A DNA stretch of 61,893 nt, filler included, from Sphacelaria rigidula (lineage: Eukaryota): assembly GCA_964200075.2 (NCBI GenBank). It is 5 parts of 5 records of this genome, joined end to end, with 100 filler letters (N's around TTAATTAATTAA, not from the genome) between each part and the next. Parts side by side here need not be neighbours in the genome. Positions count along the whole stretch, not along the records: positions 49,597 to 61,893 come from CAXNAA020003909.1; 4 more parts are not named here. One strand, 5' to 3'. Each line of letters opens with the position of its first letter. Within the stretch, counting starts at the first letter, position 1. The position numbers and the translations under genes were made by a program. Positions 1 to 61,893 of this stretch are shown here, one piece after another. A model generated the notes under the pieces. That model was not told the DNA's origin. It ran no database searches and saw only the letters and a program-made list of their open reading frames with translations.

Positions 1-130
1 AATACCCCTTGGACCAGCGATCAACGTTTTTCTCTCTTTTGGGCAATCAGGCCGAAGAAATCGTGAATTTGGTGATTTGGAGTCGTGATGATTTGTCCTA
101 ACCGTGAAAGCTTGAATGGAATCGTTCAAT

Positions 131-622
131 CGTTTGACCGCGAGGGTAGGTAGGTCATCTGGCTGTGATAACATGTTCGCCAGTCTCAGAACGGATTTTG
201 CTTTCGGAACGGGAGATTTTTCGTTATTAATAACAAGGCGGTCTAATCGCCCGGAACGGCCGTCACCCCGTGATCTGAAGGGAGTTGAACTCAATCAGAT
301 TTAAAATCGCGGTGGTGCCTCACGTGAGATACGGCTGAAATGTGCATTGTTTCCCCCCCTAATTTGGACACATTTTCCCTTAAAACTCTGTACTGACCAT
401 GTCTATTTCAAGTATTCTCGCACCACAATTTCCGTCAGATAACGGGCTTTCAGCGGGATGACGGCCGTTTCGGACGATCTGACCGCGGTGGTGTCAATCA
501 CGGAAAACCTTCCGTTCCGGAAAAAAACCCAACTAATATCACGAACATGTTTTATGTTTTCATTTTCCAAGTTAATTTGATGCTGATCAAACACATGACC
601 TATCTATGCTCGTGGTCAAAGG
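131..622. mobile_element. ~490-bp element with the same piggyBac-like TIRs
   Basis: TTTGACCGCGAGGGTAGGTAGGTCAT at the left and ATGACCTATCTATGCTCGTGGTCAAAGG at the right. Confidence 0.7.
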
Positions 623-3244
623 TTTGATATTGGGAACAGGTGGAGTACTGTAGATCGTTCTACTGCTGTTACTCGTGACGGCGTTTGGCGTGATTTCTCC
701 TCTGAAGATGGAGCGAATGCTTTGCGGAATTGTACTTGGTGGTGTTTGCTTCCGTCTCAGCTGTTTCCGACCGTTTGTTTGGATGGTGGGTGTTGTTGCG
801 AGATGTGCATCGTCTTTGGCACCGTCTTTGGCACTGAAGAAACTCTGGTGATACAAGAAGAAACACAACTGTACTGTATTGGCATGTAACTGATGTGCGG
901 TAATAATGGGACACGAAATTGTCGGGCGAAAATTAAGGCGAAATTTTATCAGAGGTATCAACATATATTCTCCAAAAAAGCCGTGCGTAGTACCAATACA
1001 ATTTGCTAGGCGATTCAGCGCCATTTTCCCCCAGGTTACAAAAGTGGCAGTTCGAGGCTTTGCCGATTGTCACATTTCGAGAAGTCTTTCAGTGCTTTTC
1101 CGAGAGGGTTCCAGCGCCCTTTCCGACCTTTTTGTACGTCCACTTTGACTTTCAGCCGATAATATTAGCCTTTCTTGGTCACTTGCGAACCGTTTTCGTG
1201 GACTGGTCGACAAGTTATTCATCCGGCCAAAAGTCGAACCGGGCGCACGAAAGTTCGAAAAAGTGGGCCATAATCCTCCCAGAGAGTAGTGGAGTGGCAA
1301 TTCTTCATGAGGTGGCATAATCCACCGAACCATGTATGCCAGCGGAAATCGGCACTGAATCATCAAACAGGCTTTTTTGGAGAGATTGTTCATTGGATAC
1401 GAGCAAGCGGCTTCATACGATTCGCCCATCCCTCGCTTCCATGCCAAGCAACGACCCCGTGAAGTGAACAAGATGATATTGCCTGCACGTGTATGTCGGT
1501 CCGAGCTAGAATCAATCTAATCTTGTTGACCTCCCTGTGAAACGGCGAGGCAGTCGGAAAGGCCACGGTGCCATTGACCGGTAGCTATGCACTGGAACTA
1601 TCCATCAAAATAGAGCGTTTCGGGGGAAACAAATTCTGAGCATATTCGTAGTGCAGAATGGAAGCGTTAAAACTTCACTTCATATTGGAAGATGATATGA
1701 CGTGGCTTGACGTGGATTTTTCCGGTCGCAGTGATCAGCCGCAGGTTCTACCTACTCATGAGTACTTCGAAAACAGACGTATGGACCAATGCGCATCGGT
1801 ACACGGGAGTTACGATAGCGCACCTACGGCATTGTTGAATTTGCTACGGTCACCACACAGTGCTGCTACTGAGAGGAGTCAAGGTACATTCCAGTGCGAT
1901 GCAGTAGAGTACAGTGCAATGCAAGCTCGATAGTAGACGGCCACGGCACAAATGGATCAAAGTGGGCTATGTACTGTAGCTGACAGTAGCTACAGAGGAG
2001 CATATGACTGTACAAGTAGTACAGTGCACAAGCGCATTGCAGTGGTAATTAAAATACGTCCAACTGAATAACAGGGCAAGCCGCAAGTACCCGACGTCGC
2101 ATCATGGTGTCACTCCTAATCATGGCAGGCTTCGCTGGATTCATCAGCAGTACAGCACTGCCTCTGTGTAATTTCTCAACGTTTTTTTGTTTTTATTTTG
2201 AGGAGTTCAGCAGACCATGACTCTGAAACAGATAAATGCCCTCTACTTAAATCAAGTTGCGCACGTCAATGCACATGGTACCCCGCGGGCGCGGAGCCCT
2301 GCTGGCGGGAAACTTTTGAGACTAGATGGGGTTCATTTTTTTCGCTGGCAGGTTGTCTTTTTTCGCTTGCACGGGCAGTTCTACGCCCGCTGTGCGATCG
2401 CCAACCAACAGGCATTCCCTTGTTAGGATCCCATTTTTACTTCAGAATATCGAATCATCTGCAAATCATAGGTTCAGCACCGAACACTCCACGTTATCCT
2501 TTGCCTTGGGGAACGCTCCACTGAGCGGGGGCGCGAAGCGCCAAAAACCTTGTATTATTCTTATTCATTGAGTTTGTCCGCGTTCCGGGTCTCTGGACGC
2601 AGGTACAACAATCACGCGGCCTGAGAGCAACGTTTCTCCGAAGTCCGACGCACCAGCGGCCAGTTTTATTCCGTTCAATCTCTCCCGTGCTTTTTTTAGG
2701 GATTTACCCTATATCCACACTTTCCCGTTTCCCTTCGCGGAATTTGCCGTTTCTCCGCGGAATTTACTGGGACCAGTGACTCCCCTAGCCACCATAATCT
2801 CTACTCGGAATTACCGCAACCTGTTCCCGTGGCACTTTTCACTTCTATCTCGTCCTGTGGATTTCATGCGCGGGGCTTCCAACAACACCAGTGACGCGCC
2901 GAACCGTTTGACTTTTCTCTCATGAAAATCTAACGCACCTTATTCCCCCGGCACCAGTGACCTACTCTTCACCCTTCAATGCAATGGAACCTGCATGTCT
3001 CTCCGGTACCAGCGATCTCAGCCGTTTGACCCCCCTGTCGTGCCAGTGACCACTGTTTTTTAACTTGAAAGAGACCTGAAAATTATTCCTATTCAACAAG
3101 AGGCGGTCAAAGGGTTCAATTTCGCCGTCAGTTCGTCTCTCCATGATATATCCAAATCTTTGATCGACTGACCCAGCTACACTCTAACCCTGACCCCAAC
3201 CATAACCCACCGATGAAGGCAGATGGTAAACATTCGGGCGCCGG

Positions 3245-3885
3245 GCACTTTCTGCGATAGCTTCCCCCCCTCCCCCCCCCAAACCAGCCTAAAACTTTCA
3301 CGAAGAAAAGGGTCGCACAGCGCCTGATGTTTGATTTCAGGCTGCATGAAGCGCTTAATATGGGCGACATTGGCGAAAACTAACCCCAAGCGTGGGACTT
3401 CCCAGCCGCTCGTTGTGCTCGGCTCACGTATTTTTCAAGTGAAAATGATGCCGATGCCACAAATCAGCTGCTCGCTGTGCTCGGCTTTCTTCATTTCAAT
3501 TTACGTGGGGTAGATTTTGCCCCTACAAACCAGCCACTTTTGGGGGGGGAGCTATCGCAGAAAGTGTCACCGAGACTATATTATGGCTCTCGGAGTCACA
3601 TGGTGCTTTGTCCTACGGCGCCAATCCCAACCCGTCACCCGCCGGAGGTGTACATTCATTTGTGGAGCAGGCCTGATTCTTATGTATTTTTCAAGTGAAG
3701 ATGATGCCGATTCCATAAATCATCTGCTCGTTCTGCTCGACTTATTTCATTTCGATTCCACGTGTAGATTTTGCCTCTCCAAACCAGCCACTTTTTGGGA
3801 GGGGGGGGGCTATCGCAGAAAATGTCACTTGGGGAATCCATCACTAGAAGAATTTGTGGAATCGGCATCATTTTCAGGCCATTTT
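3245..3885. repeat. Cluster of direct and inverted repeats (G-run GCTATCGCAGAAA unit plus MITE core)
   Basis: Direct copies at ~3436-3570 and ~3691-3828; inverted partial copies at ~3245-3290 and ~3850-3880. Confidence 0.7.
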
Positions 3886-4120
3886 CAACTAATAACGATG
3901 TCAATTCTACAAATGAACACTTCCGGCGCTAGAGGGTTCACCAGAAGCTGGAGGTCTGGCGGAGCATGTGTCGTTGAGTACAATAACAGAGAGGTCTTCA
4001 GTGCATCATGCAACCCCCATGCCCTGAGCCGTGGTGTCCTCTGTGATATTTGGTTATGCGTACGACCGGTACGAATCACATTGTCTTCTGCGAGGTGAAG
4101 TGATGCCGATTTTCATCAAT

Positions 4121-4323
4121 CCCTCGGCCGCGAGAGTATCTTATCTCGATCATGCATTATTCTTTCCAGTGAAATTGATGCCGATTGAACAGATGACCTA
4201 CTCTCTCTCGCCTTCGAAGGGTCAACCCTTAGACGACGAGAGTAGATCATATGTTGAATTGGCATCAACTTCACTTGAAAAACGTATGCGAGGTCCAGAT
4301 GAACTACTCTCGCGGTCTAAGGG
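4121..4323. mobile_element. Two adjacent inverted ~100-bp piggyBac-like MITEs
   Basis: 4121-4221 and 4226-4323 share a TCAA junction; CCC...GGG termini with TTAA at 4324-4327; internal GAATCGGCATCAATTTCAC-type core. Confidence 0.8.
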
Positions 4324-4627
4324 TTAATGTTGGTGTGGATCCCTACAAGCTCTAAGCACGAAACAACCCAGTAGGGGTGATCATCTGTTTAATCGGCATC
4401 AACTTCACCTGGGAGAAAAATACATGATCCATGGCCAATAATCTTCCGTGGGAAACTCCCGAAACACATATGGTTGATTTGGTGAGCTTTTCGGCTCTTA
4501 TTATGTAAGTAGTCCCCCCCTCCCCCCCTCCCCCGCCGCCGCCGCCGCCCCGAGGCCACCCTTGGATGTCCCTGCACGGCCAGCTTGTGAAATTGGTTTG
4601 AGACGACGCTCACTGTCGCAGGGTTAA

Positions 4628-5438
4628 GACCATCTTTAATGGCAGTCACCGATCTCGATTTTTACGCAGATCGGGGGAAAGGAATCGGGGAACGCGTTTT
4701 ATGGACCTCGATTTTGGAAAAAATCATAGTGTCACGATTTCAGAACAATTTCCATCCATTTTTTGTCGGGGGAAATCTGAGGTTCCCCCGATTTCGAGGA
4801 GGTGAAGTACGTGCACTGACGTACAATGGTGGAGGACGAGGCATTTGAAATTTTTGCAATCGCAGCAGAAGACAGTCTCGTGACAACGCAGTGTGTGCCT
4901 GCCCGTGCCAGCTGCTGCAGCAGCTTCGCACGGGGTTTGAGACGAGTGGATAATAACTTTTGACGCCCCACCCTGTGGCGATGGTAATATCTTATGCTAC
5001 ACTGCGCTGCCACATGTATCACTATACCGAACGGTGCTGTACTCTCCTAGTCTGTTGTCGCTGTAGTTGCAGGGTGATGTTTTGCACTGGACTACTGAAC
5101 TCTTCTCGTGCACTGATTGCTCACTGTTCTCGCACTACCGACTGTGCCATCATATACCACCACACGGCATTATCATGTACTGTGATCATGGAGTGTCCTG
5201 CACTTTATTATCCTGGGGTTCCATGGTATGACACTGTACTTGAAGGGGTATTCACCGTCTGCCTGCTCTTCGGCTTTATGCACGAGTACGCAATACCACG
5301 CTCGTGCAGAAAATGTCCGTCTGTGTACAGAACTATTTCACAAATCTGTGATACCAAAAAGCGGTCCCCCCGATTTTGAGTCCGCGAATTTGAGCCCCTG
5401 TCTCAGAAAATCGAGATTCGTTGCCATAAAATATGGTC
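4628..5438 (+). mobile_element. ~810-bp non-autonomous TIR element, copy 1
   Basis: Imperfect TIRs GACCATCTTTAATGGCAGTCACCGATCTCGATTTT and AAAATCGAGATTCGTTGCCATAAAATATGGTC; full-length second copy at 6155-6960. Confidence 0.85.
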
Positions 5439-6154
5439 AATGAGCTCAAACGTAAATAGACGACGCATCATAGAATATATGCAACATCGGTGGAGTTGGA
5501 TTTGGGCAGGGGGTGAATGGTGACGCAGCGGACGAGAAAATAGCCGTCCCCGGGGGTGGCTACTGTGAATTTGGGGGTGGTATTCGCGATTTTGTCCTCT
5601 GTAGCGAATGGCATTACTTCCGCACTTTGTCCGTATATTTTTCATACACTTGACATGTGAAAAGGTGAAGAAAGAACACCTGACCCCGGGGTGAAATGCG
5701 TGTATCCCCTCCCCCCCCAATATGATCACGCGGGCACTCGTGTGTATATCTACCGTTTTGATCTGTTACACACGAACTGCGATGCGACTGAACACACGAG
5801 TACATCGATCAAACACGGGAACAATAAAGTGCTCATTCACGATCGTCGTTTCTCCCTCCCCGCGAATGGAACCGCTTTCGAATCCTTCGCCAAGCATGAT
5901 TGAGGGGTGGTACCTACCGTTTCGGCTAGTTACATACGAGCTGGGTCAGCCGAAACGAAAACGCACATCACACAATAGCTTTCCAAGTTCCCCGAATCAG
6001 CCTGATTTGAGCATATCGCTGTGAGCTGCAGACCAAGACAAAGGCTGGGTTGAGGCGACAGGAACACCTTAGTTTAGCCCATTGCTTCGCTAGTTTTGTT
6101 TTCATTAGTATTTCATTTTTGTGCTTCACTACTTCTTTACAGGGCGTTATAATA

Positions 6155-6960
6155 GACCATCTATCTATTATGCCAATCACCGATCTCGATTTTGTTCAAC
6201 ATCGAGGAAAACAAAGTTGGGGTGTCGCTATCTCAGAACAATTTCCCCCCATTTTTTCAAACAGTCGGAGAAAATCATGCCGAGATCGCGACTGCCCCCG
6301 ACTTCGAGGAGGTGACGCATGTGCTTTGACGTACAATGGTGGAGGACAAGGCGTTTGATATTTCTGCAACCGCAGCAGAAGACAATCTCGTGACAACGCA
6401 GTGTGTGCCTGCCCGCGCCAGCTGCTGCGGCAGCTTCGCACGGGGTTTGGCGAATGGATAATAACTATTGACGCCGTATACCCTGTGGCGATGGTAATAT
6501 CTCATGCTGCACTGCGCTGCCACATGTATCACTATACCGAACGGTGCTGTACTCTCCTGGTCCATTGTCGCTGTGGTTGCAGGGTGATGTTTTGCACTGG
6601 ACTACTGAACTCTTCTCGCGCACTAATTGCTCACTGTTCTCGCAATACCGACTGTGCCATCATCATGTACTACCTCACGGCATTATCATGCACGGTAATA
6701 ATGGAGTGTCCTGCACTGTATTACCCTAGGGTACCATAGTACGACCCTGAACTCGAAGGATTATTCACCGTCTGCCTGCTCTTCGGCTTCATGTACGAGT
6801 AGGCACTTCCGCACTGGTGCAGAAAATATCTGTCTGTGTACAGAACTATTTCACAAAACTATGATACCGTCTGTACCATGAAACAGTCCTCCCGATTTTG
6901 AGTTCGCGAATTTGAGCCCCCGTCTAAAATAATCGAGATTCGTTGCCATAAAACATGGTC
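6155..6960 (+). mobile_element. ~806-bp non-autonomous TIR element, copy 2
   Basis: Colinear with 4628-5438, with the same GACCAT...ATGGTC termini. Confidence 0.85.
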
Positions 6961-7429
6961 TTATATACATCGTCTCATCGACGGGCAACAGTGAATTCCA
7001 TCATATTGTCGATGCTGTCATATTCCTTCACAGGTAGTTCTTGGTTCTTCAGGATCGGTGTCTTCTGGGTCGCTAAGAGTCTTTATTTTCGGTCGAGTTT
7101 TGTCTATGAATGTTGAAATGGGTTCATCTTGGGCACATATCTCAGACGGAGGATGGGCGGAGATTGACGGTTATTCTTTGGTTTTGTACGATCAGTGTCT
7201 TCTGCATTGTTTCAATTCTTCATCTTCGTTCGGGGTTTGTCGTTTTTTTAAAGTTAAATACGTTCATTTCGCGTAGATTTCTCGGACGGAAAATGGGTCG
7301 AACTTCACTGCTACCTTTTTCGTTGTGCAGGGCCGGTGTCTTCTGCCCCGTTCCGATTCGTTTTCGGGCGAGTTTCATCGTCTTTGACGATGTTTGAAAG
7401 TCCAAATAGGCAAAAAAAGGAGAATGTGA

Positions 7430-7910
7430 TATCTCTGAATAATCTCCGCGTGTCACAAGAGTTATCTCTGAATGATATCTTCGTGTAACAAGATTCATCT
7501 CTGAATCATATCTTCGCCTCTCAGATCTTCTTCATGTGGCAACGGCCGATGCCGATAGCAACACTCCTTATTATTACCCTTTGCCTTGGGAAACGCTCCA
7601 TTGAGTGGGGGCGCGAAGCGCCAAAAACTTTGTACAAGTAATAAATTTCATCTTTTTCGCCGTTGAAGCGCCTTGGATGCAGGTGCACCTTTTTCACTTG
7701 GTTTCAGAGAACACTTGAATGGGGTCATTCGGTCGTTCCCACAAGCTCTGAGAGGCCAGCATTTGTTGCTCACACTTGATTTTAGAGTACGGCGAAATGG
7801 TGTCATTCGGTCGTTCTCAGAAGCTCATAGAGGCGAGCATGTGCTCTTACTTGGTTTTAGAGTGCAGCGAAACGGGGTAATTTCGTTCTCTCAAGCTCTG
7901 ACAAAGCAGC
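7430..7910 (+). repeat. Two minisatellites (~33 bp x3 and ~75-78 bp x3)
   Basis: ATCTCTGAAT repeated within 7431-7520; ACTTG.TTT...GTCATTCGGTCGTTC..CAAGCTC repeated within 7695-7910. Confidence 0.8.
7560..7634 (+). repeat. Repeated terminus with GGCGC-GAA-GCGCC hairpin (Helentron-like end); second copy at 2483-2554
   Basis: CCTTTGCCTTGGG.AACGCTCCA.TGAG.GGGGGCGCGAAGCGCCAAAAAC.TTGTA is present twice. Confidence 0.6.
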
Positions 7911-9185
7911 ATTGCATGATTCCCCTTCAGGAGGTTTCGGGAGCATCGCTCCCGCAGTGCTCTGCATGCCGATTTAACAACAGATGATCTATCATGGCAA
8001 TCAAATGGTCAAATTCGTTGCCACTTCATGGATTCTTGGTTTGCGAGGGCGGTCAGTTCCTCAGGTTCACTTTCGATTGTGATGCGTTGTGTTGACCCTT
8101 TGTACATAGTCATCATCCATGTTGCTCTTCGGGCTGAAAACGAAACCAAAAAAGCGTCTTTTTGAAAATCGAACCGGCATCATGCTCATGGAACACTCAG
8201 AAGACACGACAAGCTTTTCCCGCCGCTTTCCGTCAACCATTTGACGGCGAAAATTGGGTAATATTGAAGTGGCATCCATTTCACTCAATAAAAGTGTCCA
8301 TGATCCAGATTTGTTATCGTGCTCAGTCCATGAGCTTACACAACGCACACAGCTATCACTGGTGCTCATGTACCCTGGCTGTCGATCCACTGATCGTGGC
8401 GGTGAAGCAGGAGAAACGCCACGTTGCGGTTGTCATGTGCTCAACCGTCGTGTTATTTCCGGAGCCTGTTTCGTACAATGGGTCATGTCTGTGATGTTGA
8501 ATCCGTGGTTGTCCGTGTTTCGGGAGATATCGGTCGCTACTGTTGGTCGAGTGTTCCTTGCTATTTATGGACGGCTTTCGCACGACGGGATTGTCCGTCA
8601 TGTTGAGTCCGTGGTCGTCGTTTACCGTGTTTGGGGGGAAATCGGTCGCTACTGTTGGTCGATTTGTTGTCTTACTTCTTCCGTTTCTCTCATGTATCCA
8701 CTACATTGCGGGTATTGCCTGCTTCGCTGTTGCCCACGAAGGAGGGGGAATGAATATTTTATGCCTTTTCAGTTGTTATTTCTGGACCCTGTTTCGTACG
8801 ATGGGCGTTTCTGCGGTGCAATAGTACTGGACTCATGGTGTCGAACAGTCGTGTGTGTCCGTCGCAAGTCTTTGTGTCCCCGAGTATCGGGTTCCTACTC
8901 GTTGCTGTGTGTGGAAACGTAAATGAGTGTCTTCGTATCTGTTCTTCGACGGTGGAGGTAGTCTTTTGCCCGTTCTACCGTATCGGTACAATCGTCTAAA
9001 CATCATTAAGCCTCTTCTTCATACTTTGTCCCTGGGACACGGGTCTCCATATGCACACAGCGCAATATACGGCACTTGAAGCGATGATCTGTTCCGCCAC
9101 TTAATGCGAGCAACGATGACCGGTCTTCATGTACCTTGGGTATCGATCTCATTGAGCGTGGCGGCGGGAGCCGCCGAACCCCTCG

Positions 9186-9218
<33 letters not shown>

Positions 9219-9439
9219 TCCCTCCTCTCTCAACCGCCGCCTTCTGGGGGGATAGTAGTGCTGGAGTAAGTCGACCCCATCGACCATACGACAAGCAATA
9301 AGGATATAATGACTCGACCTACTAACTAGTCTATCATTCGTGTCAGTGGTGATGCAACACACAGCCTAGGCAGCGGGTCACGCAGACGGCGCTGACTCCC
9401 AGACTCACTCCTGCAGCTACTGGAAAATTAATTGAAATC

Positions 9440-10067
9440 CGCAGCCGTGACGTTTCATTCGGCGTTGGGACACTGTCACGGAAAACGCGTTGATGGATGC
9501 GAAACACATGGAACTACCACATTCGGCGGACTGGAGCTAGCGGCCGATGCGGGCCGGGAAGGTTGCACCCTGCACCCTAGACCAAAAGGCGAGGTGGCTA
9601 CCATGGGCAGTCGTCCCATAAAATTTGCACGTGGTGACGCAAAGACAAACGAGAATCGGACCGCCGTCACCAACGAGAGGCTGCTGCGTCGAGAGCGACC
9701 AATCGGAGAATCCTGTCTGTCCCTATCGGTTGTCGATTTTTCGCTATCGGTTGTTGATTTTGAGGTCGGTCGGTGGTTCTGCGGTAGCCCCTAGTGTTCG
9801 TTTGTACCTGCTCTGAATCCTTTGGGTTTCAACACTTCTGCAGTCTCCTTCCTACTTATCCTCTGTTCTCCCTTTCGCCATGCTTCTCTCGATGTGTGTG
9901 CCAGAGCAATGTGATGCCTCTCTTCCAAGGGGTTCATGCATGACAGGTTTGATACCCAAAATATCGAGGTTGTAGTAGATGAGTCACAATCTAATCTCAC
10001 GGCCTTTGTTGCTCTACGATTTCGGGTTCGAAAGATCGGACTAATGTGCGGAAATAAGAAGAAGAGG

Positions 10068-10108
<41 letters not shown>

Positions 10109-10378
10109 AATTGTCAATATTTTCATCATCATTCTAGATTGTCCTGTGTCTAGGGTGCTTCCAATTTCAATTTATTCCGGGGTTTGTAACGTTGCGGTCT
10201 CGGATTTCGGCGGTGAAACCGGAGTGGCCTCGGCTGGGCCCTTCTACTCTAGAGTGAAAAGGTCTGCCCGTAACTTTTTGTGTAATTTACACGTGGTATT
10301 TATGCCCTTACAGGAGGTAGTGGAGGGACTGGTGGACTCGTTTCAGTACCAAAACATTCAGGTGCCATAATGTAAATG
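9440..10378 (+). mobile_element. RTE LINE 3' fragment
   Basis: 9625-9960 aligns with 17780-18100; contains an (AAC)n microsatellite. Boundaries approximate. Confidence 0.65.
10068..10107 (+). repeat. (AAC)n microsatellite
   Basis: About 13 perfect AAC units. Confidence 0.95.
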
Positions 10379-11779
10379 CTTTGTCTTGTGTCTCATTCGA
10401 ATCATGTGTTTCATGCTAATGATAAAAACTAGCTATACTGCAGTATGGTTGCGTCCTTGCATTCCTTGACAAGGACTATGCTTTCCGCGCCTCGTATACA
10501 GTTCACAGTTTATGATAACCAGAGCATGTCAGTGGTATTTATATCACGCATTCCCGTCTTTGAACTGGTACGGTATACTTTTTGGTACAGCACGCAGCAT
10601 CGGTAGTACTGGACCAAAACAAAAGTGGTTCACCACACCTCCAAGTGCGACAACGATGGACTCGCTGGCATCCCTTCTGCGTATTTTCGAATGAAGCGTG
10701 ATGAATAATGAGTAATGCCGTGACGGGCTGCCACAGGGGACTACTACACTGTAGTACACAAGCGCGCTGGCACGATGTTGGCAACACGGAAAATCACCCA
10801 CGCGCTACGAGTAGCGCGCGTGCTGCTCGAAAATAAGGCGCTCCGCGCGTTTAATTTAATTCAGTGCGTTTAATTTAATTCAATGCAGAGGTTAGTTACC
10901 CCATGGGTGGGAAGGCGACACTGCGAACAAACCGCACTGTGACGCGTTCGGCGGTACTAACTGCTCACTGCACAGCGGCAGGGTGCAGGGTGACAAAGCA
11001 CACCACAGGACGCGACATCCTTAGCCTATCCCTGTCCTGCATTGATTTCGCGTTGTCCTATGCAGTTCGCCACATCATGAATGCAGTCGCGTTTATCGCG
11101 GCCAACGTGTACGCAGGATATCACGCCTCGCTACGCGCTATGTTGCCAAGTCACATTTTTTAAAGCTGTCCATGTTGCAGCTACAGCGTGCGTTTGCCCC
11201 AGGTGGCGCAGGCAGGAGTGAAAGGCCGCCTGCGCCGCTGTAATGGCTGCCTGTATCTTGGGCGAAGCTATATAGTAACACAGCTGCGGTTGGTGCCCCA
11301 CACATACTGAAAGGTGGAGACCGGCGTCCAGAATAGATGGGACGTCAACACACACAGCACACTGACCTTGCGCGGTACACTTTCAACAACGTCTTCATAC
11401 TGACTGTAGAAATCTTTTCTCCACGGTTGGGTTCATTACCGTACATAATGCAGGGCCTGGTACATCTCGACTTATAATGTAACGGAGGATCTGGTACGTT
11501 CCCACCTGTACATGTATGTAGTCTTACTCGGTGATCGTGAGAAAAAATGCGCAACATCTGGGCGAACTCCAGGTGAGGCAATCGCCGAATTTTTCACCTG
11601 CAAACTCTGCTCCAGTGCACTGTAAGTTGATATCGCTAGAAGGACACTACCATAATCACCTTGCCGGCTGCCAGACTGTCACAGACTGTTCGGACGTAGG
11701 ATCCGCTAGCATTGCTACTGTCTGTACGGGGGTGTTGCCCCCTTGTCACGTACATTTTGGAGCATGATGCTAGATGAAG

Positions 11780-12100
11780 ATCATCCTTCCTTGTACATGG
11801 GCACCAAACGCTGGGGGTCCTCACTCAAGAATTGGATTTGGAGGATGATACTAGGTAGGCAGCGGCAATTGCTGTGTCCAGAAGCCCCTTGGAGCAGGGT
11901 GCGTTTGGTGTCTGTTTGACGAAGTTATCCCCAAGAAATCGAAATCGATAGGGGTTTTGGAGTGCGAAAACCTAGCAAAAAACTATCGCAAGAATCGGGT
12001 CGCAAGAATCAGGTCACAGAAATCCCGACGCAAAAACGGAGTCGCAAAAAAACAGTGAGTCCACTTTTCACCAGAAACCAACTTCACTTCGTGAAATTGG
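11780..12100 (+). repeat. Dispersed repeat shared with ~50133-50510
   Basis: CCTTGTACATGGGCAC...CCCTTGGAGCAGG.TGCGTTTGGTGTC..TTGACGAAGTTATCCCC...TCGCAAGAATC motifs in both contigs. Confidence 0.85.
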
Positions 12101-12240
12101 AATTATTATTGGTTATGAGTGTAGTCTGTGCGCAAGACCTTTCCACCAAATCCATGCAGCTGACGCCGATCATTTTTGTTCTTGTTTTCCTCGGTTGTCT
12201 TTCTTTCTTTCCCCTTCCTTTGTCTACTCTGTCTATTCTA

Positions 12241-12301
12241 CGAGCTGGGCCAGCCTAGAGGCTGCATGAACGTTTGCAGGCGGATGCGCCGGCCAATATT
12301 T
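12241..12301 (+). mobile_element. Terminus of a TA-flanked (Tc1/mariner-like) element, TA|CGAGCTGGGCCAGCC
   Basis: Matches the reverse complement of 49607-49667 at 59/61; the same terminus occurs at 36517 and 5937. Confidence 0.7.
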
Positions 12302-12401
12302 NNNNNNNNNNNNNNNNNNNNNNNNNNNNNNNNNNNNNNNNNNNNTTAATTAATTAANNNNNNNNNNNNNNNNNNNNNNNNNNNNNNNNNNNNNNNNNNN
12401 N
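12302..12401. other. Artificial contig linker (N44-TTAATTAATTAA-N44)
   Basis: 100-bp spacer with a six-frame stop core; identical spacers at 24701, 37100 and 49497; contig lengths decrease monotonically. Confidence 0.98.
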
Positions 12402-12450
12402 CCCTCCTCGGAGTGAAAGTGACGGGGATCGAACCACAACGGCTAACTTT

Positions 12451-12540
12451 TGTGACGGTTTAAGAGACAGCCAACGAGACTATTGACCAGTCAGCGCTGA
12501 CTGGTCAGTAGTCTAGTTGGCTGTCTCTTAAACTGTCACA
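12451..12540. repeat. 90-bp spacerless palindrome
   Basis: 45-bp arms centred on AGCGCT (12493-12498), with 3 mismatches. Confidence 0.95.
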
Positions 12541-12811
12541 CGCAAGCATGCATACATATATGTAGTCTCTGACCCTTACCCCAACCCTAACCCTAATCCT
12601 TAGCGGGACGGTGTTGAATAAGGCGATCGATCATGAATATATATGTAAACAAATAACGCGTGGAAGGCATTGCGGACAGCGTTGATGAAAAATGTGTACA
12701 TTATGGTGCAACACTATCTTACCATCATGGCGAGTGTGCAATGTGTAAATTTGCGCTATACTCCGTCGCCAGTTGGTCACCTCCTACAGCACTCACTCGT
12801 GCTACGCCTAC

Positions 12812-15800
12812 CTTTGACCCTGGAGGGCAGTAGTAGCCAGCCTCACACGTGCCATCCGGCGCGGTGAGGCCGGGATCAGCGCAGTACTGCCCCGCCGTGC
12901 AATTGGTGCACTCGCTCTCGAAGGCTAAACCGGTCTGGGTACTGTACGTACCTGCACAAGTGCACAACACCAACAAGTCGAATCAGGTCGAGTATATGCT
13001 AGAACATGGCGCGTAGCTGTCTGTAACGGAAACGGAGCCCCAGTTCTGCCGTTTCTGCTTCCCGCAATGCGCTGGTGGATAGACGACGTTACTTTCTACA
13101 CAAAACCGCAGTACTGTCTTGAAGTCACCGAAATAGCGTAAAGGAGTTGACAGGCCTTACCGGGGTAGCCGGGCGACCTTGAAGTGGATGTGACCCTACA
13201 CAGGCCCATCAATCGTACACCACAGAACCGCACATTCGAATGGCATTGCGTTAGTTGCACTCCCTCCGACGGTTATACCGACACATCAGTCATCCTGAAC
13301 TGCTTCAGGTAGTTCACGACCTTTTCGTCAGCGACGTAGTTCTCGACATTCCTCCACGAAGTTGGACCTTCCTCATCCCCCTCAAACACAAATTACACAC
13401 AGCGCTATTTTCATTATTTGAAAATCTCCATACGCTACTTCCTCCAAACTCGAAAGCATCAATTTAGTTTTGGAATTTCTCGAGAAATCGCTTCATTCCC
13501 CCTGACCGTGGGGTAACGGAGGGACAAACACTTCGGTAAACCCTTCAACGCACCTGACGGACAGTTGGGGATAGAGGCATCTGTACGCTCGGGACAGTAG
13601 TGACCCGCAGGACACTCTACGAATTCTTTCGGACTGGAACCATCGCAGTAATAGCCCTCGGGACATGGGAAGCACTCGGCCGCACCCGTGTTATTCATGT
13701 ACGTCCCTGAGGGAACAAGACACACAAACAGGCAGTGGAAATCAATTGCGGTAGGCGTGGTGAACGAAATTTACAGCACGACCACTTCAGCTGGTCTCAT
13801 TTCGTCGACAGACACACACTCAAACACTAGCCTTTGGGGACGGGCGCGAGGCTTGATGCGTATCTCGAATGCAAAAAATGAAAACGTCATCACGAGAGCT
13901 TCGCTTCTGACTCGCGGAGAATGTATCAAAGTGATCCCTACAGTTCTCTCTTGTTTGACTGTTGCAAATAAGCCATCACACATCTCGTGTGTACGTGCAG
14001 ATCTCGCTCTCCCCCCGCTGTGAATAGTGCGGTACAGTGTTGATGCTCGCTATGAGGAAAATGCGTATTTTCAGCGTCGGTATGTAGTCACGCTGTATGT
14101 ATCATGGCTATTACTTCGGGATGCAGCACGTGCAGTGCAAGTGTTCCAACACAGTGTGGCCGTGGTACACGGCAACCCGCACACGAATTCGCTTCAGTGT
14201 GGAGTCGGATTTTCAACAGCAAGAACAAGTTGACCGCACTAAATCAGGACCCCGCGCTACCGAGAACCGCGCTATACATTGCGATTTTTGTCATCGTCAC
14301 ATGATCATGTGTCATCGAAACTTTGTCTGTGTATGTGTGCTTTCAGGTATGTACGAGTGTTTATGTGCTTGCTTATCAACAGCGTTTTGGCGATTATCTC
14401 ACTTCTCTGCCAGTTTGAGACCGCACACTGTACCTGGATCACAAGTGACTGGGTCGGAAGTTCCCTGGGGGCAATAATGTCCCGCAGGACACACTCCATA
14501 GTCGCACAGCCCTTCCCCAATTTCGCAGTACGGTTCGGGGCTGACAGCTCCTAGCTTACAAAAGTACCCCGCCGAGCACAGATGGTCTGGTTCTACCAGA
14601 CCCGTCGAGTTGCATGCGTAGGTAGCCGGGCACAGGAAGCAGTACGTACGATAGGGTATCCCCGTGATGGTGTCGTTGTACCACACGTCGCCGTCGTTTC
14701 GCTGTTCGGAATATTACGCGGGAGGAAGGGTGGAGAAGAGTTCACGGAGGGGACGGAGGAGGTAAAGTTGCATGGAAGGAAAAGTACGGAGGGGCAGGAA
14801 AACGGGTGAGGGAAGGGTGCATACCAGCGGAGCGTTACGGGGGGGGAATCACTTCAGCTCTTTTGGAGATTGAGTATAAATTGTCTTCTCGGCGAAACAC
14901 AAGAGCGGCTACTGATTACATCAATGAATACGATTCATCATGAATCATGTAGACATACAGGGTAACTCTAACAAAATTCGTTTGATTTAAGTGAGTCGGT
15001 CATACTCCCGTGTTTGAACAGTAGTCGTATTTTCCTTCGAGTGGCTTTGGCCTCGATTGCGTTCATGCTTCCAGAGCAAGTCGCGGCAGTCGCAAGGAAG
15101 GACAGCTGGGGAATGTGGGGCGTTGAGCAACCGTAAAACGAGAGGTGACACTCGACTGACGACTCATTACGTTTGCATATGCCTATTTCTGAGCTCGTAT
15201 GTCCTGGAGTGAAGCGCGACACATGGCGAAACGCAGTTTTTCGGCGCAAGCTTTACCGCACATGCTCACAAGCATTGCGACTGAACACGCCGAATTTGCA
15301 CGAAAACACTCCCCTATCAGTGACAGCGTCGCTACATTGTAGGTACTATATCCAGCGACATTGTTTTCAGCCTGTTGGCGCAATTTTGGCAAGTGGTAAG
15401 TGTACGCAAGTATGGGCGGCGGTGTCTGATATTCAACTTACAGTAGTCAGCATCAGAAGTATGCAGAATTCGTAATTTCTGAGTTTCCCAAAGATTTCCC
15501 AAATTTGTTTCGCTTGCCACCGCTCATCACAGTGGCTGTTGGATACCAAAAAATGGGCATCCGGAGAAATTTTGATTCTCTTGACAAATATTGAAAAATA
15601 TATATCCGCGATGAATATTGAGTGACGTACGGGCTTGACCGATCTTCGGGGGTCCTGCGAAAGTGCAACCCCAGGTTCTAGCTTTTCGGTATTTTCGGTG
15701 GGCCGACTCGATCCCGATCACATAAATGAAGACTCAAAACGGATTACTTTTTTTTAATTCCACCTATTCACTGCGCTAAAGCGGGAAAACCATGTTTCTT

Positions 15801-18800
15801 GGACCATTCACGGTTAATAACACCCTCCTGATAAACGGGTTTTCACTCCGTGTCGCCCCCACAACACCAATTTGGGCATTGTGATATGAGCACGGTCTGC
15901 TTATTTTGACAAAACTATCGACACTAGCACTTTCGAGTGCTCATGGAGAATGTTATGCAAAAAAAACGAAAAGAGACCATTCGTCGAAAATGCTAGACTG
16001 AGGTCTGTGCAGTAAAGGAGGGAAACACGATCTCGATCGTTAGTGTGAAGAACTGTATACGTATTCATTCATCTGAATAGTTACCGTTTCGTTGCGGAAG
16101 AGCCGGAAAACTGTGTTTATTGAACCAAAAACGGTCAATAATACCCTCCTGGTGAATGGGGTATCTAGCCCGTATCGCCCTAAAAACAATTTGGGCATTG
16201 CAGTTTGAGCGCGGCCTACAGGCTTTCCCCCTAAACCTACTGGCCCTAGCACTTTCAAGTAGTAATGAAGAATAGTACTCGAGGAAAACTAAAAAACTAC
16301 AACAACTGCGAATCCTGAAAAATTGTGATGCTGCCTACTACAGTGGAATGGATTCAAATCCGGGTCTATCGATTGGTGATTGATGAGTTGTCGCGCGTTG
16401 ATTGATGCGTCAGTGAGCGTAATATATAGAAGAATAGACAGAAATACTGGCTAGAAAAAATCGAAAAGCGGGACAAGAAGTAAAAGGGAGAATACGAGAA
16501 CAAACTGAGTAAACTGACTTCCCATAGTTGCCAGGCCAATTGCTAGTGACGGCCCCTACAAAAAATACCGACATACATCAAGCAGGTCTTCAGAATGGAG
16601 GCCGCACACGAAGGAAGGCCGCCGAACGGGTTGTGGCTCATCTATCCAAAGACTCTGATATTCAGTGAATCCATATTATAATTGCCGTTTTGTTTTTTTT
16701 GCTTGTTGGCATATGGCTCACCAGTGCACCGTAGTACGTTCCGAGAGGACATGGTTCTGGGTACGCGCTCGCTTCTTCGCAGTAGTGACCAGCCGTGCAC
16801 TGTCCGCCATAGTCCTGGCCTACCGGAGCATTCAGTACAGCGCCGCTCATGCAGTAGTACCCCGCATCACAGTTACCACTTACAGCCGCCAGACCGTTGG
16901 TGGCGCAATATCTGCTTTCGATAGATAAATTCGGCCACAGGTGTAACGTTGCCGTCCGAGCAACGGCCAAGTGAGTGCTTGGCTTGGGTTCGGGTACAGT
17001 GAGCTCGTTATAGGGCACGACGGCCAGGAATTTCGAAGCGCAGCATCTGCTTCCAAGCACTTTCCGTGCGGAAATATTACTCGTCGAAGCATTTTACATG
17101 GGACGCACTCTTCTACGGATTTTTTAAATAATCCACGAAAAAGTCTACGGTGCTCCTACTATCGTTCTATCAAATCTTCAGCAACACGAAATCAATTATT
17201 TTGCCACCAATATCAAGTATGTAACAATTTGCACATCTCGGAAAAACATAGTTCCCAACATCACGATCGACCCAGCGCCCAGCTATCCTTGCATGTCCGG
17301 CTGCTTAAAGCGGAGGTAATGGAAGCTCTGTCGTGAGAATGTGTCACATGAACGTTTTTTTCGGAGGCTTCGCCGGTCTGCGCACTGCCTTGCACAACCA
17401 TTTGCTGCGAGTGGTCGACTGCCGCAGGAAAGATCAAAATGGCTACAAAACTCTTTCGTCAGGACGGTGCTCGAGATGACCCAACTAAGAACGTATCGAG
17501 ACGACCGACTACGTCCGCCAGAAGGAAACACGCCTTTCCAAACGCATCGGGCGGTTAAAACGCACGAGGACCAACGGAGGCTGGCCGTCCCCCCAAACGA
17601 TGGGAGGAAGAGCTACAGGGAAAACCTACATGCACTACGGGTTGTTCCGAACAAAGGAGCGCGACGGAAATGGTTCGTCTACGGTATAGAGTTGAACGAT
17701 GCATACGAGTGGGTCACTGCGGCGGAGAAGATGGGCGAAGGGCATCTTGGAGTCGAAAAGGAGCGGAAGAGTTCGAGGACACGTGGCGATGCCAAGACAA
17801 ACGAGAATCTGACTGCCGTCACAAACGAGAGGCTGCTGGGTCGAGAGCCGCCGATCGGGGAATCCTATCTGCGCCTATAGGTTGTTGATTGTGTCGTTCG
17901 TCGGTGGTTCCGCGGTGCCCCCTATGCACCTGCTCCGCTGTTCTACATCCTTTGGGTTTCACCACTTCTGTAATCTCCTTCTCTACTCCCCCTTTCCTCA
18001 TCTTTCTCTCTATGTACGTGCTCTTTCCTGTCGGTGTATGCCAGAGCAGCTTGATGTCTCGTTTCCATAAGGTCTACAGTCTACAGTTGAGAGGTTTCAC
18101 TCCCAAAATATTGAGGCCGTAGTAGATGGGCCGCAATCTTTTCTCACGGCCTCCTGTTTTCTACGATTGTATATATATATATGTGTGTGTGTGGTTTCTG
18201 CGCAAGGCCTTGTCCACCAGAGCCAAGTGGCAGAGGCCGGGCATTCCTAATTTGTTTTTTTCGGGGGTTTTTGTGTATTTTTTCTTTTCTTTTCTCAGTC
18301 TACTCTGTTGGTTTATTCTACATTTCCTTTTTTTTCCTCATTTTTCTTCAGAGAGTGTTTCCGTTTTATTTTGTCTCGGGTGCGTCTACCATGTTGGACG
18401 ATGACCACGACTGGATCATGACTCCTGGGGGATCACTTAAAGGGTCGCAATCAACCAATTCATCAATCATACCAGTATGACTGTGCGGCTGCCTCGAATT
18501 ACTATCCCAAAATGAGGAGTGCATCGGGGATACCGTTGTTGCTGCGAAAATACACGATAACTCTAAAAGTTTCAACTCTCATTGCATCACTCGGAGAGTT
18601 ACTTTTCGATAAATTGAATCGACGAATCGACATTGTGTGCAACTCACTTTCCCGGATCGCAATCTGTGCACTGCGTCAAGTTGGACAGGCCGAGAATAGA
18701 GGAATACGTGCCCGAGGGACAGAAGGTGAAGTAGTCGCTCCCCCCTTCACAGTAGGAGCCTGCCGGGCACACAGTTGCGGACGTACTCGCAAATTCTTCG

Positions 18801-21800
18801 CAGTAATAGCCGGCCAGGCAGTCGACACACGCAGCTTGATTGCCCTGAAATGCAGTTCAGCGACGTGCAGAGGGGAGGGGAAGGGGACGTTTTCATTGAT
18901 TTGCTATACGAGGTTCTTTTTTCCATCGTGCACGTGGAAAACAAGGCTTTGAAGCATGTGCAGCTACCTCTGCTCCAAAAGTAGCTGTCCGCTCATGCAT
19001 CAATGTATCAACCCATAACATTGAGTGAGACATGGGGGTGGATGTCGAAGTAAGCTTGGAAATAAGTGAGTATTTTCCTCAATGGATACGAATACGCATG
19101 CAGTGAGTATTCCGACTCCGACGGAAAAGGTCGTGGACCGGGGGGAAGCACACGTCAAAGCAAAAGGATTTGTCTCACCGTTGTATATCTCTATCTCGGG
19201 CACGCGACAATACTCGTCTTGCCACACCATCGTGAAAGTACTATAGAAGTACTACCCGGCTTCTACGGCACACCATGCCTCCTCGCTACTGGCAACAATG
19301 CGTGCACTACTTACTGCAACCAAACGTGCCGAATAAGTGAACAAGGAGCAAGATACGTAAAAGTGTATCCACGGCAAAACCGACTGGGTTTTTCAATGAT
19401 CGGTGCTTTACAGCATTTCATATACTTGGCATCATCTCCAACGGCTGTTCCGTACTTTGCGTTGTGTCCTTTCTCACCTCATTATTGTACGTCCCGGGCT
19501 CGCAGGGATACTGCTCACTAGCACCCTCGTCAGAGTAGTATCCGGCCTCTACGGCGAATTGCGTAGGTTCACTCGCGCCTCCGGTGCAGTAGTAGCCCGC
19601 CCTGCACTGTCCAGTAGGGGAAGGGTTGCTTGTGCCTGAGCAATAGTGGCCCACGGAGCAATCGGAGCAGTCGGCGGGGCTGGACGCCCCCGAGTAGTTG
19701 TTGTAGGTACCCGCTGGACACGGTTGCGGGTAGGAAGAGCCAATAGGGCAGTATCCTCCCGCTGGGAAAGGAAACAAGGACAATTGGTTTTGTTCAGCAA
19801 GAGAGAGATAACGTTACACGTGTTGAACAGGATTCAACATTAGACGTCAACCTCAACGGGAATTTTGTCGCCTCAAAGCTGGTTCCGTTTCGGCTACTCC
19901 TGGAAAATAACCTGCAATTTCGTACATGGCGGAACTCTTGAAGATCTCACGGCGCGCACCCATTCTTCCAATGGAAGCCGTTTCGGGCAGTATGTTTCGG
20001 GCAGCATCACCAGACAAGAGGTACTAGATGCCATTTTTTAAACAAATACAGCCAGATATTCAGGAGATGGGGATGAAATAAGTTGGCTTGAAAATGCGGA
20101 AATATACAGTCCTCAGGAACAGCCGAAAGCAGGAGAATATGGTATTCTCGCCGTTTTATTTTGCGGATAGACGGGGCTGCCTCCTACCCAGGAAGCGGAA
20201 ATGTAAAAACGCAGTTCTCTTTCTACCACATAAGCTCAGGCCGTAACAAATATTAGCACGGAAAGATTCCTCCGACTACATTTTTCAAACGTAGTACTTG
20301 AATGTTGGAGTGTAATATGTGGTTCCATGCACTGAAAACACGCGCCCTAGAGAAAAGTACCGACAGTCGAGATCATTTCTTCGCTTGATCTTTTTGATAC
20401 GCATGCATCTTAACGTCTGATCCATACCATCAACATCCCTTCATGGATTCGCCTAGGAAACGAGGGTATACCCCCGCTGGACAAAATAACCAATGCTTTG
20501 AAAGGGGGTGGAATTCCAAGCACAAGAAGTAGTGAGTACATACCTGGGCACAGTCCACCAATATCAGTCTCGTCAGCACTCAGCGGTGAACCCGGTGCGC
20601 TTGGCGCGCTGGTGTATGACCCATCGAGGCAGTAGTATCCGGGGTCGCACAGCCCCGAAGGACTCGTCAAACCACGCTGGTCGCAGTAGTAACCGGCCGA
20701 GCAGTCGGTACAATCGGCGATTTGTCGAATGCCGGTCGAGTTGCCGTAGGTGCCGAGAGGACACGGTTCTGGGTCAACAACACCTGTCATTTAACATAAA
20801 TTTGACCAACGCAGTGGAGTCGTTGACGGCACGGTGGTTCGTTGACAGCGGATTTTCGTAACATAATTCCTGGGAACTAAGTACCTGCACACCTGAGCGT
20901 TAGTGGTGATTTGTCACCATCCTTTTGTCATCCGAAGTGGCATGGCTTTCAAACACACAAACCATTTTTGCAACATGTTGATACACGGTTGGATGTATCA
21001 TGCCGGGGGATATGAAGGAGGGGAACAGAAGGCAACGTGCGAAAAGTTAGTGCTTCAATTCGGTCGGAAACATGCCCGCTGCCCGTCGTTTTGCTCCAGG
21101 TCATGCCCAGAGGGCAAAGTTTCAGATGGATGAACCAGGGTTTGTCTGAAGATGATACAATATGAGCACTACCCCGTTATCTTAAACGTCTGATAAAACT
21201 CAAATTGCCAACACAGCTGCGAGCAACGGCAAACGTCGACAACATATTTGCGACATCAACGGTTTCGAATGAGCTTCAATTTACGCATGGTGTGCGAATT
21301 GGGGCTTTATGGAGTACAGCCGCTGGCTCTTTTGGCGCTGTATTGAATCAACGCGGTGAACACTTTGTTATATGAGAGCGCACGGAGGGGGAGGGGGGGG
21401 GAGAGAGAGACGGGAAGGGCGCGTGCGCGGAGAAATGGCCAATTCCCTTACAGTGTAGTACTTGACGGTGTTTTTTTGTTTTACACAGCGGTGAGCAAAT
21501 TACTGACGTCTCTCCGGTTTCCGAACCTGTCCTTACACTACTTCATCTGTTCGTCTCCGACCGAAGCTCGGGATATCTTGTGCTAGCTGTTGGCGACCCC
21601 ACGAGATCAGGTCTACCAGGAGTTGGGAACAAACCTTCGTACTAAATTGCAGATCTAGCGGAATTGCCAAATCGACAGAGTAATTGTATCAGGATGAATG
21701 AATCTCACCGATAAGGAGCAATCCTATCAGGATGAACAGATCTCACCGGTTACACAGTAAAAGCCGCGAGGACAATCAAGGGGTTCCGTTGAACCCGAAG

Positions 21801-24488
21801 GGCAGTAACCGCCCGAAACGCAGAGAGAACAGTCGTCCGTGCTTCCGGCGCCTTCTTCGAAACGGTAGTAGCGCTCCGGGCATGGCACCTGTATCATTGT
21901 GCGTTTGGGGGGGGGGGGAGGCGGCGTACTCATTTGTTGCTTGCCTTAGTCGAGTGACCATTGATCACGCATCCCTTTCGAGACGGAGCACCGCTCCTAT
22001 TCCTAGTAGAGACACCTCCAACATTCCAGCACTGATTACGTTGCGTTCGTGGGGGAGGATTCACACGAAAAATTGAATGTTTGAATATCCAATCGTCATT
22101 ACTTCGGCGTTTTCAAGTTCTGAAAACGAACGGCGATGAAATATTTACTTTCAGTGCGTTCAAGCGTTTGCGGGAGTAACACCCCAGAGAAGCAGCCAAA
22201 CAATAGTGGGGTATATGATTTGACAAATCACAGCTGAATGCTGTACACGGATGGATTTGGGGTATAGTGTGACACCTGTGTGCCAGTACTTTCTCACGCG
22301 TATCTACCCGGCTTTAACGTATTCCACAAGCACGATTGTGCACGATGAAACCCCTGGGTGTGCTTCATGTGTGCCTCTCACACAAAATTTAGTTGTATAC
22401 ACCGCCGCCGATTGGATCGATTGGCTGAATGTTGAGTTGTTCGATCGCTTTCTTGTTTCACATGGACTGATCCGCCATGAAAACCAGCCAAAAAGGTGAA
22501 GAAGAGTAGAGAGATGAGCTAGAGTTAGTTGCAAGCCGGAAAAAAAAAGAAGACAACAATCGACAGAGTAGGACGGCCATGGCGACCCGGTGCACCCTCC
22601 CCCTGATTCTCGGCCGCTTGTACCGTATATATGCACAGTGCATGCTCGGGGGTCAGGGCTGTAGGTTGCTCTGAATGATGAAGCGTTTCGAGGCTGTGAA
22701 CAAGGCTACCTGGGGATATTAGTGTTGAAAAACTGAAACATATCACAAGGATCTCTTGAACAATCTTCAAATGTTGCGAACAGAATCGATTACTAGTCAG
22801 TCGAAATAATATCTACCTGGTATCGAAGTGTCTATGCGGTACCGTGTCGCAAGCAGTATTTTCCCTGACCAACCAACCGTGTCATCAAAATAGGCGAAAA
22901 TTCGTTACACCAAGCAAGTATATCCTCTGTGCTGGCGAACGATTCCTTGGAAAAATTCAAGCGCGAGCATATCCATGTTTTCCCACAACGTTCGGTGTTT
23001 TCATGTTTTGTCACAACCAAGGAAAGGGGTACAACTAAGGGAGGGGGACGGCGTACTTATTTGTTGCTTCCCTGGGTCGTTTGGCCATTGACCAAACCAC
23101 CACCGAAGGGGAAGAAAAAACAAAAAGATCCTATTATCGCAAATACCTGCTGTGGTCCGGTCGACCCAGCCGGGCAGTAGTAGCCAGCAGCACACGCCCC
23201 TGTCGTGTTTGTGGAGGCCTCAACCGCGTAGTATCCGGCGGGGGAAACTTGACAGTCCTCCTGTCCGTCCATCCCCTCGTGTGGGTTAAAGGTACCCGAA
23301 GGGCAAGCAAGAGGAGAAGTCGTTGCTGTGGAGCAATAATATGCTGCCGGACACGAGTCTCTCAGGAGGTCTGGTCAATCGTGGTTTTGTCGCCGAAGGA
23401 ACCGAACGGAGGAGGCAAAGTTCGAACATTCACGGGGAAATGAATTATCTCTGCAGTTCCCGACTGCGACACGAAAGCGTAGAATAACACTGTGATGAAA
23501 GCACCGTGATATGGACAACAGTCGGTACGACACAAGACGGAAACGTTAGTGAATACTACGTAGTATATGAAAAGCTATTCACGACTGTAACAGACACAAT
23601 CCTACTACGTCCCAGGATCGTAAGCCTAGGCTTCATTGTAACTCTGCCCTGGCGTCTGAAGTACCGAGAACAGAGACGACACTAGGTACGACCACAAGAA
23701 GGCCAGGGTATGTTACTGGGAGCTCGATTGACTCATAAACATATTCGCGTGTGGGGGGGTCACAACCACTTCACACGATATAGCAACTCGACTGCACTAT
23801 TTATTTTCCGCCACGCTCATAACTCACCCCTCCCTCGGGACGAGTCCGTACAGTCTTGAGGGATCAATCCTTCTGTCCCCCGGTACATGCCTAACATTTT
23901 GATGTAATGGATTGGATCATCACTCCCCCACCGCGTCGATGGGCGTCAAGAATAATTTTCTACTCACGCCGTTACGTTCTCTAAGACGGAAGTCAGGTGC
24001 TCCTGAGAACAAAAACGTGTGTGGTTGTGTTCGCCGGAAATCAAACCCTCAACTCCACTCAAACCGGTTTTGAGGATGAAGCACTCACACCACCTGGGCA
24101 CGGCGGTGAAGGTGCGAAAACAGCTATGAATCTCACAGTTTTGTTTTTCCCCTTAGAGCGTGCTTTAGTTTCGTTTTTCTTGGGGTACGTCTATCGTGAG
24201 ACCACGGCTGGACCCCTGGGGGGTCAGTTAAAGTGCGACAATCAATCAAATCTAACAATCAGCAACCGACATTTTGACAGGCACAAGGCAATCACTTGTA
24301 CGTGCCTGGAGCCCGGTTCATCCCTGTATCGCAGTAGGTTCCATTGAAGCATTGACCCGCGTCGTCGACATTGTTCGACCAGTCGCCGCCACCCGTGTAC
24401 ATGGCGAGGGCTGTGGTCTCATTGCTCCCGCAGTAGTGACCAGCCGCGCACACGGAGCAGTTATCCATGCCAGCATCGGAGTAAAGGC
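12812..24488 (-). CDS. Large Cys-rich GCC2/GCC3 (ephrin-receptor-like) repeat protein, 'Cast multi-domain'-like; internal portion, 10 exons
   Basis: Exons in transcript order: 24488-24306, 23370-23147, 21888-21747, 20783-20544, 19761-19478, 18844-18648, 16911-16722, 14701-14434, 13706-13554, 12951-12812. All have AG acceptors and GT donors (GC at the first), phases are mutually compatible, and the 2021 nt are stop-free (~673 aa). Recurring motifs such as CPAGHYCP, CDPGYYCLDG and CPLGTY. The gene runs off both contig ends. Confidence 0.93.
17270..18470 (+). mobile_element. 5'-truncated RTE LINE (ORF C-terminus plus 3' UTR), intronic
   Basis: VRLLKAEVMEAL and a degenerate C-terminal ORF. The 3' segment GACAAACGAGAATC...AACGAGAGGCTGCTG is shared with ~9643. 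It ends GGGGATCACTTAAAG followed by an (AATC)n-like tail; a similar end occurs at ~24217-24260. Confidence 0.75.
23822..24099 (-). mobile_element. Degenerate SINE sharing the GACTCGTCCCGAGGGAGGGG 3' end
   Basis: Head GCCCAGGTGGTGTGAG and a degenerate B box GGTTTGATTTCC; 3' end matches ~55665-55690. Confidence 0.55.
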
Positions 24489-24700
24489 CTAGATAGAGCC
24501 AAAGAGAAGGAAGCAACGCGGGATATTACGCAACATCGAACGCTTGGCTATTGTGATGTGTCATTCTAGACAAAGAGTAGCGCAGGGTCTGGGTAACCTC
24601 TTTGCACGAGCTATAGGTCCCCCCCCACTGGTATGCACCCATGAGGCAGTGTAAAAGCCGTGGCTGTCTCTGGAAGTGGCGAGACCAAAGAAGATGGCAA

Positions 24701-24800
24701 NNNNNNNNNNNNNNNNNNNNNNNNNNNNNNNNNNNNNNNNNNNNTTAATTAATTAANNNNNNNNNNNNNNNNNNNNNNNNNNNNNNNNNNNNNNNNNNNN
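24701..24800. other. Artificial contig linker
   Basis: Same N44-TTAATTAATTAA-N44 spacer. Confidence 0.98.
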
Positions 24801-26198
24801 GGTGGTGGGGAGCCTGATGTGGATCGCCAACCAGACAAGGCCCGACATCTCGAATGCTGTGCGGGCGGTGGCGAGGCACTCTCACGAGCCAAAGAAGAGC
24901 CACTGGAAGGCAGCCCAGAAGATTCTGTTTCATCTTCTGGAAACGGCGCATCTAACTCTGAAGTTCAAGCAGGGCAGTCCGGTAGATGTAGGTACGTTGA
25001 TGTACATAGATGCCGACTTTGCAAGCAAGGCCACTGACCGTAGATCAGTTTCAGGAGCGTTGGTTTTTGTGGCTGCTATGCTTATAGTTTGGACTTCTAG
25101 GACGCAGAAATGCGTTTCAGAGTTATCCTACGGGGGGGGGGGGGGATTTTGGGTCATTTGTTGCTCGAAATTTCGAGTCAGATCGTCGTTGAAAGCAGCA
25201 ACGGTTGTTCGAAAAAACTTGTTGTGGATCAATAACGCTCATCCATACTGCATAACACCGTTTGGAACCACGTACAAGCGCAACGTAAGTGTGGAAGGAT
25301 GTCTGACACACTTATGAGCCTCTTTTTTTCGTGCAACCAAATACCCCCCCCCCCCTATCGTAGGATGATTCTTCATAGTCGAGTTTTGAAGCGCAGAGTA
25401 TCTTGCGATGGGTGATGGTGTGAAGGAGGCCCTGTTTGTGAACGGACTGCTTCCGTTCTTGAGACCTAGTGTGAAGCCTCGTGAGATTGAGGTACTTGAG
25501 GATAACTAGGGTGCGATTGCGCTTGCAGAGAATCCGCTTAGCTCGTGCGGGAGTAAACACATTGACGTGAGGCACCACTTTGTTAGGAATTTGACCGAGG
25601 AGGGTGTGATCGAGATCACGCATGTTCGCAGCGAAGAAGAGCATGCGGACATCCTCACGAAGCCTCTGCCGAGAGATAGTTCTGAGGTTCGCCGTGATTT
25701 TGCCCTTGGCCCGAGAAATGAGAAGTAGAAGTGTGCGTCGTGATTTGTTTTCTTTGAAATATATTTGGTCTGGTAGATACAACAGCCCCAAGGGAAGGTG
25801 TTCGGGATAGCGGCTGTAGTACCGACTGATTCTCGTAGAACATCTGATTGGATGATTCGAAAAACGGAACTGTCGATCTATACGTTGCCGAGCTGCCACA
25901 TAATTGAGAACTGCGAGATACGTTTGCGGTCCTATCTGTAGCTTATGAAGGAATACTCTTTGTGGATACTGCATTAGTCCGAGCATGGTATTTGTGGTGT
26001 GGGAAACAACCCGAAGTTTTGAGGTACGTGAGGAAGTGCGATGGTCCGAGTTCCGTTGCCGGAACCATGTGGAACGTTGTTCCGGAACCTGTCTTTGGTT
26101 TTTTGGTTTCTAGAGTTTCTGAGATGGCGATGACACGAGCTCGCCTACCGTACTTACTCCACTTTCTCGACTCGTCTCTCTAGACCAAGGTCTCAATA
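24801..26198 (+). mobile_element. Ty1/Copia LTR retrotransposon 3' end (RT C-terminus, RNase H, PPT, 3' LTR), degenerate
   Basis: GSLMWIANQTRPDIS, YIDADFASKATDRRSVSG, AEYLAM, EDN*GAIALAENP, SKHIDVRHHFVR, HADILTKPL. Stops, a frameshift and a MITE interrupt it. Polypurine AAGGGAAGG directly precedes TGTT at 25799 (LTR start); the LTR end near 26198 is approximate. Confidence 0.93.
25120..25371. mobile_element. 252-bp MITE with 4-bp TSD (TTCA), Sola-like
   Basis: TIRs GAGTTATCCTACG(G)n and (C)nTATCGTAGGATGATTC; TTCA duplicated at 25116-25119 and 25372-25375; removal rejoins the Copia RNase H sequence. Confidence 0.85.
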
Positions 26199-26699
26199 AT
26201 ACAACACATCTTCTTCTCCGGAAGTCACGAGTTTACCAACATGACCTTCCCGTCAGAGCGCGCTTGGAGCGAGCCAATCATGAATACTCACCCTAGCCAC
26301 TTCAGCAGTGTCGTACGGTCGTCACCACCGCCCAATGACATCATGACCGTCAGAACTAATTGGCCAGCGCCACCCGTGCGAAACCTATCGCCCCCATGCA
26401 CTCCGGGAGTTCACTTTCCTTTACATGTTTTAACAAGAATATAGTGTAGGAAACGCGTTTATTCATTTGTCGAAGAAGCCACCCCTCCCGTAGACTGGAA
26501 TTATGGATACTAAGCTTCCCCCAGGGGAAGGAGAAATTGCAATCACGTTTGATTGCTCGAACGTTGTCCACAGTGATTTCAAACGATATTTGAGAGGTCC
26601 GCTGAACGCCCAGAGTAGGGAGATATGATATTTTTGGATATTCCTTGATAAAATGCCTTATGCCCAATGTATGAACAAACGTAATGGTGTATCTTGTTC

Positions 26700-27935
26700 A
26701 TGCTAGATATGACATCCCTGACCACGTACATGCTGATTGCGGGACACGTGAGCACATACCTCCTGGAACGAATCCTGCCTTGTGCACGGTATGGGCTTGA
26801 TTTGAAGATTTGAACGTTGATATCCCCAGCTCTGTACAGGTTGAAATGAGTTCGAATGTGGCGGGTAGATGATTCCACACGTTGAATAGATCATTATCTG
26901 TCCCCCAGGTTTAGCAGGTAGAGTTTGAGTACATTTGTGTACACGATTCCGATTACACAGTGCAACTAGTTATGAAACGATTCCCGTGTTCCGGGTACCA
27001 TCGATCACGAGGGAGGTATCTTGTACGAGTCATGAGTGTATCACAGGTTGTTATCGGCGTTTTACGTCGAGTACATCGGGTGGTACGCAGAGTACTGGCA
27101 CCACCTCTAACCGCGGTACTTGCAACACCTCTACGGACAGTACGGGCAGTACCTCTATGAAGACTAAGGACAATCAACAGAACACGCCGGCACAGCACAC
27201 AGCATGAGCAGGCAAACGCCAGGTGCTTTGTCGGCGAAGAATGCGGCGAGAATAACATAGTTTCGAACGCAGCATAATTGAGAGCAGACAAACATCACTT
27301 CACAGCAGCAGTCTCTGGCTCTAGCTCTAGACACATGCGCTGTATCACGTAAACAGAACGGCTCTTGACAGACTGTAAAGCACCTGTTTCGTCAGTGTCC
27401 CATCTGTGGTCGGTTGCTAACTCCTCCTTGTCTACGTAGTCCTCACAGGCCGCATAAAACTCCGGCATGCGATCTTCTTCGTCCGCCGCACCACTAGGTC
27501 GGCCTTGTAGATGCCGTTGCTGCGCTCACCAAGCCGCGGGTGCCTCCGAGGGAACAGGTCGAGCCATTTTCGACCTGAGCCTACCGTCGGGCTCTATGGT
27601 ACCGGTCGGTTGTCGCTGCAGAGTGACATTGTAATGCTTGAGAGGACCGCGTGCTTAGAGGACCGCATCGGAATTTGAACATCCCCATGATTAGGGTTAG
27701 GTTAGGGTTAGGGTTGGTGTTGGGGTTATGGCCAGGGGCGTGGTACCTGCAGGGACTGGCCCCATTGGTTTTGAAAAACATCGATCCTGAGGTGTTTTGA
27801 ACTACCGCGCGGTCCTCTAAGCATGCGGTCCTCTCACGCATTACACCATAACCGCCTGTTTCAGGCCATCTCTATTCAGGACCGTTGACGAGCTGCCGCA
27901 AATTTGAGCATATCTTCGAGTACGGGCTGAATAGT
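26700..27935 (-). pseudogene. pogo/Fot1-like (CENP-B HTH plus DDE_1) transposase relic
   Basis: LEDMLKFAAARQ..LNRDGLKQAV[MITE]MSLCSDNRPVP*SPTVGSGRKWLDLFPRRHPRL, then AADEEDRMPEFYAACEDYVDKEELATDHRW-(frameshift)-TDETG and FELISTCTELGISTFK. Many frameshifts. Confidence 0.75.
27630..27847. mobile_element. 218-bp MITE with AT TSD and an internal telomere-like tract
   Basis: ~37-bp TIRs TGTAATGCTTGAGAGGACCGCGTGCTTAGAGGACCGC and GCGGTCCTCTAAGCATGCGGTCCTCTCACGCATTACACC; AT on both sides; TTAGGG-like run at ~27691-27727. Confidence 0.88.
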
Positions 27936-29579
27936 CTTTTCAGACTGTGGTGCCTTCACGGTCGCGCAAGAAAACCTGGCGCATGTGCCAGGCATCTTGT
28001 TGTGCGTGTGCAAGGCACACCAAGGAGAACAGTATCGACATAGCACATGTTCGCAAATCGTTCCGAAAACACCCGACATGCGGGGACGTGCATCGTTTCG
28101 AACATATACGCTGTGCCGTGCAGGCAGCAGGCGCGATTGGGTGCTAGACAGTGAATTCGCATCCGTTGTGAAGTGCAAATATATCCGTAAGAAGTCATGA
28201 GCAATTCCAGCAGTAGCCGGAGCCGCACTAGCGAATGTAGGGAGCCTGCGGTAGTGCGAAGTACCGTACGAGCAGAAAGGCCGCAGCCGCCAATAGCGGT
28301 GGTGGAGATGCGGAGTACTGTACAAGCAAAAACACCTTGGCCGCGAACAGTAGAGCAAGAAGCCTGCGGCTTTTCTACTTGCTGTACCGTGCTCCGCACC
28401 ACCGCAGGCTCCCTGGATTACGCTCATGTGATGAGCGGCACACTGTCGAGCGTCCGGGAGCTGGCCGTACCGCATGAGCGGGGTATTGCTGATGACTTCT
28501 TCACACGTCGGACGAGCACAAGCATGACTCGTAGCACTGGCTCTGGTTGCGCTTCGCGTTGGCCGTTTTTGGAGGTCTTTGAGCACTCGAGTCATCGATC
28601 GTTGTGGAAACACCTATAGGGCCAGTACTCGAGTCAGGCCTCACAAGCGGTGCTCTGTTTGTTGATATACGGGTCAGTGTACCCAACGTTTGTTTTTGGT
28701 GTCACCGTACCCGCAGTATGGTTGCGGTCGTAGCCGGGGTTGGCGTTGCAGTCTCCACTGCTTGCGCTTAGCTTGCTTCTGCACCCTGCGCGGCCTTGGA
28801 TATGGGGCATGATTTGAGATATCTTCGTCGTAGTTGTGTGTTGTTTCATGCTGCCCGGACGGAACATAGCCCTTGAAAAAGACCGTACCCGCGTGAATGC
28901 TGCTGGCTTCCTTTTGTAGGCTGTTGTGCCGTTGTTCTGAATGGCTCGCGTTGATCGGTGGTGGAGGGTGGAGGTGGAGACGAATCGTGCCGGCATGTAT
29001 TACGCGCGAGATTTTTCCTGGAACATGATGCAAGCTGCACTGGACCTGCCAGCAGTGGGTATATTGAAGTCAAGAGAAAACATGACATGCTCGACGATCG
29101 CGACGATACGTGCCAAACTCGAACGCGTATTGTCATTTCTGTATTGTACGCAGTGGGTCGTTCATCATATATTGCGGGAACAAGATGTATCGGGTATGTA
29201 CCGTGGGAAAATGATGGAAGTGCTATACACCTGGCACTATGATTTCAAGCAGCACCGGCGAGCCCCGAGACGCAATTCATATTACCTTTCATGTACGTTC
29301 CGATATGTTACATCGAACACACGACATGTAGTGCAAATTCGTATATTGTAGCTGTCGACCTATCCGTATTTTTGCGCGCTTGAATTATGTTGTACTAATT
29401 TACACACGGCATATTGCGCTGACAAATATTTCCCCCTTTCGGTTGTGAAATACGTTGCATGGTCAATATATAATCCGATTGTTTGGAATCGAATGAAATA
29501 CTCCAACAATATCTGTCAGTGCACCTACAGAAAGAAGATGCAGTGTGAGCAATATATGTCGGAGTCGTGCGTGGCCAGC

Positions 29580-32300
29580 TATCGCGCGGCCAACATTCTC
29601 AGTTGATGACGAGGAATCGGATATCTGCATCTCATCACTCTCAAGGGTGAAACTTGTTCACAGGGTTCAGACTGAAATCAACCCAAAACTGGTTACAAAA
29701 TTATCGTCGTTTCAGAGTAGTGTGGCGGAACCTCGACGAGGCCCGACATTTTGAAGTTTCAAAGCGAACCTGTCGACAGCCGTGTACCCTTCTATCGCGA
29801 TCACTGTAGCACTTTGTTCTGCATCGACCACGGCACATGCCCGTGTCGTGAGACCGTGTTTTTTCACCGCGGAGTTCTCTGTCGCAACCGCTGCGGCGCA
29901 TGCAAACGCGTGACACAGAATAGAACCCGATTGATAAACCTTGGAACTTTGCTACACCGGCGAACAAAACCACATGGGGCTCAACCGTAGTTATTGATCA
30001 GCTGAGCACGCTGTACTTTGCTTCGGTCAAATTGGTTCAAAAACGGACCAGAAACACTGGTTTGTGTCAGATGCGCGCCGAAAACATCCACGTGAAGGGG
30101 TCAGCAACGGCACGTTTTCGGTCGAAATAGACATGCGCGCGGCCACCTTTCCTGCGACACTGGACTGATTCTAGGAGGCAGATACTGCTGTGTGTAGATG
30201 AGCACAAGCTAGCGGTGCAGCTAACCCGTGTGAGCGGTGGGTGTCTGTGAACGTCTTTCGGGACTCGATATAATGTCTTTCGGGACTCGAAGTATAGCTG
30301 CTGTGGTCCTTTGTCGCATGTTTCTTGTACGAGTACAGACTAGTTCGGCCAACCACCACTGCAAGAACCGCCGCATTTTCGACTCTGTGCTCAGATGCGG
30401 CTTGCATCTGGGCAGAAAATGTGTGCCTTTTTCGAGGGTGCCTGTAGCACGTTATGTCAAAGTTGGCCGCCGCGGTGTATGATGTGGTTGAGGTCATAGG
30501 CCGCGCTCATCGTGCCGCGGAACTGCACACGTTTAGCGGACGGCGGCGACAGTGATGGTGGACGGGCCCATGCGATGGACATGCCGGCGAAAAGGGCCAT
30601 TGCACTCGTTGCAGCACCAATGCGGTACAGTGCACCACAGCAACGTTGGACATGGCGACCAGTCCCTGACCAGCTGTCGTGCAAGTCGGCAATACTTTGA
30701 GATATGGTTGATAAGGTCGGTCCCAGGCTCACCACAACCACCCCACGCCGTCATCACGTCAAACAGCGCACTGCCCATCGTGCAGCCGTTGTATGAATAC
30801 TTACTCGGGAAAGGGCGTGGATAAAGGGACGAAGTAGTTACAGCAGAGTAGCCGAGACACACGAGTAGTACAGTGCTGTAGCACGTCCACAGCCTGCCTC
30901 GCACAAACAGCAGTCAGCACCAGCAAAGAGTTTGCTCTTCGACCCGATCGCTGCGTGGCGCGGGGACTGATGTGCCTAAGCAGTGTTGAAGTTTCGCCGA
31001 AAATGCACGACCGCTGGTCAGAGACCCGTTGCGATCCCCAATGCTTCAGCAGTGCGGTCTAGCACAAAATATGCACAATGATAGCTGGTGGTGAAATATA
31101 CATCGCATGATACGTCGAAAATCACTGCCTGAGGGGTCCGCCGAAGGCGTACAGTACCGCTGCATCACGAGCGCGGCGTATACCGCATGCAGTGCAGACA
31201 GTAATATTGAAATACGTTCGAGAGAATGGGATATCTGCTGGTATATTGGCATGACAAACCACCAACGGCAATGATTCATGTCGAAGATATGGGAATGGAA
31301 CTCGGAAGGTATTCGAAGATGACAACGGAGCCGAAGAAACATCTTCCTCGCGGGAAATTTGCACACATTTCGTTGTCGTCTGACGTTTTATGCAAGCACC
31401 CTCATGGTTCAAGTACGTGCAAAATGTTGATGCCGATTCAACATTGGGCCACCCGTGTCGGTCGAATCTATGTGTGTTTGACTTGTACAACCAAAGGGGG
31501 TACCCGTGCACCGGAAGCTCGGATACCCAGGCACCCCCCCCACGCCTCCCAGAGGAGGAAATTTCAATTGTCGGGCACTGAAAAATTAAAATTTCCAAGA
31601 ACAGCACCGGTCAGTATGCGAGTGATGCCCGTACTCCATTCCTTTATTTTTTTCATTTTCCCGTGAGCCGTCCGTTTTCCTTGCATGACACCAGCTAGTT
31701 CGCGTCGATGGTGCCCGTGAAGTGGATATCTAGATGCCAACTCGTGAGGAATAGTTTCAACATTGACACGTACGAAGTATTTAGACAACGCATGATACGT
31801 TCCCACGTAGCCAGCGTCGTACTGTGCAGAGTTCGTGTTGTGAATGTATTTCCACTCTCAAGCAGTACACATGAATGTGGACGCATTTGCCTTCCGATGC
31901 GGGATTCAAGACGATATTCTGTCAGGTACGCTCGTTTGTGTCTGTCGGAAAATGGATAGGACGGGATGGGTTGGACAACGACGTGATCGAGAACGCAAAG
32001 TCAAATAAGGTTCCATGTCCCAGCATTCGCAAGGTTCGGCAACCTCTGCCGCGTTGCTTCATTTTCAGCATGCATGCATTCCCGTAAAACATTTGCAATA
32101 GAGATATCATGGCCTGTCCTCTACGCACATCCTTATTGCTTCAAGAGACCTCGAAGCAGGAGGCTTCTGCAATAAATGTGAGGACGGTGTTCTTCAAAAC
32201 GAAGCTATCCAGGCATAGTTTCGACGGGAGTCATGCCACGTGGTACTTTGAGGAATGTATTTCGACAAGATATCAACCACTAACCAAGGTGTTTCATCGA
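29580..32300 (+). pseudogene. Possible second, highly eroded pogo/Fot1 DDE_1 transposase relic
   Basis: Colinear motif remnants: RPTFSVDDEESDI (~29590), SALPIVQPLYEYLLGKG (~30770), LSENG* (31945-31959; TAG in place of TGG) and FDGSHAT (~32219). Interrupted by other repeats. Confidence 0.35.
31532..31740 (+). repeat. Dispersed repeat shared with ~39841-40040
   Basis: TCGGGCACT.AAAAATT.AAA.TTCCAAGAAC.GC.CC.GTCAGTAT in both contigs. Confidence 0.8.
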
Positions 32301-35182
32301 CGAGGTATACGTACAGTAGCATACGCCTCCGGAATACTGTAGAAAGTCGATGATCCCAAGGTTGTATGCGTTGCCTTCGTGAAGTAGAAAGCGGTGGAGC
32401 ACGACAAGAGCAGCCCCTTGCAAGGTCACGGAGCTGGGTTTTGCAGGGATGGGAGTGGTGAACACTTCAGCAGCGGCACCTTCCACCCGCTCTCGACCTA
32501 CGCAATATCAAACTGCTGCGAATTGCCAACCATGCACTGCCCCTCACATATGGCGTGCATTTCATTCGTTCTCACAATCGGTCACATTCACCGCGTGTTA
32601 TAGTCAGCCCAGATGAGTCGAGGGTCAAGGGTGCAGCGGACAGCCCCAAAACCCGCGATATTTGTCACCATCCATCAACATGCAGAGGCGTACAAAAAGG
32701 TTGAATAAACAAATAAACGACCGGCAAACCGTCGTCAGTCAGTTGGTTGTGGGTGCTGACTAGGGTCCACACCCACTTGACCTTTTGGGGCCGCATTCCG
32801 TGTTAGTATTTCATGGAGGTGTTGTTGACACCCATATTTGAATATTGAATATTCTACCGTCGTCAAGGTAATCACATTAGCAGACGGCGGAGCGATCAAG
32901 CGGACAGCGAGCAAGAGCGGGCAAATCATCCCACGTTTATACAGAGGAAAAGAGTGCGAGGAAATATGCTTTAATATAACAATCACGTAATTCCACAGAG
33001 AGAGGTCAACGAAACCCCAGGAACGTGTTTGGATGGCCTGGGTAATTCCTTGATGTGTTTCAATCGATGTTCTTCAGAAAATACTTCACCATTTGCTGTG
33101 CTCGTTCATCGTTTGATTTCAGAGTAGGCAATTTTATATGAAGCCTCCCATACAAACTGTCTACTCCTCCATACCCACAACATATGGCCAGCCCGTCAAA
33201 TGTTTCTGACACCAACAAGCAGCTGGGACATATGCGAAACGAGTGTGCGCGATAACTTCGATACGCAGCCATGGCAGAGGCTGCCACTCCTGCTTACCCC
33301 CTCCAGCAACGGCTGGCAGCCTTGGCCGAGAGTTCAAGTCGCCAGAAACTAATACATACAACAAACTGTTGCGCACCTGGCTTGGGTTGGCACATCTCCC
33401 TCGTTACATAGTGTCCCGTACTGTACTGATTGCGGCGCATATATGCTCGTCTTTCGCCATCACTCCTCAAGACACGTCCTTGCTGCCCTGACCTCGAACT
33501 GGTAAAGACGTCTACTGGCGATAGGGATAGATTCGTGATTGGCAAATGACTCGCCGGTGCAATACGGTGCAATGCGGTTCTGTGCTAGCACTGCGCTGTG
33601 CTACCCCTCCCGCACTGCACTCCTGTCGTCGTACTGACTTTGACCGGCGAAGCATACATGTACTGGATACACTCTTTCGACTCTCCACAAACAAGCTGCA
33701 TGGTTGATTTCGAGAATACGCGTCATCTTTGCACAAATGACCAGCTAGTGGAACGCACTTTTGGTCGGTCGTGAGGCTGGGGCCAAAAGGACTGACACTG
33801 TCACCCCTCATTCTACCATGCCCGACCCTATTGCATACTACCTCTGTCTCACAAGATATGCCCGTTTGGACGTTTTGCCGCATTTATCTTGCGTACTTTC
33901 GGCTTTTACCGAGCGTTTCTTTTTTTGTTTCCATGAAGTTTTGGAGTAGAGCTCAAAATCGAGGCTTTTGCAGAGCCCCCAATAGACAAGCAGCTACACT
34001 CACGGCGATCATAATGTGTCGGTCGTGCACAACCGGAATCTACGGGTTGACAGCCTTCCCATCGATTTTTGGAGAAACGGTTTTTTTGCATGGTTCCCGA
34101 GGCGTTTCGGAGAACCGCTCGAAACCGTCATTCTTCAGTCTGCCGCCACCACAGCCCTATTTAAGGTGTGGTGGCGGTACCTACCGGATTCGGGGGTATA
34201 CGCGCCCATCTCGGGGACAATATCATGTTGTCCCCGGGTCTGGAGGGTCTTCTTGTTCTCACACATGTCTTCAAAACCTCGAAACACACTACCGTGGGTC
34301 TGAGCACCGCGAAAAAGGTTCTTTGTACGCCCCGTATCGCACACTGAGCCAAAGTTCTGCCAAAACTCTGCCTCTCCTTCGCGAAATCTCACCACATAAG
34401 TCCACTTTGTGAGTTTTTCACGCCGGGGATGATAACATGTGATCCTCTTGGGCTATTTTTTTTTTTACATAACGGCAACCATATGTGGGAGACATGATTG
34501 AGGTCCGTATGTCGAAAACAACTGTATTGGGTACATTATCGCAATATTTCACCATCGGGTTATCCAATGAGAGTTTCCAAACGAGCTTATCTTGTGGGAC
34601 AGAGGGAGTATATGTTTTTGTGGCACGTGGCCAGCGCGGAAGCGAAATTATTACTACACCAAACATGTGTGTGCTTGACGTATTTTTTAACGCGTTTTTG
34701 TCTTGGCTTGAAGTTTAGGCGCATCTTTCCCATAATTTGAGAGGCAGGGAATGTGTAGAGCCCTGGCTATCCAGTGTTCTTTCCGTTCAAAAAAGCGAAG
34801 GCAGTCAAGGGAGGGAAACATTCAAGGAGCGGGTTCCACTTGAAACGGCCACGCTTCACGGCGTGAGATGTGCCGAGGTTAGAGGGAAGTACGTCCTTGA
34901 AAGAGTGATGTCCACATTAGCCCGGAAAAGTGGCGCCACAGACAACGTCCGTTGCTGAGGCGCTCGGGTGGCAAAAGATGCATGTAACTGCATAGTTCGG
35001 AAGCGCATAATAAAAGAAAAACATCCTCAATTCGAATTCGCGACAAAATTGGCGTTGCGCTTCGAGGTGAATGTACTGTACTGACTGCAGGACGCGAACC
35101 ACGTCTCCATAGTGCTGGGATGTCAGTGATCTATCTTAAGAACTGAATATTCAAACTGCTCTCTGTCACATTGGGAGAGCAA

Positions 35183-35530
35183 GTGTGTGTGTTGTCGTCC
35201 CATCTATTCTGGACGCCGGTCTACTACTTTCGGTATGTGTGGGCGCACCAGCCGGGGTCACACAGGAGGAAGGCCAACGCAGGAGTTTGTTTCCCTTTGG
35301 TTCTCTGCCTTCCCTCTGAGGTGCTTGACTTTTTTGTTTTTCGCGAGAAGGATTCGGCAGTCCCTTTCCCTCGTCGTTCGCCAAGTCGAATTATGTGTAC
35401 CCACGACATAGTCACTCTCCACTGTTGGGCATTGTGCGAGATGAAATCCCAGATCGCTCCGAGATTCGAACCCACAACCCAATCGTCAGAAGGTTCGGAT
35501 GTTACCAACTGAGCCACCGGGGCGACCGGC
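35183..35530 (-). mobile_element. tRNA-derived SINE, same family as 58845-59199
   Basis: Colinear over the full length; A box TGGCTCAGTTGG, B box GGTTCGAATC, CA tail. A 3' fragment also lies at 11291-11356 (+). Confidence 0.9.
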
Positions 35531-36516
35531 CCTGCGAGTGACAGGGTGAAACACTCCACCAAAGGCCGATCAGGTGAATGTCGGCTGAAGCTCAGGATGA
35601 TTACGAAGGAGTCCGGTCAAAAAAATCAAGGGCTGATGATGCGAATAGAAGGCAAGAGCAACCGCCCCCATCGTGCTCAACCTGTCGTGATGTCGGCTAC
35701 CCAAGCTCTGGTGCTGTCTATAGGGGGACGTTGTCCCCTTCCCGAACAGCTTCACAGTGGTTCTGGACAGAAGATACAGCTTTCTTCGACTCGGCTGTAT
35801 GGCCACGTTTTGCGCGAGGCGCCGTATGACCAAGGGCATCAACTTCATAGATACGAGGAAAGCTGAGCGGCGATTATCTGTGTCACTGCGGGGGTCGACC
35901 GATAAGCGGCCCGAGTTAAGCGACTATACTGGCAAGATCTGCCGCTGCCTCCGCGCAGGTTTGAAGTCGTACCCTGTATATTTCACACCACGGACAACAT
36001 AATACACAGTAAAAAAGTGTACTGCGTAAAGTATCGACTATTTCGCCTATTGCAACAGACAACAGATTCCATACTATACGCAGTACATTTTTTGACAAAA
36101 GGATATGTTGTCCAGGGTGTGGTATAATTCCCATCAGAAAGTGGAAAGGCTTCCGAAAATCATCATTTTACCCCACGCAGCGCACGAACGCCGTGGGTCG
36201 CCGATACTCTTGCATCACTACCCACCTGCGGCCTCAACCTACACATACGGGACGTGTCGGCATCATAAAACGCCAGGTGCCATGCTTGGACACCAAACCT
36301 TTCAAATTACCGCATCCTTATTATTGAACAGGAATGACTCTGGACGAAGCATCGAGATCGTCCGCTTCAATTTTTCGGACACTTTCTTCTTCGCTTCGGC
36401 TGTAAACAGTGTAACGGCGCGACCTATTTTCAGGTGGTGTACGCAAGTAAGAGCGAGCAGGTCGCGAACGCCTTCAGAGCCAAATTCGCAAGAAACCCAA
36501 TTTTAGATGCTGAATA

Positions 36517-37099
36517 CGAGCTGGGCCAGCCTAAAAATGGATGTAAGCTTTTGACGCAATATCTCCTCGACACAGACGAGTTGGGCCGTGATCCGCGTAT
36601 CGTATTGATAGTCTAATCAAGGGTAAGATGCCCATCTGCTAAAAAATCTGGGTTAAAAGTTTTTCGTTGATCAAATCTCATGTCTAGTAATCCCTATACC
36701 GTACAAAGATAGCGTCCATACTAGACTCTCCATGAAACCCCGAACGATACATTCAGCGGATGATGACGTTTTTTGGTGTGGACTTCCCCTGGAGCACGGG
36801 GAGACGATACCTACCCCCATCTTCACCTAATTCGTAATCCATCTCGAGATATGGCGCACATAAGTTTCCATACTATAATCAATATATTACGAGCAGAGAC
36901 ATTAGATGCCCCAAATCTGGATATCGCGTCCAAGTTTTTGAGAGTTGTCCTGTGAAATTTCGAATGAAGAACCGCTAAGACCCACTTTTATGGCTACGTG
37001 TCCCGATTTTTACAAATATGAGGATTTCAGCCCATCTACAGGCGATTTTCTCCCGTTGATTGATTTTTCGGACCCCAATCCGATGGGCAATGTTTTTCG
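36517..37099 (+). mobile_element. Related TA|CGAGCTGGGCCAGCC element, probably truncated by the contig end
   Basis: Same terminal 17 bp after TA but different internal sequence. Confidence 0.55.
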
Positions 37100-37199
37100 N
37101 NNNNNNNNNNNNNNNNNNNNNNNNNNNNNNNNNNNNNNNNNNNTTAATTAATTAANNNNNNNNNNNNNNNNNNNNNNNNNNNNNNNNNNNNNNNNNNNN
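37100..37199. other. Artificial contig linker
   Basis: Same N44-TTAATTAATTAA-N44 spacer. Confidence 0.98.
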
Positions 37200-37778
37200 T
37201 GGACCCAAAAGGGCCAAAATGGGGTATATGTTGACATGATTTTAGTATCGAAAACAAGTTGTTTTTTTCCTCTTTTTTTTTCTCAGTCAGCTTCTTCTGT
37301 ACGTTATCTCTCAAACGAGCCCAACTGTAGCATGATCGTGAGCATTGAAATACCCACACGATTAAACGTCCACAACGATACAGACTTATGGGACAGAGGA
37401 AGTATTGTGCGAGGTGCAGCACCTCAACTCCGCGCAAAGAGGATGATCGTACTACGTGGTGTTTAACTGGTGAGACACCCATGAGGAAATGTGTCCCGTG
37501 GCTGTCTCTGAAAGTGGCGATACCAGGAAGTGAAGCAGCTCATTCGAGGCTACCATCCACGTGCAAGATAATCAGTACACTCCGGGCCGAACAATCTCAG
37601 CAGGATGCAGGTCAACCTTCATGCAACTCGCCGAACACATCACGGCGCTTCACGCTTGGTGGTTGATTTCGAGCCTAGTTCGGCTAAAAGCCGGCGAGCT
37701 CCGTTCCGGCTTTGTAGGGATGCGAGGCCAATGGTCTCATTGTGACTAACTAAGGTATGCACGATATTGAGTACAGTA

Positions 37779-39827
37779 TTACGGAGGCAAATTGTTAATA
37801 GGTCCTCGGCCATATTTTCGTCAAAAAATATTCAAATCCAACAAACTTTGGCGCAAACAAACCGCACGAAAAAATGCAGTTCGCCCCCGGGAAACAAAAG
37901 AAAGAAAAAAAAACGTTGAGTTATGGCAGATTTTTCGCCGTTTTTTAGTCACCCTGAATTCGGCGCTGGGGTGACAAAAGTTTGGAAAATTGACCACAAC
38001 TCGCTTGATATTCGATGGTTGCCCGCAAACGATGACGCTAATGAACCGCACAGACGATGAAAACACGAATCAAAATACTTGGGACCAGAAACAGCTTTCG
38101 GGTTAGGTTTGGCCGTATTTGTCGAAACTGTCCCGGTCCTCCTCAACTCGGCGCTGGAGCGGAAAATTTGATGAAAATTGGCCGTAATTCGCCCAATATT
38201 CGATGGCTTCTCACAAATGATGGCTCTAACGAACCGCACGGACAATGCAAAAACGTAACAAACGCTGTGGCGCCGAAGATATTTTTCCTGCAGAGTTTGG
38301 CAGAATTTTTCAGCACTATCACGGTGCTCCTTAAGTCGGAGCTGGGGCGGCAAAGTTTGGGAAATTGGCCGTAACTTGCTCAATATTGGATGGTTTCTCA
38401 CAAACGACGGTTGTAATGAACCGCACGGGCGATGGGAACACGTACCAGCACATATTGGTGCCGAAAACCTTATTCCTGTAGAGTGTGGCCGTATTTTTGG
38501 GCACTGTACCGGTTCTCCACAACTCCGCACCAGGGCGGAAAAGTGTGAACGATTGACCGTAATTCGCTCAAAATTCGATGGTTTGTCGCAAACGATGGCT
38601 CTAATGAATCGCACGAATGATGGGAACATGTATCACAGCACATTGGTGCCAAAAACGCCCTCCCTGTAAAGTATGGGCGCGTTTTTCAGCACTGTCCCCG
38701 TTTCCCTCAAGTTGGCGCTGGGGCGGAAAAGTTTGAAAAATTGACCATAATTCGGTCAAAATGTGATGGTTTCTCACAAACCACGGATAAAACGAACTGC
38801 ACGGACGATGCGATCACACACACGTGCACTTCGCCGTCGAAAATGTTTTTCTGTCGAGGTTAGCCATATTTTCCAGCATTGTCCCCGTTTTCCATTATAG
38901 GACGTTAGGGCAGAAATTTACGGCTTTGGGGCAGAAAGGTTGATACGCCATCAACGACGCCGAAAACAACCGGGTGACCGATGCGGTCTCTCCCCAAAAA
39001 ATCAAGCGCGAAATATAGAAGAGATGCTGCTGTTCACTGCAGTCTTTTATTTTACGAGGTTCAATGCTATTTAACGTCAACCCGTCCTGGTGCGAAACCA
39101 CGGCAAAGCTTGGATGGACCTGGGAGGATTGGAGACAGAAGCCCCCCAGAAGAGAAGAGAAAGCAGATTCTTTGTAAAATAGCCGCATGGCTGTGGCGTT
39201 GCAAACCTTCGGCAGCTATAGAGCTACATTCTCGTTTCGAGGACCCTGAGATACGTTCACACCAGTTCAATACCGTCCTCCGATCCCTCCCCCACGTTCA
39301 TGTACTCTACAAACTCCGCAGATAAATCAAGTTCCTCCTGAAGCTCCACGCCATCATCCTCCACTATATATATATACAGCTGCACAGGCCCAAACTCGGG
39401 GTCCTGATACTCAACTGGGCGTATCTCAGAAATTCAAAATTCCGGCTGGTGGGTAACAAAGGCCTGGTCCTCAGTTATCTCGTGGAACCGGTTCTATACG
39501 CTGGTTCTCTAACATTGGTTCTATCTTTCATTTCCCGTGAAAAGAAGTATGTTTTGAAGTGCCTGTTTTCGTTGCAATCTGCTGCACGCTGTGTTGTGTT
39601 TCTCGCCATGGGACCTGTATCGTCTGACAGCTGCAGTCGTCACCTTTCGTTTAATGCTACGGGAGGCACCGTGATCCTTCTGTGCGCCTTTAAACGTGTT
39701 CATATCAAGTTTTGAAAAAGCTTGCAAAAATGCAAAAATGAACCGTCGCGAAAAACGAAAAATCTCACCTGTGTTTCGAACGAGAAAAAAACGTGAATTT
39801 GGACCTATTAACAATGTGCCTCCGTAA
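37779..39827. mobile_element. ~2.05-kb non-autonomous TIR element (TA-flanked) carrying a 188-bp tandem array
   Basis: TIRs TTACGGAGGCAAATTGTTAATAGGTCC and GGACCTATTAACAATGTGCCTCCGTAA (26/27 match), TA on both sides. Confidence 0.85.
37900..38900 (+). repeat. Degenerate tandem repeat, 188-bp period, ~5 units
   Basis: A CGGCGCTGG-like anchor recurs at 37961, 38149, 38337, 38525 and 38713. Confidence 0.92.
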
Positions 39828-40612
39828 TAGTAGTACAATACACCCCCTCACGCAGGGTGAGATTTTTCATTTTTCGGGCACTCAAAAATTGAAACTTCCA
39901 AGAACTGCCCCAGTCAGTATCAGAGAGATATCCATCCTTTTGCCGTATCTTTGTATGTTACCGTGTGCCCTCTGCTTCCCTTGAGCGACACCAGCTATCT
40001 TGGGCCGATGGTGCACGTAGACCGCAAGTTTAGATATCACTCTCCGAGGAATATCTTCAACTTTGGGATGAATGAAAGTTACGGGAAAAACGGTACATGG
40101 AGGATCGAGTGTAGCAAGCTGTGGAGTTTGCAGATCAGAAATGGACCGTACAGTATGCACCACCCAGAACTAAACCCTTTGACCCCGAGCATCGTTTCGG
40201 AAAAATACCACCGGCCGACAGCATATTGTAGGAACTATCGTATACTAGAGGAGTAGAAACGAAGCGCACTTCGCATATCCGGCAGCCTTATCCGGATCGA
40301 TCCGCGGATTGAAAAAAGTGGCGGATATCCGGATATCTGGGATGTCCAATTTGCAGACGGATTTCGAGGAAACGAACGATGGAAACTCCTCAACGCTCCC
40401 CACATGCATGTTGCGCATGTGTGAAAGGGGTAGTGGAGCCTTGGATCACGTATCGCGAGTCAGATGCACAAGTCACATGAAGTGAAAATGGTTGTCGTCG
40501 TTATCCACGCAATCTGCCAGCGATGTGCAAGAATGAACGCCTATTCCATGTCAAACCGGAAAACCAAGTCCGACCACGGGATCCAATCTTTTACTTTCAC
40601 AAGGCCACTTGA

Positions 40613-40712
40613 TCCTTAGACCGCGATGCGGGTAGTCACTCTGGACCACGCATACGTTTTCGAGTGAAATTGGTGCCGATCCAGCAGGTGACCTACGCTC
40701 GCGGTCGAAGGG
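40613..40712. mobile_element. ~100-bp piggyBac-like MITE
   Basis: CCTTAGACCGCGA...CTCGCGGTCGAAGGG followed by TTAA; same core as the other copies. Confidence 0.8.
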
Positions 40713-40840
40713 TTAAAACCACAGTACGCGTGTGATGTGCTTCATAACCAGTCGCATCGGCTCATCAATCTCTTCCCGCGAGGACACAATTGACGACCTC
40801 ACGACCATCTACTGATGGCAATGACTTTGTCGGATCCTTT

Positions 40841-41086
40841 TCAATTGAGTACTGTTCGAGTAAACTTCTCGACCGCCTTCCAAGAACCCTTTAAGAACAT
40901 CGGCGTCTCGAGCCGTTCCGGCTTGAGTCTGTCTCTTCGTTGCGTCATAATAACCCTACTCATTGCGCACAAGTACCTCCTCTGACGATGACGGCGCAGC
41001 CAGGGCGTCCCGAGCGACATGCGCCATGAGTAGGTACTTGTGCGCATTCAGCGCCCACCACTTGAGCGGTTTCTCGTTTATGGCCA
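40841..41086 (-). pseudogene. hAT transposase C-terminal dimerisation domain relic
   Basis: EKPLKWWALNAHKYLLMAHVARDALAAPSSS, then after a frame change MSRVIMTQRRDRLKPERLETPMFLKGSW. Flanked by ATCCG/CGGAT-rich subterminal-like clusters at ~40275-40345 and ~41135-41210. Confidence 0.88.
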
Positions 41087-42338
41087 GAGCATGTTCTATC
41101 ACAATGTCCAATACCAAGAATATAAAGAGATAAACATCCGCGGATGTTTTTCAAGCAGAGCGGCTTAGGATTGGAGTCAAGCGGGGCGGATATCCGGAGT
41201 CGACGGAGCGGAGCACATCTCTTTAGAGGAGGGGATACGCGGGGTCCCCGATCGTCAGAGAACGCTTCCCAGATCAACCATCATGCGCGTTTCAAGGAAT
41301 TTTCTAGATCGGGCAACAGGCCTGGAGGTAGGTGGAGTGGCCATTTGGGTGGTTCCGACTGTTGGAATGTTTGCCTACAACTCGCGCCAAGCGGTCTTAC
41401 TTCTGTTGCTGCCGACGAGGATATGTGATATGCCACCTATCCACCAGCGATTCAGCTTCCGACAATGAGCCAGACCTTTTTGATCGGGAAGAGGCGGGGG
41501 GGATTCAGCAGGAAATCCTCCCACTTGCTGGAAAATAGCTTGAGACGCGTATGGTACGACATTCGACAGGTATCACCACCTCCGCCCCCTCTTTCCCCCT
41601 CGCGAAACTATCAGATATCAACTTGCGGGGTCTGGGGGGATGGGTAAGAATGTGGATACCTCGGGTGGATGAGTACATTTGGGCCGCACCGGGCTCACAG
41701 TCCAAAGCGCTCAAGCAGCACGTGTTTCGACTGACAGTCGGCGCCTAGGGCGCCCGAATTGAGCTCTGCCAACGTCTACTTTGCCGAGGACATCGCACGC
41801 ACCCCTCTTCCCCGAGTTGTCTTGGGTTGGCGTTTGGTTTCGGTCTAGCCTCTCGGGGTTTGACAAAAGAAAACGAATGTTCATCGATGGATTTCGGAGG
41901 CCGGTGCGGGCCAACCCCCATTCAAGAAATGAGGTTCAAGATAAATTTGCCCGAAGAGACACAGGAAATTTCTGCCCCCACCATTTTCTATCACAAGACA
42001 CCAGCAACGGTCCTTTGCATGAGGCGAACAGACCACGGCAATCTTCTCGTTTCTACGCCATGTGTACCCCAATTTTGATGTAGTGCAAACCAGTTGCCGA
42101 TACGCGTAGCACGACGTGTTGTCCTCTGCACGAATTGCCGCTTTGTGACGAAACGAGCGGTTGATTTCGTGATGGTGGGAGGACAGTCGAGAAAGAAATC
42201 ACGTAAGAAGGAGGCCGGCACTATACATGTATGTGTATATAGATATGTATATGTATATATATATATATTGATGTGTGGCGCAGATCTCACGTAGTCAGAG
42301 GGGGATTTCTCCCTTTGTTCGTCGCTGCGCACCATTCA

Positions 42339-42608
42339 CCCTTTGACCGCGAGGGTAGTTAATCTGACAATGAAGTCATATTTCAAGTGCGAGTGATGCT
42401 GATTCAACAGATGACCTATGCTCGCGGTTAGAGGGATAAGCTGGTCAAGTAATCACTGGGCTACTCTGTCAGCTGTCAGTGGGTATTGTGACATGTTGGT
42501 GACAAGCGTACCCTTTGACAACGAGAATAGGCCATCTGTTGAATCGGCATCAATTTTACTTGAAAATATTATTCATGGTCCAGGTCGACGATCCTTGTTG
42601 TCTACGGG
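42339..42608. mobile_element. Two ~100-bp piggyBac-like MITEs (42339-42435 and 42511-42608)
   Basis: CCCTTTGACCGCGAG and CCCTTTGACAACGAG termini with the shared core. Further copies at ~48765-48860, ~49040-49130 and ~49754-49845. Confidence 0.75.
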
Positions 42609-44981
42609 TTTGGACAGTAGTCCCAGTTCGATTCTACCCACGATGATCATTCTGCGTCGATTTTCTTTGCGGTCGAAGAACAGCCAGAAAAAGCTCGAAA
42701 AAAACCCACAGATAAACCGTTCACGACAGGGATGAGGCCCCTGAGGCGACACGGGGGGCTCGATCTATAGGCTCAAAAGCTTGACGGACACTAATTACTT
42801 CCGCGAAGATGGTACAATAACCACGAGCTACTCGTACTCAGTCAGCGCGACTGAGAGTCGATTGCAGTGGTTATAGTACCTTCTTGGTTTACACGTACAA
42901 CCTGGATTTTCCCCAAGAGAGGCATGGTCCAGTGAAGCCAATCTGAGGAAGAAAAACGCCTGTAACGTGCTCTTCAAACACCCCAAATAGCATGCATTCC
43001 ATATCTACGATCAACCCTGTCTTCATCATGAGGGAGTCGAGTCATGTGCAAGATTCGTCAGTCTGAAATCTCGAACGGTGAATCTCTCGATTGATATCCC
43101 ATAATAGTCTTCTTGGGCTAGCGCGTACCCCCGCCTTCAAACGGGGCGCTCTGCAGATCGGGTAGGTGGCTCTATCGTCAGATGAAGCATCACCGTATTG
43201 CTTGTAACATTTTGACATTTCAATTCATTGCCACCCAAGATCCGTATTTGAGACCCCCCCAGACATTTGCCCGGCTTGTGTTGAAAGTACGAGATTTTTT
43301 TGCACATTCGCGCGTTTGCGTATCTAACGAACAACCCTAGATACGTATCACGACGCTACACCCCAACCTTACATTTATGAAGGGATTTGTATTCCCGATG
43401 AACAAGTGAGGAATGGTGGGTCAGTTCTGTGCCATCGACGGCAGAAGTAAAGACTTCTCGTCGTGGCCAAATATGCCGTATTTGCTGGGTCATGATGCCT
43501 CCATCGATGCGCTATTCCATGAAGATGATGAGTTTTGTCCGCGTCCAGACAAGTACAAGCATCCTGCCATTCACTGTGGGGTGCTGATCTCGTCGATGAT
43601 ATCTCAATAGACAAGGGATGGTTCCGACGCGCAGTGTCACAGAATTTTACACTCTCGAACAAGTCAAGTTTGCAGACTGCTCCTCTGTAACCTTTGCCTT
43701 TGAGGCAATGACTTTCCTGTAACGTTGTTCGACAACACAACTATCGATCATGACAGGCGCATGATCCACAACAGCCACATACTTATGGCCGGCGACAGGT
43801 GACGGAGTGTCTTTTTATTGACGCGAGCGATGAGTCAAGAAGGAAGTGGAGAAACATGTATGCGCCCAGTCAGGTGATGGGTGTGCGTCGTCTCATTCAG
43901 CCACAACCCGTACAGCTAGACTCCTGGACGGACGAATGATCCCGCCTTCGTATATAGCTAAAAGCAATGGCGAAGCTCATCGTGGGGTACGGTTGTTGTT
44001 CGAGTGAGTAAAAATCCAACGGCACTCGCCTTCGCGCGAGCCCGCAACCCGAGACCATTCGCTCTCACCTCAATCAAGTCATCAGTCAAGGGCTACTACC
44101 AGCTACATTGAGATTGGATGTTGCGTACTCGCCAGGCTGACAGGGTCTTGTGAAGCCGTGCTGTGCAATCATCGGGGGAAGGCAGAAAAGCAGTAGTTCG
44201 ACATTTTCCCGAGCGAACACTCCGAGGTCGTGGGGGTACATCTTTCCCAGACCATAATATATGTTTGGTGCAGATTCATTGAAGAAAATCTCCCGTAATC
44301 CTGTGGTCGCGATTAGGGGCCCTCGGAGGAACATACGATACCTATACTCGTACGGCCACGCGATTATTCGATTGGTATTACCGTTGCCATTTCCTGCCAA
44401 AGGGTATGACATTCAACCTAAAATGTCACACACTTTGTTTCCTGCACACGTCACCCCTTGATATCCGAACGGCAAACATACCTCTTCTGTCTGTCTGGAC
44501 CGTCTGGACTGACCGTAACCGTGTGTCGGTTACGAAACTGTAAAAAATCATCTTCGGTATTATTGCCAGGACATTGCAAGTAGCGACGATGACATTACAT
44601 CCAGCACAGTCCACCTTCTCTGGCACGCTTCCCAGGCACACTTCTCTGCATGATATTGTTGAGCAGCCCCTCCCAGGACACGCTTGTATACCTCAGTAGT
44701 ATTCACTCTACTATACCAAAGTGTCATATATTAGTACTGACTGTAGTTCAAGAGTACCGCAAGAAGAAAGCCACGACTTCATTTCAACTCCGAGGCAGTC
44801 ATCATCCAATTTCCCATTTTTTTTTTCTTCCCGAGCGTGAAACATTTTTGCAACACTAGTAATCGAAAACAACAGCTGAGATCTCTATCGGACGAGAGCA
44901 CTTCAAGAGGGCGCTGGGCTAGCTTGTCGTGCCGTGCCGTCGCGTGAACGCACACCCCCTTTCACCTCACCAACAGAGGAG

Positions 44982-47900
44982 ATGTCTGGTTTCACGGAAC
45001 CTCCCGCCATGGAAGGTAGGACATATATATCTATTTGTATTGGTTCGTCGCAGCCGTGGGTAGCCCAGCATGATCATGACGATGCGTCTCTTGATGGTGT
45101 GAGTTGACGGATGTGCTGAGCTGCACCCTGTTTTTGAACAGACGGTTATTTACAGTTGTCCTGGATATACTGTTTCAAGACAAAGGAGAGAGAGAGCCAC
45201 AACGCCCGCGCTATGCCAGAGGGTTGCTGCTTTCCTCCGCCCCTGACGAAGGTGCCATCGTACGCCGTGTATTACCAGGCAGTGTCGTCAGTGCGGCGGG
45301 GGGGGGCAGCATCTCCACAGCAGGCCTTGTAGCACCGGCAGCGATTGGTGCACCCAAAGGTATTGCATACCACTTTTTTCATATGGGCGCACACAAGCCA
45401 ATTTGGGCGAAACTCATTTTTGTATCACAGAGAAGTGGGGCAAAAATCATACCTAACCGCTTCATGTAGTCGAGGCGAAGCAGCAAAGGTTGTAGAACTG
45501 TTCGACCGATGGGGACGCATATCCGACGGAATCGTCGTGAGCAGGGGTGTCGGGTGCCTGCAGCCTGTCGGGGGGTCGTGGGAGGGAGTGGGGGTTAGTG
45601 TTGTTGGCGGGCGGGTGCACCGCGGGCGGGCTGGCGTTACTGGGTATAGGTGGCTAGCTGAGTGTAAGTACGTTGCAGCTTTTGGATCTGAAGTGTAGTG
45701 TGTTCGCGCGCATGTTTAGCTTTGGTTGGGGACGTCTGCAAGGGGAGTTTTTGTGTGTGCATCCGGCTATCTTCGTCTGCAAATGCGGTCGGCATTGTAA
45801 TCCTCGGGGCCGAATCAGCGAATCAGATGCACGACTAGGGAAGAGATGAAGGGTTATGCAAGAGTAGATGAAATTGTGTGCCTCATGACAAGTCCGTCCG
45901 ATGAACAACCAATAAACAAATGCCAAACTGCAACAGCGAGTACTGCGACTGTTTACTCTATGGTCCTCTTCATAACTGTCTGTAATGTGTATCGTACAGA
46001 ACGGTCTGTACTGACTGTACAACAGTACAGATACGATTACTTCTACCGTCCTTGATTTATTCGACTTTTAGTTCTGGTGAAATAAACATGACTTGCTTCC
46101 TGTCGAACTTTCCACCTGATTTTTACTCCCTTCGCAGAATCATGTTTTGCTGCGTGCAGACGCAATCACCCCCCCCCAAATAATCCCCCCGCGGAGCACA
46201 CTACGACCGGCCTATAATCGTAGGTGTCGCCACACATATACCCCTATCCCCTCACCCGCAATCGAACGCTTTTGTTTCCCCCCTGATATTGTGCAAAAAA
46301 TCAGCGGCTAGGGGCCCCTGAAGACGTTTTGCCTCATCACGACATGCGACAAAAGCCCACACACCGAACATGCGCTCGTTCCCCTTATTTATGGGCACAC
46401 GATCCATAAGGAATCAATGGTATCCCCTCCCATCCGCCCACCCGAGCGAACGCACGTTCCCCACTTCTCTCCCCTGCTGTCACAGTTGATCTTGGCAACT
46501 TACACTATAATATTGGCGAGAGGGGGACTGGGAAAAGCAGATATTTGATATATTCCCGAGGGGAGGTGGCGTTGTTTGGTAACATTACTGTGCTGTGCTT
46601 TCCATGGATGTTGAATGAGATTTGGAGACGATTACACTGTCGTGCCGCATCTACGCTGCATGTCGCAACACGCCCCCCCCCCCTCCCCTTCTCCCTTCCT
46701 ATACTCCCTCACCCACTTCTACCAATGGGATGCTGATCTTCGTTGTTGTGTTACTCGCGCACCGCTCGTTGTCGTTGTTGCCGTCGGCGCCATCGTCGTT
46801 TCTGGTTTTATTTTTGTACAATTGAAACAGCAGCCGGTCCCGTAAGCAGCAGTACTGTTTTTGTGGGCAATCTCTCGTGGGGCACCACCAGCGAGGACCT
46901 CCGAACGTTCATGTCATCCTTGGGCGAGGTGGTGTCGGCTGAGGTTCAAAGTCACACCGACTCCGGCAGATCAAAGGGCTGGGGGTAAGTTTCATCACGC
47001 AGTTGGGGTTATCAAGGTAGCATCACCTCACTCTCGGTACTGGCTCAGTGCGAATATCTCCACTCAAGCTATAGATTTGAGGAAGGACAGCGGCCTCAGA
47101 GGTTGAACAAGTCGGGGGGGTGGCAATCATGAGCGTGTAGTGTGTGGGCGGGAAATGTTGCTGACGTGTGCTACGACGAAAGACTTCGATTACTACAGTT
47201 GTATATGTAATGTTTTTGTTTTTGAAACTGCAACATGGTGCGGGCTCCCAAAGTTTTCTACTTTGTTTTTTTCGTCGGTTGGCTGTCGTTTTACCCAAAC
47301 GAACGTGGGCCTGTCGCGTCCACTCCTGCGTCTCTTATGTACGTTTGCACTGGCAACTGCGCTTTGTAGTAGACGGTGCTCTACAGTATAATATTGCAGT
47401 CTGATGTCCTCAGGGACGGCATGAGGCATCCACCTTCGCACATGTACTTTAGACAGAACAGGCAGTACACTTCCAAAAACGGTCTACCACTTTGTATCGA
47501 ACCAGATGCCAATATAAATATGCATCTAATCTAATATGTAAGTACTCCAAGTTGTCCCCCATTGTTCGTGTTGATGCTTGTTGATGATGGAGTAGGGGAG
47601 GGAAGAAGAAGCTGGGACAACTAGCTCCCTTTCCCCCCTCCGACACGCTTGCAACAGTCGCGATTAATCCCCAACCTTTGGCCCTTGCTGGGCACCGCTT
47701 GTATGACAACAATGATTGCACGAAAGTTCGTATGTACGTGAAGAAACCCAGAATGGTGGTGCCTGGCCCCAGGTGCATTACAGAGCACAGTATAATACAC
47801 CTCTGCAGTGCCGCCGTGCCTGACGCCAGGTTCGACATAGGTGAGACAAGACTGGGCATTGCTGCAATGACTCGACGGTTTTGTGGCTGGACAAAGTAGT

Positions 47901-48297
47901 GCTTTCTTGAGCGCATCGTCACACACATCAGCAGTGTACAATGTGACCCTTAGCGCTCACGAGCGGACTTGAACACCTGGTCGTGACACTCATCTTCGAA
48001 GCGAAAATGATGTCGATCGATAAATTCAACACTTGTGGTCCCTAGACGGCTTGTGGAAGTGCGGTCAGTATATGAGCTTCACGTATCGGCGATGCTTTGT
48101 CATGTTTTGAAACGTCGCGTGTTTGCCTCCCTGCCTTGGACGGTCGGTACTGCTCTCGAAACCAAGACTGGTTACTTACGCCGACCCGGCTATTGCGGAG
48201 GCGGCAATCGAACAGCTCAACAACGTCGAGCTCGGCGGCCGGCCGATTCACATCCGACTCGACAGGAAAGAGGTGGAAGCAAGTGGAGGCTTTCCTG
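44982..48297 (+). CDS. RRM RNA-binding protein (Gbp1/Gbp2-Hrb1-like), 5' part, 3 exons
   Basis: Exons 44982-45015 (MSGFTEPPAME, donor GTAGGA), 46831-46984 (RNP2 VFVGNLSW...SGRSKGWG, donor GTAAGT) and 48167-48297 (LVTYADPAIAEAAIEQLNNVELGGRPIHIRLDR...GGFP, donor GTACGT). Phases are compatible and RNP1 KGWGLVTY forms across the exon 2/3 junction. Exon 1 is less certain than exons 2-3; the family assignment is by resemblance. Confidence 0.88.
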
Positions 48298-49496
48298 GTA
48301 CGTGAGGGGGGGGGTCTGTATTACTATACAAACGTACGAGTACTCATGTGGGGTCGACCGTTAATCGTTGGGCGTTGTCGGTGGTGGGTTGGGGGCAGAG
48401 AGGTACAAGAGGAACTCCGCCTCAAATCGACAAAGATATTTCTCGTTTCAAAATGGCCGATACGGTTGCTTGTTGTGCACCCCCTTCGTGGTTTCGCAAG
48501 ATCCTGAGAGTTTTGGAATACTTCCACATGTATATTAACCGTAAAACGTCACTAGTGGTGAACGATGGATCAACGCTTAGTTTCTTAGCACGTCCAGCAC
48601 CACCCAGGTCTTGGCGTACCAGCACCATTCCAGATATAGAACCGTAACTGTGTCATCCTCGTGAGTCTCTCAACAAAAAATAGTAGGATACGATGCACTA
48701 CCGTCCTCAGAAGCTTTTCCCTCTTTTCTGGAAAAAATTATGAACTGAGTTCAATGGAAATCCAGTGTTGGACAGCGAGAGTAGGTCATCTGTTGAATCG
48801 GCATCAATTTCACCCGGAAAAAGTAGGCATGATCCAGATAGACTCCCCTCGCGATCCTCGAAATCAAGAGAGGTGATCGATGCCGACCCGTCTGAGTACT
48901 AATTATTACTCTTCTCGTGGACGACAACGTATGCTGCTTCACCTTGTCGAGGATGTCATCAATAAATGTCCTCTCCCATACTGAAAGGTCCCGTTCCTTG
49001 TGGATACACCTTGGTTAACCCCTGCACGTCAGTGCATCGCAATTATCCTTGTCCTCCTTCCCATCGGCATGAGTTTCATTTGAAAAATGATTATGAAGCC
49101 TAGACGACCCACGCTGGCGGTCAAAGGGTTATGCTGTTCCCGATATTTCGTCCGCTGACAGTCCTGCGAGTTATTGAAAGATAGTTTTTGTAGGCGTTGA
49201 TGGACGCCGAAAGGACACGGCCACTGAGCAGAAGATACCCGAAATAAGAGATTTCGGCCGAAAGGCATGCAGCAGCATATTTCCATGGTGGAGCGATATG
49301 GGCGCACCTCCCGACCCTGATCCGGGAAAAACCCGGTGTGCTCCGTCCCACCTTTGTAGGGATGCGAGGTCAGAGTCATTGTGACTACTGCATGCGAGAT
49401 CGCGAGTATACCCCCCCCCCCCCCCCCCCCCCCCCCACCCCACCACGCGCCCACCCCCAACGCTTCGCGCACTCCGCTCCCACACTAGCATAAGAC

Positions 49497-49596
49497 NNNN
49501 NNNNNNNNNNNNNNNNNNNNNNNNNNNNNNNNNNNNNNNNTTAATTAATTAANNNNNNNNNNNNNNNNNNNNNNNNNNNNNNNNNNNNNNNNNNNN
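49497..49596. other. Artificial contig linker
   Basis: Same N44-TTAATTAATTAA-N44 spacer. Confidence 0.98.
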
Positions 49597-49667
49597 GTCT
49601 AACTCCAAATATTGCCCGGCGCATCCGCCTGCAAACTTTCATGCAGCCTCTAGGCTGGCCCAGCTCG
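49597..49667 (-). mobile_element. Terminus of the same TA-flanked element
   Basis: ...GGCTGGCCCAGCTCG followed by TA. Confidence 0.7.
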
Positions 49668-49974
49668 TAGTTCAAGATAGTCCTCGGAAATTTACGGCTC
49701 GTGGACAGGTGTAGTATTGGATCTTAGTCTAGAAACCAAATCCGGATCTTTGATCCCTTGACCTCGAGGGTAGATCACCTGCTGAATCGGCATCAATTTT
49801 CACATGAAAAAAGTATACGTGATCCAGATAGACTACCCTACCCTGCTCCTGACGTGCTCCTAGCGTGCGCAGAACGCGTTGCGCCTTCAACACCGATTTG
49901 AGGTCTGGCAACGCATACTCCGCCTAGGGAACACGCCACACACCCCGTGCCCGAGGATTCTCAGTATGTCTTCG

Positions 49975-50016
49975 TTGGGGTTGGGGTTAGGGTTAGGGTT
50001 AGGGTTAGGGTTGGGG
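49975..50016 (+). repeat. Interstitial telomere-like (TTAGGG/TTGGGG)n tract
   Basis: Four TTAGGG units flanked by TTGGGG variants. Confidence 0.85.
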
Positions 50017-52067
50017 TAAGTAAGTGTTCTTCGAAATGCATCAGCACCTGCGCAAACCATAATTTTCCGAGAAATATCTGTCAACTACCAAGTAGTGAAG
50101 TCACCTCGATTTCGAGTATGATGTACTGTACATCATCCTTGTACATGGGCACGGAACGCTGGGCCGTGGCTGGGCTTCTCACTCAAGACTCCGGTTTGGA
50201 GGATGATTCTTGGCAGGCAGCGGCAACTTCTGTGTGTCCAGGTGCCCCTTGGAGCAGGATGCGTTTGGTGTCCGCTTGACGAAGTTATCCCCCCAAAAAA
50301 ACGAAATCGATAAGGGTTTTAGACTGGAAAAGTCTAGCAAAAACACTATCGCAAGGACCCGATCGCAAGAATCACGACGCAAAAAAAAGTCGCAAGGGTC
50401 CGATCGCAAGAATCACGACTCAAGAATCACGACGCAAAAACGGAGTCGCAAGAAGCCTCCCAGTCGAATTTTTACCCGCAGCAGAAACCAACTTCACTTT
50501 GTGAAACTGGGAAAAGAACGAAATCAATCGGGGTTTGAGAGTGGAAAAATCTAGCAAAATAGAAAAACAAAATGTCGCAAAAAATGAATCGAAGAAATTC
50601 TGTCGCAAAAATCCTGTCGCAAAAAACCGGTTTGTCGAATTTTGACCCGCAGCAGAAATCAATTTCACTTTTCGAAATTCGAATACGCACGTACTGCACT
50701 TCGAAATCACGAAGTGCATATATCGTAATGGATTTCATTTCTCCGCCATTCGTAGTGCAGCGTTGCAGCCAACCAAGCTGTAAACCGAGAAAAATTGCGC
50801 GGGGATAATTAGTGAGAGGTGGGCGTGAACCTGATGATCGTTTTGCGTCGTTTTCACCAAAGTGAGGCTGTATTCCACGACGAACTTATTCTTGGAATGA
50901 CCCGGATATCCATGGAAAAGCTATTACATATTTCAGCCATGCAGAAGTACTGCAGGAATTTGTACTTACACGAACAGATAGGTGCAAAGTACCACAACGG
51001 ATACTAACGCACTGGGCTACATGATGCGCACGACAGAAATGGAGTAGAACGAACCTCCGCGGTACAGCAAGCTGTACAAATATATCAACAGTAAATCAAT
51101 CTCGCACGGCCGTTGGATGAAGGGTAAAATAAAAAGCAAATACCTCAACGCCGAAGGAGGCGAGCACACAGAGGAGCTCTCTCACGAACGCAGCTTCGAC
51201 ACACTCAACTAACCATAACTTTCCGCCGCCAATTCTCGGCACAACACAGTGGGCGCCGGAAAATTATCAAGGAGCGCGCCGGGGAAAGGACCTTCGTAAA
51301 CGTGATTTCATCGACAGTTACAATGATGTTGACCACCACAGATGTTTGAACTGGCCTAGCTCCGCAAAATCGTTCCAGAGATCGCGTTTAGGGATAAGTA
51401 GCGACGTAGGTGTCGAAACAGTCGTGTTTCAGAGGTACTTGAAGGCAACTCCGCAAACTTCTCGGTCCAGATGTGAATAAACCGTTTGGTGCGGTCATCT
51501 ACCGCTTCGCAAAAAAGGCAACAGCAAAAAAAAACATGGCCAACAACAAAATGCATCACCGAAATACCGACAACAGCAAAGGGCGCCCTCACAAGAGCTC
51601 CATATACTCAAAAATACACTAGATGAACCTAAGGCGCTTGTGCACCATACTCAGCAAATTTCAAATCCCCTGGGCTACCTGAACAAAGCACTACCCCTAG
51701 CCATCTCCAAACACCGCCACGGGACCTGCGCTGAATGTGAACAACGCGTCAGACCCCAGCACTGTGAGCTACACATACCTGTACAGAAGTCATCCCGTCC
51801 TCCCCACTGGACGGTTATCGGTTGGATGCGGCATGGGGTCTTGCTACGGTGCACTCGTTAAGGGTGCGAGGTCCCGCTACAGTGCGGTCGAAATCTAAAA
51901 TGTATCTCTTGCATTTTCTTGATACTCTAGATTCAATGCACCACCACAATTTTTAATCAACACGGTAAAAAAAAAATCTATTCGCGTAATGACCGCGGAG
52001 AAACGTTATAATCCTGACTGAATCGGAGAGTGATTTCGACGACGCTTGAAAAAAACAACTGAACCTG

Positions 52068-53006
52068 CTAATCCGTGTGCCTCTCGAGGAAGTCGTTGAA
52101 CCTTTGACAGTATGTCTGCGGATCTACACACGAAATCTCCGCACGGTCGTGCGCCAGGGATTTGAAGAACGTTTCTCCGTGCTTTCTGGCGTTATATTCC
52201 TGTCCATTTGCCATCACCCGAGAAAAAGATAATAATAAACAGCAGGAAAAGCACGCGCATCAAAGATAACGGCACGAATACGTTAGAACGAACAAACGGT
52301 ATCATATCTCAGTATCTTGCACCTCGGCATCCATCAGCCAATGTCCTCAGGGTCCCAACCAACACGTGCCACCAGCTACTACACCCATCCGGCCTTCAAA
52401 CCGACGGGCTTTTGTTATGAATCCCGACGATCACGCGATTAATGTGGTTGACGATACACAAACGGGTTGACCAGGACTCACCAGCAACAGAAGGGGGAAT
52501 GAGCGATTTGACGCTAATCTTGATGCCTGCCGGGATAGCCAGGTGTTCTACGACAAGATGATCATTTCGTGACATCCTAACTGCCAGTCATGCAATTCGG
52601 GCAAAATATGCCCCGCCTCCCCAACTATCTTGAATGATATCGGCAACAAAGCACCCGACAACAAACGCTTCGCCCTGCAGCACCAACACCAGCACCAACA
52701 GCACCAGCGGTAGTAGCAGCAAGAGCGGAAGTATGCCTCGACGTACTACCATCGGCTGATACGCTCGTGAGCCTTGTTCAGGGACCCCGCATCCCGAAAC
52801 CAGGCAAGTGCCTGTGCAACAACAACAACGATGTTAATGCGTGAAGCATAAATAACTTCACCTGAAGGATATCGATGATGCCCATAAAGTAGATGTCCTT
52901 TCCCCTTTTTCCAGACACTTGCGAGTCCAGCCCTCCATCTCCACGTCGCCGAACAGCACAGGAAACCCCACTCTCCGGGGGCGCCAACCGAGGCTCTGGT
53001 CTTGGG
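52068..53006 (-). CDS. Phosphatidylinositol phosphate kinase (PIP5K family), last two coding exons
   Basis: Exon 53006-52862 ends DIYFMGIIDILQ. Exon 52199-52068 reads EYNARKHGETFFKSLAHDRAEISCVDPQTYCQRFNDFLERHTD*. Together they give the PIPK C-terminal GIIDILQxY and ISxVxPxxYxxRF motifs, joined by a phase-0 GT-AG intron. Confidence 0.92.
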
Positions 53007-53787
53007 CTGCCGACGAAAGTAAGTCGAAAAGGACAAAACAAATGAAAACAGACACAGAAACAAGAAACACGATGAACGTCTCCACAATTTGAATCTCTCA
53101 GTGGACCTTTCAAAATACTGCAGTCGTTTTCGTACGGTCACAGTCAAGGAAATTTTTACAACGGTTACTTGTATCGCATGGCATCGTGGCAGGATGAAGC
53201 GGGATAAGACCAGAGCAATCGTAGAACCTTCGGTTACACAGTATTATTGGGCAATAGGTACTGCCGGGAAGAGAGTTGGTGTACAAGCAAGACGCTGCGA
53301 AGTTACACGATTCCCGCAGTCTGATCATGTCACGAGAGTTGCACAACAAGCGAGTGAATCAATACGAGACTCCTGACGTGAAATTTCATGATACCATAAT
53401 ACCGGCGGGATTTCCGTCAACAACATTCGACGTAAAAGCAACAGAGTTTCTTACTCTAGCATTTCCAACAGGAAATAGCAAGCGCATTGAACACCCACAG
53501 GAAGTTCAAAATTGCAACCGCTTGGCATCTGGGGCTCGTCTCATGGACACAGCAGCCCTGGCACATCAAGGCTCAGCACCAGACGAAATTGGCATGGGAT
53601 GTTGCTGGCGAAAAACGTGCAGCGGCACATCTGAACCGTTCGCCTCATTGGCCACGTAGCAAGTAGAAATCGCAGCATGCACTGCAAAACAACACATTGT
53701 ACACAACGTGGCGCAGAGATTAGACAGAAGTACCAAGACGAGGATAACTAAAGCCGATTACACACTGTGACATGCTCCGCTGCTTAC

Positions 53788-53922
53788 TTTTCAACCTCCA
53801 GCTTATCAGTAGCGAATACCTCTACACCATCGAAAGGCCTCGTGCACAGATAGGCGACTACAAGATGGAAGAAGAACGCCTCGGCGTCACTGACAAAGCC
53901 GTCTGTTTGGGGATATGTACAC
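53788..53922 (-). CDS. Putative upstream exon of the PIP5K gene (insert region)
   Basis: TTCTCAG acceptor and GTAAGC donor, 135 nt; the only open frame is phase 2-2, matching the next exon. No recognisable motif. Confidence 0.5.
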
Positions 53923-54199
53923 CTGAGAAGTGAATCATGCGTCCGTGTATATGAAAAATAAACAGCAGACACTTATCAACATGTAATCCATGTACTTGGT
54001 CGAGTAACGCTGACAACTCAACAACAAATACGGCGCTAGTGACAGGTACACCTGCAACTAGCGCGAGCGGCAGACCAGGTATGAGCTATTTTCTTCGTCT
54101 TTCTATTCAACCTGCCTCGACCAAAAGGCCCACACCATAATCGTTCCTTACATATTCATGTTTTCTTGACAGGAGAAGCAGCAGAGAGAGCTAATTTAG

Positions 54200-55340
54200 A
54201 TGTGCGGGTTTGGCTTCCTACGATCCGGTTACTCAAAGTGGAGGTGGTGAAAGCAATGCTGTCCGGGTGTGATACGTGGACGCTGCGCCCAGAGGATTTC
54301 GAGAATCTGTGTACTGCCCAGCACAGCCCTTACTGCGAGCAGTTGGCTTCTGCAGGAAGAGCCGTGGTGAAAATAAGAGTCTTTCGTACAGAGCTGTGCT
54401 CAAGATTACCAAATGCGAACCTATAGAGATGGCCATCCGCAAACATCAATTCTGCTTCGCGAAGGCCCTTGTCTGGCAGAATGAAGAATGCGCCCCGAAG
54501 CGCGTCATGTTCGGGCGGCTTGACTGCACAAGGGCACAAGGGTACTGACGGGCATCGGAAGCACTGGGGAGACCGCCTCAAGGAGGACACGCGTGCCCTA
54601 GGGGCTATCCGACGTTGGGAAGAAATAGGGAAGTAGCTCGTTGACGATGGGGAGGTCAGACACTGGCAAGATTGGGCCCCTGCCGCTGAGAATACGAGCA
54701 CATGATACTTGGGGGTCGTGAAAGGGGCGGACGGGTTTAAGGAGACCCGACGACCCCACGGCCTCCGGCAATCCAACATACGCCGCAAGCAAGAGGTTGT
54801 TAGCGTTGGTAGTGGTATACATTAGAGGCACCATCAGTGGATAAAAAACAATAACAACATATCCTAGCGGCTGTCGGCTTCTCTTCTCGGCTCGTAGATC
54901 TACGTCTGTTTTCTACTCCTGCTTACTTACTTCGTTTCAGGTTTCCTCCTCTTCCCCTTTGTAATTATTATTATTCCTATTTTTCTGTTCCTCACTTCTT
55001 CTTTCTTCAGTTGATTTTGTTTGTTTTTCCTGGTCTCACTGACCCTGCGGTACTAGTGTTCCGTGTCTCCTGCCTGCAGAGGTAGGGTTGACCGCTCAGA
55101 GTTCCTGCCCACCCGTGCGGTTTCAGTGACCTGAGTTGCAACTTGTTTTGACCGTCTTACTTGTTGCGCGGGCTCCTTGCTTGAAGCCCTGGTACAGGGT
55201 TGTCGAGTGTACCTCTCATATTCGGTACCACTTACTCCTTAGCCTGGTGAATTGTGCCGGCTCACTTTTGCTTGTTTCTTTTTCTTCCTTTTGATATCTC
55301 CCTATTTCTATCGAGTTTTTTTTCAGCGCGCATTTTCCGT
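54200..55340 (+). mobile_element. 5'-truncated RTE LINE (post-RT region plus 3' UTR), in a probable PIP5K intron
   Basis: IRLLKVEVVKAMLSGCDTWTL, LLRAVGFCRKSRGENKSLSYRAVLKITKCEPIEMAIRKHQFCFA, PKRVMFGRL and HWGDRLKED, with frameshifts. Confidence 0.85.
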
Positions 55341-55420
55341 TTGTTCACATTGGGTTGCATACGACGAGCTTGTGATCATGGGTGAATTCGCAGCGGATAT
55401 ATTCATGTGCGGCATTCAAC

Positions 55421-55692
55421 CCCGGTGGTGTAATGGTCCGCCTGTCGCCATAAGGGTGAAAAGAACGAGGGTTCGACCCCCGATGCGTTGGGTTTTTTCT
55501 TCGTAGTACCTCTAATTTCCACCATGGAAAGCGTGAGAACGTGAACAAACAAAATAGTCTACTGAGTTCGTTTGACATGGGTTGACGCGGTGCGGGAGTG
55601 CTGACCAAATCCGCGAGACCAAAACGCAAGGCGTGTACTAGATGGGTTGATTCCTTGCGACCACAGACTCGTCCCGAGGAAGGGGAGGGGTT
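55421..55692 (+). mobile_element. tRNA-derived SINE, second family
   Basis: A box GGTGGTGTAATGG, B box GGTTCGACCCC; 3' end GACTCGTCCCGAGGAAGGGG shared with the element at 23822-24099. Confidence 0.7.
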
Positions 55693-55788
55693 CAAAGTGC
55701 AACAAATAAATAAATATAATCAAATAATCTTTTTTTTTTAAATCAACAAGTCGTTCAATCAGCACGACGTAAAATGCAGACAACGTAC

Positions 55789-55928
55789 ATATTTCGGCGA
55801 GATGGTCGTCTTGCTCGTCCCCGACTGGCCGCCGCTGATGTGGACGTCCTTGTAATGCAACCCTGCGCAGTGCTGCAGCGTGATATGGACTGTTCCCGGA
55901 CGCCGCTTCCCTCTTCGAGCGATCCATA
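55789..55928 (-). CDS. Putative upstream exon of the PIP5K gene (low-complexity insert)
   Basis: TGTGCAG acceptor and GTACGT donor; a phase 0-2 reading (YGSLEEGSGVREQSISR...) is compatible with exon 53922-53788. Confidence 0.45.
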
Positions 55929-58562
55929 CTGCACAATCAATATCAATACCAAAAAAGAAAAAAATAGAACGACATCAACATGGAAGAGAGGAGACGCAAA
56001 ACAACATCGCCGTCAACACGAACGGAAATTCGAAGAAATGAATGAAAGACGCAATATAAGATCGATTATAATTACATGAAAGATTATCACCCCATCGATC
56101 CCTCAATAGCGACTGGGACGTGAAATAGGATTATCAGCAACGCAACAACCCAAGGCATCGATAGCCACATCATTGTCTGCGTCAGCGTCAACATCACAAT
56201 GCCAAACATCGACGTGAACATAAAAATTGTTGGAATATGTCCCCCACGTGTTCGACACCAACCACAGCACGATAGATTCAGATGTGGGTGAAATCGAGAG
56301 TGAATCATCCCTCTGAAGGTGGGAATAAAGCATGCCTCCACATCTCTACAAACTCCCATATTTCGGCGGGAGTAAGTAGAAGCTTGAAACTACGCGCCTC
56401 CGTTGCAGTTGGTACAACAAGCTGCTGTTTTCAATTACCACCACAAAAGTATAACTTCGGCCATTCTCCATATATTTTCCCCATCAGAAATGGTACTGTC
56501 CTAGGTGTCATCCCTCGCATGTGGCCTACCCGAAAACTACGGACCAACTTCCTCGTGGACAACCCTTTAGCCCACCTTCACAGCTCCGCCACGGCCGCGA
56601 GTGAATTGACCAACGTTTTCTCATAGTTTGCGCTGAAAATAGCAACGTGACGAACACGCGGTGTACCGCATGTTCGCGACTAGCTGACGGCAAATTCGAA
56701 GTTCGAAAACACAAATACAAACACGCAAGGAGCCATGATACATCCACACACCATACCGCCCACACATTCGCACTTACCTAGTATCCATTACTAGAATTTG
56801 AGAGTACCACATTCGCATTGCGTGCAAACCGATTTTTGTGCCTTAGTAGTATAGCGTGTGCATGAGGAACGAGTCGGAGGTTGCCAACGAGACGTGGATG
56901 ATTGGAACAATAACAATACCATACGTGTACAGACAGCACAGACAGTACAGACTGTTGCTGACGACAGATCCCCCTACAGGCGGTACAGCACAGCACGTTT
57001 CCATCAGCATGTAGTACGTGTACAGTCTGCGACCTACTGCTGCCAAGGCATGTAGAGTATCAGATTATCACCACGTGCGACCGAACTTCGTACTGTAGTG
57101 TGTGCGTGGGGAAGGAATTGGAGGTTGAACGGAACACGTGGACGATTGTCACACGGCGGCATACTATACGGTGCAGTAGGCAGTGCTTTTTTCATACCCT
57201 ACACAATGAAATGCGATTCTTAAGTAGAACACTACTTTATTGCCAGAAAGTGGGATGCATATCGCTTGCATGCACGACTCGAAATGCAATCGGAGCCAAG
57301 CACCACCACCGTACCAATAGGTGGCTGCGGATAAGGTCGTTAAAGCGAAGATAGCCTTGGCCAAAGAGGCGAGCGCTGTCAGGTTATCGATTAGTGCAAT
57401 GCAGACAATATACTTGGTTGTGGCTCCTAATACCAAAGTGACAGTGAACACATGACGTTCTCTTCTCGACCGTCCTCTTTCTCAAGATAAAAAAACAAGC
57501 CCGCGGGAAATGTTCTCGTTTTGAAATGCAATTTTGAGCGCCCTGGGGAGCCTATCCGAAAATCTGGGCATTTCTTTCGTGTTCCTCAACTCGCAGCCTG
57601 CACGATGGAATCTCTACTTTCGGTGGTTAGGCCACGTTTCTCTTGTTAACTTTCGGCCGGAACACATTCGAATGCGGATCCGACAACATGTTACAAAATC
57701 TTCAAGGGCAGGTCGGGTAGGTTATATGCTTTTGAATACTCGGGTGAATCAACCCGACATTCACTATACCCAAGCTTTGGGTAGATTGGGTACGACCTCG
57801 AACCCAATATTGGGTAGGCAGTCTCAGCAATACCTGAGCACAGAGTTTGACTTGGATATGACCTCCATACTCTACTCAAAATTTCGGATAGATTGGGTAC
57901 GACCTCAAGTACTCTACAGAAACTTTGGGTAAGCACTCCGAGCAATACCTGGGCAAGGAGGTTCACTTGGGTATGACATCAATACTCTACCCAAAATTTA
58001 GGTATGCTGGGTACGATCTAAAATTCTCGACCCAAAATTGGGGCAGATTGGGTACGATTTCTACACTTCACCCAACCATTGGGGAAGGCCCTGTCTTAGC
58101 GCATCATTCTTCGATCGAAAAAAAGGTGCGGTGAAATTGATTTGAGCGAATTCGTTCATTTCTCGCGAGTTGGATCCAAACGGATTTGCAAGATCTCGTT
58201 CGAAAAAAGACAGTGAAATGAATGAATTCGTGAAGCGGTACTTGTCCGCTCGCCTTCAGTACAGTACTGTACCGTCTGCGCTCTTTTCAAACAGTGTGCC
58301 TGAGCGTGTGTCTGCGCATTTCGTACAGCAGGGTGTGAAGGAGACGGGGGCAACGTGCAGTACAGACAGCGCAGGATTATATGTACTCTCTGCTGATAGT
58401 GCGACGTGAAACGGACTTGGACAACATGCAGTTTTGTACTGCCTGCACTGTCTATGAATGTACGCAAGTCGATCGTCCACCCTACCACGCAGTTCCGTCG
58501 CCGATCTTCACCATGAAAAAAGATGCTCAAGTTTTCGCCGACAAATAAGAAACATGACATAC

Positions 58563-58691
58563 CCAACTACTGCAGTGTATCTATCCCCGTGCCCAACTCG
58601 TGCACGATGCTGCAGGGTTGCAGTGGTGGCTGAGAGTGACTTGTGTGGGATTTGCATGGTTCTGTGACCGGGTGGTATCTGGCGTGGTGAT
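58563..58691 (-). CDS. Putative further upstream exon (PIP5K gene?)
   Basis: CTTGCAG acceptor and GTATGT donor; one open frame (SPRQIPPGHRTMQIPHKSLSATTATLQHRARVGHGDRYTAVV). Confidence 0.35.
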
Positions 58692-58844
58692 CTGCAAGAT
58701 AGGAGTCAAGTACCCCTTCGTACCTTTCCTCCACATATTTTCGATTGAAAAAGCCAACATCAGGTCGGGTAGGGTATGAACTTTTAAACACTCGGGTAGA
58801 AAACCCGGGTATTCACTTTTCCCAAGGTTTTGGGTAGATTGGGT

Positions 58845-59199
58845 GTGTGTGTTGTCATCCCATTTATTCTCGACGTCGGTCTACACCTTCCGGTATATGT
58901 GGGCGCACCAGTCGGGGTCACACAGGAGGACGGTCAAGACAGGGGTTCTTTCTTATTTGTTTTAGCTCTCCACCTTCCTTCGGCGGTGCTTGCCTTTGTT
59001 TTTTATCGCGAAAGGGGTTCGTTTAGCGGTCCCTTTCCCTCGTCGATCGTCAAGTCGAATTTTGTGTGCCCACGACATAATCGCTCTCCACTGTTGGGCA
59101 CTGTGTGAGAGAAACTCCCAGATCGCTCCGAGACTCGAACCCACGACCCAATCGCCAGAGGGTTGCGAGGTTACCAACTGAGCCACAGGGGCGACCGGC
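58845..59199 (-). mobile_element. tRNA-derived SINE with (CA)n tail and 7-bp TSD
   Basis: Head GCCGGTCGCCCCTGTGGCTCAGTTGG (A box) and GGTTCGAGTC (B box); ATTGGGT duplicated at 58838-58844 and 59201-59207. Confidence 0.9.
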
Positions 59200-60774
59200 T
59201 ATTGGGTACAGCCTCAAAAAGTCTGACCAAATTTTGGGTAAATTGGGTACGACATAAAATACTCTACTCAAATATTGGGTAAGCACTCTCAGCAATACCT
59301 GGCTATTCAGTATGACTTGGGTATGACCTCAATACTCTACCCAAATTTTAGGTCGATTGGATACGACGTCAAATACTCCACCCAAATATTGGGTAACCAT
59401 TCTAAGCAATACTTCAATATAGAGTATCACTTGGGTATTACCTCAATACTCTACCCAAAATTCGGGTATGTTGGGCAAGATCTGAAAACCCTCCCCACAC
59501 TTTGGGTGCGATTTCAATGCTCTACCCATATGGTTGGGTACTAAGAGCATGACTTTTAAAAATACCGAGTATTGGGTATTATACCCTATTCGACCTGCCC
59601 TTGAAGTTCTTGTCATATTGTACTGACCGCAACAAAGGTGGACGACCGTCATAAACTTCTTGGGGAGGCTCTGTCACACATTATCGCATATGCCGCAATC
59701 CAAACATTTGTGATGTCCCCGATGACATTAATTTGATGCATGAACGTCAACAAAGGTATTGCCTTAGCGCTTTGTCGGGCACACAGGTCAACACAACTAA
59801 CGGTGAAAAGAGATACATCCAGCCAACTGTGGTGTGTCAAACCCAAGCGGTCGCATCACGCAGAAGGTCGCGTAGGTAGACATGCACATGCTGCTGCCTT
59901 ATGGCACCAGGAAAAACATCGTGTGCATCATAAAATACATGAAGCAGCAAAGCATGTGTTGTACACAGGCTTTACACCTACGCTTACTGGACACAATATC
60001 AGAACAGAGAGCCGACCAAGCTACCGAGGGTTCACGCACATGTACGTCATAACACCGCTGTATTGCCTGCTCGCGCAAATAATTCAGAAGAAATATGCGA
60101 TGATTGTGCATAAATGTTGAACGCGTGAGCACTTCTGTTTTCGTTTGCCATACTTTTCAACAATTTCCTTCCTCGGGAGAGGTCCGTCATCTCAAGGAAC
60201 CAACCCATGCCGCCCGAGAAATAAACCGAACAGATGATGAACATCTGCTGGGAATCAAACCCCTTGCTCCGCCCTGACCGACCAAGATATACGTCCTCCG
60301 TCCCATAAGTTTGCTTACTTATGCTTGTACGGGCGCTTAACTGGGTTTGCTTTTTTCGTTTGTTAATAAACGATTTCTTGCCGTAGTTCTTGTTTTTATT
60401 TTTATTTTATTTTTTTATTTTTTATTTTTTTTAGGGGGGGGTTCTTGAGTTTTGGGACATCCAGTTTTGGGGCCAAGCAAGGAATATCGCCATCACATGT
60501 CTTGCACACTTTAGCACCACCCTGCCGAGAGGATGGTAGCCTACTTTTCCGACTCGCTTCGCTTCCAGGTTTCGAGAATGCTCTCTTGACGAAAATCTAG
60601 TTGGGCATGAGAAATTGCAAGGGTCGGACGAGTTATTGATTCGTATGGGAATTACTTGATGTTCATAGAGTTGATTCGTACCGTACGAATCAATCCTGAA
60701 GCTTTGTTTCCAGCGTTGCAACCCAGGTACGCGCAGCCCAGGCACGTGGAATGGCGCAAAAATTGCGTGGAGAC

Positions 60775-61893
60775 CTTCTTGACCAACGGTCACCTTTCTT
60801 CTCTCTTCCGAGCAATCAGGCCTAGAAAATCGTAGATTTGGTGATGGGAACCGGCCTTCCTTCCTCCTGGCCTGCTCCCTGCGGGGGTAGGCCGAGGACC
60901 GCTAGTGATCTTAAACCACACACAAAGACCACCAAACCAACGAAGGCGGAGCAGGGAAAGGTAAGGGACACAAGCCCGAGCATCGTGTCGACGTGGACTC
61001 TGAGTTTGGGGCGACAGGAGATACAGGGGTCGTGAGACACAGTGTAACTCATATCGCACTAAAATTTCCAGATACCACCCCCTTCCCCCGACTGCCCATA
61101 CTGGGGTGGGCAGAAGTCCACCTGTGATCTTAGACCACCATCCAAAGATCATTCAACGACAGTGGAGACACGAGTCCGAACCTCGTATCGACGGGGAGAC
61201 TACGTTAGGAAGATAAGAGGCACCACGATCACAAGAGTGGCGTGTGCTTCGTTTCGGAACAACTTAGCGGCGGCATGCAGCTAAACGCTAAAGCATCGGT
61301 CTGGACACCGGGGTTATGCAGCAGCGGAGAGCGCAGTGGGGACAGCCCAGACAGGAATGGAAGGGCTGCGCATCGCGTGGGTACGCACACCAGGAGCGAG
61401 GAAGGAGTAGAGTCGGACAGAGCAGGAGAGTTGCACCTGCCTGTGAAAAAAGACAAGCACCGGGCTAGCAATAGCCAGAGAGTCCAAAACGCGATAAAAA
61501 TCGAGCAAATAAACAAGAGCAGGAAAAAGAAGAGGAGGGACCGGGCGAGGCGGAGGCGTGCTAGGAAAGCAGCACGAGTAGCCCGGGCGAGACAGCGGAG
61601 TCGACTTGTTGAGGTAGCTACTTACAATGTCAGAACTCTAGCTGTGAAAGGGGCCAATGGATGGGGGCGAGACTACAGCGTCCTGTACGAGGCCGCGAGA
61701 CTTAACATCTCGCTGGTAGGACTACAGGAGACACGAAAGGCGGGGCGAACAGACTGTACAGCAGCCGGGTTCAGAGTCTTCTGCTGTGGGAGCGAGTCAG
61801 GTGGGCAACACGGTGTGGGTATAGCCGTGAAAGAGTCGATTTGCAATAACGCCACCTATACCACTGAGTACGTTGACGAGCGCCTCATGGCAA
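60775..61893 (+). mobile_element. RTE LINE, 5' end (leader plus ORF start)
   Basis: Intact APE ORF preceded by a ~500-bp leader. 60775-60845 is also homologous to window 6-76, so it is repetitive. The true 5' boundary is uncertain. Confidence 0.8.
61275..61893 (+). CDS. RTE-clade LINE ORF N-terminus: PAM2-like peptide, basic tract, AP endonuclease (truncated by the window end)
   Basis: ATG at 61275 is the first after an in-frame TAG at 61206 and is open for 206 codons to the end. APE motifs VATYNVRTL, LVGLQETR and GQHGVGIAV. Absent from the ORF track, presumably because it has no stop. Confidence 0.92.
   Translation, partial: MQLNAKASVWTPGLCSSGERSGDSPDRNGRAAHRVGTHTRSEEGVESDRAGELHLPVKKDKHRASNSQRVQNAIKIEQINKSRKKKRRDRARRRRARKAARVARARQRSRLVEVATYNVRTLAVKGANGWGRDYSVLYEAARLNISLVGLQETRKAGRTDCTAAGFRVFCCGSESGGQHGVGIAVKESICNNATYTTEYVDERLMA

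Follow-up and report, generated by a model that had tools for sequence, protein, structure and literature searches.

A conserved PAM2w-type motif heads the protein of a single-ORF algal LINE and is predicted to dock on host poly(A)-binding protein

How the enzyme of a LINE selects the RNA that encodes it, a property termed cis-preference, is a long-standing open question, and it is raised in a particular form by an ORF at the end of a 61,893-nucleotide stretch of Sphacelaria rigidula DNA (GCA_964200075.2; five parts joined end to end with filler, here called the window): does this LINE, which has no evident ORF1, open its protein with a motif that grasps the host poly(A)-binding protein (PABP)? 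The first-pass annotation had proposed that it begins with a PAM2w-like motif. The PAM2/PAM2w consensus is LNxxAxx[F/W]xP, and, in the account given by PMC7356810, its Leu and aromatic residue occupy the two hydrophobic pockets of the MLLE domain, its Asn and Pro form the intervening turn, and its Ala faces the MLLE surface, where a larger residue is unfavourable; Trp may substitute for Phe (PAM2w) and Phe may substitute for Leu, as in eRF3 (PMC7356810). Positions 61275-61310 on the plus strand read ATG CAG CTA AAC GCT AAA GCA TCG GTC TGG ACA CCG and are translated as MQLNAKASVWTP, in which L3, N4, A7, W10 and P12 all fall in register with the consensus, and the PAM2w-like match is thereby confirmed.

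The ORF that starts at 61275 stays open for 206 residues, up to the end of the window at 61892. Residues 115-192 match the APE-type endonuclease domain Exo_endo_phos with an E-value of 0.0058 and 16.9 bits, against a Pfam cut-off of 24.5 bits, the score being weak because the domain is truncated by the window edge; about 112 residues separate the motif from the endonuclease. In a tblastn comparison, residues 1-207 of the full-length relative P0001, which possesses both APE and reverse transcriptase (RT), are 75% identical to the translation of 61275-61892. Full-length relatives (1199-1240 residues) contain Exo_endo_phos and RVT_1 and no further Pfam domain, and P0001, P0022, P0026 and P0186 in particular have PF03372 and PF00078 alone, without an RNase H or zinc-knuckle domain. 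Given this APE and RT build of the relatives, the window ORF is, by domain architecture, the beginning of the one ORF of a LINE that may be described as 'RTE-like'. All named relatives of the ORF are 'unnamed protein product' entries of the brown alga Ectocarpus sp., and a hint of RTE affinity comes from a distant match to an entry called 'Craniofacial development protein 2', a gene that derives from an RTE/BovB element. The curated LINEs of Ectocarpus with such a build have been classed as RTE and RTE-X, which are the abundant APE-type LINE clades of that genome, and these families resemble the present element in being single-ORF with EN and RT; neither PAM2 nor PABP occurs in the main text of that study (PMC12477816).

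The window contains no second copy of the LINE; related LINEs are represented in it by just two old 3' fragments, and none of its other ORFs of at least 180 residues is related. A metagenome scan gave 11 loci, among which no close relative is represented by its N-terminus, and one (L004), a 35% relative, lacks the motif. No poly(A) run was seen 3' of the ORF end at L001, the sole related locus with enough flanking sequence; L002 and L003 extend only about 150 nt beyond the ORF, and true 3' ends are not definable in any of these three loci. Nor was poly(A) seen next to either of the 3' fragments that the window contains, the 3' ends of which are not delimited. To our knowledge, RTE-type elements in general have no genomic poly(A) tail.

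The position of the motif depends on where translation begins. Contigs from four public runs, two of them putatively RNA, that represent other copies, 80-99% alike, start aligning to the window at about 60859-60925, and 60700-60855 is part of another, far more abundant repeat, which places the 5' end of the copy only approximately (Table 1); ORFs of 1199 residues lie on contigs of 4.4-5.3 kb. A look-up for 60900-61893 gave no RNA data set. The resulting leader of 415 nt contains no ATG in any frame of the plus strand, against a mean of 5.4 ATG in 2000 shuffled versions of it, of which 0.25% were ATG-free. An in-frame stop lies 22 codons 5' of the ATG at 61275 with no ATG in between, and the second in-frame Met of the ORF is residue 205, within the endonuclease. 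With an ATG-free leader and the next Met inside the endonuclease, a working protein must begin at M1, and the motif is therefore the very first segment to be synthesised. The start codon of the first-pass annotation thus holds.

Table 1. Features of the LINE copy at the 3' end of the window
Feature	Position	Strand	Evidence
Inferred 5' leader, no ATG, approximate 5' boundary	60860..61274	+	Contig alignment; shuffles
Leader monomer 1 (tandem, ~210 nt)	60862-61085	+	Self-alignment, roughly 60%
Leader monomer 2 (tandem, ~210 nt)	61086-~61274	+	Self-alignment, roughly 60%
Start codon and PAM2w-type motif, M1-P12	61275..61310	+	Sequence; same place in relatives
PAM2w core, L3-P12	61281-61310	+	Sequence
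Linker, residues 13-80, predicted disordered to about residue 64 in the model of a relative	61311..61514	+	Alignment of 18 representatives
Conserved island HRVGTH, residues 33-38	61371-61388	+	Alignment of 18 representatives
Conserved island G-E-L-H-L-P..KHR, residues 51-63	61425-61463	+	Alignment of 18 representatives
Arg/Lys-rich block, residues 81-111, predicted within a long helix	61515..61607	+	Identity 0.48; P0003 model
APE-type endonuclease, first ~95 residues, interrupted by window end	61608..61892	+	Pfam Exo_endo_phos; tblastn

The copy in the window departs from its family in having Ala instead of Pro at position 5 and Ser instead of Pro at position 8. In contigs of public runs, other copies mostly have C in place of T at 61296, which turns S8 into Pro and matches the usual 'AP.W' of the family. 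Because of these two differences, and with 206 residues visible, the window copy may be decaying.

A strict PAM2 pattern (an ELM-like expression) was run against 298 proteins comprising 133,973 residues and returned 51 matches, compared with 1.7 expected by shuffling (1.27e-5 per residue). All 51 lie at the N-terminal site, and the APE, RT and C-terminal regions are free of matches. The start of the APE domain could be mapped in 179 rows, of which 38 (37 relatives and the window copy) have at least 99 residues preceding it; among these 38 complete N-termini, the motif is present in strict form in 21 and in loose form only in seven, and is absent from 10. Strict forms include LNPNAPAWTP, LNPEAPVWTP, LNPKAPAWTP, LNPYAPAWTP, FNPNAKEFIP, LNPNAMVFVP and LNPGAVEFFP, and loose forms are LNPQV[RK].FVP and LDPAAAVFCP. 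Seven of the 10 rows without a motif are, as read, apparently truncated, frameshifted or chimeric gene models: one begins within the motif (MVFVP...), two apparently start in a shifted frame, and four have unrelated sequence preceding the extension. The other three belong to more distant families in which the motif is genuinely missing (P0204, P0211 and P0122, the last of the same family as P0221), from which it follows that the motif is not indispensable. The N-termini of the relatives are those of automatic gene models, several of which begin at a conserved GTG (Val) given as Met, and many 'absent' cases among the shorter models are therefore artefacts of the start call. One such model, P0186, represents the largest cluster (2648 members) and begins at a GTG read as Met; P0286, which is 97% identical to it, carries MGFKLNPGAVEFFP (LNPGAVEFFP). 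In the P0001 cluster, nine of the nine full-length members listed (1199 residues) retain MRLNPEAPVWTP unaltered.

The strongest argument comes from the pattern of conservation, which was resolved by position in an alignment of 18 representatives, three of them without the motif. Position 3 is Leu or Phe in 16 of the 18, Asn4 and Pro5 are each present in 15, Ala7 is present in 12 with Val in four more, position 10 is aromatic in 15 (Phe in nine and Trp in six), and Pro12 is invariant, whereas at positions 6, 8, 9 and 11 the commonest residue occurs in just 4-6 sequences. The conserved positions coincide with the MLLE contacts, namely the pocket anchors, the Asn and Pro of the beta-turn and the surface-facing Ala. 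The Val7 form of one clade places a bulkier side chain at a site for which this has been described as unfavourable. Across the same representatives, pairwise identity averages 0.42 in the motif against 0.26 and 0.17 in the two parts of the linker, with 0.48 for both the basic block and the APE domain, and the motif is retained between families that are just about 45% identical in APE. In more distant LINE relatives (at most 30% identity; some of them named as Symbiodinium, Riccia and arthropod entries) no N-terminal match was found. The expectation that the motif would persist in sister families while the linker diverges is thus borne out and, because this test was passed and the start codon holds, the motif is, as judged from sequence comparison, a real and inherited element of the PAM2/PAM2w class that is under selection.

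To place the Phe and Trp forms of the motif, a quick maximum-likelihood tree with SH-aLRT support was used, comprising 23 near-full-length proteins over 1098 columns, 10 of which are motif columns, and rooted on three relatives that are about 27-30% identical; the rows do not include the window copy. The tree contains three major clades: the Phe-type P0186 clade; a clade with the Val7 form and the motif-less P0204 and P0211; and a clade that pairs a Phe-type branch (P0026 and P0022) with a W-type sister branch (P0184, P0001, P0258 and P0025; SH-aLRT 100). The Phe form (LNPxAxxFxP) is present in all three, and the Trp form is confined to the one clade that is home to P0001 and the other closest relatives of the window copy. 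On the simplest reading of this tree, the motif would be ancestral to the group, Phe would have changed to Trp once, and the motif would have decayed in a few lineages.

Matches to established PAM2 models differ between the two forms. Seventeen relatives were scanned, as peptides or whole models, with the Pfam PAM2 model (PF07145; gathering cut-off 20 bits). The Phe-type P0026 and P0022 exceed the cut-off as 30-residue peptides, with 23.1 and 20.9 bits, and P0024 reaches 12.7 bits as a peptide of this length; at full protein length, the score of P0026 is 16.8 bits and P0022 no longer appears among the matches. Whole models of P0094 (159 residues), P0050, P0190 and P0108 score 19.0, 12.7, 11.7 and 11.5 bits, respectively. 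Ten of the 17 relatives have no PAM2 match, W-type relatives score 12.7 bits at best or have no match, and the peptide of the window copy itself has no match at E <= 10, so that Pfam recognises the motif in Phe-type relatives as short peptides but not in the window copy. A profile of 11 N-termini (seven W-type and four F-type) was also searched against 177,635 distinct PDB sequences. Its best match is the PAM2 peptide of Paip2 in complex with the C-terminal domain of PABP (1jgn_B, E 1.1e-4), followed by 'superPAM2' (8smo_B, E 0.0038), with the third match at E 0.79. A profile of the seven W-type N-termini alone returned nothing from the PDB at E <= 10, as did the window peptide alone. With no model score of its own in support, the subfamily of the window copy is tied to PAM2 by the pattern and by positional homology with its Phe-type relatives.

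The remainder of the N-terminal extension is less uniform than had been described. An AlphaFold model was obtained for the relative P0003, which is 74% identical to the window ORF, from a 15-row alignment, with a mean pLDDT of 62. Residues 8-64 have a pLDDT below 50 and there is no secondary structure before residue 60; a helix follows at residues 60-111, with the basic block at pLDDT 50-74, and a confident APE fold thereafter. The low pLDDT of residues 8-64 suggests that the motif is accessible, as the unattached tip of a tail without order, and PAM2 motifs are typically located in such tails. Conserved islands, HRVGTH or VSKH and G-x-L-N/H-(L)-P, together with the basic block, nevertheless interrupt this tail. 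The motif does lie at the extreme N-terminus, as the first-pass annotation had stated, but the extension that it tips, with its conserved islands and predicted basic helix, is not simply of low complexity. The Arg/Lys-rich block may serve in RNA binding or as a nuclear localisation signal.

Taken together, these observations make it probable, on sequence evidence, that a single-ORF LINE heads its protein with an inherited PAM2w motif that docks on the MLLE domain of host PABP and thereby tethers the protein in cis. The N-terminal motif is predicted to dock into the MLLE domain of the cytoplasmic PABP of the host and, being the first part of the protein to emerge during translation, it would capture PABP bound to the poly(A) tail of the very mRNA from which it is made. 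Such capture would tie the LINE enzyme to its own RNA, providing cis-preference and RNP assembly without an ORF1 protein, and the PABP-bound motif might in addition protect the tail by blocking PAM2-dependent recruitment of deadenylases, in the manner of LARP4.

Whether the motif is a PABP ligand at all can be questioned from three sides. A fortuitous likeness in a decayed copy might be argued from the window copy alone, which fails the Pfam model and deviates from its family at two positions, but the pattern is expected 1.27e-5 times per residue, occupies the same site in 21 of the 38 complete N-termini and is otherwise absent from the 133,973 residues, which makes this explanation negligible. 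Slightly less remote, though still very improbable, is that conservation acts on the nucleotide sequence, as a start context, internal promoter or RNA structure, with the likeness to PAM2 being incidental. LINE 5' ends carry internal promoters and the present leader is repetitive and ATG-free; however, the periodicity of conservation follows the peptide motif, with the x positions varying freely, the aromatic anchor is kept through a change from Phe to Trp that needs two base changes, and the motif outlasts divergence to about 45% APE identity between families. Conservation at the nucleotide level was rejected on the freedom of the x positions and on the retention of the aromatic residue. The N-terminus could instead dock on a partner other than PABP, such as a UBR5-type ubiquitin ligase with its MLLE domain or a protein with some different peptide-binding domain, or it could be N-myristoylated on a Gly after the initial Met. 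MLLE domains are indeed also found outside PABP and many copies start with MG, but Gly2 is variable (MR.., MQ.., MPF.., MHCQ..) while the PAM2 contact positions are conserved, and the top PDB matches are PAM2 peptides solved with the domain of PABP. N-myristoylation was rejected as the cause of the conserved N-terminus, given that Gly2 is not conserved, and a signal of this kind as a whole is improbable.

The alternative of most weight accepts the contact with PABP and gives it a different use, in which the motif boosts or protects the mRNA of the element instead of tethering the protein in cis. The LINE protein would occupy MLLE as do LARP4/LARP4B or Paip1, displacing deadenylase adaptors and repressors and raising translation and RNA half-life. 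The PAM2w of LARP4/4B has been associated with longer tails and mRNA stabilisation (PMC7356810), and no genomic poly(A) was seen at the 3' ends of related elements, so reverse transcription need not begin in poly(A). However, one LINE protein per mRNA would hardly outcompete abundant host PAM2 proteins unless it acted in cis, and nothing separates protection from tethering, and both can hold. We regard protection in place of tethering as unlikely, though more probable than the preceding explanations, and tethering in cis through PABP as the preferred reading.

If tethering through PABP is correct, its novelty lies in the means. No PAM2 motif in a retrotransposon protein was described in the titles and abstracts searched, a set with limited reach into subscription journals, and to this extent the suggestion of the first-pass annotation that the motif is new for RTE elements stands; it is tempered by a contact between a LINE protein and PABP, for the same purpose, that has already been proposed for L1 (PMC7617806). 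With LINE-PABP coupling already proposed for L1, coupling by way of a PAM2 motif is plausibly the new part. A textbook PAM2 motif at the extreme N-terminus of an unrelated and apparently ORF1-less LINE group would independently support the view that LINEs grasp PABP, and the list of PAM2 carriers would gain a retrotransposon. A broader proposal is that N-terminal capture of PABP is a cis-preference device that replaces ORF1 and arose independently of the contact in L1, that such capture is a requirement to which LINEs have come repeatedly, and that the change from Phe to Trp was adaptive; we put this forward tentatively and consider it doubtful as it stands. Were it true, direct capture of PABP would be a general and repeatedly evolved need of LINE retrotransposition, and the switch from Phe to Trp would be an adaptation to the MLLE pocket of the host or to competing host PAM2 proteins. 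With a PAM2 motif, the view that LINEs grasp PABP is also easy to test, because binding between PAM2 and MLLE can be measured with short peptides and is lost on single substitutions.

Among known systems, the nearest counterparts of the motif are the cellular PAM2 proteins Paip2, ataxin-2, eRF3, LARP4 and LARP4B, with which the LINE motif shares the consensus, the Leu and aromatic anchors, and the Asn-Pro turn (PMC7356810). LARP4 and LARP4B are particularly alike in that the motif lies near the N-terminus within a disordered region and, in one lineage of the LINE, has Trp in place of Phe. The LINE protein was nevertheless rejected as a member of the LARP4/LARP4B family, as no La module, RRM or other domain shared with LARPs is present in the full-length relatives, in which Pfam finds Exo_endo_phos and RVT_1 only. 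The cellular partners are host RNA-binding and translation factors, whereas the carrier here is a retrotransposon endonuclease-reverse transcriptase known from its sequence, and in the LINE proteins the motif begins at residue 3-9, unlike in the cellular PAM2 carriers.

The closest functional parallel is in human L1, where the PIE of ORF2p (residues 272-297) lies in the linker that follows the endonuclease; PIE is predicted to contact RRM1 of PABPC1, is required for L1 retrotransposition, and has been suggested to set cis-preference co-translationally; this direct contact between ORF2p and PABPC1 was proposed in 2025, partly by means of structure prediction (PMC7617806). The two cases are alike in that a LINE enzyme has its own contact with PABP, which is N-terminal in the protein and, in the alga, predicted. 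They differ in that PIE follows the endonuclease and is predicted to engage RRM1 (PMC7617806), whereas the algal motif lies ahead of the endonuclease and belongs to the MLLE-binding type. The sequences of PIE and the motif are, moreover, apparently unrelated, the LINE clades are different, and the algal element has no evident ORF1. Given that motif, PABP domain and LINE clade all differ, the algal LINE would therefore be convergent with L1, if both contacts hold.

The N-terminal extension of the LINE ORF contains further conserved islands beyond the PAM2w-type motif, which are common to the LINE families: HRVGTH, replaced by VSKH in other families; a second island that resembles, at its start, the opening half (LNP) of a PAM2 motif; and an Arg-rich block (see table). 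In the relative protein P0080, two PAM2-like motifs lie in tandem at residues ~9-33 (LDPAAAVFCP and LVPAAAEFYP); paired PAM2 motifs are also present in eRF3.

Many automatic models of LINE copies, including P0011, P0186 and P0195 among others, start at a conserved GTG (Val) that is written as Met, and so where database entries seem to be truncated at the N-terminus, the cause is often a start-call artefact rather than a real loss of the motif. A 50-aa ATG ORF overlaps the LINE ORF in a second frame, and several database models (P0027, P0038 and P0069) have N-termini similar to it; most likely, this frame has been picked up in frameshifted copies and does not encode a real second product.

Features of the LINE and other repeats in the window
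Feature	Position	Strand	Remarks
LINE leader, two tandem monomers of ~210 nt each	60862-61274 (60862-61085 and 61086 onward)	+	~60% alike
Island HRVGTH	61371-61388	+	VSKH in other families
Island G-x-L-N/H-(L)-P, then KHR	61425-61463	+	
Arg-rich block	61515-61607	+	predicted long helix
Overlapping ATG ORF, MQQRRAQWGQPRQEWKG...	61316-61468	+	50 aa, second frame
Old degraded 3' fragment of related LINE	~17244-17828	+	
Old degraded 3' fragment of related LINE	~54160-54783	+	
Tandem array, three ~188-nt units	38268-38851		71-74% alike; unrelated to LINE motif

The two 3' fragments exhibit 26-57% identity to the last ~200 residues of the LINE ORF, and no recognisable tail was found after either. Upstream of the LINE, 60700-60855 belongs to a distinct repeat that is vastly commoner than the LINE in contigs from public sequencing runs, with a summed contig depth of ~1e6 versus ~1e4 for the LINE. 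The break-off points of many contigs cluster at 60845-60855, and the repeat may be a short non-autonomous element adjoining the LINE 5' end. The two tandem monomers of the leader are reminiscent of the monomeric promoters in some LINEs. Several contigs from other LINE copies start at 61083-61086, which is the boundary between these monomers.
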